From a virus (taxonomy: Duplodnaviria; Heunggongvirae; Uroviricota; Caudoviricetes), in IMG/VR virus record IMGVR_UViG_3300032213_000610, positions 64,001-104,873 of that record: a stretch of 40,873 nt of DNA, one strand, 5' to 3'. How positions within the stretch are numbered: the stretch's first letter is position 1; the number at the start of each line of letters is the position of its first letter. Below are positions 1 to 40,873 of the stretch, piece after piece. A program made the position numbers and the translations under genes. The notes beneath the pieces are model-generated. The model did no database searches and was not told the DNA's origin. It saw nothing but the letters and a program-made list of their open reading frames with translations.

Positions 1-645
1 CAATTTAAACTATACAACAAATATTCAACTAACTTTATCAACGGTAGACAAGCTAGATTTGTATATGCTGTTAAGCCTGTATCTAGTCAACCTACTGAGA
101 ATCAACAAGTTGCAGAACCTGGTGAAAAGAAAGCAACCGAATTACCTTCAGGAGAGCTTGTATTTAAAGATGTAGATAAAAGAATTAGAATAGACTATCC
201 TAAAACAATAGACGGTTTAGATAGTAACTTATTACAACAGGCAGCAAGACTTAGTTCTGAAGGAGAGATTGTTAGTATTGAGGATCTTGAAACTGAAAAG
301 TACGGACCTGCTGTAGATTATTTTGTAGAAGAAGTTGCTGATACAATTACTGTAGAAGAAGCTACGTTCTTACAAAATAATCCTATATTTGCAATTGATT
401 TTGTAGAAAATATGTTTAACAGTGAATACATTTTAACAATAAAAGATTACGCTCAACTATTGTTAGACAATAACCAAAAGCTTGTAGACACCGCTCAAAC
501 AAACTTGTTCTCTAAAGAAGGTGAAGTATCTGTAGAATTGAGAGATGGTAAAAGATACAACATCATAGATATAAACGGTAAACTATTAAAAGATATGGGA
601 TATAGCCCTATCGAAATTGGTAAAGTATTAAAAGAAATCTGTTAA
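1..645 (+). CDS. 3' end of a large (probably virion) protein, truncated by the window edge
   Basis: Frame 1 is open from base 1 to TAA at 643-645 (QFKLYNKYSTNF...VLKEIC). The listed 412 ATG is internal. The next ATG follows at 647. Confidence 0.75.
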   Translation, partial: QFKLYNKYSTNFINGRQARFVYAVKPVSSQPTENQQVAEPGEKKATELPSGELVFKDVDKRIRIDYPKTIDGLDSNLLQQAARLSSEGEIVSIEDLETEKYGPAVDYFVEEVADTITVEEATFLQNNPIFAIDFVENMFNSEYILTIKDYAQLLLDNNQKLVDTAQTNLFSKEGEVSVELRDGKRYNIIDINGKLLKDMGYSPIEIGKVLKEIC

Positions 646-646
646 T

Positions 647-3600
647 ATGGCAAGCTGTCCAAACGAAAATCTTGATTCCTGGAAACAATTAGTAGCCTCT
701 AGAGGAGAAGATATAGCATACTATCTATGGGATCTATATGATGGAGAGGTTCCTGCTGATGTAGTGTCAGGAGCAACTGATCCTTTGAAGGGAGGACGTG
801 TTCCTAATGAAATGGTTGATAAGTTTGTAGACAAGGTTATTGAGGTGGATGATAACACCATCCTTGTTCCTGCAACTGAAACTGAGAAAAGACATTACAC
901 ATTTAATGGTAAGCGAGTAGCAAGTAGTGTAACTGAGAAGGTTAAACAAAAGACTACTGAGCGTACAGAGTTTGAACAGGGTCAAGATACACAGAAGAAA
1001 GACTGGGGATCTGATGGGCATGCTTTTGCTGAGGTGACACTTAAGACAGACCTACTTGATGAAGATGGTTATGCTAAAGAAGTGTTTACAAAAAGTGCTA
1101 AAGCATCTAGATTAAATAGCACTATACAAACAGGAATAAGATCTTATCTAGAGGAACTAGTTAGATCATATCCTCCAGGAACAAGATTCCTTGTAGAAAG
1201 AAAAGGTACTAATACATCTGTAAAGGGTATGATATCTTCTACTATGGACTTGATTATTGTTGAGCCTATTAGAAAAGCTGATGGCACTAGAGATATGAGA
1301 GTAGATATATTTGACTGGAAGTTTACCAACTTCAACAAATCTACCAATGAAGATATTCCTTTCTATAAGCAAACAGAATGGAAAGCTCAAATGGGTGAGT
1401 ATTCAAAGATGCTTTACAGCTATGGTCTTAAACCTGAGCAATTAAGAAGAGCAAGAATGATTCCATTCTATGCTAACTATGAGAATAAGGTGAGAGGGGA
1501 TAGGAAGAGTCCATTGATTCTCAAATCATTAGAGATTGGTAAGGTGGATAACCTAAAAGAAACCAAACTCTATTTACTCCCTGTAGCATTAGATACAGAA
1601 ACAACAGGTAATAAGAAGGTGGATGATTTAGTTAAATCTCTTAGAACTCAATGGGAGAAGTTATACAAAACACCACGTACTGAAGAGGAATACTTAGCTA
1701 AGAAGTTAAAACTCAATCAGTTAGCTAAAGCTATTCGTTACTTACAAATGAAACAAGACTTTGCTCCATTGTCTATTGTTGGTAAGAACTTCCTAGTGGA
1801 TGCAAAGAAAACACTTGATTCATTTGAAGCTATTGATTATTCAAAGCTAGAGCAAAATGAAATAGCTGAGAGACTAGGACAACTTATTCAGCTTCAGAAG
1901 AGTGCTGAGAAGTTTTCTAAAATAGATAGTGTATATTTATCTCAGGTTTCCAAAGAAGATATGACTATTGAGGAGCAGAAGATACTTAGTTCATTAAAAG
2001 ATGTATCTAAGTCTACAGATGCAATGTTGTTGAAAATCAGTGAGTTACAGAAGAACTTTGTTGTGCAATATGCATTGAAAGAAGGAGCTGTTACAAAAGA
2101 TAATGCAAGAACAATATTAAATGCTGAATTGGAGATTGGGTTTATGGCAAAGACATTCTTAGAGGGAACTAAACTTTCTCCTAGAATTATTAGACTAGCT
2201 TCAAATGCTATTTTAAAAGCTAAGAGTGGTGTAGCTATCCAGACATCTAAGATGGTTAAAACATTTGAACCATTGTTATTAGAGCTAGAGAAAGAAGCTG
2301 CTACAAAAGGTAAGTCTGCATTTGATTTAATTGGTTATGTAGATGGTGATACACTCTCTCTAATCAAGAAGATTGATAAAGAGTTTTGGAATGAACTATC
2401 TAAAGCTAAATCTACTAAGGATAAAGATTTCTTGATACAGAATATGGATGTAGCAAAGTTTAATGAACTTGCTAAAGCAGCCATTAAGAAAGGTGAAGAA
2501 GATATAGATAGTACATTATTCTCTACAGATGAGGAGATGAATGATTCTATTAAAGAATATAGAAAGAAAAAACTAAGAGACTCTATAGACATCAACTTAA
2601 AATCATTTGATGGATATGAAGGATATGCCTTCTCTAGCATCTACAGTAAGGTGTTAAAAGAAGATGAGCACTTATCTAAGGAGTATAAGGAAATGTCAAA
2701 GAACAAGGCTGCATTAGATATGTGGAACTTCTTTACACAACTTAATCAGAAGGGTAAGGAGATGGGCTATTTGGCTAAGAAGGGGATTGCGTTCTTTCCA
2801 TTAATTGAAGCTACAATGATTGATAAGTTAGCCCAAACTAATAGTGTAATTGGTCAGGGTAAAGACTTCTTTAGAGATAGTTACACTGTAAAAGAAACTG
2901 AGAGTCAAAGCTATTCAAGATTAGATCCTGAGACAAATAAACTTAAGAAGGAAGTTCCTAAATTCTTTACTAAGACAAATAAAGATGTAACTCAACTATC
3001 CAGAGATCTAACTAAGATTGGTCCATTGTGGATCAAGTCTTTATTAGAATACCAATCTTCCAAGGATATGGAGGACATGTTATTAACTATGCACTCTGTA
3101 GAGAAAGCTAAAGGAAGTATTGTTGTTGATGCTGAGGGTAAAATTGTATTTGAAGCTGGTTCTCCTAAGATAGATGAAAGCTCTAACAAGAATGCTGATG
3201 TATTACAAACAATCATCGATGATGGTTTATATGGACTAAACGAAGATCTTACATCTATTGGTAACATTGGTATATCCACTGTAAGTGAAAAGTTCAGTAA
3301 GGGAGAAGAAGCAGCAGAAAGAAAAACTGTTTCTGTTAAGAAGATATTTAACAATGCTAACAGTCTTACACAGAGCTTAGCTGTAGGTTTGAAACTATTA
3401 GTAGCTATTCCAAACTACTTTGGTAACCAATTCCAAGCATACATTAATTCTGGAGGGTTCTACAACTTCAAAGACTTTCAAAAAAATAACCTTAGTGTAA
3501 CTACAGGTGCTGGCTTAACAACAATAGATAAAGCATTAATGGATGCAATTGTTCCATTGAATGAAGATGTTGCTGTTGAGAAACAAAAGGAACTTGCTAA

Positions 3601-4798
3601 GAAACAAGGGGTTATGAAAACCTTGAGTGCTTGGAGCTTTACTGATGTAATGATGATTACAAACTCATTCCCTGAAAGAAAGATTCAATATGCTAATGCT
3701 AAGTCATTCAATGATAACACAATGATTGAGAATGGCAAATTAGTAAACATTAGACAATACTTAAGAGCTGAAGACAGAAAGACTAAATATGCAAAAGATA
3801 AGTCTGGCAAATTAATAATGTCAGATGCTGAAAGAAGAGCTCTTGAGAATTCATTTGAAGACAGAGTGAAAGCATTGAAAGAAACTAGGTCCTTACCTAA
3901 GGTGGCTAAGATTGAGAATGATGAACTAGTTATCCCTGGTGTAAGTGATCAAGAACTTGCTAAATACCGTGTAAAGATTATTGAATACGGTAGAAATATC
4001 AATGGTCAAATGAACCTAGATAATAAAGCTGCTTATAGAAGAGATACAATCCTTAAGTCTTTCATGATGTTCAAGAACTGGATACCTAAGCAAGTGAGTC
4101 TTCGTACTCTGGATATTCAAAAGAACATGGAACTTGATGAGTGGGAATACGGTAGATCAAGAGTGTTTGTTAAAACTTTAATTAATCTAGGTTTTAGAAA
4201 CATCACAAAGATGAGAGACATCATGGCTGGTACAGCTGAAGGGCTTGCTATCATGGATGAGATACTAGAAGATAAAAGACAAGAGCATCTTAAAAAGACA
4301 GGTCAGGTGCTAGAGATTACTAACGAGGAGTTCTATGATTTGATGAGAAAAGAACTATCAAATCAAATGAAGGAACTAGGTGTGGTGATTGGTGTACTTG
4401 GTCTATTACTTGCTGCTAGAGCTGCTGTTCCTGATGATGAGGAAGACTTATTAGCTCAAAATAGATATAAGTTCTGGGCTAAAGCTACCAACAAGATAGC
4501 AGATGAAATTCTATTCTACTATAACCCTATGTCCTTTGAGGGTATGACCAAGGGAAGTGTCCTACCATCTCTTAGCTTATTAACCAAGGGTGAAAGATTC
4601 CTAGAAGCCTTACTTAAAGAGTCAGCTGGAACTATTACAGATGATGAAGATCTTATTAAAAAGGGTCATCCTGTTAAATACTTCTTTGATATGATACCTT
4701 TTATATCTCAGTTCCAGAGCGAAATCCTACCAATAGTTGACCCAGAGTTAGCTAAAGAGTTAGGCATCAGGGTGAGTGCTGAATCACGCAGACAATAA
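647..4798 (+). CDS. Large (1383 aa) virion/ejection-type protein with an N-proximal PD-(D/E)xK (RecB-like) nuclease motif
   Basis: Long, mostly helical ORF directly before the tail fibre. It contains MDLIIVE...DIFDWKF...QMGEY (D, D-x-K and QxxxY motifs of RecB-type nucleases). Confidence 0.6.
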   Translation: MASCPNENLDSWKQLVASRGEDIAYYLWDLYDGEVPADVVSGATDPLKGGRVPNEMVDKFVDKVIEVDDNTILVPATETEKRHYTFNGKRVASSVTEKVKQKTTERTEFEQGQDTQKKDWGSDGHAFAEVTLKTDLLDEDGYAKEVFTKSAKASRLNSTIQTGIRSYLEELVRSYPPGTRFLVERKGTNTSVKGMISSTMDLIIVEPIRKADGTRDMRVDIFDWKFTNFNKSTNEDIPFYKQTEWKAQMGEYSKMLYSYGLKPEQLRRARMIPFYANYENKVRGDRKSPLILKSLEIGKVDNLKETKLYLLPVALDTETTGNKKVDDLVKSLRTQWEKLYKTPRTEEEYLAKKLKLNQLAKAIRYLQMKQDFAPLSIVGKNFLVDAKKTLDSFEAIDYSKLEQNEIAERLGQLIQLQKSAEKFSKIDSVYLSQVSKEDMTIEEQKILSSLKDVSKSTDAMLLKISELQKNFVVQYALKEGAVTKDNARTILNAELEIGFMAKTFLEGTKLSPRIIRLASNAILKAKSGVAIQTSKMVKTFEPLLLELEKEAATKGKSAFDLIGYVDGDTLSLIKKIDKEFWNELSKAKSTKDKDFLIQNMDVAKFNELAKAAIKKGEEDIDSTLFSTDEEMNDSIKEYRKKKLRDSIDINLKSFDGYEGYAFSSIYSKVLKEDEHLSKEYKEMSKNKAALDMWNFFTQLNQKGKEMGYLAKKGIAFFPLIEATMIDKLAQTNSVIGQGKDFFRDSYTVKETESQSYSRLDPETNKLKKEVPKFFTKTNKDVTQLSRDLTKIGPLWIKSLLEYQSSKDMEDMLLTMHSVEKAKGSIVVDAEGKIVFEAGSPKIDESSNKNADVLQTIIDDGLYGLNEDLTSIGNIGISTVSEKFSKGEEAAERKTVSVKKIFNNANSLTQSLAVGLKLLVAIPNYFGNQFQAYINSGGFYNFKDFQKNNLSVTTGAGLTTIDKALMDAIVPLNEDVAVEKQKELAKKQGVMKTLSAWSFTDVMMITNSFPERKIQYANAKSFNDNTMIENGKLVNIRQYLRAEDRKTKYAKDKSGKLIMSDAERRALENSFEDRVKALKETRSLPKVAKIENDELVIPGVSDQELAKYRVKIIEYGRNINGQMNLDNKAAYRRDTILKSFMMFKNWIPKQVSLRTLDIQKNMELDEWEYGRSRVFVKTLINLGFRNITKMRDIMAGTAEGLAIMDEILEDKRQEHLKKTGQVLEITNEEFYDLMRKELSNQMKELGVVIGVLGLLLAARAAVPDDEEDLLAQNRYKFWAKATNKIADEILFYYNPMSFEGMTKGSVLPSLSLLTKGERFLEALLKESAGTITDDEDLIKKGHPVKYFFDMIPFISQFQSEILPIVDPELAKELGIRVSAESRRQ

Positions 4799-4843
4799 TG
4801 GTGAATTATTGCTATATTATGTAGCATTCTTCATCCTAACTCA

Positions 4844-4872
4844 TTGAAAATAAACTATATTCATTAACTTTG
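4844..4872 (+). promoter_or_regulatory. Bacteroidota sigma70-type promoter for the tail-fibre operon
   Basis: TTG (4844-4846), 18-nt spacer, TAACTTTG (4865-4872); matches TTG-N~19-TAnnTTTG. Confidence 0.6.
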
Positions 4873-4908
4873 CGAATGTGTTCCCTGCACATTCGCTTTG
4901 TTATATTT
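4872..4908 (+). terminator. Intrinsic terminator-like hairpin overlapping the promoter -7 box
   Basis: Perfect 9-bp stem GCGAATGTG / CACATTCGC (4872-4896) with loop TTCCCTG, followed by TTTGTTATATTT. Confidence 0.6.
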
Positions 4909-4932
4909 ACAATACACTCCTAACCTATAGAT

Positions 4933-7900
4933 ATGAATGTTACTTGTTCAGCTGAACCGTGTCCAGTTATACTAAATGCTACCTGCGTATTCTACGAAGG
5001 TAACACTTTGGTGTATACAGGTATTACTACTAATGACAATCTTCAGACTGCTTTACAGAAAATAGACCAAAAATTCCAAGACTCTAATCTAGGTTATATA
5101 TTTACGAACGGTCTTGAACAACTAGCTCCTGGTCAACCAGTTATGCTAGGTGGGGCATTGGTTAAGAACACCACAATTGGTGGTCTTTATAACCTTGCAT
5201 TTGCTGGTACATTGGAAGCATCTGCTCTCATCACTACAGGTGGAACATCAACAGATTTTGTAAAGGGTGATGGTAGCTTAGATCCAACTAGCTATCAGCC
5301 AGCAGGTAATTATATTTCAAATTTAACAGGAGATGTATTAGCTAACGGACCAGGGTCTGTAGTTGCTACATTAGCAACAGTATTTGGTGCACCTGGAACA
5401 TATGGTAATTCAGGAAACGTTCCTGCAATTACAGTGGATAGTAAGGGTAGGATTACAAATGTTACCCCTACACCAATCAACTACCCAGCTCAATCATTAA
5501 GTTTTGTAGGAGATGTAGATGGAGCTGGGTTCACTGGATCTCCAGTTACACTAACACTAGATACAGTTAATACAGACGTTTATGGAAGCAATAACTTCCT
5601 TAAGTTTGCTGTAAACGGTAAAGGACTTATCACATCTGCCACTCCAGTGAGTGATGGTGATATCACTACAGCACTAGGATATGTGCCTGTAAATGATGCT
5701 ATTGAATTGACAATCAATGGTGTAGCCCATGATTTAACAGCTAATAGAAGCTGGAGCGTAGGTACAGTTACTAGTGTGTCTATTACTGCTGGTACAGGTC
5801 TTAACGCTTCTATAATCAATCCTAATACTACTCCAAGTATATCTATAGTTAACACTGCACCTGACCAAACTGTTGTATTAACTGGTGGTTTTGGTATTAG
5901 TGTCACTGGATCATATCCAAACTTCACAGTTACAAATGACTATCCATCTTTAGGTGGTACAGTTACAAACTTCAGTGCTGGAAATCTATCCCCACTATTC
6001 ACTACATCTGTAACCAATCCTACAACAACTCCTGCTTTAAGCTTTGCCCTATCTAGTGCAGCAGCTAATACAGTGCTTGCTGGTCCTAATGGTGGAGCAG
6101 GGGCTCCTACATATAGAGCTTTAGTAGCTGCAGACATTCCTTCTCTATCATACATTTCTAATATATCAACCACAGCTCCTCTTGCTACAACAGGAGGATT
6201 AACCCCTACAATATCTATTAGTCAAGCTAACTCTACAACAAATGGTTACTTGTCTAGTACAGATTGGAATACGTTTAATAACAAAACAAGTTGTACTGGT
6301 ACTGTTACAAGCGTAGCGGTATGTTCAACAACCACAGGAGTTGCTATATCTGGAAGCCCAATTACCACTTCAGGATCTATAAATGTAGACATTTCTACAG
6401 CATCAGCATCTTGCACTGGTCTATTGACTTCTACTGATTGGAACACATTTGACAATAAGCAAGATGCTTTAGGCTATACACCTGTTCCAGATACTAGACA
6501 ACTAAGTATCAACGGGGTAGGTTATGATCTTACAGCTGACAGATGTTGGTCTGTAGGAACTGTTACAAGCATTACAGCTTCTGCTCCTTTAACAGGTGGT
6601 ACAATCACTGGCAGTGGTTCAGTTGGTATTACACAAGCAGGTGCTGGTAGCGATGGTTATTTAAGTTCAGCTGATTGGAATACATTTAACAGCAAACAAG
6701 TAGCAGGTAACTATATTACAGACCTCACTGGTGATGGTACAGCTTCAGGTCCTGGATCTGTAGCATTAACTCTTGCTACAGTGAACGCTTCAACAGGTAC
6801 ATTTGGTAGCTCTACACAAGTTCCTGTAATAACAGTGAATAATAAAGGGTTAGTAACCTGTGTTACCACAGATACTATCTCTGGATCATTAGAATTTATT
6901 GGTGATGTAACAGGTGTAGGTTCTACAGGAACTTGTACAACACTTACATTAGCTACAGTTAATAATGATGTATATACATCTGAGACTTTATTAAACATTG
7001 CTGTAAATGGTAAAGGTTTAATTACAAGTGCAAACCCTACAACTAGTGGAGATATTTGTTCTACACTAGGATATACTCCTGAGAATGTAGCAAATAAATC
7101 TACATGTACATCTCTAGGTGTATCAAATACTCTCTATCCTACACAACTAGCTGTTAAGACTTACGTTGATAACGCAACAGCTGGTGGTATTATATTACAA
7201 GGTAACTGGAACGCTAACACAAACACTCCTGACATCACTGGAACAACAACAACAGGTTGGGCTTGGAGAGTTGATGTAGCTGGTACAACTAACCTTGGTG
7301 GTATCACTGACTGGCAGGTTGGTGACTTAGCAGTTAAATCTGCTACAGGATGGGTTAAAATAGATAACACTGAAAACGTAACTAGCGTATTTGGTAGATT
7401 TGGTGCTATTGTAGCTACCACTGGTGACTACCTATCTTGTCAAGTTACTGAGTGTGGCAACTTATATTATACAGATGCAAGGGTGAGAGCTGCTGTAGGT
7501 CATACAGCTCCTTTAACTTATTGCTCTACAACTGGTGTATTTGGTATTACACAATCTAACACTACAACAGATGGCTATCTGAGTGCTACAGATTGGAACA
7601 CATTCAATGACAAACAGCCATTGATTGTTGCTGGTACAACTAGTCAATACTATAGAGGTGATAAAACATTCCAAACATTAGATACATCTGTTGTTACAGA
7701 AGGTACTAATCTCTACTTTACTGATGCTAGAGCTAGAGCTGCAATCTGTGCAAGCTCTGGTGTTGCATATAATCCTTCAACAGGATTAATAACAAACTCT
7801 TGTCCTGATCAAATAGTTTCTCTAACTGGAGGTGGAACAACCTCTATTACAGGAACCTATCCTAACTTTACCATTACATCTTCTGATTGTTTCTCTGGAA

Positions 7901-10900
7901 CAGTGACATGTGTTGCTGTTAGTGGTACAAACATTGGTGTAACTGGAAGTCCTATTACATCAGCTGGTACTATTGGATTATCACTTAGTGGTGCTAATGT
8001 ATGTAGTGCTCTAGGGTATACACCATATAACGCTACAAACCCTGCAGGTTATACAACATGTGTGGGCACTGTAACTAGTGTTGCATCTTGTACATCAACC
8101 ACAGGTGTCTTATTATCTGGAAGTCCTATAACCACATCTGGTACATTAGGAATAGATATATCAACAGCCTCTGCAACTTGCACAGGTTTGTTAACCTCAT
8201 CTGATTGGAATACATTTAACAGCAAGACTAGCTGTCTAGGTACTGTAACAAACGTTGCAACCTCTACATCTACTACTGGTGTACTTCTATCTGGTAGTCC
8301 AGTTACATCAAGTGGTACACTTGGTATCAATATCTCAACAGCATCTTCTGTATGTACAGGTTTACTTACATCTGCTGATTGGAACACATTCAATAATAAA
8401 ACTTCTTGCTTAGGTACTGTAACTAGTGTAGGTCTTACATCTGCAACAACAGGTGTAACAATAGGAAGTTCTCCTGTTACAACATCAGGAAACATTACAT
8501 TAAATATTGCCACTGCTTCAGCAACTTGCACAGGTTTGTTAACTGCTGCAGATTTTAATAACTTTAATAGTCATACATCATGCACAGGTACTGTCACTTG
8601 TGTAGCTGCTACAGGAACTAATATTGGTGTAACGGGTAGCCCAATCACAACATCTGGCACTCTAGCTATTTCCTTATCTGGAGCAAATGTTTGCTCAGCA
8701 TTAGGATTTACACCTTACAATGCAACCAATCCAAATGGTTACACAACATGTGTAGGTACAGTTACCTCTGTAGGAATTGTAGCTACAAACATAAATGTTT
8801 GTGCTTCCCCTGTAACAACAAGTGGTAACATATGTTTAAACTTAACAGCTGCTAACGTATGTTCAGCTTTAGGATATAGTCCTGCTCCAACGTCTAGTGT
8901 TATTATGGTAGCAGGTGGTGGTACTAATTCTACAATTAGATGTGGAGTGGGTAACACTGCTAGTCTTGGTCTTAGTGCTGCATTAGCTGGACAAAATAAC
9001 ACAGCATCAGGATATAGAGCAGTTGTAGTTGGTGGTTTATCAAATACAGCATTAGGAGGCAACTCTTTCATAGGTGGTGGTTTATTCCATTCAGCTAGTG
9101 CTCCCGAATCTACCATCTCAGGAGGTTATTGTAATATCTCTTCAGGAGTAGCATCATCTATTGTAGGTGGTAGAAATAACACTGCGTCAGGTGCTTGTAG
9201 TTTTATAGGTGGTGGATGTTTAAATATAAGCTCCAATTCAAACACAACAGTAGGTGGTGGATGGGCAAACTGTGCAACAGGAATATATGCAACAGTAGGA
9301 GGAGGTAGAAACAATAGAGCTAACAATAGTTACTCAACAGTTAGCGGAGGTTATGCAGGAGCAGCTTCAGGGGAATTTTCATTCTTAGGAGGTGGATTTG
9401 GAAACACGGCTCAAGGTAACTGTTCATTTGTTGGAGGTGGCCAGTCAAATACTGTAACAACTCAATGGTCAACATTAGGTGGCGGAGTTAATAACACAAT
9501 TAGTGGTAATAGAGGATTTTTAGGAGGTGGTTCTACAAACACAGTTAGTGGTTCATATTTTGCAACAGTCGTTGGTGGTAATAGTAATACTGCCAGTGGA
9601 TATGGTTCTTTCATAGGAGGAGGTAGCAGCAATACTGCCAGTGGATGCAGAGCGGTAGTTTCAGGTGGTCAGACTAATAATGCTTCAGGAAATTGCTCTA
9701 CAGTTGGGGGTGGTGTAAATAACAATGCAGGAGGCTGTTGCTCTACTGTTTCAGGTGGAGCAAATAATTTAGGTACAGGTCCTGTAGCTACGATAGGTGG
9801 AGGTAGAGGTAATAATACAGCTTCAGCTACTTATGCAACAATTGGTGGTGGATACGCTAACCTCTCTTGTGGTTACACTTCAACCGTATCAGGTGGATAT
9901 GTAAACTGTGCAACAGGTCAAGAATCATTTATCGGAGGTGGTAGAAATAACGCTGCCACAGGTACAAGAAGTACTGTAGGTGGTGGTTGGGGCAATACAG
10001 CATCAGCCTATGTAGGAACAGTGGGTGGTGGTTGTAATAATAGAGCCACTTTCTTTTGGTCTACTGTTGGAGGTGGACTAAATAACTTGTCATCAGGAGA
10101 TGCCTCTGTTATAGCAGGAGGTGTAAATAACACATCTAGTGCATATCATAGCACAGTTAGTGGTGGTAATAACAACACTGCTAACTTCAGACATAGTTCT
10201 GTTGGTGGTGGTTTAAATAACTTAGCTTCAAATTGTGGTTCTAGAGTTGGTGGAGGTATTGCCAACACTGCCTCAGGTCCATGGAGTAATGTTGGAGGTG
10301 GTTTATCAAATACGACACCATTTAATTATGCTACAATAGCAGGAGGTATTGGAAATACAACTTGTTCAAATTATGGAGCAATTAGTGGTGGTTACTATAA
10401 CTGCACGGGATATGTAGGTTTTGTAGGAGGAGGTGATGGTAACAAAGCTATGGGTAACTACGCTGCTATTGCAGGTGGTTATTGCAACTGTGCATCAGGA
10501 GCTTGTTCATTCATTGGAGGTGGTGGTACCATTGGTGCAGGAGGTAATGTTGCATCAGGAGCTTGGGCTGTTATTGGTGGAGGATGTGCTAATACAGCAT
10601 GTGGAACATTTGCTACAATTACTGGAGGTCAAGGAAATTTTGCTCCAGGTGTACGTTCTTTTATTGGAGGCGGTTTTTCAAATACAGCTTCAGGTACATA
10701 TGCAGTTGTTGCTGGTGGTCAATCAAACCAAGCAACAGGAATTAGAAACTTTGTAGGTGGTGGACAAGGAAATAGAGCTTGTGGAAGTTATTTTACAACA
10801 GTAAGTGGTGGATATGGTAACTCTGCTTCAGGATATGCTTCAACAATAAATGGAGGTATACGTAATACTGCATCAGGATGTTTGGCATTTGTTGGAGGAG

Positions 10901-12384
10901 GCTGTCTTAATACAGCTTCAGGTGGATATGCATCAGTAGTAGTAGGTGGTTGTATAAACTCTGCTACAAATACAAGAGCTGTAGTTGTAGGTGGTAACTG
11001 TAACAGAGCGTGTGGAGCTTCTTCCTTTGTAGGTGGTGGTGAATTTAATGTGGCTAGTGGAACCTTTTCAACAACAACAGGTGGATATCAAAACACAACA
11101 ACAGGTAATAATGCAACAATTTCAGGTGGATATCAAAACACTGCTTCAGGATTTTGGTCAGCAATTGGTGGCGGTAGTAGCAACGTAGCAACTGTTAATA
11201 GAGCATCAGTAGGTGGTGGTCATGCTAATACAGCCTCTGGTAACTACGCAAGAGTGGGTGGTGGATTTATTAACAATGCAACAGGATACATGTCTGTAAT
11301 AGGCGGTGGATGCCAGAATAATGCAAGTAGTAATGTTGCATTTGTTGGTGGCGGTCAATCTAATACAGCTTCAGGAGCGTGTTCATTCGTAGGAGGTGGA
11401 CAAAACAACTGTGCACCATCTGCATTTTCAACAATTAGTGGTGGTTATAGAAACTGTATTAATGCTAATAGACCACATGCCTTCATCGGTGGTGGATGTT
11501 GTAACCAAACCTTTGGTTTATATGCAGTAGTGGCTGGTGGTCTTAGAAACACTGCTAGTGGATACAATGGTACATTTGTTGGTGGTGGTACACAAAATAC
11601 AGCACAAGGAGATTTATCATTTATTGGAACTGGTTCAAACAACTATACTTCAGCATATGCTGGGGTTATAGTGGGTGGTCTTGGAAACACAGGTAGTGGA
11701 TATGTTTCTTTTATTGGTGGTGGATCTTGTAACAGTATTAACTATGTAAACTTTGGTTTCATTGGTGGTGGTCGTAGCAATACTATGTCTGGATATAGAA
11801 ATACTATTGTTGCTGGTGCTAGTAATGCCATTTGTTCAGGAGCTAATTCTTTCATAGGAGGTGGTTCAAATAATACTATTAGTAGTGGACTTTCATCTAT
11901 CATTGGAGGTTGTGGTAACTCAACTAGTGGTTGTGCATGTAACGTACATGTTATAGGATCAAATATTTCTACAGGATCAGCAGCAAACTACACATATGTA
12001 AATAACCTATGTCAAATTGGTGGTGGTGTATCTGATAGAAGAACTAAGAACACAATCTGTGATACAGGATATGGCTTATGTGATATTGTTAAATTACGTC
12101 CTGTAAGCTATTGTTGGAACCATGATTCAACTAATCATAAGAAATATGGCTTCATTGCTCAAGAAGTACAAGAAGCTATTCCAGATATTGTTAGCTTTAA
12201 CGAGATAGAAAAGGTTGGGATTGATGGAAAAAGAACCATTCTTGGTGAAGGAGATCCAGTGTTACAGTTTGAGAAGGAAGCAATTTACGCTTCATATGTA
12301 AATGCTTTCAAAGAACTAAACGAAAAGAATCAAGTATTGGAAGCACGTATTGCTGCTCTAGAAGAATTGATAAAAGGAAAATAA
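4933..12384 (+). CDS. Long tail fibre (2483 aa) with Thr/Ser/Gly shaft repeats, a GGxxN repeat region and a C-terminal peptidase S74-type intramolecular chaperone
   Basis: Recurrent LxSxDWNTFNxK and GTVTSV/LGYTP repeats, about 60+ copies of a ~15-aa GGxxNxASGxxSx(I/V)G repeat, and C-terminal SDRRTK...LRPVSYCW...YGFIAQEVQEAIP plus a coiled-coil tail typical of S74 chaperones. Confidence 0.85.
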   Translation: MNVTCSAEPCPVILNATCVFYEGNTLVYTGITTNDNLQTALQKIDQKFQDSNLGYIFTNGLEQLAPGQPVMLGGALVKNTTIGGLYNLAFAGTLEASALITTGGTSTDFVKGDGSLDPTSYQPAGNYISNLTGDVLANGPGSVVATLATVFGAPGTYGNSGNVPAITVDSKGRITNVTPTPINYPAQSLSFVGDVDGAGFTGSPVTLTLDTVNTDVYGSNNFLKFAVNGKGLITSATPVSDGDITTALGYVPVNDAIELTINGVAHDLTANRSWSVGTVTSVSITAGTGLNASIINPNTTPSISIVNTAPDQTVVLTGGFGISVTGSYPNFTVTNDYPSLGGTVTNFSAGNLSPLFTTSVTNPTTTPALSFALSSAAANTVLAGPNGGAGAPTYRALVAADIPSLSYISNISTTAPLATTGGLTPTISISQANSTTNGYLSSTDWNTFNNKTSCTGTVTSVAVCSTTTGVAISGSPITTSGSINVDISTASASCTGLLTSTDWNTFDNKQDALGYTPVPDTRQLSINGVGYDLTADRCWSVGTVTSITASAPLTGGTITGSGSVGITQAGAGSDGYLSSADWNTFNSKQVAGNYITDLTGDGTASGPGSVALTLATVNASTGTFGSSTQVPVITVNNKGLVTCVTTDTISGSLEFIGDVTGVGSTGTCTTLTLATVNNDVYTSETLLNIAVNGKGLITSANPTTSGDICSTLGYTPENVANKSTCTSLGVSNTLYPTQLAVKTYVDNATAGGIILQGNWNANTNTPDITGTTTTGWAWRVDVAGTTNLGGITDWQVGDLAVKSATGWVKIDNTENVTSVFGRFGAIVATTGDYLSCQVTECGNLYYTDARVRAAVGHTAPLTYCSTTGVFGITQSNTTTDGYLSATDWNTFNDKQPLIVAGTTSQYYRGDKTFQTLDTSVVTEGTNLYFTDARARAAICASSGVAYNPSTGLITNSCPDQIVSLTGGGTTSITGTYPNFTITSSDCFSGTVTCVAVSGTNIGVTGSPITSAGTIGLSLSGANVCSALGYTPYNATNPAGYTTCVGTVTSVASCTSTTGVLLSGSPITTSGTLGIDISTASATCTGLLTSSDWNTFNSKTSCLGTVTNVATSTSTTGVLLSGSPVTSSGTLGINISTASSVCTGLLTSADWNTFNNKTSCLGTVTSVGLTSATTGVTIGSSPVTTSGNITLNIATASATCTGLLTAADFNNFNSHTSCTGTVTCVAATGTNIGVTGSPITTSGTLAISLSGANVCSALGFTPYNATNPNGYTTCVGTVTSVGIVATNINVCASPVTTSGNICLNLTAANVCSALGYSPAPTSSVIMVAGGGTNSTIRCGVGNTASLGLSAALAGQNNTASGYRAVVVGGLSNTALGGNSFIGGGLFHSASAPESTISGGYCNISSGVASSIVGGRNNTASGACSFIGGGCLNISSNSNTTVGGGWANCATGIYATVGGGRNNRANNSYSTVSGGYAGAASGEFSFLGGGFGNTAQGNCSFVGGGQSNTVTTQWSTLGGGVNNTISGNRGFLGGGSTNTVSGSYFATVVGGNSNTASGYGSFIGGGSSNTASGCRAVVSGGQTNNASGNCSTVGGGVNNNAGGCCSTVSGGANNLGTGPVATIGGGRGNNTASATYATIGGGYANLSCGYTSTVSGGYVNCATGQESFIGGGRNNAATGTRSTVGGGWGNTASAYVGTVGGGCNNRATFFWSTVGGGLNNLSSGDASVIAGGVNNTSSAYHSTVSGGNNNTANFRHSSVGGGLNNLASNCGSRVGGGIANTASGPWSNVGGGLSNTTPFNYATIAGGIGNTTCSNYGAISGGYYNCTGYVGFVGGGDGNKAMGNYAAIAGGYCNCASGACSFIGGGGTIGAGGNVASGAWAVIGGGCANTACGTFATITGGQGNFAPGVRSFIGGGFSNTASGTYAVVAGGQSNQATGIRNFVGGGQGNRACGSYFTTVSGGYGNSASGYASTINGGIRNTASGCLAFVGGGCLNTASGGYASVVVGGCINSATNTRAVVVGGNCNRACGASSFVGGGEFNVASGTFSTTTGGYQNTTTGNNATISGGYQNTASGFWSAIGGGSSNVATVNRASVGGGHANTASGNYARVGGGFINNATGYMSVIGGGCQNNASSNVAFVGGGQSNTASGACSFVGGGQNNCAPSAFSTISGGYRNCINANRPHAFIGGGCCNQTFGLYAVVAGGLRNTASGYNGTFVGGGTQNTAQGDLSFIGTGSNNYTSAYAGVIVGGLGNTGSGYVSFIGGGSCNSINYVNFGFIGGGRSNTMSGYRNTIVAGASNAICSGANSFIGGGSNNTISSGLSSIIGGCGNSTSGCACNVHVIGSNISTGSAANYTYVNNLCQIGGGVSDRRTKNTICDTGYGLCDIVKLRPVSYCWNHDSTNHKKYGFIAQEVQEAIPDIVSFNEIEKVGIDGKRTILGEGDPVLQFEKEAIYASYVNAFKELNEKNQVLEARIAALEELIKGK
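6180..8880 (+). repeat. Degenerate coding repeats of the fibre shaft (STDWNTFNNK / TSCxGTVTSV / GSPITTSGT / ANVCSALGYTPY)
   Basis: Multiple near-identical peptide blocks, e.g. GATTGGAATACNTTTAA recurs near 6261, 6674 and 8203. Boundaries are approximate. Confidence 0.8.
8930..11940 (+). repeat. Tandem ~45-bp (15-aa) Gly/Asn-rich coding repeat array, probable beta-roll/beta-helix
   Basis: GGGxxNxASGxxSx(I/V) unit repeated through about 1000 aa. Boundaries are approximate. Confidence 0.8.
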
Positions 12385-12385
12385 T

Positions 12386-12874
12386 ATGTCTAACTTAGGA
12401 ACGTTTACAAGAACCAATAACAATCCTGATGTAATAAATCTTACATTACCAAACACAGGTCAAGATGGACAGCAGGGTATAAATGCACAATACAACATTT
12501 TTGAGAATAGATTCTATGGAGGAGATGTGTATATTCACTATAAAACTAACATTCCTTTTGGTGGTTGGAGTATGCATAATATAGAAGCTGTAGGATACAA
12601 CTATGGTAGAACTCAACCTATTAGATGTAACTGGGTGTTTCATGTATCTTATGGTAATGGGTTTTATCAAACAGAATTAAGTAATATATATTCAGGATTA
12701 GCTGCTAATAGATTATATAATTCAGGAGATGGTTATGTTGTATTTGTAGCAAGTTCTAATACAATGTATTACGCAGGATGGAGTATTAACGCATATAGCT
12801 TAAATCCAACAGGACCTTTTGATGTAAGTATACTTGCTGTAGCTCAATCAAGTAGTAACGCAAATGTTTATTAA
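12386..12874 (+). CDS. Fibre-associated Tyr/Gly-rich protein, paralog 1
   Basis: Motifs HYKTNI, IEAVGYNYG, IR and SGDGYV are shared with the next two ORFs; starts 2 nt after the fibre stop. Confidence 0.65.
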   Translation: MSNLGTFTRTNNNPDVINLTLPNTGQDGQQGINAQYNIFENRFYGGDVYIHYKTNIPFGGWSMHNIEAVGYNYGRTQPIRCNWVFHVSYGNGFYQTELSNIYSGLAANRLYNSGDGYVVFVASSNTMYYAGWSINAYSLNPTGPFDVSILAVAQSSSNANVY

Positions 12875-13303
12875 ATGCCAGTAAAATCAAACGCACCATT
12901 AAGTATTGGACCAGGCTTTCAACAGCGTGGTATAGCTAGTTATTGGGACTTTGGTTATTATGGTGAATATGTCCATATAAAAACAACTATAGCTCAACAG
13001 ACTTATATCATGCCAATGATTGAGTTAATTGGATATAACTATGGTGTAGCTGCTCCTATTAGAATGGCATTTGTAGTGTATACATATTCTTATTTAATAT
13101 CTGGATGGGAAAACGCATATAGTGGTGTAACAGGAAGTAGCGTATATATATCTGGAGATGGGTACATATGTTTAAGAGTGTACGCTGGTAGTATGTATTT
13201 TTGTGGGTTTTCTATGGACGCTTATTCTGTAGCAGGAAACGGTGCTCAGGTTGAGATTGGTGTATTAGCAATGGCAAATGGTGGTTCAGGTAACATTTAT
13301 TAA
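12875..13303 (+). CDS. Fibre-associated Tyr/Gly-rich protein, paralog 2
   Basis: HIKTTI, IELIGYNYG, SGDGYI; ends in NIY. Confidence 0.65.
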   Translation: MPVKSNAPLSIGPGFQQRGIASYWDFGYYGEYVHIKTTIAQQTYIMPMIELIGYNYGVAAPIRMAFVVYTYSYLISGWENAYSGVTGSSVYISGDGYICLRVYAGSMYFCGFSMDAYSVAGNGAQVEIGVLAMANGGSGNIY

Positions 13304-13305
13304 TT

Positions 13306-13776
13306 ATGAGAGTACAAAATTTAAATATATTACAGAACACAAATAGCTATGATGGAACCTTTATGCAATATAAAGGATTCTTTAAGTTCAACAGCTACGA
13401 TTGGAGTTCGAACTACCTTCACATGAAGACAAACATTAATACTGTTAACATGTGGATGATTGAAGCTGTAGGGTATAACTACTGTTATTATACAAAGATA
13501 AGAAGCACTTGGACCTTTCACTGGGATGGTGGAAATTTATACAATCGATCTTACAATCGTCTTGGAGGAGATAGTGGATGTAACCCAACAAATATATATA
13601 TGTCTAGTGATGGATATGTTGTGATAGTTGGGTATAGTGCATGTTGGGGATATTGTGGATTTATGTTAAATGGATACAATACAGCAGATATATATAATCA
13701 ATCTGGATTGAGTAATGATAGAACACCTCAGGTAACAGCATATGCTTTTTCAGGAGGTAATTCACCAATATATTAA
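13306..13776 (+). CDS. Fibre-associated Tyr/Gly-rich protein, paralog 3
   Basis: HMKTNI, IEAVGYNYC, SSDGYV; ends in PIY. Confidence 0.65.
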   Translation: MRVQNLNILQNTNSYDGTFMQYKGFFKFNSYDWSSNYLHMKTNINTVNMWMIEAVGYNYCYYTKIRSTWTFHWDGGNLYNRSYNRLGGDSGCNPTNIYMSSDGYVVIVGYSACWGYCGFMLNGYNTADIYNQSGLSNDRTPQVTAYAFSGGNSPIY

Positions 13777-13786
13777 AATCAATAAT

Positions 13787-14065
13787 ATGAATAACAAACG
13801 TTACAGAGATTTACAAGGAAACGTTCACTTAATGTGGCAAGGAGAACCTGACCCTACATGGGTGGAAGTTGAGGTTCCTGAAAACCTTCTTCCTGATCCT
13901 AATTTTGTTCCCCCTTATGGTGCAAGAAGACACAACTCTTATCCAGATGTGAAAGAACAATTGGATATGCTTTGGCATGAGATTAATAGTAATGGTAGTA
14001 TTTCAGCCAATGGTGATTGGTTTAATGCTATCAAAGAAGTAAAAGACACACATCCTAAACCTTAA
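13787..14065 (+). CDS. Small tail-fibre assembly/chaperone-like protein (92 aa)
   Basis: R..SYPDVKEQLDMLWH...WFNAIKEVKDTHPKP resembles the small proteins that commonly follow aquatic phage fibres. Start moved from 13742 to the ATG at 13787 (A-rich leader, no overlap). Confidence 0.6.
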   Translation: MNNKRYRDLQGNVHLMWQGEPDPTWVEVEVPENLLPDPNFVPPYGARRHNSYPDVKEQLDMLWHEINSNGSISANGDWFNAIKEVKDTHPKP

Positions 14066-14089
14066 TTTAAATATAAAAAAACAAGTAAT

Positions 14090-14440
14090 ATGTTACTAGC
14101 AAAAATTAGCCCAGCAGCTAAACAAATCGTACAAACCAGTCCTTTTGAATCAAGTGAAGTGACTGCTGAATATATGTCAGCATTAGCACGTCCTTATGCA
14201 TTAGGTGCATCAAAGGTTAACTTTGAAGTGGTATTTGGTAATTTAGTAGAATCACCTAAGCCTGGTTCTGAAGAATTAGTTCAACAATTTGTAAGAGTTA
14301 CAAACTCTCAAGTTGAATTAGTAGGTGAAGAACTAGCTTCTTGGGGCACTGATGATTCAGTTGTTCTTGATGCGATTGCTGCTAAATTAGGTACATCAGT
14401 TGTATCAACTTTAGTAGTTAATGAGCAGTTTGGATTCTAA
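14090..14440 (+). CDS. Hypothetical protein (116 aa), end of the tail-fibre module
   Basis: Clean ORF with an A-rich leader; no motif recognised. Confidence 0.6.
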   Translation: MLLAKISPAAKQIVQTSPFESSEVTAEYMSALARPYALGASKVNFEVVFGNLVESPKPGSEELVQQFVRVTNSQVELVGEELASWGTDDSVVLDAIAAKLGTSVVSTLVVNEQFGF

Positions 14441-14447
14441 AAATTAA

Positions 14448-14479
14448 TTTGGTTTTCTCGTATAGATGACATATCTTTG
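14448..14479 (+). promoter_or_regulatory. Bacteroidota promoter driving the glycosylation/sulfation operon
   Basis: TTTG (14448-14451), 20 nt, TATCTTTG (14472-14479); 16 nt upstream of the ATG at 14496. Confidence 0.75.
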
Positions 14480-14495
14480 CAGATAAACCAACATT

Positions 14496-15371
14496 ATGAA
14501 CATCATTTTCCAGATCAATGGGGGTATTGGTAAATGTATTCTTGCTACATCAATGTGCGAGGTTATACATCACCAATACCCTGATGATCAACTGATTGTA
14601 GTTAGTGGCTACCCTGAGGTGTTCTTGAACAACCCTTATGTTCACAGATCATTTGCTTTTGGTCAAGCTACTTATTTCTATCAGGATTATATAGAGAATA
14701 AGGAATTTGCTGTGTTTGCACACGATCCTTACGTGGATACGCACTACATTAGACAGAACGAACACCTTAGTCATACATGGACCAGGATGTTTGGTTTACC
14801 TGCTCCTGAGAATATAAAGCCACAAATCTACCTTACAGATAGAGAACGTCAGTTCTTTAGTAGTAAGTTTACTTCTGATAAGCCTGTATTTATAATGCAA
14901 ACTAATGGAGGTGCTGCAGGACAAGAACTTAAATACTCATGGGCTAGAGACATTCCAGCTAACACAGTGTTGAATGTTATAGAGGAATTCAGAAAGGATT
15001 ACAACATTGTTCACATAAGAAGGGAAGACCAAACAGCTTTCCCTGGAACAATCCCTGTAACAGATAACTTTAGAGCTTTGGCTGTATTGATAGAGCTAAG
15101 TGAGAAGAGATTGTTTATGGACAGTTTTGCACAACATGCAGCAGCTGGACTGGATAAACCTTCTACAGTGCTATGGATAGCTAACAGTCCTGTGGTATTT
15201 GGCTATGATATACATGATAATATCCTAGCTAACCCACACACAAAGAAACCTGAACTACGTAATGCATATTTTCAGAAGTTTGATATTGCAGGGAATCTAT
15301 TAGAGTTTCCTTACAATATGGAACATGATATATTCAACGTTGACAAAATAATCGCTTCTCTGAAAGCATAA
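14496..15371 (+). CDS. GT-B glycosyltransferase, GT9 (heptosyltransferase)-like
   Basis: N-terminal GGIGKCILAT, LIVVSGYPEVFLNNPYV, and C-terminal FMDSFAQHAAAGLDKPSTVLW, matching the GT9 GGxGD / xDSxxxHxAAAxxxP pattern. Confidence 0.65.
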   Translation: MNIIFQINGGIGKCILATSMCEVIHHQYPDDQLIVVSGYPEVFLNNPYVHRSFAFGQATYFYQDYIENKEFAVFAHDPYVDTHYIRQNEHLSHTWTRMFGLPAPENIKPQIYLTDRERQFFSSKFTSDKPVFIMQTNGGAAGQELKYSWARDIPANTVLNVIEEFRKDYNIVHIRREDQTAFPGTIPVTDNFRALAVLIELSEKRLFMDSFAQHAAAGLDKPSTVLWIANSPVVFGYDIHDNILANPHTKKPELRNAYFQKFDIAGNLLEFPYNMEHDIFNVDKIIASLKA

Positions 15372-15377
15372 CTACAT

Positions 15378-16196
15378 ATGGATAAAATATTCTATCAAAG
15401 CTCCTTGCCTAGATCTGGAAGTACATTGTTGCAAAACATCTTGGCTCAAAACCCTGATATATATGCAACCCCTACAAGCGGTGTTCTTGAACTCATATTT
15501 GGAGCAAGAGCAAACTACACAACTAACCCAGAGTTCAAAGCACAAGATGCTGAACTAATGAAGAAGGGTTGGCAAGCTTTTGCTAAAGCTGGTATGGACG
15601 CTTTCTACAATGCTATTACAGATAAGAAATATGTTGTAGATAAGAGTAGAGGATGGGGCATACATTATGACTTCCTAAACTTTGTACAGGGAGAACCAAA
15701 GATTATATGCATGGTGAGAGATCCGCGTGATATCTTTGCTTCTATGGAGAACAACTTTAGAAAGCATCCAGAGAAACAATCTGATATATTAGATTGGTCT
15801 AAAGGTCAAGGAACAACAGTTCCTAAGAGAATAGACATCTGGGCACAGAGTCCTCCTGTAGGTCTGGCTTTTGAAAGACTCTCTGAGATATTTAGAATGG
15901 GTATAGATAGCAAGATGTTGTTTGTAAGGTTTGAAGACTTATGTCTCTATCCTGATACAGAGATGATTAGGATATATGAATACCTTGGTATCCCTCACTA
16001 CAAACACGACTTTGATCATATTGAACAAGTTACTAAAGAGGATGATGAAGTGTATGGTACATTTGGTGACCACACTATTAGAACCAAGCTTGAACCTGTT
16101 CCTTCTAGAGCTAAGCAACTATTAGGTAAGGATGTGACAGATTGGATTTATACTAACTACGAATGGTTCTATAAAACATTTAGATATACAAAATGA
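15378..16196 (+). CDS. PAPS-dependent sulfotransferase
   Basis: 5'-PSB loop SLPRSGSTLLQNIL, 3'-PB motif MVRDPRDIFAS, and VRFEDL...IYEYLG. Confidence 0.85.
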   Translation: MDKIFYQSSLPRSGSTLLQNILAQNPDIYATPTSGVLELIFGARANYTTNPEFKAQDAELMKKGWQAFAKAGMDAFYNAITDKKYVVDKSRGWGIHYDFLNFVQGEPKIICMVRDPRDIFASMENNFRKHPEKQSDILDWSKGQGTTVPKRIDIWAQSPPVGLAFERLSEIFRMGIDSKMLFVRFEDLCLYPDTEMIRIYEYLGIPHYKHDFDHIEQVTKEDDEVYGTFGDHTIRTKLEPVPSRAKQLLGKDVTDWIYTNYEWFYKTFRYTK

Positions 16197-16804
16197 TAAA
16201 CTCATTCTTTGATAAGATATTTTACATCAATCTAAAAAGAGATGTAGAAAGGAATGATTACATGATTAATCAATTCAAAGAGTTTGGTATAACTAATTAT
16301 GAAAGGTTTGAAGCTATAGAATGTACACAGGTGCCTGACAAACATATATGGAGAAACTTTAACAAACAGGATGATAAGTATATTAAAGGATCTGTTGGAT
16401 GTAGAGAATCTCATGTAGGTGTATTAAAGCTTGCTAAAGAAAGAGACTATAAGTTTGTAATGATTCTTGAAGATGATGTAAAGATACTTACAGACCTAAG
16501 TGGTATATTAAAAGAGAATAACCTTCAAATAGGTATGGCTGACATGCTTTATTTTGGAGGAATGGTAGAAACTCGATACAGAGGACAAGTTGTTGGAGCT
16601 TATGCTTATGCTGTTAGGAACACATTATTTGATGATATATTAAATATGGCTGTTCCTTCTGGTATGGAGATAGATAACTTCTATGCTAAGGTTATACAAC
16701 ACATGAGCTATAATAATAACATAACTGGTAGATATAACGCACTTATGTTACGACCAGCAAACACAATAATAGTAAATCAAACATTTAATTCAAATATACG
16801 ATAA
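16193..16804 (+). CDS. Glycosyltransferase family 25-like
   Basis: KIFYINLKRDVER...RFEAI...GCRESH...MILEDD, the typical GT25 motif order. Confidence 0.8.
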   Translation: MINSFFDKIFYINLKRDVERNDYMINQFKEFGITNYERFEAIECTQVPDKHIWRNFNKQDDKYIKGSVGCRESHVGVLKLAKERDYKFVMILEDDVKILTDLSGILKENNLQIGMADMLYFGGMVETRYRGQVVGAYAYAVRNTLFDDILNMAVPSGMEIDNFYAKVIQHMSYNNNITGRYNALMLRPANTIIVNQTFNSNIR

Positions 16805-17256
16805 TGATAGTAGTACTATTTGGACAGCCTCACTCAGGCAAAACTACATTAGCCCATAAGCTAGAAATTGAAGAACTATATGACTATCATATAGACGGAG
16901 ATCAGCTGAGAACTATGTTTAAGAATAAAAACTATAGTAAAGAAGGTAGAATAAACAACCTTAATAGAGCTAGTGACATTGCTACATTCCTACATTACAA
17001 CGGTAATGATGTGATAATGTCTGTAGTGTATCCTTACAAAGAAGCTAGAGACTATTTAAATAGCCTGGTTCCTGATGTACTCTGGGTGTATCTACATTAT
17101 AAAGAGGAAAGAGGAAGAGAAGAGTTCCATGTAAAGGACTTTGAATTCCCCTACCTAGAAGAGAAAGTGTTACAACTAAATACATCAAACCTATCAATTG
17201 AAGACTGCGTTACTAAAATTCAAAACTACATAAATGAAAATTCTAGCAAAGGGTAA
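16804..17256 (+). CDS. cysC: Adenylyl-sulfate (APS) kinase-like P-loop kinase, compact
   Basis: MIVVLFGQPHSGKTT, IDGDQLR and YSKEGRINN follow the CysC pattern GLSGSGKST / LDGDxxR / FSxxxRxxN. Flanked by a sulfotransferase and DUF2061. Confidence 0.75.
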   Translation: MIVVLFGQPHSGKTTLAHKLEIEELYDYHIDGDQLRTMFKNKNYSKEGRINNLNRASDIATFLHYNGNDVIMSVVYPYKEARDYLNSLVPDVLWVYLHYKEERGREEFHVKDFEFPYLEEKVLQLNTSNLSIEDCVTKIQNYINENSSKG

Positions 17257-17617
17257 TGGTAATGGAAGTGGACATGCAATGTTCATTGGTAGATGGCAAC
17301 CATGGCACAAAGGTCATAGGTGGTTAATAGACCAAGCATTAAATGAAGGAAAGAATGTACTTCTCTGTATAAGAGATGTTCCTACAGATGAGAAGAATCC
17401 TTGGTCTGCTATTCAGGTGATGATGAATCTAACAGAAGAATTAATAGATCTTATTGAGGAAGGAAGAGTGAGACTCATGATTATACCTGATATTGAATCT
17501 ATTAATATTGGTAGGGGTATTGGTTACGATGTTATAGAACACACACCTCCCCAAGATATACACGATATATCTGCTACACAAATTAGAGAACAAATGAAAG
17601 CTGAAGGTAAGCTCTAA
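17234..17617 (+). CDS. HxGH nucleotidyltransferase (cytidyltransferase-like); candidate minimal ATP sulfurylase
   Basis: FIGRWQPWHKGH (HxGH) and C-terminal ISATQIRE (SxTxIR) motifs; overlaps the cysC-like gene. Confidence 0.7.
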   Translation: MKILAKGNGNGSGHAMFIGRWQPWHKGHRWLIDQALNEGKNVLLCIRDVPTDEKNPWSAIQVMMNLTEELIDLIEEGRVRLMIIPDIESINIGRGIGYDVIEHTPPQDIHDISATQIREQMKAEGKL

Positions 17618-17823
17618 TGGTAGGAACCAAAAGACACATAGCAAAAACTATAAGTTACAGAATCATAAGCACAGGAATCGGATTCCTTCTTATGTGGATA
17701 GCAACAGGCAGTATCAAGATAGGTGCTGCATTCAGTGTTGCTGAACTAACATACAAGCCTTTTGTATATTTTATCCATGAACGTGTTTGGTATAAATGGA
17801 TTAAATACGGAATAAAGAAATAA
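17617..17823 (+). CDS. DUF2061-like small membrane protein
   Basis: RHIAKTISYRIIST...YFIHERVWYK fits the DUF2061 pattern (RSxxKTxSWR...YYxHERxW), a family often linked to cysC. Confidence 0.75.
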   Translation: MVGTKRHIAKTISYRIISTGIGFLLMWIATGSIKIGAAFSVAELTYKPFVYFIHERVWYKWIKYGIKK

Positions 17824-17843
17824 CAACCTCCTTTTTTAACTAC

Positions 17844-17879
17844 ATAGCATATTCTCCCTAAAAGGGAAGGGTATGCTAT
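17844..17879 (+). terminator. Long hairpin closing the sulfation operon
   Basis: ATAGCATA-TTCTCCCT / AGGGAAGGG-TATGCTAT pairs with G-U wobbles and one bulge; the following U-tract is weak. Confidence 0.45.
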
Positions 17880-17896
17880 TGTCATTTATTAAACAA

Positions 17897-18190
17897 ATGA
17901 AACAACCTATTGAAAACTTTAAAGTTTGGATTTTCCCTAGCCTAGTATCTATTCTAGCTATGATGATTTGGAATGATGTCAGTGAAATCAAAGCTGATGT
18001 AAAAGCCCTCATGGCTCAGTCTAATGTAGACAAAACACGTATAGACAATCTAGAGAGGCTCATCTATAAGAAGACAGCTTCTATTCCTGTTGATTTACCT
18101 AATAGAGACTTAGAGATGGAAAGCTATGCCATCCTACCTAATAATAGAAAAACAATTAAAAACGAAAAACATGAAGAAATTCTTTTCTGA
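17897..18190 (+). CDS. Single-TM plus coiled-coil protein, holin/hemolysin-like lysis component
   Basis: N-terminal hydrophobic WIFPSLVSILAMMIW followed by a coiled coil. Start moved to 17897. Confidence 0.5.
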   Translation: MKQPIENFKVWIFPSLVSILAMMIWNDVSEIKADVKALMAQSNVDKTRIDNLERLIYKKTASIPVDLPNRDLEMESYAILPNNRKTIKNEKHEEILF

Positions 18191-18422
18191 TCTATTTGAT
18201 GACAGCAACTCAATCAATGAGAAAGCTGTAATTGGCTTTGCCTCTTTTTTAATTATGATAGTGTTTGCTATAACAGATATTGTTACAGGAGCTATGAATA
18301 AACCATTGTTAGTTAATGAGTTTATATATGACTCATTTAAAATCTTGACTATAGCTTGTTTTGGAATTGCTTCTGTAGACAAGTTTATTAACAAGAAATC
18401 TGAATCTGAAACTAATGAATAG
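18171..18422 (+). CDS. Putative holin (2 TM, 83 aa)
   Basis: Two hydrophobic helices and a charged C-terminus, upstream of the endolysin. Start moved to 18171. Confidence 0.6.
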   Translation: MKKFFSDLFDDSNSINEKAVIGFASFLIMIVFAITDIVTGAMNKPLLVNEFIYDSFKILTIACFGIASVDKFINKKSESETNE

Positions 18423-19020
18423 AATATTAATACTTTTTATAGTTATATTACTGTTTATAATTTTAACTAAGGATAGATCATGTAATTCTCCTAAGATAGA
18501 ACCTACTGTTGTAACAGTGCATGATACAGCTTGGGAAGTTCATGACTCATTGATTATCAAGAAGTTAAAGATTAAGGAGACAATATATGAAACTATTCAA
18601 ACTCCTCCAGAGTATATAGCTGACACATCCTATCCTAGGCTCAAAGAACAATATGATTCATTAGTTGTTGCCTACCTGGCAAAGAACATCTATGCTGATA
18701 CATTGAAGCTAGACACATTAGGATATGTAGCTATAGCTGATACATTACAGAAAAACAGCTTACAGAATAGATCTTATAAATACAACTATAAGATACCTAC
18801 TATCCATACAACTACAACCATTACTAAATATGCCCCCCTTAAGAATCAATTGTATATAGGCGGTGGTGTAGGTGGTAACAAAGCATCAGGTGTTACAAAT
18901 TTAAATGCTGGACTACTCTTCAAGACTAAGAAGGATCATATTTATAGTGTGATAGTTGGTACAAACGTTGAAGGTCAAATAAACTATGGCTTTCAAACAT
19001 TTTGGAAACTCAAAAAATAA
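18415..19020 (+). CDS. N-terminally membrane-anchored lysis accessory/spanin-like protein
   Basis: Hydrophobic N-terminus, DTV/DSL-type stalk and C-terminal amphipathic beta-strands; directly before the endolysin. Confidence 0.45.
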   Translation: MNRILILFIVILLFIILTKDRSCNSPKIEPTVVTVHDTAWEVHDSLIIKKLKIKETIYETIQTPPEYIADTSYPRLKEQYDSLVVAYLAKNIYADTLKLDTLGYVAIADTLQKNSLQNRSYKYNYKIPTIHTTTTITKYAPLKNQLYIGGGVGGNKASGVTNLNAGLLFKTKKDHIYSVIVGTNVEGQINYGFQTFWKLKK

Positions 19021-19023
19021 AAA

Positions 19024-19644
19024 ATGAATTTAGAAAAATTAAAAGGACACATTCCTGACACAGTGATTGCACAAATCCCTGATGTACAAACTAAGTTTGA
19101 AATCAATACTCCTTTAAGACTAGCTCATTTCTTGGCTCAGTGTGGTCATGAATCAGGTGGATTCAGAGTAGCTCAAGAGAACCTTAACTATTCTGCTAAA
19201 GGATTAACAGGAATCTTTAAAAAGTATTTTACAAGACCTGACAAAACCATTGATGAACCTAAAGCTGCAGCTTATGCTAAGAAACCTGAAAAGATTGCAA
19301 ATCTTGTTTATGGTAGTAGAATGGGTAACGGACCTGAAGCATCAGGTGATGGTTACAAGTTCAGAGGTCGTGGATATATCCAATTAACTGGTAAAGATAA
19401 TTATACAGCTTTTGCTAAAACTGTTACAGAAGATGATATACTAGCTAATCCAAATTTAGTTGCTACCAAATACCAATTAGCATCAGCTGCCTGGTTTTGG
19501 AGTAAGAACAAACTGAATGAGATAGCTGACGGTGGGGCATCAGATGAAGTAGTCACTAAGATTACTAAAAGAGTGAATGGTGGTACAATTGGTCTTGCTG
19601 ATCGTATCAAGCATTTTAATGAATACAATAATCTATTAAAATAG
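19024..19644 (+). CDS. Endolysin, glycoside hydrolase family 19
   Basis: RLAHFLAQCGHESGGF, GDGYKFRGRGYIQLTGKDNY, SAAWFW, ITKRVNGG. Confidence 0.92.
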   Translation: MNLEKLKGHIPDTVIAQIPDVQTKFEINTPLRLAHFLAQCGHESGGFRVAQENLNYSAKGLTGIFKKYFTRPDKTIDEPKAAAYAKKPEKIANLVYGSRMGNGPEASGDGYKFRGRGYIQLTGKDNYTAFAKTVTEDDILANPNLVATKYQLASAAWFWSKNKLNEIADGGASDEVVTKITKRVNGGTIGLADRIKHFNEYNNLLK

Positions 19645-19650
19645 AATATA

Positions 19651-19953
19651 ATGGCAGCAAAGAAAGAAACAAACATTTCAGCAAATCCTTTACCTATAAG
19701 TTTTAAGGAGTTTGCTAAGAACCCAATAGTGGGTACACTCTTCCTAGTACTTATTGCTATTTCATACCTATATATAGATGTGCGTACAACATTTAAAGAG
19801 CAGGCAACTTCTCAGAATGTACGCATTGATAAGGTGGAAGGTAGATTAGACAGGGTGCAGGAAGCACTAAGGGTTAGTGACAGCACTAAAGCTGTGACTA
19901 CCACCCAGTTACAAACGTTACAACAATTAGGAGCTATAAAAAAGTTAAACTAA
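19651..19953 (+). CDS. TM plus coiled-coil protein, i-spanin/holin-like
   Basis: One TM (IVGTLFLVLIAISYLYI) then heptads; follows the endolysin. Confidence 0.45.
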   Translation: MAAKKETNISANPLPISFKEFAKNPIVGTLFLVLIAISYLYIDVRTTFKEQATSQNVRIDKVEGRLDRVQEALRVSDSTKAVTTTQLQTLQQLGAIKKLN

Positions 19954-20294
19954 TGAGAGCATTAACATTTTTAATATTAATAAGTCTATATGGATGTCAA
20001 TATACCACAGCTCAGCACGCTGATGAAACAGTTAAAGAAGATAAAGAACTTGAGTCCCTACTTAACAAAGTTTCAGAAAATAATAAAAATGGTGCAGCTG
20101 TACAAGAAGGTGCTGCCAAAGCACAAACAAAAATAGTAAACCAAGCAGTTAGCCAAATTGTATCATTAAAGGCAGAGGTTAGCTCATTAAAATCTGAATT
20201 AAGCAATGCTAAAAGTAAACTTGATAGTAATCTTGTTGATACTGGTGTCAGCTACAACGTACTCCCAGTATCCAAGAACAAAGAAAATAGGTAA
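19953..20294 (+). CDS. Lipoprotein with a coiled coil, o-spanin-like
   Basis: Signal peptide with lipobox LYG-C at residue 15, then a long coiled coil. Confidence 0.55.
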   Translation: MRALTFLILISLYGCQYTTAQHADETVKEDKELESLLNKVSENNKNGAAVQEGAAKAQTKIVNQAVSQIVSLKAEVSSLKSELSNAKSKLDSNLVDTGVSYNVLPVSKNKENR

Positions 20295-20637
20295 TGATTC
20301 AGTGGTGATAATGACCGTTGAGCAAGGAAACTATATCAATACATTAATCAAAGGATATAAATCCCAAATAGATTCGTTAAGCATTGATAATCAATTAAAT
20401 AAGGTTTTCATAGACTCATTAACCTATAAGGTGGATTCATTGAAATTTAGACAGGATAGTCTAAAAACTGTAATAGCTGATGTTAGCCAATACAAATGGA
20501 AGTATGAGGCTAATAGGGAAATCTTTTTCAAGGCTCAAAAGGAAGAGAAGTTTAGAACTAAGATGCACGAGCTAGGTAAGTTTTTACTAGTAGCTGTCGT
20601 GGTATTACAATTTGTTACAATCGCATCATTAAAATAA
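20206..20637 (+). CDS. Signal peptide, coiled coil and C-terminal TM (u-spanin-like topology)
   Basis: Hydrophobic N-terminus, heptads (IDSL..LDSL), C-terminal FLLVAVVVLQFVTIASL. Confidence 0.4.
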   Translation: MLKVNLIVILLILVSATTYSQYPRTKKIGNDSVVIMTVEQGNYINTLIKGYKSQIDSLSIDNQLNKVFIDSLTYKVDSLKFRQDSLKTVIADVSQYKWKYEANREIFFKAQKEEKFRTKMHELGKFLLVAVVVLQFVTIASLK

Positions 20638-20643
20638 ACCAAT

Positions 20644-20751
20644 ATGGCAAATGCTAAAAAGAAACCTGTTGCTAGACGCAGCAGACGTTCTGGAATAAAG
20701 ACACTAGAACAAATCAAAACCAATTTAGAAATCCTTAAAAAATACAAGTAA
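20644..20751 (+). CDS. Basic microprotein (35 aa), not in the ORF track
   Basis: MANAKKKPVARRSRRSGIKTLEQIKTNLEILKKYK; its stop overlaps the next ATG (TAATG). Confidence 0.6.
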   Translation: MANAKKKPVARRSRRSGIKTLEQIKTNLEILKKYK

Positions 20752-20876
20752 TGGCAAAAGCAAAAGGTGGTGAAGTTAGAAAGATTAGCTTTGGTAAACG
20801 CAAGGGAGGCAAAGCTAAAAAGACTAGTGGACCAAAAGAAAAAGCTGTAAGCAAGTACAGAGGACAAGGTAAATAA
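20751..20876 (+). CDS. Basic microprotein (41 aa), not in the ORF track
   Basis: MAKAKGGEVRKISFGKRKGGKAKKTSGPKEKAVSKYRGQGK; translationally coupled. Confidence 0.65.
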   Translation: MAKAKGGEVRKISFGKRKGGKAKKTSGPKEKAVSKYRGQGK

Positions 20877-20915
20877 TGGTAGTATTACTACCAACATGTA
20901 AATATTTCTAAACTC

Positions 20916-20954
20916 TAATCAATTTAGTTAGAAATCAATTAATCAATTTAGTTA
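20916..20954. repeat. 15-bp AT-rich direct repeat TAATCAATTTAGTTA x2, plus a third AATCAATT core
   Basis: Exact copies at 20916-20930 and 20940-20954; partial copy at 20933-20940. Confidence 0.8.
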
Positions 20955-20974
20955 TTGTAAATTATTGATGCTCA

Positions 20975-21004
20975 TTGGTTATAGTAAAAAACAACATATC
21001 TTTG
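20975..21004 (+). promoter_or_regulatory. Bacteroidota promoter for the decoration-protein cluster
   Basis: TTG (20975-20977), 19 nt, TATCTTTG (20997-21004). Confidence 0.7.
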
Positions 21005-21023
21005 AATATTAATTTTCACAATC

Positions 21024-22007
21024 ATGGCAATACCAAGTAGACAGATAGGCTGGGGCACAGAAGAAAATCTTTTGTGGCAGATTTCTAAACAATTAGAAGC
21101 TCTTACAGGAGTGACATATAATAGTGGAGGTGGTGGTATTGTAGGTCCTCAAGGACCTATTGGTCCTCAGGGTCCACAAGGAATACAAGGTGTGCAAGGT
21201 GTGCAAGGTGAAACTGGTGCAGCCCTAACTGTACTTGGTTCCTATCCTGACTTAACAGCATTCTTAGCAGGTGCTGGTGGAAGTCCTGGTACTGCAGGTA
21301 CAGCATGGATAATTGAATCAGATGGTTCTTTATACGTTTGGAATACAGCAACTAATGCTTGGGAAGATGTAGGTGATCTACAAGGACCTCAGGGCATTCA
21401 AGGTATTCAAGGCCCTCAAGGAGAGCAAGGTATACAAGGTGTACAGGGTATTCAAGGAATTCAGGGAATTCAAGGAGTACAAGGTGCAATGGGTGTTTCT
21501 GGTTTATACGCTCAAACAGCTAACAGTGCTATTGTTACAAATACAACGGCTGAAACAACAATTATTGGTACAGGAGTTGGTACATTAAGTGTACCTGCTA
21601 ATGGATTTAGTGTTGGTGATAGCTTTAGAGCAGTTCTTGGTGGTGTTATGAATGCTGGAAATAATCAAACTATTAGAATTAAATTAAAATCAGGATCTGT
21701 TATTCTTCTAGATAGTGGCTTACAAAACCTTGGAAGTGCTGTTACAGATGATGTGTGGAGTCTAAATGTTGATTTTACAATCAGACAACTTGGAGCTGCT
21801 AGTGTAGCATCTATTGTATCGTTAGGATCATTTCATTACACAAAGACTAATAATGCTTCTGTTCAAGGATTTGGATTTAATGTAGTGAACAACACAACGT
21901 TTAGCACTACAATTAGTAATACATTAGACGTAACTGTTCAGTGGGGATCTGCTAGTACAGGAAACAATATTTATAGTGATACATTTATACTAAACAAAAC
22001 ATATTAA
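21024..22007 (+). CDS. Collagen-like decoration/spike protein with an N-terminal MAIPSRQIGW anchor
   Basis: Two G-X-Y tracts (GPQGPIGPQG..., QGIQGIQGPQG...) and a beta-rich C-terminal domain. Confidence 0.75.
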   Translation: MAIPSRQIGWGTEENLLWQISKQLEALTGVTYNSGGGGIVGPQGPIGPQGPQGIQGVQGVQGETGAALTVLGSYPDLTAFLAGAGGSPGTAGTAWIIESDGSLYVWNTATNAWEDVGDLQGPQGIQGIQGPQGEQGIQGVQGIQGIQGIQGVQGAMGVSGLYAQTANSAIVTNTTAETTIIGTGVGTLSVPANGFSVGDSFRAVLGGVMNAGNNQTIRIKLKSGSVILLDSGLQNLGSAVTDDVWSLNVDFTIRQLGAASVASIVSLGSFHYTKTNNASVQGFGFNVVNNTTFSTTISNTLDVTVQWGSASTGNNIYSDTFILNKTY

Positions 22008-22009
22008 TC

Positions 22010-22174
22010 ATGGCAATCCCTTCTAGACAAATAGGTTGGAGTACAAAAAGCAACTTGCTATGGCAGATATCTAAGCAATTAGAGACTCTGACACGTGTTA
22101 TGTATAATAGAGGTACAACAACTACCACTACCACTACTGTTCCTCCTACCACTACTACTACGACTACTGTTTAA
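22010..22174 (+). CDS. 54-aa anchor plus poly-Thr microprotein, not in the ORF track
   Basis: MAIPSRQIGWSTKSNLLWQISKQLETLTRVMYNRG-T8-VPP-T7-V; the N-terminus is nearly identical to that of the 21024 protein. Confidence 0.85.
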   Translation: MAIPSRQIGWSTKSNLLWQISKQLETLTRVMYNRGTTTTTTTTVPPTTTTTTTV

Positions 22175-22183
22175 TAAAAAGAT

Positions 22184-22888
22184 ATGAGTTTAACTGCTTA
22201 CATAAGATATGATAATAAGGGAAGGATTGTTCCAGGTGGACCAATAGTAACTTCAGTTAAACCTAAGGTGGGTGACTGGGTAGCTATTAGTGACGTTCTT
22301 GTTACAACCACCCCTCCCAACTATAAACTACGTGCATTCGTTAGATATATAAATAAAATAGGTGGTCAAAATAACAGCAACAAATATGTAGCTGGTAGCT
22401 TAATCCTTCAACATGATGCTCCTCAGGATGGTAATTGGAAAGAGGTTTATTTCATAAAGCCTTGTGAGTCTTGTAATCCAACAACAACCACCACCACAAC
22501 AGATTCTTTTCAAACAATAAATTTATATAGTAATGGTGTAATATGTGGAGTAGGTACAGATTGGTCAACAAAAACACCAGCTGAAGTAAAATGTGATTGG
22601 ATTGAAGTATTTAATAGTGGTAGTCCTAGCTATGGCGGAAGTTCGTTCTTATACTATACATCTGCAGGATTTAATGTAGGAACACAAATATATAATACAA
22701 CTCCTGGAAATCCTCCTGTTACATTTAGTGGTACTTACATATATGATTTAGGCGGTCCTTATTTAAATGCAAAAGTGTTTACATTAACAACTGGTATCAT
22801 CTCTGCAATATATAATCTTGGTGATTTACCTGCATGTTCACCTTATATTTGTCCTACAACCACTACAACTACAACTGCTACACCGTAA
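22184..22888 (+). CDS. Decoration-type protein with two copies of anchor B and two T7 tracts
   Basis: AYIRYDNKGRIVPGGP..KPKVGDW and LRAFVRY..YVAGSLIL..GNWKEV; CNP-T7 and C-terminal CP-T7-ATP. Confidence 0.65.
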   Translation: MSLTAYIRYDNKGRIVPGGPIVTSVKPKVGDWVAISDVLVTTTPPNYKLRAFVRYINKIGGQNNSNKYVAGSLILQHDAPQDGNWKEVYFIKPCESCNPTTTTTTTDSFQTINLYSNGVICGVGTDWSTKTPAEVKCDWIEVFNSGSPSYGGSSFLYYTSAGFNVGTQIYNTTPGNPPVTFSGTYIYDLGGPYLNAKVFTLTTGIISAIYNLGDLPACSPYICPTTTTTTTATP

Positions 22889-22917
22889 ATAAAACAAAAC
22901 CAACAAAAACTACATAT

Positions 22918-23934
22918 ATGAAGGATCTCAGATTTATCTGTGCTCAACCAGATGATACCTATTACACATGGCAGGTACATTTATGGATAGAGAGCTTAAG
23001 GAAAATTGGACATTCAGACAAGGCAATTGTGCTTATATTCATTCCTAGTTATAGGGAGAAGAATACCAAATGGCAGCAAGTGATAGACCTCTATCCAGAA
23101 GCTGAATTTGTATTCTATAAAGATGAGCACAGCATTAGCAACATGTTAGGAGTTTATATTCCTGTGTTACGTCCTTATTGTCTGAAAAGATATTTTGCAG
23201 AGAATCCAGGGATGAAAGATAAAGCTGTTATGTATTGTGATTCAGACGTAGTGTTTACAGAGAATCTAAACATAGATGCTTATCTGGATGATGATATAAA
23301 CTATGTATCTGATACAAACAGTTATATCAATGCTTCATATTTTGATAGTAAGGTGAGAGATGTAAAGCCTGAAAAGCTTGAGTTGTACAAAACTAGAGAC
23401 ATTCTAGCTGAAACAGCAGAGTTTACAGGCATAACTAGAGAGATAGCTGAGGCTAACAATTTACATTCAGGAGGAGCTCAATACCTATTAAAGAACATCG
23501 ATAGTGATTTCTGGGATAAGGTGTTGCAAGATTGTTTGGTAATTAGAACACATTTACTAAACGTAAACAAAGAATTCTTCGAGAATGAAAATAAAGGCTT
23601 TCAAAGTTGGTGTGCTGATATGTGGGCTGTTCTCTGGGCTATTTGGTATAGGAAACAAGAAGCAAAGATTATTCCTGAAATGGATTTTGCTTGGTCTTCT
23701 GATCCAATTGAGAAAATAAAGAGAATGGGACTCCTACATAATGCAGGAATTGTTGGTGATGAAGCCAATGGGTATCCTGCTTTCTATAAAGGAAAGTATC
23801 ACACAGGACAAGATCCTTTTGATGATCCTCATATGCAAACAGTTATGAATAATGAACAGAGCCAAAAGTTCTGCACACACTATTATACATCACAACTGAT
23901 GGAATTAAGAGAAAAATACAAATTATTATATTAA
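22918..23934 (+). CDS. GT-A glycosyltransferase (338 aa), candidate protein O-glycosyltransferase
   Basis: DxD motif YCDSDVVF, YIPVLRP, GGAQYLLK and WCADMWAVLW. The layout recalls GT8/GT95/GT96-type enzymes. Start moved to 22918. Confidence 0.6.
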   Translation: MKDLRFICAQPDDTYYTWQVHLWIESLRKIGHSDKAIVLIFIPSYREKNTKWQQVIDLYPEAEFVFYKDEHSISNMLGVYIPVLRPYCLKRYFAENPGMKDKAVMYCDSDVVFTENLNIDAYLDDDINYVSDTNSYINASYFDSKVRDVKPEKLELYKTRDILAETAEFTGITREIAEANNLHSGGAQYLLKNIDSDFWDKVLQDCLVIRTHLLNVNKEFFENENKGFQSWCADMWAVLWAIWYRKQEAKIIPEMDFAWSSDPIEKIKRMGLLHNAGIVGDEANGYPAFYKGKYHTGQDPFDDPHMQTVMNNEQSQKFCTHYYTSQLMELREKYKLLY

Positions 23935-23949
23935 ACAAAAACGATTATT

Positions 23950-24441
23950 ATGAGTAATAAGAGAGACTTAAGAGCCTTTGTTCGCTTTGATGGAAGCGGA
24001 AGAATCGTTGCTGGTAGCTTAATCCTTAGGAAAAATAAACCTAAGGTGGGTAAATGGCATGAAATTCAAGCATACGAATGTTGTAATTACATTCCTTCAT
24101 CTACAACAACAACTACTAGTTCTACAAGTAGCACAACAACTACTACTACAACAGTAGCTCCTACAACAACAACAACTACCACTGCATTTGTTGGTACATA
24201 TTATAATGCAGACCTTGGTTTTCAAGCAGCTTGTAACCAAGCAGGTTCATATAGCCTACCTCTAATTGTTGATCCAAATGCTTGTTCAAATGGAGGAATA
24301 GTATTAGCTGTTGGAACATATGCAGATTATGGAATACCTAATAATTCTGTAATTTACATTAATCTTCAAAACGGTAATGTTATTGAAGTGCAAACATTTG
24401 GAAGTTCTCAAATGAGCTTTGGATGTACATCTTGTGGATAA
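23950..24441 (+). CDS. Decoration-type protein: anchor B, long Ser/Thr tract, small C-terminal domain
   Basis: LRAFVRFDGSGRIVAGSLILRKNKPKVGKWHEIQAYECCN then SSTTTTTSSTSSTTTTTTTVAPTTTTTTT. Confidence 0.7.
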   Translation: MSNKRDLRAFVRFDGSGRIVAGSLILRKNKPKVGKWHEIQAYECCNYIPSSTTTTTSSTSSTTTTTTTVAPTTTTTTTAFVGTYYNADLGFQAACNQAGSYSLPLIVDPNACSNGGIVLAVGTYADYGIPNNSVIYINLQNGNVIEVQTFGSSQMSFGCTSCG

Positions 24442-24458
24442 TAAATAAATAAAATAAA

Positions 24459-24863
24459 ATGGCAAATCAAAATAAATTAAAAGCCTGGGTTAGATATGAT
24501 GGCACAGGTAGAGTGATAGCTGGTGGTCCAATTCTACAAAGATTTAAACCTGCTGTAGGTAATTGGGTGGAAATCAACGCAAACGAGTGTTGTAATCCTA
24601 GTCCTAATCCACCACTTCCTTCAAACTGTATTGAGTTTGTTGTAGATACAACAGAGGGCGCATCATTTACATTTAGCTTTAACACTACAGGACCTATCAA
24701 TTTCACTATTGATTGGGGTGATGGAACAACACATCCTGATTCAGGAGCTGGTGGATTCTATGAAGAAATTCACACCTATCCTCTTGAGGATAGACAATAC
24801 ACAGCTAGGATTTGTTTTGACAGTCCTGAGAGTGTTCTAGAGTTAGACTTTTATGGCAATTAA
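24459..24863 (+). CDS. Decoration-type protein: anchor B, Pro linker, PKD/Ig-like domain
   Basis: LKAWVRYDGTGRVIAGGPILQRFKPAVGNWVEINANECCN; IDWGDGTT (PKD signature). Confidence 0.65.
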   Translation: MANQNKLKAWVRYDGTGRVIAGGPILQRFKPAVGNWVEINANECCNPSPNPPLPSNCIEFVVDTTEGASFTFSFNTTGPINFTIDWGDGTTHPDSGAGGFYEEIHTYPLEDRQYTARICFDSPESVLELDFYGN

Positions 24864-24875
24864 ACTTAATTAAAA

Positions 24876-25481
24876 ATGGCAGCAGTAATAACATCAATAA
24901 CAGGTTTACAAAACCTTATTAACTTAAATAATTTCAATGCAGACTACAATGGTTTGCAATCTGTAAATCTTTCTGGGCTCACTAATCTTCTTAATGTAGA
25001 TATAAGTGATAATGATATTCCTGGAACTGGAACTAGTAGTTTAACATCTGTTAACTTGTCTGGTTGTACAGCTTTAGAAGAGCTTCGTTTGGACGATAGT
25101 GATTTCTCAGCTGGTGTTCCTGACCTTTCAGGACTTACTAGTTTAGTTTGGTTTGATATGGATCAATGTAGTATCTCAGGATCTTTAGACCTACAAGGAT
25201 TATCTTCACTTGAAGGTTTTGATCTTAGTGGTAATATTGAAATAACAAACGTAACTATATCAAGTTCACAACCTTTAGGTGATGGTTTTGAAGTACTTTT
25301 GAATAATAACGCTTTGACGCAAACTGCAGTGGATAACATCCTTGTAGCATTAGCTGCTAATAGTATTAACAATGGATATGTACAGCTTGATGGAGGAACT
25401 AATGCTGCTCCTGGTGCAACTGGTTTAGCTGCTCTTACTACTCTTACTGGAAAAGGTTGGTCTTATGATGTAAACTCTTAA
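24876..25481 (+). CDS. Leucine-rich repeat protein
   Basis: Repeated LxxLxLSGxxxL units (VNLSGLTNLLNVDISDN, VNLSGCTALEELRLDDS, LDLQGLSSLEGFDLSGN) and a TQTAVDNILVAL cap. Confidence 0.75.
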   Translation: MAAVITSITGLQNLINLNNFNADYNGLQSVNLSGLTNLLNVDISDNDIPGTGTSSLTSVNLSGCTALEELRLDDSDFSAGVPDLSGLTSLVWFDMDQCSISGSLDLQGLSSLEGFDLSGNIEITNVTISSSQPLGDGFEVLLNNNALTQTAVDNILVALAANSINNGYVQLDGGTNAAPGATGLAALTTLTGKGWSYDVNS

Positions 25482-25495
25482 TAAACTAATAAATA

Positions 25496-25900
25496 ATGGC
25501 AAAATCATTATTCCCTGATGAGATGATGAAATCAGGAGAACTAAACTTGGAAACAATAGCTGGGAAGCTTACACATTTTCATGAGCAACTACATTTAACT
25601 CATTGGCAGACAAAGAGTTATGCTGAGCACCAGGCTCTAGGGGGATTGTACGATTATGTACATGATTTCAAAGATGGTGTTATTGAGAAGCTTATGGGCT
25701 ATACAGGCAAACGTCCTGCTCCATACAAGATAGAACCTCTTACAAATTGTACAGGGGATGAATGTGTGTCAAAACTTTTATCTTTTGCATCCTCTTTAAA
25801 AAGCTATGCTGAAGCAAACAGCTATCACGATATAGCAAATCTAGCAGATGCTCTAAGCGGAGAAGCGGCTAAAACTAAATACTTATTAACCTTGTCTTAA
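25496..25900 (+). CDS. Ferritin/Dps-like four-helix protein (DUF5856-like)
   Basis: HFHEQLHLTHWQTKSYAEHQALGGLYD...DGVIEKLMG and C-terminal KTKYLLTLS. Confidence 0.75.
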   Translation: MAKSLFPDEMMKSGELNLETIAGKLTHFHEQLHLTHWQTKSYAEHQALGGLYDYVHDFKDGVIEKLMGYTGKRPAPYKIEPLTNCTGDECVSKLLSFASSLKSYAEANSYHDIANLADALSGEAAKTKYLLTLS

Positions 25901-26181
25901 TGCAAATTAACAAGAAATTCTTTCCTGAGGTGATGCAAGATAACGAACTTGCTTATTTTGCTCACCTTCAGGGAATTATAGATTCTGTGGATGAGTTAGC
26001 CACATTAGAAATTACTAGGAATCCCAATTCCTACCACTTTAGACTAGCACCGTCTGTACCTAGGTATAATGACATGTTGCTAGAAGAGCTTTTGAAGTTT
26101 CATAACCTCTTACAGATCCATTTAGATCTGTCTAAAAGTATAAAGAGTTCTGCAACAATTGTCTTTGATATCACCATGTAA
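25900..26181 (+). CDS. Hypothetical protein (93 aa)
   Basis: Translationally coupled ORF; no motif recognised. Confidence 0.6.
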   Translation: MQINKKFFPEVMQDNELAYFAHLQGIIDSVDELATLEITRNPNSYHFRLAPSVPRYNDMLLEELLKFHNLLQIHLDLSKSIKSSATIVFDITM

Positions 26182-26187
26182 AATAAA

Positions 26188-26219
26188 TTTGGTAGATATT
26201 GCAGAAATACATATCTTTG
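26188..26219 (+). promoter_or_regulatory. Bacteroidota promoter for the basic-protein cluster
   Basis: TTTG (26188-26191), 20 nt, TATCTTTG (26212-26219); same AATTTGG-N19-ATATCTTTG layout as 14448. Confidence 0.75.
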
Positions 26220-26244
26220 TCCATAAAACCAAAAAATATATAAT

Positions 26245-26532
26245 ATGTCACAAGAATTAGATGTAACCCCAGTTCAAGAAGAAGTAAATATTCAAGAACC
26301 TGTTCAAGAACCTGTAAAGTACGATCCTAACAAGAAATACACCTGGAATACAGATGATATCTTTGTTATCAACGGTTCTGAGTTTGGTGTAATCCTTAAC
26401 TCATTACGTGCACAGTTAGCTACAGAAGAAGCTGCTCGTATTTTATTAGCTAACAGAGCTAACAATACAATTGAGCAAGTGTTAGCTAGATCAGTAGAAG
26501 CTGGTGTTATTAAAGAAGCTCAAGATCAATAG
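26245..26532 (+). CDS. Acidic hypothetical protein (95 aa)
   Basis: ORF with an A-rich leader directly after the promoter. Confidence 0.6.
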   Translation: MSQELDVTPVQEEVNIQEPVQEPVKYDPNKKYTWNTDDIFVINGSEFGVILNSLRAQLATEEAARILLANRANNTIEQVLARSVEAGVIKEAQDQ

Positions 26533-26535
26533 ATT

Positions 26536-26685
26536 ATGGCAAAAGAAATGATTAAACGCAAGGATGGTTCTGTTTCACAACGTGGTTTGTGGGACAACAT
26601 TCGTGCTGCAAAGGGTTCTGGTAAGAAACCTACATCTGCTATGCTTAAGCAGGAAAAAAAGATCAAGGCTAAAGCTAAGAAGTAA
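26536..26685 (+). CDS. Basic microprotein (49 aa), not in the ORF track
   Basis: MAKEMIKRKDGSVSQRGLWDNIRAAKGSGKKPTSAMLKQEKKIKAKAKK. Confidence 0.75.
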   Translation: MAKEMIKRKDGSVSQRGLWDNIRAAKGSGKKPTSAMLKQEKKIKAKAKK

Positions 26686-26765
26686 TGAACGATCATTGCT
26701 CCATACATGAAATAGCTCTTGAGGAAGGACAATGTCCTAAATGTTTAGAACAATCTAATATATAA
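26685..26765 (+). CDS. 26-aa putative zinc-binding microprotein
   Basis: MNDHCSIHEIALEEGQCPKCLEQSNI (CxxH...CxxC); coupled by a TAATG overlap. Confidence 0.5.
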   Translation: MNDHCSIHEIALEEGQCPKCLEQSNI

Positions 26766-26770
26766 ATAAG

Positions 26771-27319
26771 ATGATGACAAAAGTTAAAAAAGCTAAAAGT
26801 GGCAAATCTTTCCCAGACTTAAACAAGGATGGTAAGATTACTAAAGCTGACATTCTTAAAGGACGTGGTGTTATTGCTAATAAGGGTGCTAATATTAAGA
26901 AGGCTCAAGATGGTAAGTCTATTGACAGTACAAGAATCTATAAAAAGAGAGCTGAAGATGCTGGCAATAAGTTGTTAAAAGATGATGTTCGTAACTTTGG
27001 TAAGAACGTTAAAGACTTTGCAACAAAGCAAGCTGACTTAAAAAGATATGGAAGAAAAGGTAAACCTGGTTATGATGAACAAGGTAATAGAAAGCCTCTT
27101 TCACTTAAATTTAAAGTAAGGAAAGCTCAGGCTGGATTAGTTGCTTCTAATAAGCGTGTAGGACCAATTGATCCTAAAGGTGCTTGGACTAAGGTGCAAG
27201 AAATGAACTTACCTCCTCGTAACGTTAAAACTTCTGTAAGCCTTAAGAAGGACAAACAGTTAGGTGCTACAAAGATGATGAAGATGGGTGGTAAAGCAAA
27301 AGCTAAAAAGAAAAAATAA
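26771..27319 (+). CDS. Lys-rich basic protein with KAQxG motifs
   Basis: Very high K content; KKAKSG, KKAQDG, RKAQAG; also a DLNKDGKIT EF-hand/dockerin-like turn. Confidence 0.65.
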   Translation: MMTKVKKAKSGKSFPDLNKDGKITKADILKGRGVIANKGANIKKAQDGKSIDSTRIYKKRAEDAGNKLLKDDVRNFGKNVKDFATKQADLKRYGRKGKPGYDEQGNRKPLSLKFKVRKAQAGLVASNKRVGPIDPKGAWTKVQEMNLPPRNVKTSVSLKKDKQLGATKMMKMGGKAKAKKKK

Positions 27320-27480
27320 TGGCTACAGATAAAAAGTGGATGCAGAAGGTATCTAAGTCTATTAAGGCTAGAGGTACAGAAGGTAAATGCACTCCTATCA
27401 CCAAACCTGGTTGTACAGGTAAGGCTAAAGCTCTTGCTAAGACATTTAAGAAGATAGCTGCAAAGCGTAAAGGCAAATAA
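27319..27480 (+). CDS. Basic microprotein (53 aa), not in the ORF track
   Basis: MATDKKWMQKVSKSIKARGTEGKCTPITKPGCTGKAKALAKTFKKIAAKRKGK. Confidence 0.7.
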   Translation: MATDKKWMQKVSKSIKARGTEGKCTPITKPGCTGKAKALAKTFKKIAAKRKGK

Positions 27481-27481
27481 C

Positions 27482-27922
27482 ATGGCTAGAATTCCTAAGA
27501 CAAAAGTGTATAATCCACAGAAGGCTGAAGCTTATGTAGGTAAAGGAGTTCTTAGAACTGGTGGTAAAATCACCCCTGTTCCTAATGGTCCTCTTGTTAA
27601 AAAGAAGGGAGAGTTTAAAGGCTCTACATTAAAAGACGGTGGTAAGGTTAGCCCAGCATGGCAAAGAAAAGAAGGTAAAAACCCTGAAGGTGGATTAAAC
27701 GCTAAGGGTGTAGCTTCTTATAGAAAAGCTAATCCAGGTAGCAAGCTGAAGACAGCTGTTACCACTAAACCTTCAAAACTCAAAGCTGGTTCTAAAGCAG
27801 CAAGTAGACGTAAGTCTTTCTGTTCTAGAATGTCAGGCATGAAAAAGAAACTCACATCTGCTAAAACGGCTAATGACCCTAATAGTAGAATTAATAAATC
27901 ACTTCGAAAATGGAATTGTTAA
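27482..27922 (+). CDS. Basic protein with a DUF6321-like C-terminal domain
   Basis: SPAWQRKEGKNPEGGLNAKG...RRKSFCSRMSGMK...DPNSRINKSLRKWNC, a conserved block widespread in aquatic phages. Confidence 0.7.
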   Translation: MARIPKTKVYNPQKAEAYVGKGVLRTGGKITPVPNGPLVKKKGEFKGSTLKDGGKVSPAWQRKEGKNPEGGLNAKGVASYRKANPGSKLKTAVTTKPSKLKAGSKAASRRKSFCSRMSGMKKKLTSAKTANDPNSRINKSLRKWNC

Positions 27923-27923
27923 A

Positions 27924-28454
27924 ATGGCAAAAGTAAAAAAAGCACAACTTGGTGATCATCTTGTTAAAAGAAAATCACAAGATGATAGAATACACAGAAT
28001 AGAAAAGAAAGACCCTGAAAGGGCTGAACGAGTAGCTGCTCGTGTACAAAAAAGAGCTTTAAGTTCAGTTAAACCAAGTTCAGTTAAGCCACCAAGTCGA
28101 ATGTCTATGTCATTAAGAGAGCGTGCAAAAGCTGCAAAAGAAAGAAAAGCTGCTGAAGCTGGAAAAGCTCCTAAAGCTCAGTCTGGAGATTCATTAGTTT
28201 ATGAAACTAAAGGTGTTCGTTATCCAAAAAGAAGACTAGCTGTTGATACCACTGGCTATGCTGATGGTAAGAAAACATTTAAAGGTACTGGTAGGTATTT
28301 AGAAGGATTAGAATCAGGTGTATATAAAGATTATCCTGCAAAACCTAAAAAATATGGCAGAAAGATTGTAAAATCAATCATAAATGCTAAGAGTGCAACA
28401 CCAAAGAAAAAAACTGGTGGTAACGTTACCAAGAAAAAAATTGTTAAAAAATAA
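27924..28454 (+). CDS. Lys/Arg-rich basic protein with KAQxG motifs
   Basis: Start moved to 27924 (MAKVKKAQLG...); also PKAQSG. Confidence 0.65.
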   Translation: MAKVKKAQLGDHLVKRKSQDDRIHRIEKKDPERAERVAARVQKRALSSVKPSSVKPPSRMSMSLRERAKAAKERKAAEAGKAPKAQSGDSLVYETKGVRYPKRRLAVDTTGYADGKKTFKGTGRYLEGLESGVYKDYPAKPKKYGRKIVKSIINAKSATPKKKTGGNVTKKKIVKK

Positions 28455-28466
28455 AAACTTATAAAA

Positions 28467-29075
28467 ATGGCAACTGTTAAAAAGGTTAAAAAAGCCCAAA
28501 GGGGTGGTTGTGTATCAAATATGAGCGGTGCACAAAGACAAAGATATTTCCAAAGTGCGTATGGACCTAGTCCTCTTCAAAAAGCTGGTCAAGCTATCAA
28601 AAATGTTTTCAGTGGTGGTAAAACTAAAGAAGAGCGTCAAGAAGCTAGAGCTGAAAAGAAAGCTGCTAGAGCTGCTAAAAAATCAGTACCTGGTGCTAAA
28701 TACGGTAAGAGTGTTGTTAAGAAAGCTCAAGATGGTAAAGCTCTTCGAAACACAAAAGAACATGAAAAAAACAGAAAACAATCAACAGCACTCACTGAAA
28801 TGGGTAAGAAAACCACTAGAGCTGCTATAGACAAACGTACTGATGAAATGGCTAAGTCTTTAGACAAAGCTTCTGTTTTTGGTAAGAACTATGTTGCACC
28901 TGGTGATTCAGCTAAGAAAAAAGCTGCTGCTAAAAAGCTTGCTCCTAAAAAGAAAATGAAACACGGTGGTACTGTATCTATGCAACTTGGTAGTTATGGT
29001 AGACAACCTGGTAAGAACTACACTGGTAAAGCTAAATCAGGTACGTCTGTAGGTAAATGTAAATATGGTTGCTAA
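28467..29075 (+). CDS. Lys-rich basic protein with KAQxG motifs
   Basis: MATVKKVKKAQRGG..., VKKAQDG, KAKSG. Confidence 0.65.
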   Translation: MATVKKVKKAQRGGCVSNMSGAQRQRYFQSAYGPSPLQKAGQAIKNVFSGGKTKEERQEARAEKKAARAAKKSVPGAKYGKSVVKKAQDGKALRNTKEHEKNRKQSTALTEMGKKTTRAAIDKRTDEMAKSLDKASVFGKNYVAPGDSAKKKAAAKKLAPKKKMKHGGTVSMQLGSYGRQPGKNYTGKAKSGTSVGKCKYGC

Positions 29076-29215
29076 TGAAATCAGGTAAACCACGTTTAGC
29101 TCCTAAGGTTAGAAACCCTAAGCCTAACAAGCCTTATATGAGGGAATCAGATAATACTAGAAATAAAGGTAAGAGCCCTATGGCTCCTATGACTGGTAAG
29201 AAATTATCAAAATAA
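29075..29215 (+). CDS. Basic microprotein (46 aa), not in the ORF track
   Basis: MKSGKPRLAPKVRNPKPNKPYMRESDNTRNKGKSPMAPMTGKKLSK; TAATG coupling; ends just before the terminator. Confidence 0.65.
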   Translation: MKSGKPRLAPKVRNPKPNKPYMRESDNTRNKGKSPMAPMTGKKLSK

Positions 29216-29216
29216 T

Positions 29217-29247
29217 AAAAAGCCCCAAATTAATGGGGCTTTTTTTA
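29217..29247. terminator. Bidirectional intrinsic terminator between the convergent arms
   Basis: AAAAAGCCCCA-AATTAA-TGGGGCTTTTT with an A-run before and a T-run after. Confidence 0.9.
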
Positions 29248-29267
29248 TGAGCAAAAACGAAAGGGGG

Positions 29268-29906
29268 CTATGAAAGTTTATATATTTGTTTTAATCGAGA
29301 TCCCCAACTAGATACACCACTAGCATTTTGTAAATAGTATTTCCATTCATCAGACATTGTTTCATCTAAATACCAAGGGATATGTCTAATTGTATAAGGC
29401 TCTGGTAGTCTTACAGCATTGTAGCTAAACATTGAACCTGAACGATATAAAGCAAATGTTGTATCAACATCAGCTACCCAACCAGACTGGCATTTATTTA
29501 TCCAATATCTAGATTCATGATCTTTCACTTGTCTTGTAAGTTCATTATCTGGAAGATCATCCAGTCTTAATGAAAATCCAACCTTGTCAGAATTTATAAC
29601 ATTAAGTGAATCTAACATCTTATCTAACCAGTCTTCAGGTACACCATCATATGTACAATCTGAATCTGCTATAATGTAATAGTCTTTATTTATATTAGGA
29701 ATACCCCATACACTATAAGGTCCTCCATTTTCTGTATTATATAATACGTTTTGTGTTTTGTAATATTCTAGCAAGGGGGGATAGGTAGATTGTTGATCGT
29801 ATATAATCACCTCCACCCTAGGCTCTTTAGATAAAAACTCTATAGTGTTCTTAAGTGTTGTAAGAAGATTTCTATTAACTACTACTGCTTTTATTTTATT
29901 TGACAT
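29268..29906 (-). CDS. GT2-like glycosyltransferase
   Basis: KAVVVNRN...IIYDQQSTYPPLLEYY...NGG...YIIADSDC (DxD). Confidence 0.65.
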   Translation of the reverse strand: MSNKIKAVVVNRNLLTTLKNTIEFLSKEPRVEVIIYDQQSTYPPLLEYYKTQNVLYNTENGGPYSVWGIPNINKDYYIIADSDCTYDGVPEDWLDKMLDSLNVINSDKVGFSLRLDDLPDNELTRQVKDHESRYWINKCQSGWVADVDTTFALYRSGSMFSYNAVRLPEPYTIRHIPWYLDETMSDEWKYYLQNASGVSSWGSRLKQIYKLS

Positions 29907-30639
29907 AATCTTTTAGCATTTGTACGTAATCAACTTCCCAATTAGGATTTAGTTTAACTTCTCCTGTAGGAATATTTCCTATAACTCTTTGTCTTTCAAC
30001 GTGAGCACTGTGTCTTTGTATAGCGTTAAGCTTTCCAGGATGGTCAGTACCTTCACCACTCATGTGATAACCTCTACCTCCCCACATATAGAACCAACTT
30101 GCTTCTTCCTTAGGAGGTTTAGCAAATAGTCTTCCTCCATATGCGTTGATACGTTCTATGAATGTCATATCATATCCAGCATTTTCAAGAGGATGTCCTC
30201 CTATAGCTTTCCAAGCTGACTTTCTAAACACGATACCAGAGTTACCTATCCAACCCACATTTTCAATACCTGTACTGTGACATAACACTCCCACTTCCCA
30301 GTGTATAATGTTTACATCATCAGTCATGTATTTAGCTACATTCTGTAAGTGATTTGGTAGAGCTACATCATCATCATCCCATTGACATATTATATCTCCC
30401 TGGCATAGTTCTGTGGCATAGTTTTCCTTCTCACCTATAGTATCAAAGGTTTTATCTAGGTTAACTATCTTAACTTGAGGATGGTCAAACACAAGAGTTT
30501 GTAAAGGATAGTCATTAACTATTATAAGCTCACACTTATCTGCAGGATAGTCCTGCTTGAGGAAAGATTCAATACTCTCCTCAAGCGTGGACACTCTACC
30601 GTAAGTTATACATTTACATGATATAAATGGATACTCCAT
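29896..30639 (-). CDS. Glycosyltransferase family 2
   Basis: ISCKCITYGR...ESFLKQDY...LIIVND...GDIICQWDDDD. Start moved to 30639. Confidence 0.8.
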   Translation of the reverse strand: MEYPFISCKCITYGRVSTLEESIESFLKQDYPADKCELIIVNDYPLQTLVFDHPQVKIVNLDKTFDTIGEKENYATELCQGDIICQWDDDDVALPNHLQNVAKYMTDDVNIIHWEVGVLCHSTGIENVGWIGNSGIVFRKSAWKAIGGHPLENAGYDMTFIERINAYGGRLFAKPPKEEASWFYMWGGRGYHMSGEGTDHPGKLNAIQRHSAHVERQRVIGNIPTGEVKLNPNWEVDYVQMLKDYVK

Positions 30640-30640
30640 A

Positions 30641-30928
30641 TTACCAGATTTGAATAATGTCAAATGGTGAAACTAATATTGCACGTTCATCATTCTCATT
30701 AATTGGAACCAATGTAGCTTTGTTTAAAGCTGCTGGATCTACCAACACCCAATCTCCTGCTTTGATTTCTGTAACAATAGTACCAACTTGTAGCACTTTT
30801 AGTTTAGACATCTTGTTAAGTAATTCTCTTTGTAATGCTTCTTTAGTGTTCTCATCTACAACAATCTTGCTTTCCTCATCTTGTGGAGGTAATTGTAATA
30901 GCACTCTGTTTCCTAATAACTTTGCCAT
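30641..30928 (-). CDS. groES: GroES/Cpn10-like co-chaperonin
   Basis: KLLGNRVLL...KVLQVGTIVTEIKAGDWVL matches Cpn10 PLxDRVLV...GxVxAVG...VKxGDxV. Confidence 0.7.
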   Translation of the reverse strand: MAKLLGNRVLLQLPPQDEESKIVVDENTKEALQRELLNKMSKLKVLQVGTIVTEIKAGDWVLVDPAALNKATLVPINENDERAILVSPFDIIQIW

Positions 30929-30930
30929 GA

Positions 30931-31200
30931 TTATTTGTTTAAATTGTGAAATCTTGTAATGTCTTCATCAAACAGACTAATCTCTGTTGAATATGTGTTA
31001 CGTTGTCTTTTAACTCCTCTTTGTTTACCCGTTTTAGGATCAATATCTGGAACATCTTCTGAACGATCATGTGCATCATCTAATAAGACTAACACTTTGT
31101 TGTCTTCTACTTGAACTGATCTAATCACCTTATTTAGGTTAAAACTGTCGGTGTAAACTTTATCACCGTCCTTTCTTGTGTAAAAGAATAAATTGCTCAT
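30931..31200 (-). CDS. Hypothetical protein (89 aa)
   Basis: Clean ORF in the operon. Confidence 0.6.
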   Translation of the reverse strand: MSNLFFYTRKDGDKVYTDSFNLNKVIRSVQVEDNKVLVLLDDAHDRSEDVPDIDPKTGKQRGVKRQRNTYSTEISLFDEDITRFHNLNK

Positions 31201-31646
31201 TTGTTTTGGTTTACTTGTTTATAAAATTGTTTTGTTAAGTATTGTAATTGATAGGTGTACACTTCCTCAGTGTGCTCATTTAGCTCAATACCTGCCCATT
31301 TCATCATATCTATTGTTACATGAAGCAATTCATGTTGTACAACAGATGAGTCTTTAATATCTGAGAACCATATGATAGGAGGTTTACCATCAGCTGTACC
31401 AAATGTTACAGCCCTAGCATCTAAATCAGGAGATTTAAGACTACTGTCAAAGTTGTTAGTTATATACTTAGCAGCAAATGCTGTATCCTCTGTAACAATG
31501 ATTTGTACTTCTAAATCAAATGTTCCAGCAGGTATTGTATACACTTTGTAATTAGACTTTGGAGCTTTACCGTCTGCCACCCATATAGATGTAACTATCA
31601 TGGCTACCAAGGATACACCTATTATTATTCCCTCAGCTAATTTCAT
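31197..31646 (-). CDS. Membrane-anchored protein with an HExxH (zincin-like) motif
   Basis: N-terminal hydrophobic helix; VVQHELLHVT...EEVYTY. Confidence 0.5.
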   Translation of the reverse strand: MKLAEGIIIGVSLVAMIVTSIWVADGKAPKSNYKVYTIPAGTFDLEVQIIVTEDTAFAAKYITNNFDSSLKSPDLDARAVTFGTADGKPPIIWFSDIKDSSVVQHELLHVTIDMMKWAGIELNEHTEEVYTYQLQYLTKQFYKQVNQNK

Positions 31647-32031
31647 ACTTTTGTTTTAACTGTTCACGTCTTTTATTCACTTCCTCAAACCTGTAAATAT
31701 CACTCTCCACTTGATCATGTTCATTCAATGTCAAAAGTATGATATTTTCTTCATCTAATGCAGCTTGAGGATATTTTTCTTTTGGTAAAATATGATGGAA
31801 GAATGCTGTTGACACACCACCTATTAAATAATCCCCACTAACTTCTGACAATCTAGGTCTAGTTTTCCATATCTTTAGAAACAAATCCTTCATAGGATTA
31901 ATCTCTGTAATAGGATGTTTGTCAGGGACCTTCACCTTAAATCCTTTCGCAGAGGATAAAGGTTTTCTAGGCTTGTGCATAAAACAATATTCTCCATCAC
32001 ATTTCTTACCACAGGTTTTACATGTAGCCAT
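31633..32031 (-). CDS. HNH-like endonuclease with an N-terminal zinc finger
   Basis: CKTCG..C...CFMH; FFHHILPK...ENIILLTLNEHDQV. Confidence 0.6.
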   Translation of the reverse strand: MATCKTCGKKCDGEYCFMHKPRKPLSSAKGFKVKVPDKHPITEINPMKDLFLKIWKTRPRLSEVSGDYLIGGVSTAFFHHILPKEKYPQAALDEENIILLTLNEHDQVESDIYRFEEVNKRREQLKQKYEIS

Positions 32032-32459
32032 TACTTAAGACCAGTTGATCCAAATCCACCATCACCTCTATCTGTATCTGATAGGGCTACCACTTCTAAG
32101 AATGCGATGTTATACACCTCATCTAGATAGAACTGAGCAACACGATCACCTACATTATAAGGGAAGTCTTGATCATCTTTAGTAGGAGTGAATATACACA
32201 TCCACTCTCCTCTATAATCAGAGTCAATAATACCTATGGAGTTGTTCATCACCCAGTGGTATTTAGTTAAGTTACTACGAGGTACTAACACAGCTTTATA
32301 GCCTACAGGGATTTCTGTCTTAAACCCTAAACCAACAACAATTTTACCATTCTCACTAGTAATACTGTGTGCATACACATCATAACATGCAGCATCTAAA
32401 CTTCCTCTAGAGGGAACAATAGTGTTGTCAGAGATCTTTTTAAATTTCACTTGTAACAT
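32031..32459 (-). CDS. dut: Trimeric dUTPase
   Basis: AACYDVY, PRSNL, GIIDSDYRGE, GDRVAQ, RGDGGFGSTG. Start moved to 32459. Confidence 0.95.
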   Translation of the reverse strand: MLQVKFKKISDNTIVPSRGSLDAACYDVYAHSITSENGKIVVGLGFKTEIPVGYKAVLVPRSNLTKYHWVMNNSIGIIDSDYRGEWMCIFTPTKDDQDFPYNVGDRVAQFYLDEVYNIAFLEVVALSDTDRGDGGFGSTGLK

Positions 32460-33474
32460 CTTCTTCGATTTTAATTTCAGTTTGATTAATTTTGTTAATA
32501 ATGCTAGTCTTGATTTCATTGTAAAACTCTTCGTTGTCTAACAACATAGCTTTAAACTGATCAAGATCATACTTTGTTTCATTGAATGTGAATGTCTTAC
32601 CATACTTCCTACCAAGTTCAAACTCGTTAAGAAGTTCCATAATCTCACCCACCTTATCAATACCCTCACCATATACAATATCAAATGCATGTAGCTTATA
32701 AGGAGAACTCATCTTGTTCTTTACAGCTTTCACCTTGGTGATATTACCGTAGTTCACATCACCTTCCTTAGCTAAGCTCTTGCTCACCTCTATTCTTACA
32801 TCAGTGTAGAACTTCAATGCATGCCCACCCTGAGTTGTTGTAGGGTTACCAAACATGACACCAATCTTCTCACGATATTGACTTACAACAATAACACATA
32901 CATTATGTTGTGATAGGGCACCTTTTAGTTTTGGATATGCATTGCTATTCAATCTAGCTTTGTAACCGATAGTGCTATCACCCACATCACCATCTAATTG
33001 TTTCTTAGGAATCAATGAGCTATCTGAGTCAATGATAACAAGATCAACATCTCCTGTTTGAATCATTTCCATAGCAATGTTAAAGCCTTCCTCACCGCAG
33101 CTTGGTTGAGCAATTAACATCTTGGTAGTGTCTACACCTAGAGCTTGGAAGTAATGCTTATCTACAGCATGTTCGCCATCTATATATAACACAGTGCCTC
33201 CCTTCTTTTGACACTCTGCTACAGCGTGACCACAGATAGTAGATTTACCGCTACCCTCCCAGCCCATTAGTTCATACATCTTACCTTTTACAAATCCTCC
33301 AGTTCCTAAAGTGATGTAATCAAAACCAATACTCCCTGTACTGATAATGTCATACTCACCATCTGTTTTGCTTTCTAGTGTTAGGATTGTTCCTACACCG
33401 TAAGCTTTGTTCAATTTCTCAAGGGCTTCTTGATATTTACTTTTGCCCTCTGAGGTTTCCTTTGCTTTTGCCAT
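32440..33474 (-). CDS. recA: RecA recombinase
   Basis: Walker A GWEGSGKST, YIDGEHA, IAQPSCGEE, VIIDS, NPTTTQGGHALKFYTDVRIE, VKNKMSSP. Confidence 0.95.
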   Translation of the reverse strand: MAKAKETSEGKSKYQEALEKLNKAYGVGTILTLESKTDGEYDIISTGSIGFDYITLGTGGFVKGKMYELMGWEGSGKSTICGHAVAECQKKGGTVLYIDGEHAVDKHYFQALGVDTTKMLIAQPSCGEEGFNIAMEMIQTGDVDLVIIDSDSSLIPKKQLDGDVGDSTIGYKARLNSNAYPKLKGALSQHNVCVIVVSQYREKIGVMFGNPTTTQGGHALKFYTDVRIEVSKSLAKEGDVNYGNITKVKAVKNKMSSPYKLHAFDIVYGEGIDKVGEIMELLNEFELGRKYGKTFTFNETKYDLDQFKAMLLDNEEFYNEIKTSIINKINQTEIKIEEDVTSEI

Positions 33475-33494
33475 AATTGTTGGTTTTATAGATA

Positions 33495-33502
33495 CAAATT
33501 TA
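33495..33502 (-). promoter_or_regulatory. Possible -7 box for recA
   Basis: TAAATTTG on the - strand, 20 nt upstream of the recA ATG; no properly spaced -33 box. Confidence 0.45.
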
Positions 33503-33523
33503 CGAATAATTTTACAAAATAAA

Positions 33524-33560
33524 AAATAAAAAATAGCCCCAGTATAGATATACCAGGGCT
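33524..33560 (-). terminator. Intrinsic terminator after nrdJ/DUF5522
   Basis: - strand AGCCCUGGUAU-AUCU-AUACUGGGGCU (11 bp including two G-U pairs) followed by AUUUUUUAUUUU. Confidence 0.85.
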
Positions 33561-33587
33561 TTCATAATCAAAACAGAACACAGAACA

Positions 33588-33767
33588 CTATATTTTTTTC
33601 TCTTCTTCTAGAAGAGTATTACCTTTTTTTCTTGGTTTGGTATATGGGCAGTGTTTACACCCGTTTGCACAGCATTCACCACGTTGGATGAGAAACAGAG
33701 ATGTGAATACAACTCTATTTCCCTCCAAGTAGTAGTGTTTATCTTTTATAAATTCTTTCTTTTCCAT
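33588..33767 (-). CDS. DUF5522-like Cys-rich small protein (59 aa), not in the ORF track
   Basis: MEKKEFIKDKHYYLEGNRVVFTSLFLIQRGECCANGCKHCPYTKPRKKGNTLLEEEKKI; its ATG overlaps the nrdJ stop. Confidence 0.8.
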   Translation of the reverse strand: MEKKEFIKDKHYYLEGNRVVFTSLFLIQRGECCANGCKHCPYTKPRKKGNTLLEEEKKI

Positions 33768-35623
33768 TAGATGTTCACTTCACAAGCACCACCTCCGCAA
33801 GCTTGGATAGCACCAAAGTCTACAGTATCATCTATCTCCATCACCTTTGTTAAGTCAATGGATTTCAATGATTTAATGCGGTTGTTGTATTCCTCTTCTG
33901 TGATGTCTTCAAAAGGAGCTTGTTTATATGTACCACCAAAGAATGGTAATACAGATAAACCATTATACACCTCTCTATTGTCCCACATCCATTGACCTAC
34001 AGCTTCCCACTCATCTGCAATAGAAATAGTAGCACTTACGTTGTGTGTATTGGCTCCATTGCTATGACCTGGTTTAATCCATTCTGTAGAGAACTTCTTA
34101 ACACGCTCTAATGTATCTAGTGGAGACTCAGTTCTAAATATAGATCCTTCAGGAGCTTGAACTGGAATGCGTACACACACTGTATCCTTAGGACGTAATA
34201 CATCATCTTCACATAGTTCAGGATGGTTAATCTCTAAGTACATAGCAATGTCTTCATTCTTGTTAAATCTCATTGTTCTTAGATAGTGAGGAGCATGCCA
34301 AGCATGGATACCACTTGCTGTTCCTAACACAAGGCTAGTTGTACCAGAAGGTTTAATACATGTAATACGAGCTGCTTCATTAGTACCAATAAGAGATGAT
34401 AGGTCCCTATTCATAGTTTTAGCTGTATTAGCTACTAACTCTAGGTCATATTTAAGGATTTCTCCAGATCCTATACCAGTCATACCAATACCTAATAGAG
34501 CATCTTTCTGTGTAGTCTTTTGCCAAATAGGACGTAAGTAGTGAAAGTCAAAGAATCCTGCTTGTAACGTACCAAAGAATGAAGCAATTGCCACTCTTTC
34601 ATTAAGATCGTCTTGATCCTTAATATCAGATACATTCACTTCACATAAGTTACAGAATTGGAATGGACGTAGTCCTATTTCACAACAAGGATTAGTTCCC
34701 CAATCTAGGTCGTTAGTCCAGTAGATACCTGGTTCACCGCTTCCTGATGCTTCAATTCTTTTCCATAGAGACATGAATTCTTCTTCACTCACCTCACCTC
34801 TTTTAAGTACAGCTGAGTTATTACTTCTACCACGCTGTTCATTAGTCTCCCACCAGTCACCATACTTACATGTAATCATTTCCTCATCATCATGGCTGAA
34901 TAGGCTAATCATAGCACTTCTTCTAATACCACCTGCAAGGACACTATTAGCAATGTGACACATAATATCATGGCATTCTAGAGGAGATAGTTTACTACCA
35001 TCTTCTTTACGTTCCATAATAGCATCAATGTGAGCTAATGCAATCTTTAATGGTTCTGGACCAGGTGCTTTACCACCAGCTGTTACAAGTCTAGCTCCTT
35101 TCTCACGGATGGCTCTAAAGTCAAACTTAGGCTTATATCCACCCTCAAAATAGAACTTAACTAACACCTTTACAGCATCAGCCCATCCCATAATACTATC
35201 CTCAATAAGATAGTTCTTATGTTTATAAGAAGCTTGCTTCTTAATAGCTGGTAGTTGTTCTACATGGTGCTTCTGTACAGAAAAACCAACACCTGAACCA
35301 CCTAATAATAAGAACATAGTCTCACTGAAGCTATATAGACTATCCACTGGCAGATAAGCACAGTTGTATCCCCTAGCGTTATTTACTTCCATAGCTGGAC
35401 CAGCAAACTGAAGAGCTCTCATAGATGGTAACACCTTCTTATCTCTGATAAACTTGGCACTCTCTATAATAGCATCTTGTAATTTAGGATATTTCTTGAT
35501 CATCATTGTCTGATATCTATCTACTATCTCATCCCAGGTTTCTCTTCTTTTTAGTTCTGGGACATACTTTGCATACTTACTAAAAATCGTTATTTTACTT
35601 AACGCATCTAATCCTAAATCCAT
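33767..35623 (-). CDS. nrdJ: Class II (B12-dependent, monomeric RTPR-type) ribonucleotide reductase
   Basis: VLPSMRALQFAG, YNCAY, GTNPCCEI, FCNLCEVN, TCIKPSGTTS and the C-terminal ACGGGAC redox pair; no beta subunit nearby. Confidence 0.92.
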   Translation of the reverse strand: MDLGLDALSKITIFSKYAKYVPELKRRETWDEIVDRYQTMMIKKYPKLQDAIIESAKFIRDKKVLPSMRALQFAGPAMEVNNARGYNCAYLPVDSLYSFSETMFLLLGGSGVGFSVQKHHVEQLPAIKKQASYKHKNYLIEDSIMGWADAVKVLVKFYFEGGYKPKFDFRAIREKGARLVTAGGKAPGPEPLKIALAHIDAIMERKEDGSKLSPLECHDIMCHIANSVLAGGIRRSAMISLFSHDDEEMITCKYGDWWETNEQRGRSNNSAVLKRGEVSEEEFMSLWKRIEASGSGEPGIYWTNDLDWGTNPCCEIGLRPFQFCNLCEVNVSDIKDQDDLNERVAIASFFGTLQAGFFDFHYLRPIWQKTTQKDALLGIGMTGIGSGEILKYDLELVANTAKTMNRDLSSLIGTNEAARITCIKPSGTTSLVLGTASGIHAWHAPHYLRTMRFNKNEDIAMYLEINHPELCEDDVLRPKDTVCVRIPVQAPEGSIFRTESPLDTLERVKKFSTEWIKPGHSNGANTHNVSATISIADEWEAVGQWMWDNREVYNGLSVLPFFGGTYKQAPFEDITEEEYNNRIKSLKSIDLTKVMEIDDTVDFGAIQACGGGACEVNI

Positions 35624-35644
35624 GTTTTGTTTTGTTTTAATTGG

Positions 35645-35680
35645 TTAAAAAAAGGGGGTTGCAAATGTACAACCGCCCTT
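35645..35680 (-). terminator. Terminator hairpin whose loop is the nrdJ promoter -7 box
   Basis: - strand AAGGGCGGUUG-UACAUUUG-CAACCCCCUU followed by a U-run. Confidence 0.7.
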
Positions 35681-35692
35681 CTTATAAACCAA
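35662..35692 (-). promoter_or_regulatory. Bacteroidota promoter for nrdJ
   Basis: - strand TTG (35692-35690), 20 nt, TACATTTG (35669-35662). Confidence 0.65.
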
Positions 35693-35707
35693 GACATTTC
35701 AAAAATT

Positions 35708-35959
35708 CTACTTAACTAAATCTCTTATTTTCCAACCAAGTTCTGCATCATTAGGATGCTTTCTAACTAGATTAGTTATTTCCTTTTCAAGGGACATAAG
35801 TTTCTCTATATAGAGCGTTGCATCCATTAATTCTTCTTGCAGATGTTGTAGAAAATTGTCTTTGTTATTAGTCTGTAGAGTGGTGCCATATTTATTAATA
35901 CCTACAGCACTCCTAATTTCATACTTACGGACAACTTGATTAACTATACTATCTGTCAT
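35708..35959 (-). CDS. Small all-alpha protein, MazG/NTP-pyrophosphohydrolase-like
   Basis: KYGTTL...LQHLQEELMDATLY (EExxD motif); next to nrdJ. Confidence 0.45.
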   Translation of the reverse strand: MTDSIVNQVVRKYEIRSAVGINKYGTTLQTNNKDNFLQHLQEELMDATLYIEKLMSLEKEITNLVRKHPNDAELGWKIRDLVK

Positions 35960-36318
35960 AACTTATTGTTTAAGATTTCAAATGCTTTTTCAACAGCTAT
36001 TCTTTCAACTTCCTTTCTTGTAGGTTGCTCACCAGAAAAGTCATCTATTGTGTATTTGAATTCCATACCACCAACTAATATATTAGGAGTTATTCCAATA
36101 TATATCTTATTGGCATCAAACACATCAAATAATCCTCTAGGCTGTACATCTATAAGTTTGCCTATCTTATCATTATCAATAGTTGTTTGACGAGCATATT
36201 CTTTGAAGTTCTCTGGAAGATTATCATCTTTCAGGGACTCTAACATGCTATTCAAATAATGCTGCTTGATAACAATAGCTGCTTTGTCATACTTTTCTAA
36301 TAGTTCTAATCCTGTCAT
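35956..36318 (-). CDS. Hypothetical protein (120 aa)
   Basis: Coupled ORF. Confidence 0.6.
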   Translation of the reverse strand: MTGLELLEKYDKAAIVIKQHYLNSMLESLKDDNLPENFKEYARQTTIDNDKIGKLIDVQPRGLFDVFDANKIYIGITPNILVGGMEFKYTIDDFSGEQPTRKEVERIAVEKAFEILNNKL

Positions 36319-36527
36319 AACGATCTTGTTTTATTTAGTTCTTCATATTTGTTCTGCCACCAGTCCCTCTCAAAATCAAACTCTACACAATCTGTTGTAA
36401 ACTCATCATTCTTAATACAATCTTCGTATAGAACAGAATTTTTGAGAGCTTCCATTTTACAGAACAGAATGGTATTTTCTATACCAAACTTCTTTACTAG
36501 TTCTTCTAACACTTCTTTATTATACAT
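36315..36527 (-). CDS. Hypothetical protein (70 aa)
   Basis: Coupled ORF. Confidence 0.55.
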   Translation of the reverse strand: MYNKEVLEELVKKFGIENTILFCKMEALKNSVLYEDCIKNDEFTTDCVEFDFERDWWQNKYEELNKTRSL

Positions 36528-37071
36528 GTTCTTTGATTTTATCTAGGTCAAGAATTTCATTTTCTTCTATGAAAGCAGTCCATACTTCCATATCAGCATC
36601 AAGTTCCATACCAATTTTCTCTTCCCAAAACTTTCTCAAATCTTCCGTCTTGTTGAACACTCTATATTGAAGAGAGAGTTCATCTTTACTACGTCCAAAT
36701 TTGTTAATTTTAATAATTTTAGGGAAAATCTGCTGAAATTTGATAGAAGTTTGGGAATATTTGCCTTGTTTTATCAACTTTATATCAGCTTCTATTCTAG
36801 GACTAAGTTGATAAACAACCACCACATACCCCTCTTCATAATCATAATCATCAATGATTTGCTTTGTACGCTCATACTCACTATCTAGAAACACCTTGAA
36901 CTTATCCAAGTTCTCAGGCTTAAACAGTAAGTAGATAGAGTTTTCATATTGAACGTCTCTTCTGCTATCCTTGATATATCCATTAATAAACCCATTGTCC
37001 CCTAGCCTTTCTTTTCCAATACTAAGCGTGGGGACAATGAATATACTAGTGATGGTCTTTTTTATCTCCAT
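36520..37071 (-). CDS. Hypothetical protein (183 aa)
   Basis: Coupled ORF directly downstream of the exonuclease. Confidence 0.6.
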   Translation of the reverse strand: MEIKKTITSIFIVPTLSIGKERLGDNGFINGYIKDSRRDVQYENSIYLLFKPENLDKFKVFLDSEYERTKQIIDDYDYEEGYVVVVYQLSPRIEADIKLIKQGKYSQTSIKFQQIFPKIIKINKFGRSKDELSLQYRVFNKTEDLRKFWEEKIGMELDADMEVWTAFIEENEILDLDKIKEHV

Positions 37072-37073
37072 TA

Positions 37074-38117
37074 CTATCCTAATTTTACTAACCCGTTATT
37101 TAAATAATTCTCTCTTGAAATGTTCCACTTATCATTCTTGATAGCCCATTTAAGGTCTTCAATAATAGATTTAACACCTGGATACTTTCTACCCTTGTGC
37201 TCAAATCCTTTAGAAGCATCATCAAACGAATTGTCATCCATAGTAAATACTAGTGGACATGAATAGTTTGTGCTGTCACATACAATAAACTTAGGAGGTA
37301 ATATCTCATATCCTACAGCCACTAGCTCATCAAACATGTGTTTTGATGCATGGAAATACAAATAGCCCTGTATGTAAGCTCTACGATAGAGATAATACTC
37401 TTCATAGAAGTTTTCTACAGACCACGTGCATTTAAGATCATATACCTGGATTGTCTTCTCTGTATGGTCAACAATCACCTTATCCATCATGCTCTTGAAC
37501 ATATGTCCATATACAACATATCCTTCCACTTGGAGCTGATTATATACATTGTAGCGTGCACTATTAACTAAGTTTACAATTAGTGCTGTAAAGTCATTAG
37601 TCTTAAGCTCTTCTACAATCTTCTCTGCATTGGCTATATCCTGTGTAGTAACAACGGTTAAGCCCTTGCTTCTTACCTCACGGATTTCTTTGTAATAGAT
37701 TTCTGAATCAGATCCTATGAACTTAGCAAGAACAGCATCTAGCTTAATCTTGAATCCAGAATCTACATATGCATCTTTCATGATGTCTTCCATCTCTCTT
37801 GTAACTACACCATCTTCATTTGTAGCTGCAGCTGTATGTCTATACAATGCTTCTACGAATTCTAGCATAAGATTGGTTGGTGCACTAGTGACAGTTGACA
37901 TATAGAACTTCTCATCAAAGAGTTCTGGTTCCATAAGTTGTGTCTCTACCAGTCTACCAATAACTGATGCTGCTGTGTCTTTCTCTTCCACCTTCTCATT
38001 TAGGACATACTTCTTGTAGTATTTCTTTCTGTCCATGGAAAAGTCTTTCAAGCTTGATGAACTGTCCATTGTTACAGCCCTATAAGCTGCTTCTGTTCTG
38101 TTTGGTCCTTGTATCAT
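37074..38117 (-). CDS. PD-(D/E)xK exonuclease (RecE/Cas4-like phage exonuclease)
   Basis: N-terminal SSSSLKDF, GRLVET, KSMMDKVIVD...YDLKCT, YIQGYLY. Confidence 0.7.
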   Translation of the reverse strand: MIQGPNRTEAAYRAVTMDSSSSLKDFSMDRKKYYKKYVLNEKVEEKDTAASVIGRLVETQLMEPELFDEKFYMSTVTSAPTNLMLEFVEALYRHTAAATNEDGVVTREMEDIMKDAYVDSGFKIKLDAVLAKFIGSDSEIYYKEIREVRSKGLTVVTTQDIANAEKIVEELKTNDFTALIVNLVNSARYNVYNQLQVEGYVVYGHMFKSMMDKVIVDHTEKTIQVYDLKCTWSVENFYEEYYLYRRAYIQGYLYFHASKHMFDELVAVGYEILPPKFIVCDSTNYSCPLVFTMDDNSFDDASKGFEHKGRKYPGVKSIIEDLKWAIKNDKWNISRENYLNNGLVKLG

Positions 38118-38349
38118 TTAGTGTTTGTTTAAAAGATTCTATAATATAGGGATGCATTGCTCTCACCTCCCTTGGTACCCTCTGAAAGAACCATCTCACT
38201 TCTAATTCATAAGGATCTCCCTTATCATCTATATTCTGTGGGTGGATTAACCAGAAATAGTGTTTCTCTGAGTTATATGTAATATATCCCTCATGCCATA
38301 TCTCTGTGAATGATGGTTCTTTATTGATTGTTATCTCTAAATCACTCAT
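38080..38349 (-). CDS. Hypothetical protein (89 aa)
   Basis: Start moved to 38349 (ATGA overlap with the HNH gene). Confidence 0.5.
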   Translation of the reverse strand: MSDLEITINKEPSFTEIWHEGYITYNSEKHYFWLIHPQNIDDKGDPYELEVRWFFQRVPREVRAMHPYIIESFKQTLNDTRTKQNRSSL

Positions 38350-38747
38350 TTCTTCTCTAATTTTGTTTTTACATCGTGACAAGATTCACATAACACCTGT
38401 AGATTATCTAATTCACAGAACAGACGCTCTACAAATCCTGCTAAGTCTTCTTTACAGTTTAAACTACCTGCAGGCTTAATGTGATCTACGTTAATTTGTT
38501 TCTCTGGAAACCATGCTTTACAGCTATTGCATTGATATTCAAACTTTTGTCTCTTACTGGGACCTTTATATGCCCTACGAGCTTTCATCTTGCATTCTGT
38601 AATAGGTTTCCACCATCTAGATTTTTGTCTTAAGGCACTTCTAATAAAGCTCCAGAAAGCTGATTCTGTCATAGTACCAGCATTTCTCACCTTAACAACC
38701 TTAGCTCTAGGTATTTTTGCTCTTCTCTTTGTTGCGTTCTTTTTCAT
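38346..38747 (-). CDS. HNH endonuclease
   Basis: YQCNSCK...VDHIKPAG...NLQVLCESCHDVKT. Confidence 0.85.
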   Translation of the reverse strand: MKKNATKRRAKIPRAKVVKVRNAGTMTESAFWSFIRSALRQKSRWWKPITECKMKARRAYKGPSKRQKFEYQCNSCKAWFPEKQINVDHIKPAGSLNCKEDLAGFVERLFCELDNLQVLCESCHDVKTKLEKK

Positions 38748-38750
38748 AAG

Positions 38751-38784
38751 CTTAATATAAGACCAGGGATTTTAGCCCCTGGTC
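38751..38784 (-). terminator. Hairpin after rIIB
   Basis: Perfect 8-bp stem GACCAGGG / CCCTGGTC (38761-38784); weak U-tract. Confidence 0.55.
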
Positions 38785-38792
38785 CTACAAAG

Positions 38793-40388
38793 TTAATCAA
38801 TATTTACGATTCTCTTAGAGATTTCTTGTCTTATTTCATCAAGACTCTTAACAATTTTAAGTACTTCTACAGCAGATAAAGCAGGGAGATTGAACTCATA
38901 CTTCTTAGCTTCTGCAATAAAACCTTCTCTAGCTTTTGTACTTAGATTTTCCAATTCGCGAATTGCATAGCTCTCATCAAGCTCCATTGTATCAAAGTCT
39001 AGATCATGTAAGATTTCTGTTGCTTCTTCACGAGGAACAGTCATAATTGGTAAATACTCATAGCATCTACCTTTACTCTCACCGATACCTACAACCTTCA
39101 TTGGATTGATAAGTACAAGTACAGATGTATCACCACAACCTACATAATGAATCTCATCAGATGTAAAGTGTAAACCTTCAGCACCACAATCGTCAGTATT
39201 CCATCTACAGTTTTCCATAGGCATACTCACTGGTCTACCAATACGGATGTCAAATGTTTGTGTATGGGCATCTGTAAATCTATTCTCTGCTCTATTAGGC
39301 AAATCAAGATAGAGTTCAGTTAGATTACCGATCTCTTCACCATAATTAGATTTATCATATTTATAAACTTCACCTGTACCATCACATTCTGGACAATCAC
39401 AGCTGTCTTCACCATAACAATCATTATCTTCATAATAGTCATCAGCCTCACAAGGAATTGTTCCTGAACCATCACAATATGTACATACTTCTTTTTCTTC
39501 AAATATAGATTTGTGAACCATTTTGTATTGACCATTCTGTAAGAATACTAAATAGTCAGCTGGGTTCTTCTTCCATACAGCTTTAGTCTTGTTGTAAGCA
39601 TTGCTAATGAACTGTACTAGCTCTGTAGATCCATGTAATGTTACAACGTTACGTAATGCTACAAAGAATCCTTGCTTGGTGATACGGAAGCTGTTCTTCT
39701 TTAAGAAGTTGTATAGCTTGTCAGCCACCTCAGCTCTTGGATTCAAGCAACACCACATAAAGAAACGCTTAAGTGATTGATACTCTTCGTCTTCTTGTAT
39801 AAGTTCATTCACCTCATCGATTTCTCTATCTGTTACATTGTCCATAGAGTTGTAACTGTGAAGTCCAATGATACGTAAGAACTCATCTACCATCAAAGGT
39901 GGGATGCTTCTGTTGATTCCCTTGATATAAAGAGATCCGTCTTTCATCTCAAAATCATCAAACTTAGCTAGATACTCAGCACCTTTCTGAATAGCCTTAG
40001 CTTTCTCATATGCAGCCTGTGCTTCCTGCTTCTCTTTTAGTATATCTGGAGAACCTACAAGGCTCAATAAACAAGCTTCTGTCTTACATTCTCTGGCATT
40101 ATTAAAGTCTTCTGCTGTAGCTTTAGACTTAGTGATGATAGAACCATCATTAAGCACCACTGTAAGCACATCATTCACAATCTTAATGTTGGAATAAGGC
40201 TTAACAACACTTGGTGCAGCGGGTGCTACCCATGGATTACTAACCCCTATTGTGTAAGTAGAAGGTTTCTCTTGTTGATCTAATCTTTCTAATGTCTTCT
40301 CTAATCTTTTAAGCTCAATCTCATGTTGTAATTCATCTAATTGCTTTTGTTTCTGGCTTTTGAACCAGCTTAAACTGAATAGTCCCAT
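38793..40388 (-). CDS. rIIB: rIIB-like protein with an inserted DnaJ-type zinc finger
   Basis: RITKQGFFVALRNV, FTDAHTQTFDIRIGRPVSMP, DCGAEGLHF, LVLINPMKVVGI...KGRCYEY match rIIB; insert CTYCDGSG...CPECDGTG. Confidence 0.7.
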   Translation of the reverse strand: MGLFSLSWFKSQKQKQLDELQHEIELKRLEKTLERLDQQEKPSTYTIGVSNPWVAPAAPSVVKPYSNIKIVNDVLTVVLNDGSIITKSKATAEDFNNARECKTEACLLSLVGSPDILKEKQEAQAAYEKAKAIQKGAEYLAKFDDFEMKDGSLYIKGINRSIPPLMVDEFLRIIGLHSYNSMDNVTDREIDEVNELIQEDEEYQSLKRFFMWCCLNPRAEVADKLYNFLKKNSFRITKQGFFVALRNVVTLHGSTELVQFISNAYNKTKAVWKKNPADYLVFLQNGQYKMVHKSIFEEKEVCTYCDGSGTIPCEADDYYEDNDCYGEDSCDCPECDGTGEVYKYDKSNYGEEIGNLTELYLDLPNRAENRFTDAHTQTFDIRIGRPVSMPMENCRWNTDDCGAEGLHFTSDEIHYVGCGDTSVLVLINPMKVVGIGESKGRCYEYLPIMTVPREEATEILHDLDFDTMELDESYAIRELENLSTKAREGFIAEAKKYEFNLPALSAVEVLKIVKSLDEIRQEISKRIVNID

Positions 40389-40406
40389 TTTGTTTTGTTT
40401 TTTGTT

Positions 40407-40535
40407 TTATTTTAAATCGGTTATATTTTCTCTTAAAAATTGAGCAAATGCATTTTTGAAATATCCATTTGGACAAATATCAAATGCCCACATAATGAAC
40501 ACTGATGTAAGCCATAGCTTAATTTCTCTCCACAT
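40407..40535 (-). CDS. Microprotein (42 aa), not in the ORF track
   Basis: MWREIKLWLTSVFIMWAFDICPNGYFKNAFAQFLRENITDLK. Confidence 0.5.
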   Translation of the reverse strand: MWREIKLWLTSVFIMWAFDICPNGYFKNAFAQFLRENITDLK

Positions 40536-40536
40536 A

Positions 40537-40668
40537 TTATTTTATTTTGTATTGTGTACACCAAATAGGTATTGAATAAAAGAAATATATTCTTCTTCTA
40601 ACTGTGTAGCCATTTTCATCTTCTCCACAATAGATGTCAAAGTTGTTGAATCCTCTTTTATATTTCAT
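40537..40668 (-). CDS. Microprotein (43 aa), not in the ORF track
   Basis: MKYKRGFNNFDIYCGEDENGYTVRRRIYFFYSIPIWCTQYKIK; tightly packed with its neighbours. Confidence 0.5.
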   Translation of the reverse strand: MKYKRGFNNFDIYCGEDENGYTVRRRIYFFYSIPIWCTQYKIK

Positions 40669-40671
40669 AGG

Positions 40672-40872
40672 TTATTTGTTTTTAACTATTTCATTACTAT
40701 AACGGTATGCTTTCCACCCTTTTATCCACTCATCTAATTCTTCGTGAGATGGTCTATTATTTGCATTATCTGTGTAAGTATCACCCCAAGCATCATTTTG
40801 TAATAATCCTCTTTGTGCTGCATTCCAACCTCTCTGATAATTTGAAGGTGTATCGGAAGTAACTTCTTGATG
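40672..40872 (-). CDS. 3' end of a hypothetical protein cut by the window edge
   Basis: Open frame HQEVTSDTP...EWIKGWKAYRYSNEIVKNK then TAA. Confidence 0.55.
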   Translation of the reverse strand, partial: HQEVTSDTPSNYQRGWNAAQRGLLQNDAWGDTYTDNANNRPSHEELDEWIKGWKAYRYSNEIVKNK

Positions 40873-40873
40873 A

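What the first reader, a model, noticed from the sequence alone, without database searches (positions are those of the whole stretch)
14448..17879. Self-contained phage operon that could make its own PAPS and build a sulfated glycan
Seen: six tightly packed or overlapping genes (GT9-like, sulfotransferase, GT25, APS-kinase-like, HxGH nucleotidyltransferase, DUF2061). They have their own consensus promoter (14448-14479) and a closing hairpin, and sit in the late/virion arm between the tail fibre and lysis. Established: sulfotransferases need PAPS, which is made by ATP sulfurylase (Sat type belongs to the HxGH nucleotidyltransferase superfamily) and then APS kinase. Inference: this is a complete sulfate to APS to PAPS to sulfated-sugar route used to decorate virion proteins. 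That contrasts with reading cysC as an auxiliary gene boosting host sulfur assimilation; no PAPS reductase is present here, and a PAPS consumer is adjacent. Virion glycosylation is known in mycobacteriophages, but I know of no characterised phage pathway for sulfating a virion glycan.
Basis: partly seen in the sequence, partly recalled or inferred. Interest (0 to 1): 0.88.

Follow-up and report, generated by a model that had tools for sequence, protein, structure and literature searches.

The report
Phage sulfation cassette with mini PAPS synthase
A freshwater crAss-like phage carries, between its giant tail-fibre gene and its lysis genes, a six-gene operon that most likely makes its own activated sulfate (PAPS) using a tiny, uncharacterised enzyme in place of ATP sulfurylase, and uses it with a sulfotransferase and two sugar transferases on a target that is still unknown.

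Summary
Six packed, same-strand genes lie at 14496-17823, behind a Bacteroidota-type promoter and before a stable hairpin, between a 2483-aa fibre gene and a GH19 endolysin.

The genes are a GT9-fold glycosyltransferase (shown by structure only), a sulfotransferase with intact PAPS motifs, a GT25, a lid-less APS-kinase homolog, a 127-aa HxGH nucleotidyltransferase (NT) and DUF2061.

The PAPS-supply reading is well supported by comparison, not by biochemistry:
- Kinase and NT are neighbours in 57 of 59 dereplicated related loci.
- Elsewhere the NT is fused to canonical APS kinases in both orders.
- One relative has an NT-DUF2061 fusion, and DUF2061 sits beside cysD in Flavobacteriales.
- 13 of 14 Marinimicrobia genomes with the pair have no Sat or CysD hit, and the five checked have a sulfotransferase 1-4 kb from the NT.

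The NT is not a Sat-type enzyme. It is closest to NMNAT and PPAT.

Only five of the six genes travel together, because GT25 is variable. The acceptor (virion fibre, host envelope glycan or protein tyrosine) is unresolved, and the sulfotransferase is closest to tyrosylprotein sulfotransferases.

This scan has noted the same module before in at least 31 other genomes. I found no paper describing it.

The parts
14448..14479 (+). Bacteroidota-type promoter, TTTG-N20-TAtcTTTG, 17 nt upstream of the first ATG
   Evidence: Sequence read. In the motif scan the window has 6 sites against 1.5 expected; this site and 26188-26219 are intergenic on the + strand and share ACATATCTTTG. In two metatranscriptome runs no contig lies on 13700-14504 while contigs lie on 14505 onward; this is a weak hint only.
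14496..15371 (+). GT-B glycosyltransferase of GT9 fold (291 aa); donor and acceptor unknown
   Evidence: No Pfam or NCBIfam hit. AF2 model pLDDT 86. Foldseek PDB: 3tov E 3e-12, WaaF 1psw 2e-10, WaaC, and TibC 4rap 5e-7 with rmsd about 3.7-4.1. Homologs accompany the sulfotransferase in 20 of 21 clusters.
15378..16196 (+). PAPS-dependent sulfotransferase (272 aa), TPST/NoeE-like
   Evidence: PF13469 E 7e-20 and PF00685 E 2e-14; NoeE model E 3e-11. The 5'-PSB motif P11-R-S-G-S-T16 and the 3'-PB residues R114, D115 and S122 are invariant in 20 homologs. The family profile hits TPST1 at 2.4e-10 as the best solved chain.
16193..16804 (+). GT25 glycosyltransferase (203 aa) with E93-D-D95; a variable member of the cassette
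   Evidence: PF01755 E 2.7e-15. Best solved relative is Mimivirus R655, 2.7e-6. A homolog is present in 1 of 43 related clusters with enough flank.
16804..17256 (+). Short, lid-less APS-kinase homolog (150 aa)
   Evidence: PF01583 E 1.6e-12 on profile positions 4-106 of 152. All 21 PDB sequence hits are APS kinases. It keeps the P-loop, D31-G-D33, R36, R49, P77, R103 and E114, and lacks about 14 aa of the canonical lid.
17234..17617 (+). 127-aa HxGH nucleotidyltransferase; candidate minimal ATP sulfurylase
   Evidence: PF01467 E 8e-6; PF01747 only E 0.019. AF2 model pLDDT 91. Structural matches: NMNAT Z 10.6, PPAT 10.2, Thermus Sat 8.2. The family has 1065 cluster representatives. It is fused to canonical APS kinases in both orders and lies next to a kinase in 57 of 59 clusters.
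17617..17823 (+). DUF2061 small membrane protein (68 aa); accessory to sulfate activation
   Evidence: PF09834 E 4e-15. It follows the NT in 46 of 58 clusters. It is fused to the NT in P0183. In 11 of 13 Flavobacteriales genomes a DUF2061 gene lies within 1.3 kb of cysD.
17842..17882 (+). Stable hairpin at the end of the operon; overlaps the start codon of the next ORF
   Evidence: -19.8 kcal/mol, z -3.8, and 0 of 200 shuffles fold as well. It has no U-tract and is not called by the terminator scan.
14090..14440 (+). 116-aa virus-only protein just upstream of the promoter; a recurrent neighbour of the sulfotransferase/GT9 pair
   Evidence: tblastn homologs (35-84% identity) lie directly upstream of the pair in at least 13 related loci. 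No family hit.

Best explanation
This is a late, fibre-adjacent phage operon that makes the sulfate donor and spends it on the spot.

Inferred steps:
1. The 127-aa NT adenylylates sulfate (ATP + sulfate gives APS + PPi).
2. The short APS-kinase homolog phosphorylates the 3'-OH of APS to give PAPS.
3. DUF2061, a small predicted membrane protein, is an accessory of this sulfate-activating pair, perhaps holding it at the membrane.
4. The sulfotransferase passes the sulfate to an acceptor that the GT9-fold and GT25 enzymes glycosylate.

The acceptor is not known. From the position behind a fibre gene, the phage's own fibre or virion proteins are my first guess, at about 35-40%.

Shown here: gene identities, intact motifs, conserved linkage, fusions, and the lack of detected canonical ATP sulfurylase in cellular carriers.

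Inferred: every enzymatic activity and the acceptor.
For: 1. The kinase belongs to the APS-kinase family. PF01583 scores 48 bits against a 21.1 cut-off, all 21 PDB hits are APS kinases, and the P-loop, DGDxxR and other invariant residues are kept.
2. The kinase lies immediately upstream of the NT in 57 of 59 dereplicated loci, viral and cellular.
3. NT homologs are fused to full-length canonical APS kinases (E 1e-40 to 1e-69) in both domain orders. One such fusion sits in a phage contig and is followed by DUF2061.
4. Of 251 Marinimicrobia genomes, 14 carry the NT. None of the 14 has CysD, and only the one with the most divergent NT has Sat. Each has a single APS-kinase gene; it lies beside the NT where placed, and in two genomes it is a canonical one. 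In all five checked, a Sulfotransfer_5 gene lies 1-4 kb from the NT, and a normal NadD lies elsewhere.
5. DUF2061 is linked to sulfate activation independently: an NT-DUF2061 fusion and adjacency to cysD in 11 of 13 Flavobacteriales genomes.
6. The NT keeps the nucleotide-binding residues of its superfamily (R20, H25, H28, S113, T115, R118). It also has two family-specific, nearly invariant arginines, R47 and R94.
7. The sulfotransferase has invariant PAPS-binding motifs and is the only one found in the phage record, which has no PAPS-reductase-family hit.
8. The sulfotransferase and GT9-like genes co-occur in 20 of 21 clusters next to the module.
Against: - No activity has been measured for any member of this NT family, and I found no paper on it.
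- The NT is closest to NMNAT and PPAT in sequence and fold, fails the Sat model (14.8 against 24.3 bits) and lacks Sat's QxRN motif.
- The kinase has lost part of the lid that canonical enzymes have, and it scores far below the NCBIfam equivalog cut-off.
- About half of the related loci show no sulfotransferase within reach. Two near-complete phage genomes with kinase + NT have no Sulfotransfer_1 or Sulfotransfer_3 hit at all. In those phages the module sits by carbamoyltransferase, QueC, a DNA methylase or a clamp loader.
- The cellular genomes used for the missing-gene argument are small, were selected only for at least 80% completeness, and probably form one clade.
- Nothing tested here identifies the acceptor.
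Confidence: 0.62

Rival explanations
1. Same chemistry, different target. The cassette remodels a host envelope glycan (LPS or LOS core, or capsule) late in infection. This could block superinfection or stop progeny from sticking to debris, rather than decorating virions.
For: GT9 (WaaC/WaaF) and GT25 are classical LPS/LOS-core families, and the best fold hits for gene 1 include LPS heptosyltransferases. The cellular kinase-NT pair sits in a capsule locus with Wzi, a Wza-like exporter and a sulfotransferase. DUF2061 points to the membrane.
Against: The cassette lies directly behind fibre genes in a lytic-looking crAss-like phage. In 11 of 20 related clusters a same-strand ORF of at least 680 aa lies upstream, but this count has no control. 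TibC, a protein heptosyltransferase, superposes at lower rmsd than the LPS enzymes.
Confidence: 0.3
2. The sulfotransferase is a protein-tyrosine sulfotransferase that sulfates tyrosines of phage (fibre) or host proteins. In this reading the sulfate does not go onto a glycan, and the glycosyltransferases act separately.
For: The family profile finds TPST1 and TPST2 as the best solved relatives (2.4e-10 and 2e-6), ahead of carbohydrate sulfotransferases (heparan sulfate 3-OST at 0.06). Its 5'-PSB motif reads PRSGST, which from memory is the TPST-type wording. Three Tyr-rich paralogs that each end in Tyr lie just upstream.
Against: The NoeE (sugar sulfotransferase) model hits equally well, E 3e-11. 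The TPST match covers only the PAPS-binding half, residues 7-124. The tight coupling to the GT9-like gene, 20 of 21 clusters, suggests a shared glycan substrate.
Confidence: 0.2
3. The NT is not an ATP sulfurylase. It makes NAD (as an NMNAT) or a nucleotide sugar for the glycosyltransferases. The phage kinase simply turns host-made APS into PAPS.
For: The best sequence and structure matches are NMNAT and NadM, and JGI names some homologs NMNAT. A Bacteroidota host would probably have CysDN: 13 of 13 Flavobacteriales genomes tested had cysD.
Against: The NT aligns to only 110 of 164 NMNAT residues and lacks about 40 aa of its second half. Five carrier genomes have a separate NadD. 13 of 14 carrier genomes have no detected source of APS for their only APS kinase. 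Fusion to APS kinase in both orders is hard to explain for an NAD or sugar enzyme. Relatives with a sugar-nucleotide insert already carry a second CTP_transf_like gene plus PfkB and an epimerase.
Confidence: 0.15
4. The kinase-NT-DUF2061 unit is an auxiliary metabolic module that boosts host sulfur assimilation (PAPS for the host's CysH). Its position beside the sulfotransferase here is incidental.
For: Many relatives carry the unit without a detectable sulfotransferase, in replication or nucleotide-metabolism regions. Cultured Xylella, Stenotrophomonas and Xanthomonas phages carry the fusion in their early region.
Against: In this phage the unit is co-oriented and overlapping with a PAPS consumer, under one promoter, in the late region, with no PAPS-reductase hit in the record. 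In 21 of 43 informative clusters the same sulfotransferase type is adjacent.
Confidence: 0.1

Closest known systems
Bifunctional PAPS synthases and Sat-CysC pairs (human PAPSS1/2, Aquifex aeolicus Sat/APS kinase 2gks, CysN/CysC)
   Same: An adenylyl-transferring enzyme of the HxGH superfamily is coupled to, or in homologs fused with, an APS kinase. The proposed two-step chemistry, sulfate to APS to PAPS, is the same.
   Different: The transferase here is 127 aa with no PUA-like domain, no QxRN motif and no Sat-model hit. It is nearer to NMNAT and PPAT. The kinase lacks part of the lid. A DUF2061 membrane protein is a third conserved partner. No activity has been shown.
Archaeal NMN adenylyltransferase (1f9a, 1ej2) and NadM
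   Same: Best structural and sequence match: Z 10.6 at 28% identity. It shares the GRxQPxHxGH and (I)SxTxxR motifs.
   Different: It is about 40 residues shorter and aligns to 110 of 164 residues. It has extra invariant arginines (R47, R94). It is always next to or fused with an APS kinase, and carrier genomes have their own NadD.
PPAT + dephospho-CoA kinase (CoaD/CoaE; mammalian CoA synthase fusion)
   Same: The logic is the same, from general knowledge: an HxGH adenylyltransferase followed by a P-loop kinase that phosphorylates the adenosine 3'-OH, sometimes fused. PPAT is the second-best fold match (Z 10.2).
   Different: The kinase here is of the APS-kinase family, not CoaE. The context is sulfotransferases, not CoA synthesis.
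Phage- and virus-encoded virion glycosylation (mycobacteriophage capsid/tail glycosylation; Mimivirus fibril glycans), recalled from the literature and not read here
   Same: Glycosyltransferase genes sit among late or structural genes. The best solved relative of the GT25 here is Mimivirus R655.
   Different: No sulfate-activation or sulfotransferase step is known to me in those systems. Virion modification is not shown here.
TibC/Aah autotransporter heptosyltransferases and WaaC/WaaF LPS heptosyltransferases (GT9)
   Same: Gene 1 has the GT9 GT-B fold (E 3e-12 to 5e-7).
   Different: No Pfam GT9 hit. It has only two cysteines, so by my reading it has no TibC-type iron-finger. It is 291 aa against about 320-400. 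The donor sugar is unknown.

Membership tests
APS kinase (CysC, PF01583 / TIGR00455) | Pfam model above its gathering score | tested here: met
   48.2 bits against 21.1, E 1.6e-12, but only profile positions 4-106 of 152.
APS kinase (CysC, PF01583 / TIGR00455) | Walker A P-loop and the DGDxxR motif | tested here: met
   G7-x4-G12-K13-T-T15; D31-G-D33 and R36 are invariant or nearly invariant in the alignment with canonical domains.
APS kinase (CysC, PF01583 / TIGR00455) | Full lid segment (KGLYKKARAGEIKxFTGID) | tested here: not met
   About 14 residues are deleted in the window's kinase and in the other short-type kinases; canonical fusion partners keep them.
APS kinase (CysC, PF01583 / TIGR00455) | NCBIfam equivalog cut-off | tested here: not met
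   TIGR00455 scores 46.6 bits against a 138.7 cut-off.
APS kinase (CysC, PF01583 / TIGR00455) | Phosphorylates APS to PAPS | not testable with these tools
   Needs an enzyme assay or cysC complementation.
Sat-type ATP sulfurylase (PF01747) | Pfam model above its gathering score | tested here: not met
   14.8 bits against 24.3, E 0.019.
Sat-type ATP sulfurylase (PF01747) | HxxH motif preceded by QxRN (motif wording from memory) | tested here: not met
   H25-K-G-H28 is present, but the preceding residues read G-R-W-Q-P, the NMNAT-type wording.
Sat-type ATP sulfurylase (PF01747) | PUA-like N-terminal domain and a catalytic domain of about 200 aa (from memory) | tested here: not met
   The whole protein is 127 aa and is a single Rossmann-like core.
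Sat-type ATP sulfurylase (PF01747) | Fold nearest to Sat catalytic domains | tested here: inconclusive
   Sat chains do match (1v47 Z 8.2, 2gks 6.6, 1r6x 6.2) but rank below NMNAT (10.6) and PPAT (10.2).
Sat-type ATP sulfurylase (PF01747) | Forms APS from ATP and sulfate | not testable with these tools
   Only context supports it.
NMN adenylyltransferase (archaeal / NadM type) | GRxQPxHxGH and SxTxxR motifs | tested here: met
   G19-R-W-Q-P-W-H-K-G-H28; S113, T115 and R118.
NMN adenylyltransferase (archaeal / NadM type) | NCBIfam model cut-offs | tested here: not met
   Best is PRK01153 at 35.6 bits against 127, and TIGR01527 at 30 against 181.
NMN adenylyltransferase (archaeal / NadM type) | Full-length core including the second half of the protein | tested here: not met
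   110 of 164 residues align with 1f9a. HMMER aligns only residues 15-90, and about 40 aa are missing before the C-terminal motif.
NMN adenylyltransferase (archaeal / NadM type) | Needed for, or linked to, NAD genes | tested here: not met
   Five carrier genomes have a canonical NadD elsewhere (E about 1e-53). The NT always lies beside an APS kinase.
Sulfotransferase (PF13469 / PF00685) | Pfam gathering scores and PAPS-binding 5'-PSB and 3'-PB motifs | tested here: met
   72.7 against 27 and 54.1 against 22 bits. P11-R-S-G-S-T16 and R114, D115, S122 are invariant in 20 homologs.
Glycosyltransferase family 25 (PF01755) | Pfam gathering score; acidic DxD-like motif | tested here: met
   57.2 against 24 bits, profile positions 2-137 of 199. 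E93-D-D95 is seen in the sequence.
Glycosyltransferase family 9 (PF01075) | Pfam model hit | tested here: not met
   No family at E up to 0.1. Among look-alike Atlas clusters, one carries PF01075 on 15% of its members.
Glycosyltransferase family 9 (PF01075) | GT-B fold nearest to GT9 structures | tested here: met
   The top 31 Foldseek rows are GT9 enzymes (3tov, 1psw, WaaC, TibC) apart from one unrelated chain (9grx), E 3e-12 to 4e-5.
DUF2061 (PF09834) | Pfam gathering score | tested here: met
   56.4 against 23.1 bits, covering profile positions 1-51 of 52.

The most novel reading that the evidence does not exclude
The 127-aa NT would be the founding member of a third, minimal class of ATP sulfurylase, after Sat and CysDN. 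Together with a lid-less APS kinase and the DUF2061 membrane protein it would form a compact PAPS synthase that is widespread in phages and in streamlined marine bacteria. This crAss-like phage would use it to put sulfate on glycans or tyrosines of its own tail fibres. That would be a virion modification not described for any phage.
Probability: 0.25. Interest if true: 0.85.

Novelty: new variant of a known kind. Interest (0 to 1): 0.72.

Why it matters
- If the NT makes APS, sulfate activation has an unrecognised third enzyme solution. It would be small enough to be missed by every annotation pipeline, which now label it 'cytidyltransferase' or 'NMNAT'.
- That would change how sulfur assimilation and sulfation capacity are read from genomes. 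For example, streamlined Marinimicrobia that look unable to activate sulfate nevertheless carry sulfotransferases in capsule loci.
- For phage biology it would show that phages bring a complete donor-plus-transferase kit for sulfation. This modification strongly alters charge and receptor or immune recognition, and it has not been described on phage particles or as a phage-directed change of the host surface.
- The family is large: 3789 hits in the 90%-clustered protein collection and 1065 representatives at 50% identity.
- Cultured Xylella, Stenotrophomonas and Xanthomonas phages carry the fused form, so the enzyme question can be tested directly.

Tried and rejected
- DNA similarity to GenBank phages: no match.
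- Complex prediction on kinase + NT: no verdict (score 0.00). This counts neither for nor against binding.
- Pfam on the apparent DUF2061 parts of P0239 and P0263: no hit. My own HMM confirms P0183 clearly and P0263 only weakly (E 0.007), and it does not detect P0239. I therefore claim one fusion, not three.
- Foldseek on the NT gave no ATP sulfurylase in its top 50. The wider VIA search did list several at Z 5.6-8.2.
- Intrinsic-terminator scan: no site in 13700-18500.
- Sigma-70-type promoter scan: fewer sites than in shuffles. The Bacteroidota consensus is the relevant one.
- Paper searches found nothing on this module: 'DUF2061'; phage + sulfotransferase + APS kinase; ATP sulfurylase + APS kinase + cytidylyltransferase; a search on sulfotransferase, viral genomes, auxiliary metabolic and PAPS; crAss-like + sulfotransferase.
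- Atlas look-ups for gene 1, the sulfotransferase and the 116-aa upstream protein gave only virus clusters with no telling name.
- Metatranscriptome contigs lie on parts of the operon with 1-3 mismatches per 151-270 nt. They are contigs from RNA libraries that may hold DNA, coverage is patchy, and gaps prove nothing. I use them only as a weak hint.
- The count of large ORFs upstream of related cassettes has no control and is only suggestive.
- I considered reading the NT as the heptose-1-P adenylyltransferase for the GT9-like enzyme. I rejected this because relatives with a PfkB/epimerase insert already have a second, separate CTP_transf_like gene.

Full report
**What is there.** The window is the right-hand 40.9 kb of a 104,873-bp IMG/VR virus record that is about 91% complete. 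Earlier notes of this scan identify it as an environmental crAss-like phage; I did not re-test that. Near-identical DNA is held mainly by freshwater metagenomes from several studies.

Pfam gives:
- Sulfotransfer_3/Sulfotransfer_1 for 15378-16196;
- Glyco_transf_25 for 16193-16804;
- APS_kinase for 16804-17256;
- CTP_transf_like for 17234-17617;
- DUF2061 for 17617-17823;
- nothing for 14496-15371.

I folded the first gene from 24 homologs (pLDDT 86). Its best solved matches are GT9 enzymes: 3tov at E 3e-12, then WaaF, WaaC and the protein heptosyltransferase TibC. 'GT9-like' is therefore right at the level of fold.

**Boundaries and position.** The sequence at 14448-14479 is TTTG-N20-TAtcTTTG, the Bacteroidota -33/-7 promoter consensus. 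The window holds six such sites against 1.5 expected. This one and a near-twin at 26188-26219 are the two that lie intergenic on the coding strand.

The hairpin after DUF2061 (17842-17882) is stable: -19.8 kcal/mol, z -3.8. It has no U-tract and overlaps the next start codon, so it may or may not terminate transcription.

Upstream lies a 2483-aa protein that ends in the Peptidase_S74 fibre-chaperone domain. Downstream lies a GH19 endolysin. The record has no PAPS-reductase-family hit and only this one sulfotransferase.

**The core is a three-gene unit.** I fetched 80 viral and 6 cellular loci that encode a relative of the NT. After dereplication at 95% nucleotide identity there are 59 clusters.
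- A homolog of the kinase lies beside the NT in 57. The other two are cut at the contig end.
- DUF2061 follows in 46 of 58 with enough downstream sequence.
- The window's type of sulfotransferase is present in 21 of 43 clusters with enough upstream sequence.
- The GT9-like gene is present in 21 of 43, and the two occur together in 20.
- GT25 is present in 1 of 43.

The cassette is therefore modular. It has an almost invariant kinase-NT(-DUF2061) unit, a tightly coupled sulfotransferase/GT9 pair in about half of the relatives, and variable extras.

The carriers include phages of other types, for example contigs with sheath and baseplate genes. The NT is unusually conserved, at 60-93% identity where the kinase is 35-85%.

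**Is the kinase an APS kinase?** All 21 solved chains that it hits are APS kinases. It keeps the P-loop, DGDxxR and further invariant residues (R49, P77, R103, E114). It lacks about 14 residues of the canonical lid, and it scores below the NCBIfam equivalog cut-off. It is a derived, short member of the family.

The same NT family is also paired or fused with full-length canonical APS kinases, so the short and canonical kinases occupy the same place in the module.

**Is the NT the missing ATP sulfurylase?** By family membership, no.
- The Sat model scores below threshold.
- The motif before HxGH is the NMNAT wording.
- The best sequence matches are archaeal NMNATs.
- The confident model (pLDDT 91) is nearest to NMNAT (Z 10.6), PPAT (10.2) and NadM (10.0). 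Sat catalytic domains score lower, at 8.2 to 5.6.

By context, the case is strong.
1. A search of 1.8 billion cluster representatives found 1065 relatives. Many are fusions of 250-380 aa. The ones I scanned are APS kinase + NT in both orders, with kinase E-values down to 1e-69.
2. In a sample of 251 Marinimicrobia genomes, 14 small genomes carry the NT. None has CysD. Only the one with the most divergent NT has Sat. Each has a single APS-kinase gene. Where I could place it (nine of the 14), it lies beside the NT, and in two genomes it is a canonical one.
3. In NT-free genomes of the same phylum, many APS-kinase domains sit in 550-690-aa reading frames, the size of Sat or CysN fusions. I did not scan those frames for the partner domain.
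4. In the five carriers I checked, a Sulfotransfer_5 gene lies 1-4 kb from the NT. In L089 the locus also holds Wzi and a Wza-like exporter. A normal NadD exists elsewhere, so the NT is not needed for NAD.

An APS kinase and a sulfotransferase with no other detectable source of APS make the adjacent adenylyltransferase the obvious candidate.

The NT keeps the nucleotide-binding residues of its superfamily. It adds two nearly invariant arginines, R47 and R94. I note these as candidates for binding an anion, but I could not test that.

**DUF2061.** It belongs to the same theme by independent evidence. One homolog (P0183) is an NT-DUF2061 fusion, E 1.4e-13 against my HMM. In 11 of 13 Flavobacteriales genomes with a strong DUF2061 hit, that gene lies within 1.3 kb of cysD, the canonical ATP-sulfurylase subunit. 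Its role is unknown. A membrane tether or a link to sulfate uptake is a guess.

**The consumer and the acceptor.** The sulfotransferase has invariant 5'-PSB and 3'-PB PAPS-binding motifs. Its profile is closest to tyrosylprotein sulfotransferases among solved structures, 2.4e-10 over the PAPS-binding half only. It also hits the Nod-factor sugar sulfotransferase NoeE at 3e-11. The acceptor class is therefore open.

GT9 and GT25 are, by general knowledge, LPS/LOS-core families. However, GT9 also includes protein heptosyltransferases (TibC), and GT25 includes collagen galactosyltransferases. The best solved relative of this GT25 is a Mimivirus enzyme.

The phage encodes proteins that could in principle be modified:
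- a collagen-repeat protein;
- several proteins with long poly-Thr/Ser tracts;
- three Tyr-rich paralogs just upstream of the cassette.

None of this shows modification. Position behind a fibre gene favours a virion target slightly. In 11 of 20 related clusters a same-strand ORF of at least 680 aa lies upstream, but that count has no control. A host-envelope target remains a serious rival.

**Limits.**
- No member of the NT family has been assayed, and my paper searches found nothing on it.
- Roughly half of the related loci have no sulfotransferase within reach. Two near-complete phage genomes with the unit show no Sulfotransfer_1 or Sulfotransfer_3 hit. Their unit sits by a carbamoyltransferase, QueC, a DNA methylase or a clamp loader.
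- Cultured Xylella, Stenotrophomonas and Xanthomonas phages carry the fused form in their early region. The unit may therefore also serve as a general sulfate-activation gene set.
- The Marinimicrobia carriers are probably one clade and are not closed genomes.
- Short contigs from two metatranscriptome studies match parts of the operon almost exactly, and none lies on 13700-14504. These are contigs from libraries that can hold DNA, so this is only a weak hint of transcription from the predicted promoter.

**Verdict.** The phage very probably carries its own route to PAPS and a PAPS-dependent sulfotransferase in one late operon, with a non-canonical, NMNAT-like enzyme standing in for ATP sulfurylase. 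Whether the product is a sulfated glycan on the virion is untested.

This scan has reached the same reading on other DNA before, with 34 notes in at least 31 genomes. Those notes gave me the TibC and TPST leads, which I then tested here.

Noticed in passing
window 14090-14440: A 116-aa virus-only protein with no family hit lies just upstream of the cassette's promoter. Homologs (35-84% identity) sit directly upstream of the sulfotransferase/GT9 pair in at least 13 related loci. It may be a further member of the cassette or its acceptor.
   Followed up: partly
window 12386-13776: Three adjacent paralogous small proteins (162, 142 and 156 aa) lie directly after the giant fibre gene. They are Tyr- and Gly-rich, share motifs such as GYNYG and SGDGY, and each ends in a C-terminal Tyr. 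No Pfam hit. They could be fibre-tip or adaptor proteins and possible sulfation targets.
   Followed up: no
window 21024-22007 and 22184-24441; genome 25848-39119: There is a collagen-repeat protein (Pfam Collagen, E 2.5e-10) and several proteins with long poly-Thr/Ser tracts, of up to 40 residues. These are candidate O-glycosylation substrates. The GT25 family also includes collagen galactosyltransferases.
   Followed up: partly
L005 5114-8426 (also L035, L043, L044, L071): In one group of relatives a 2.5-kb insert splits the kinase from the NT. In L005 the called genes of the insert are a cupin, a 100-aa ORF, a second CTP_transf_like gene, a PfkB kinase and an RmlD-like epimerase. This looks like a nucleotide-heptose-type donor pathway for the GT9-like enzyme.
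   Followed up: partly
L089 2862-12963 (Marinimicrobia, 643-kb contig): A cellular capsule-type locus contains Sulfotransfer_5, an M1 peptidase, Wzi, a short APS kinase, the NT, PfkB, a histidine phosphatase, a Wza-like exporter and an epimerase. The genome has no Sat or CysD hit.
   Followed up: yes
Flavobacteriales genomes G278, G288, G294, G296, G299, G303, G305, G310, G319, G328, G331: DUF2061 genes, sometimes as tandem pairs, lie 0.1-1.3 kb from cysD. DUF2061 therefore looks like an unrecognised accessory of canonical sulfate activation as well.
   Followed up: partly
L010, L031, L062, L064, L075: In relatives without a sulfotransferase, the kinase-NT-DUF2061 unit sits next to a NodU/CmcH-type carbamoyltransferase, DUF6734, a clamp loader with a PD-(D/E)XK nuclease, a DNA methylase, or QueC.
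   Followed up: partly
L001 (Xylella phage Salvo) 792-1487 and 4989-5735: Salvo gp32, annotated 'kinase', is a short APS kinase + NT fusion. A gene annotated as cysteine dioxygenase lies about 3.5 kb upstream. The same fusion occurs in other cultured phages of Xylella, Stenotrophomonas, Xanthomonas and Clavibacter.
   Followed up: partly
window 26188-26219: A second intergenic Bacteroidota-type promoter site shares the -7 region ACATATCTTTG with the cassette's promoter.
   Followed up: no
window 13742-14065: A 107-aa ORF overlaps the end of the preceding gene by 35 nt. Its C-terminal 50 residues hit several PHROGs of unknown function (phrog_1787, E 7e-13).
   Followed up: no
P0178 and P0262: These are NT homologs of about 375 aa with a long Cys-rich N-terminal region and no Pfam hit. 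This is another fusion architecture of the NT family.
   Followed up: no
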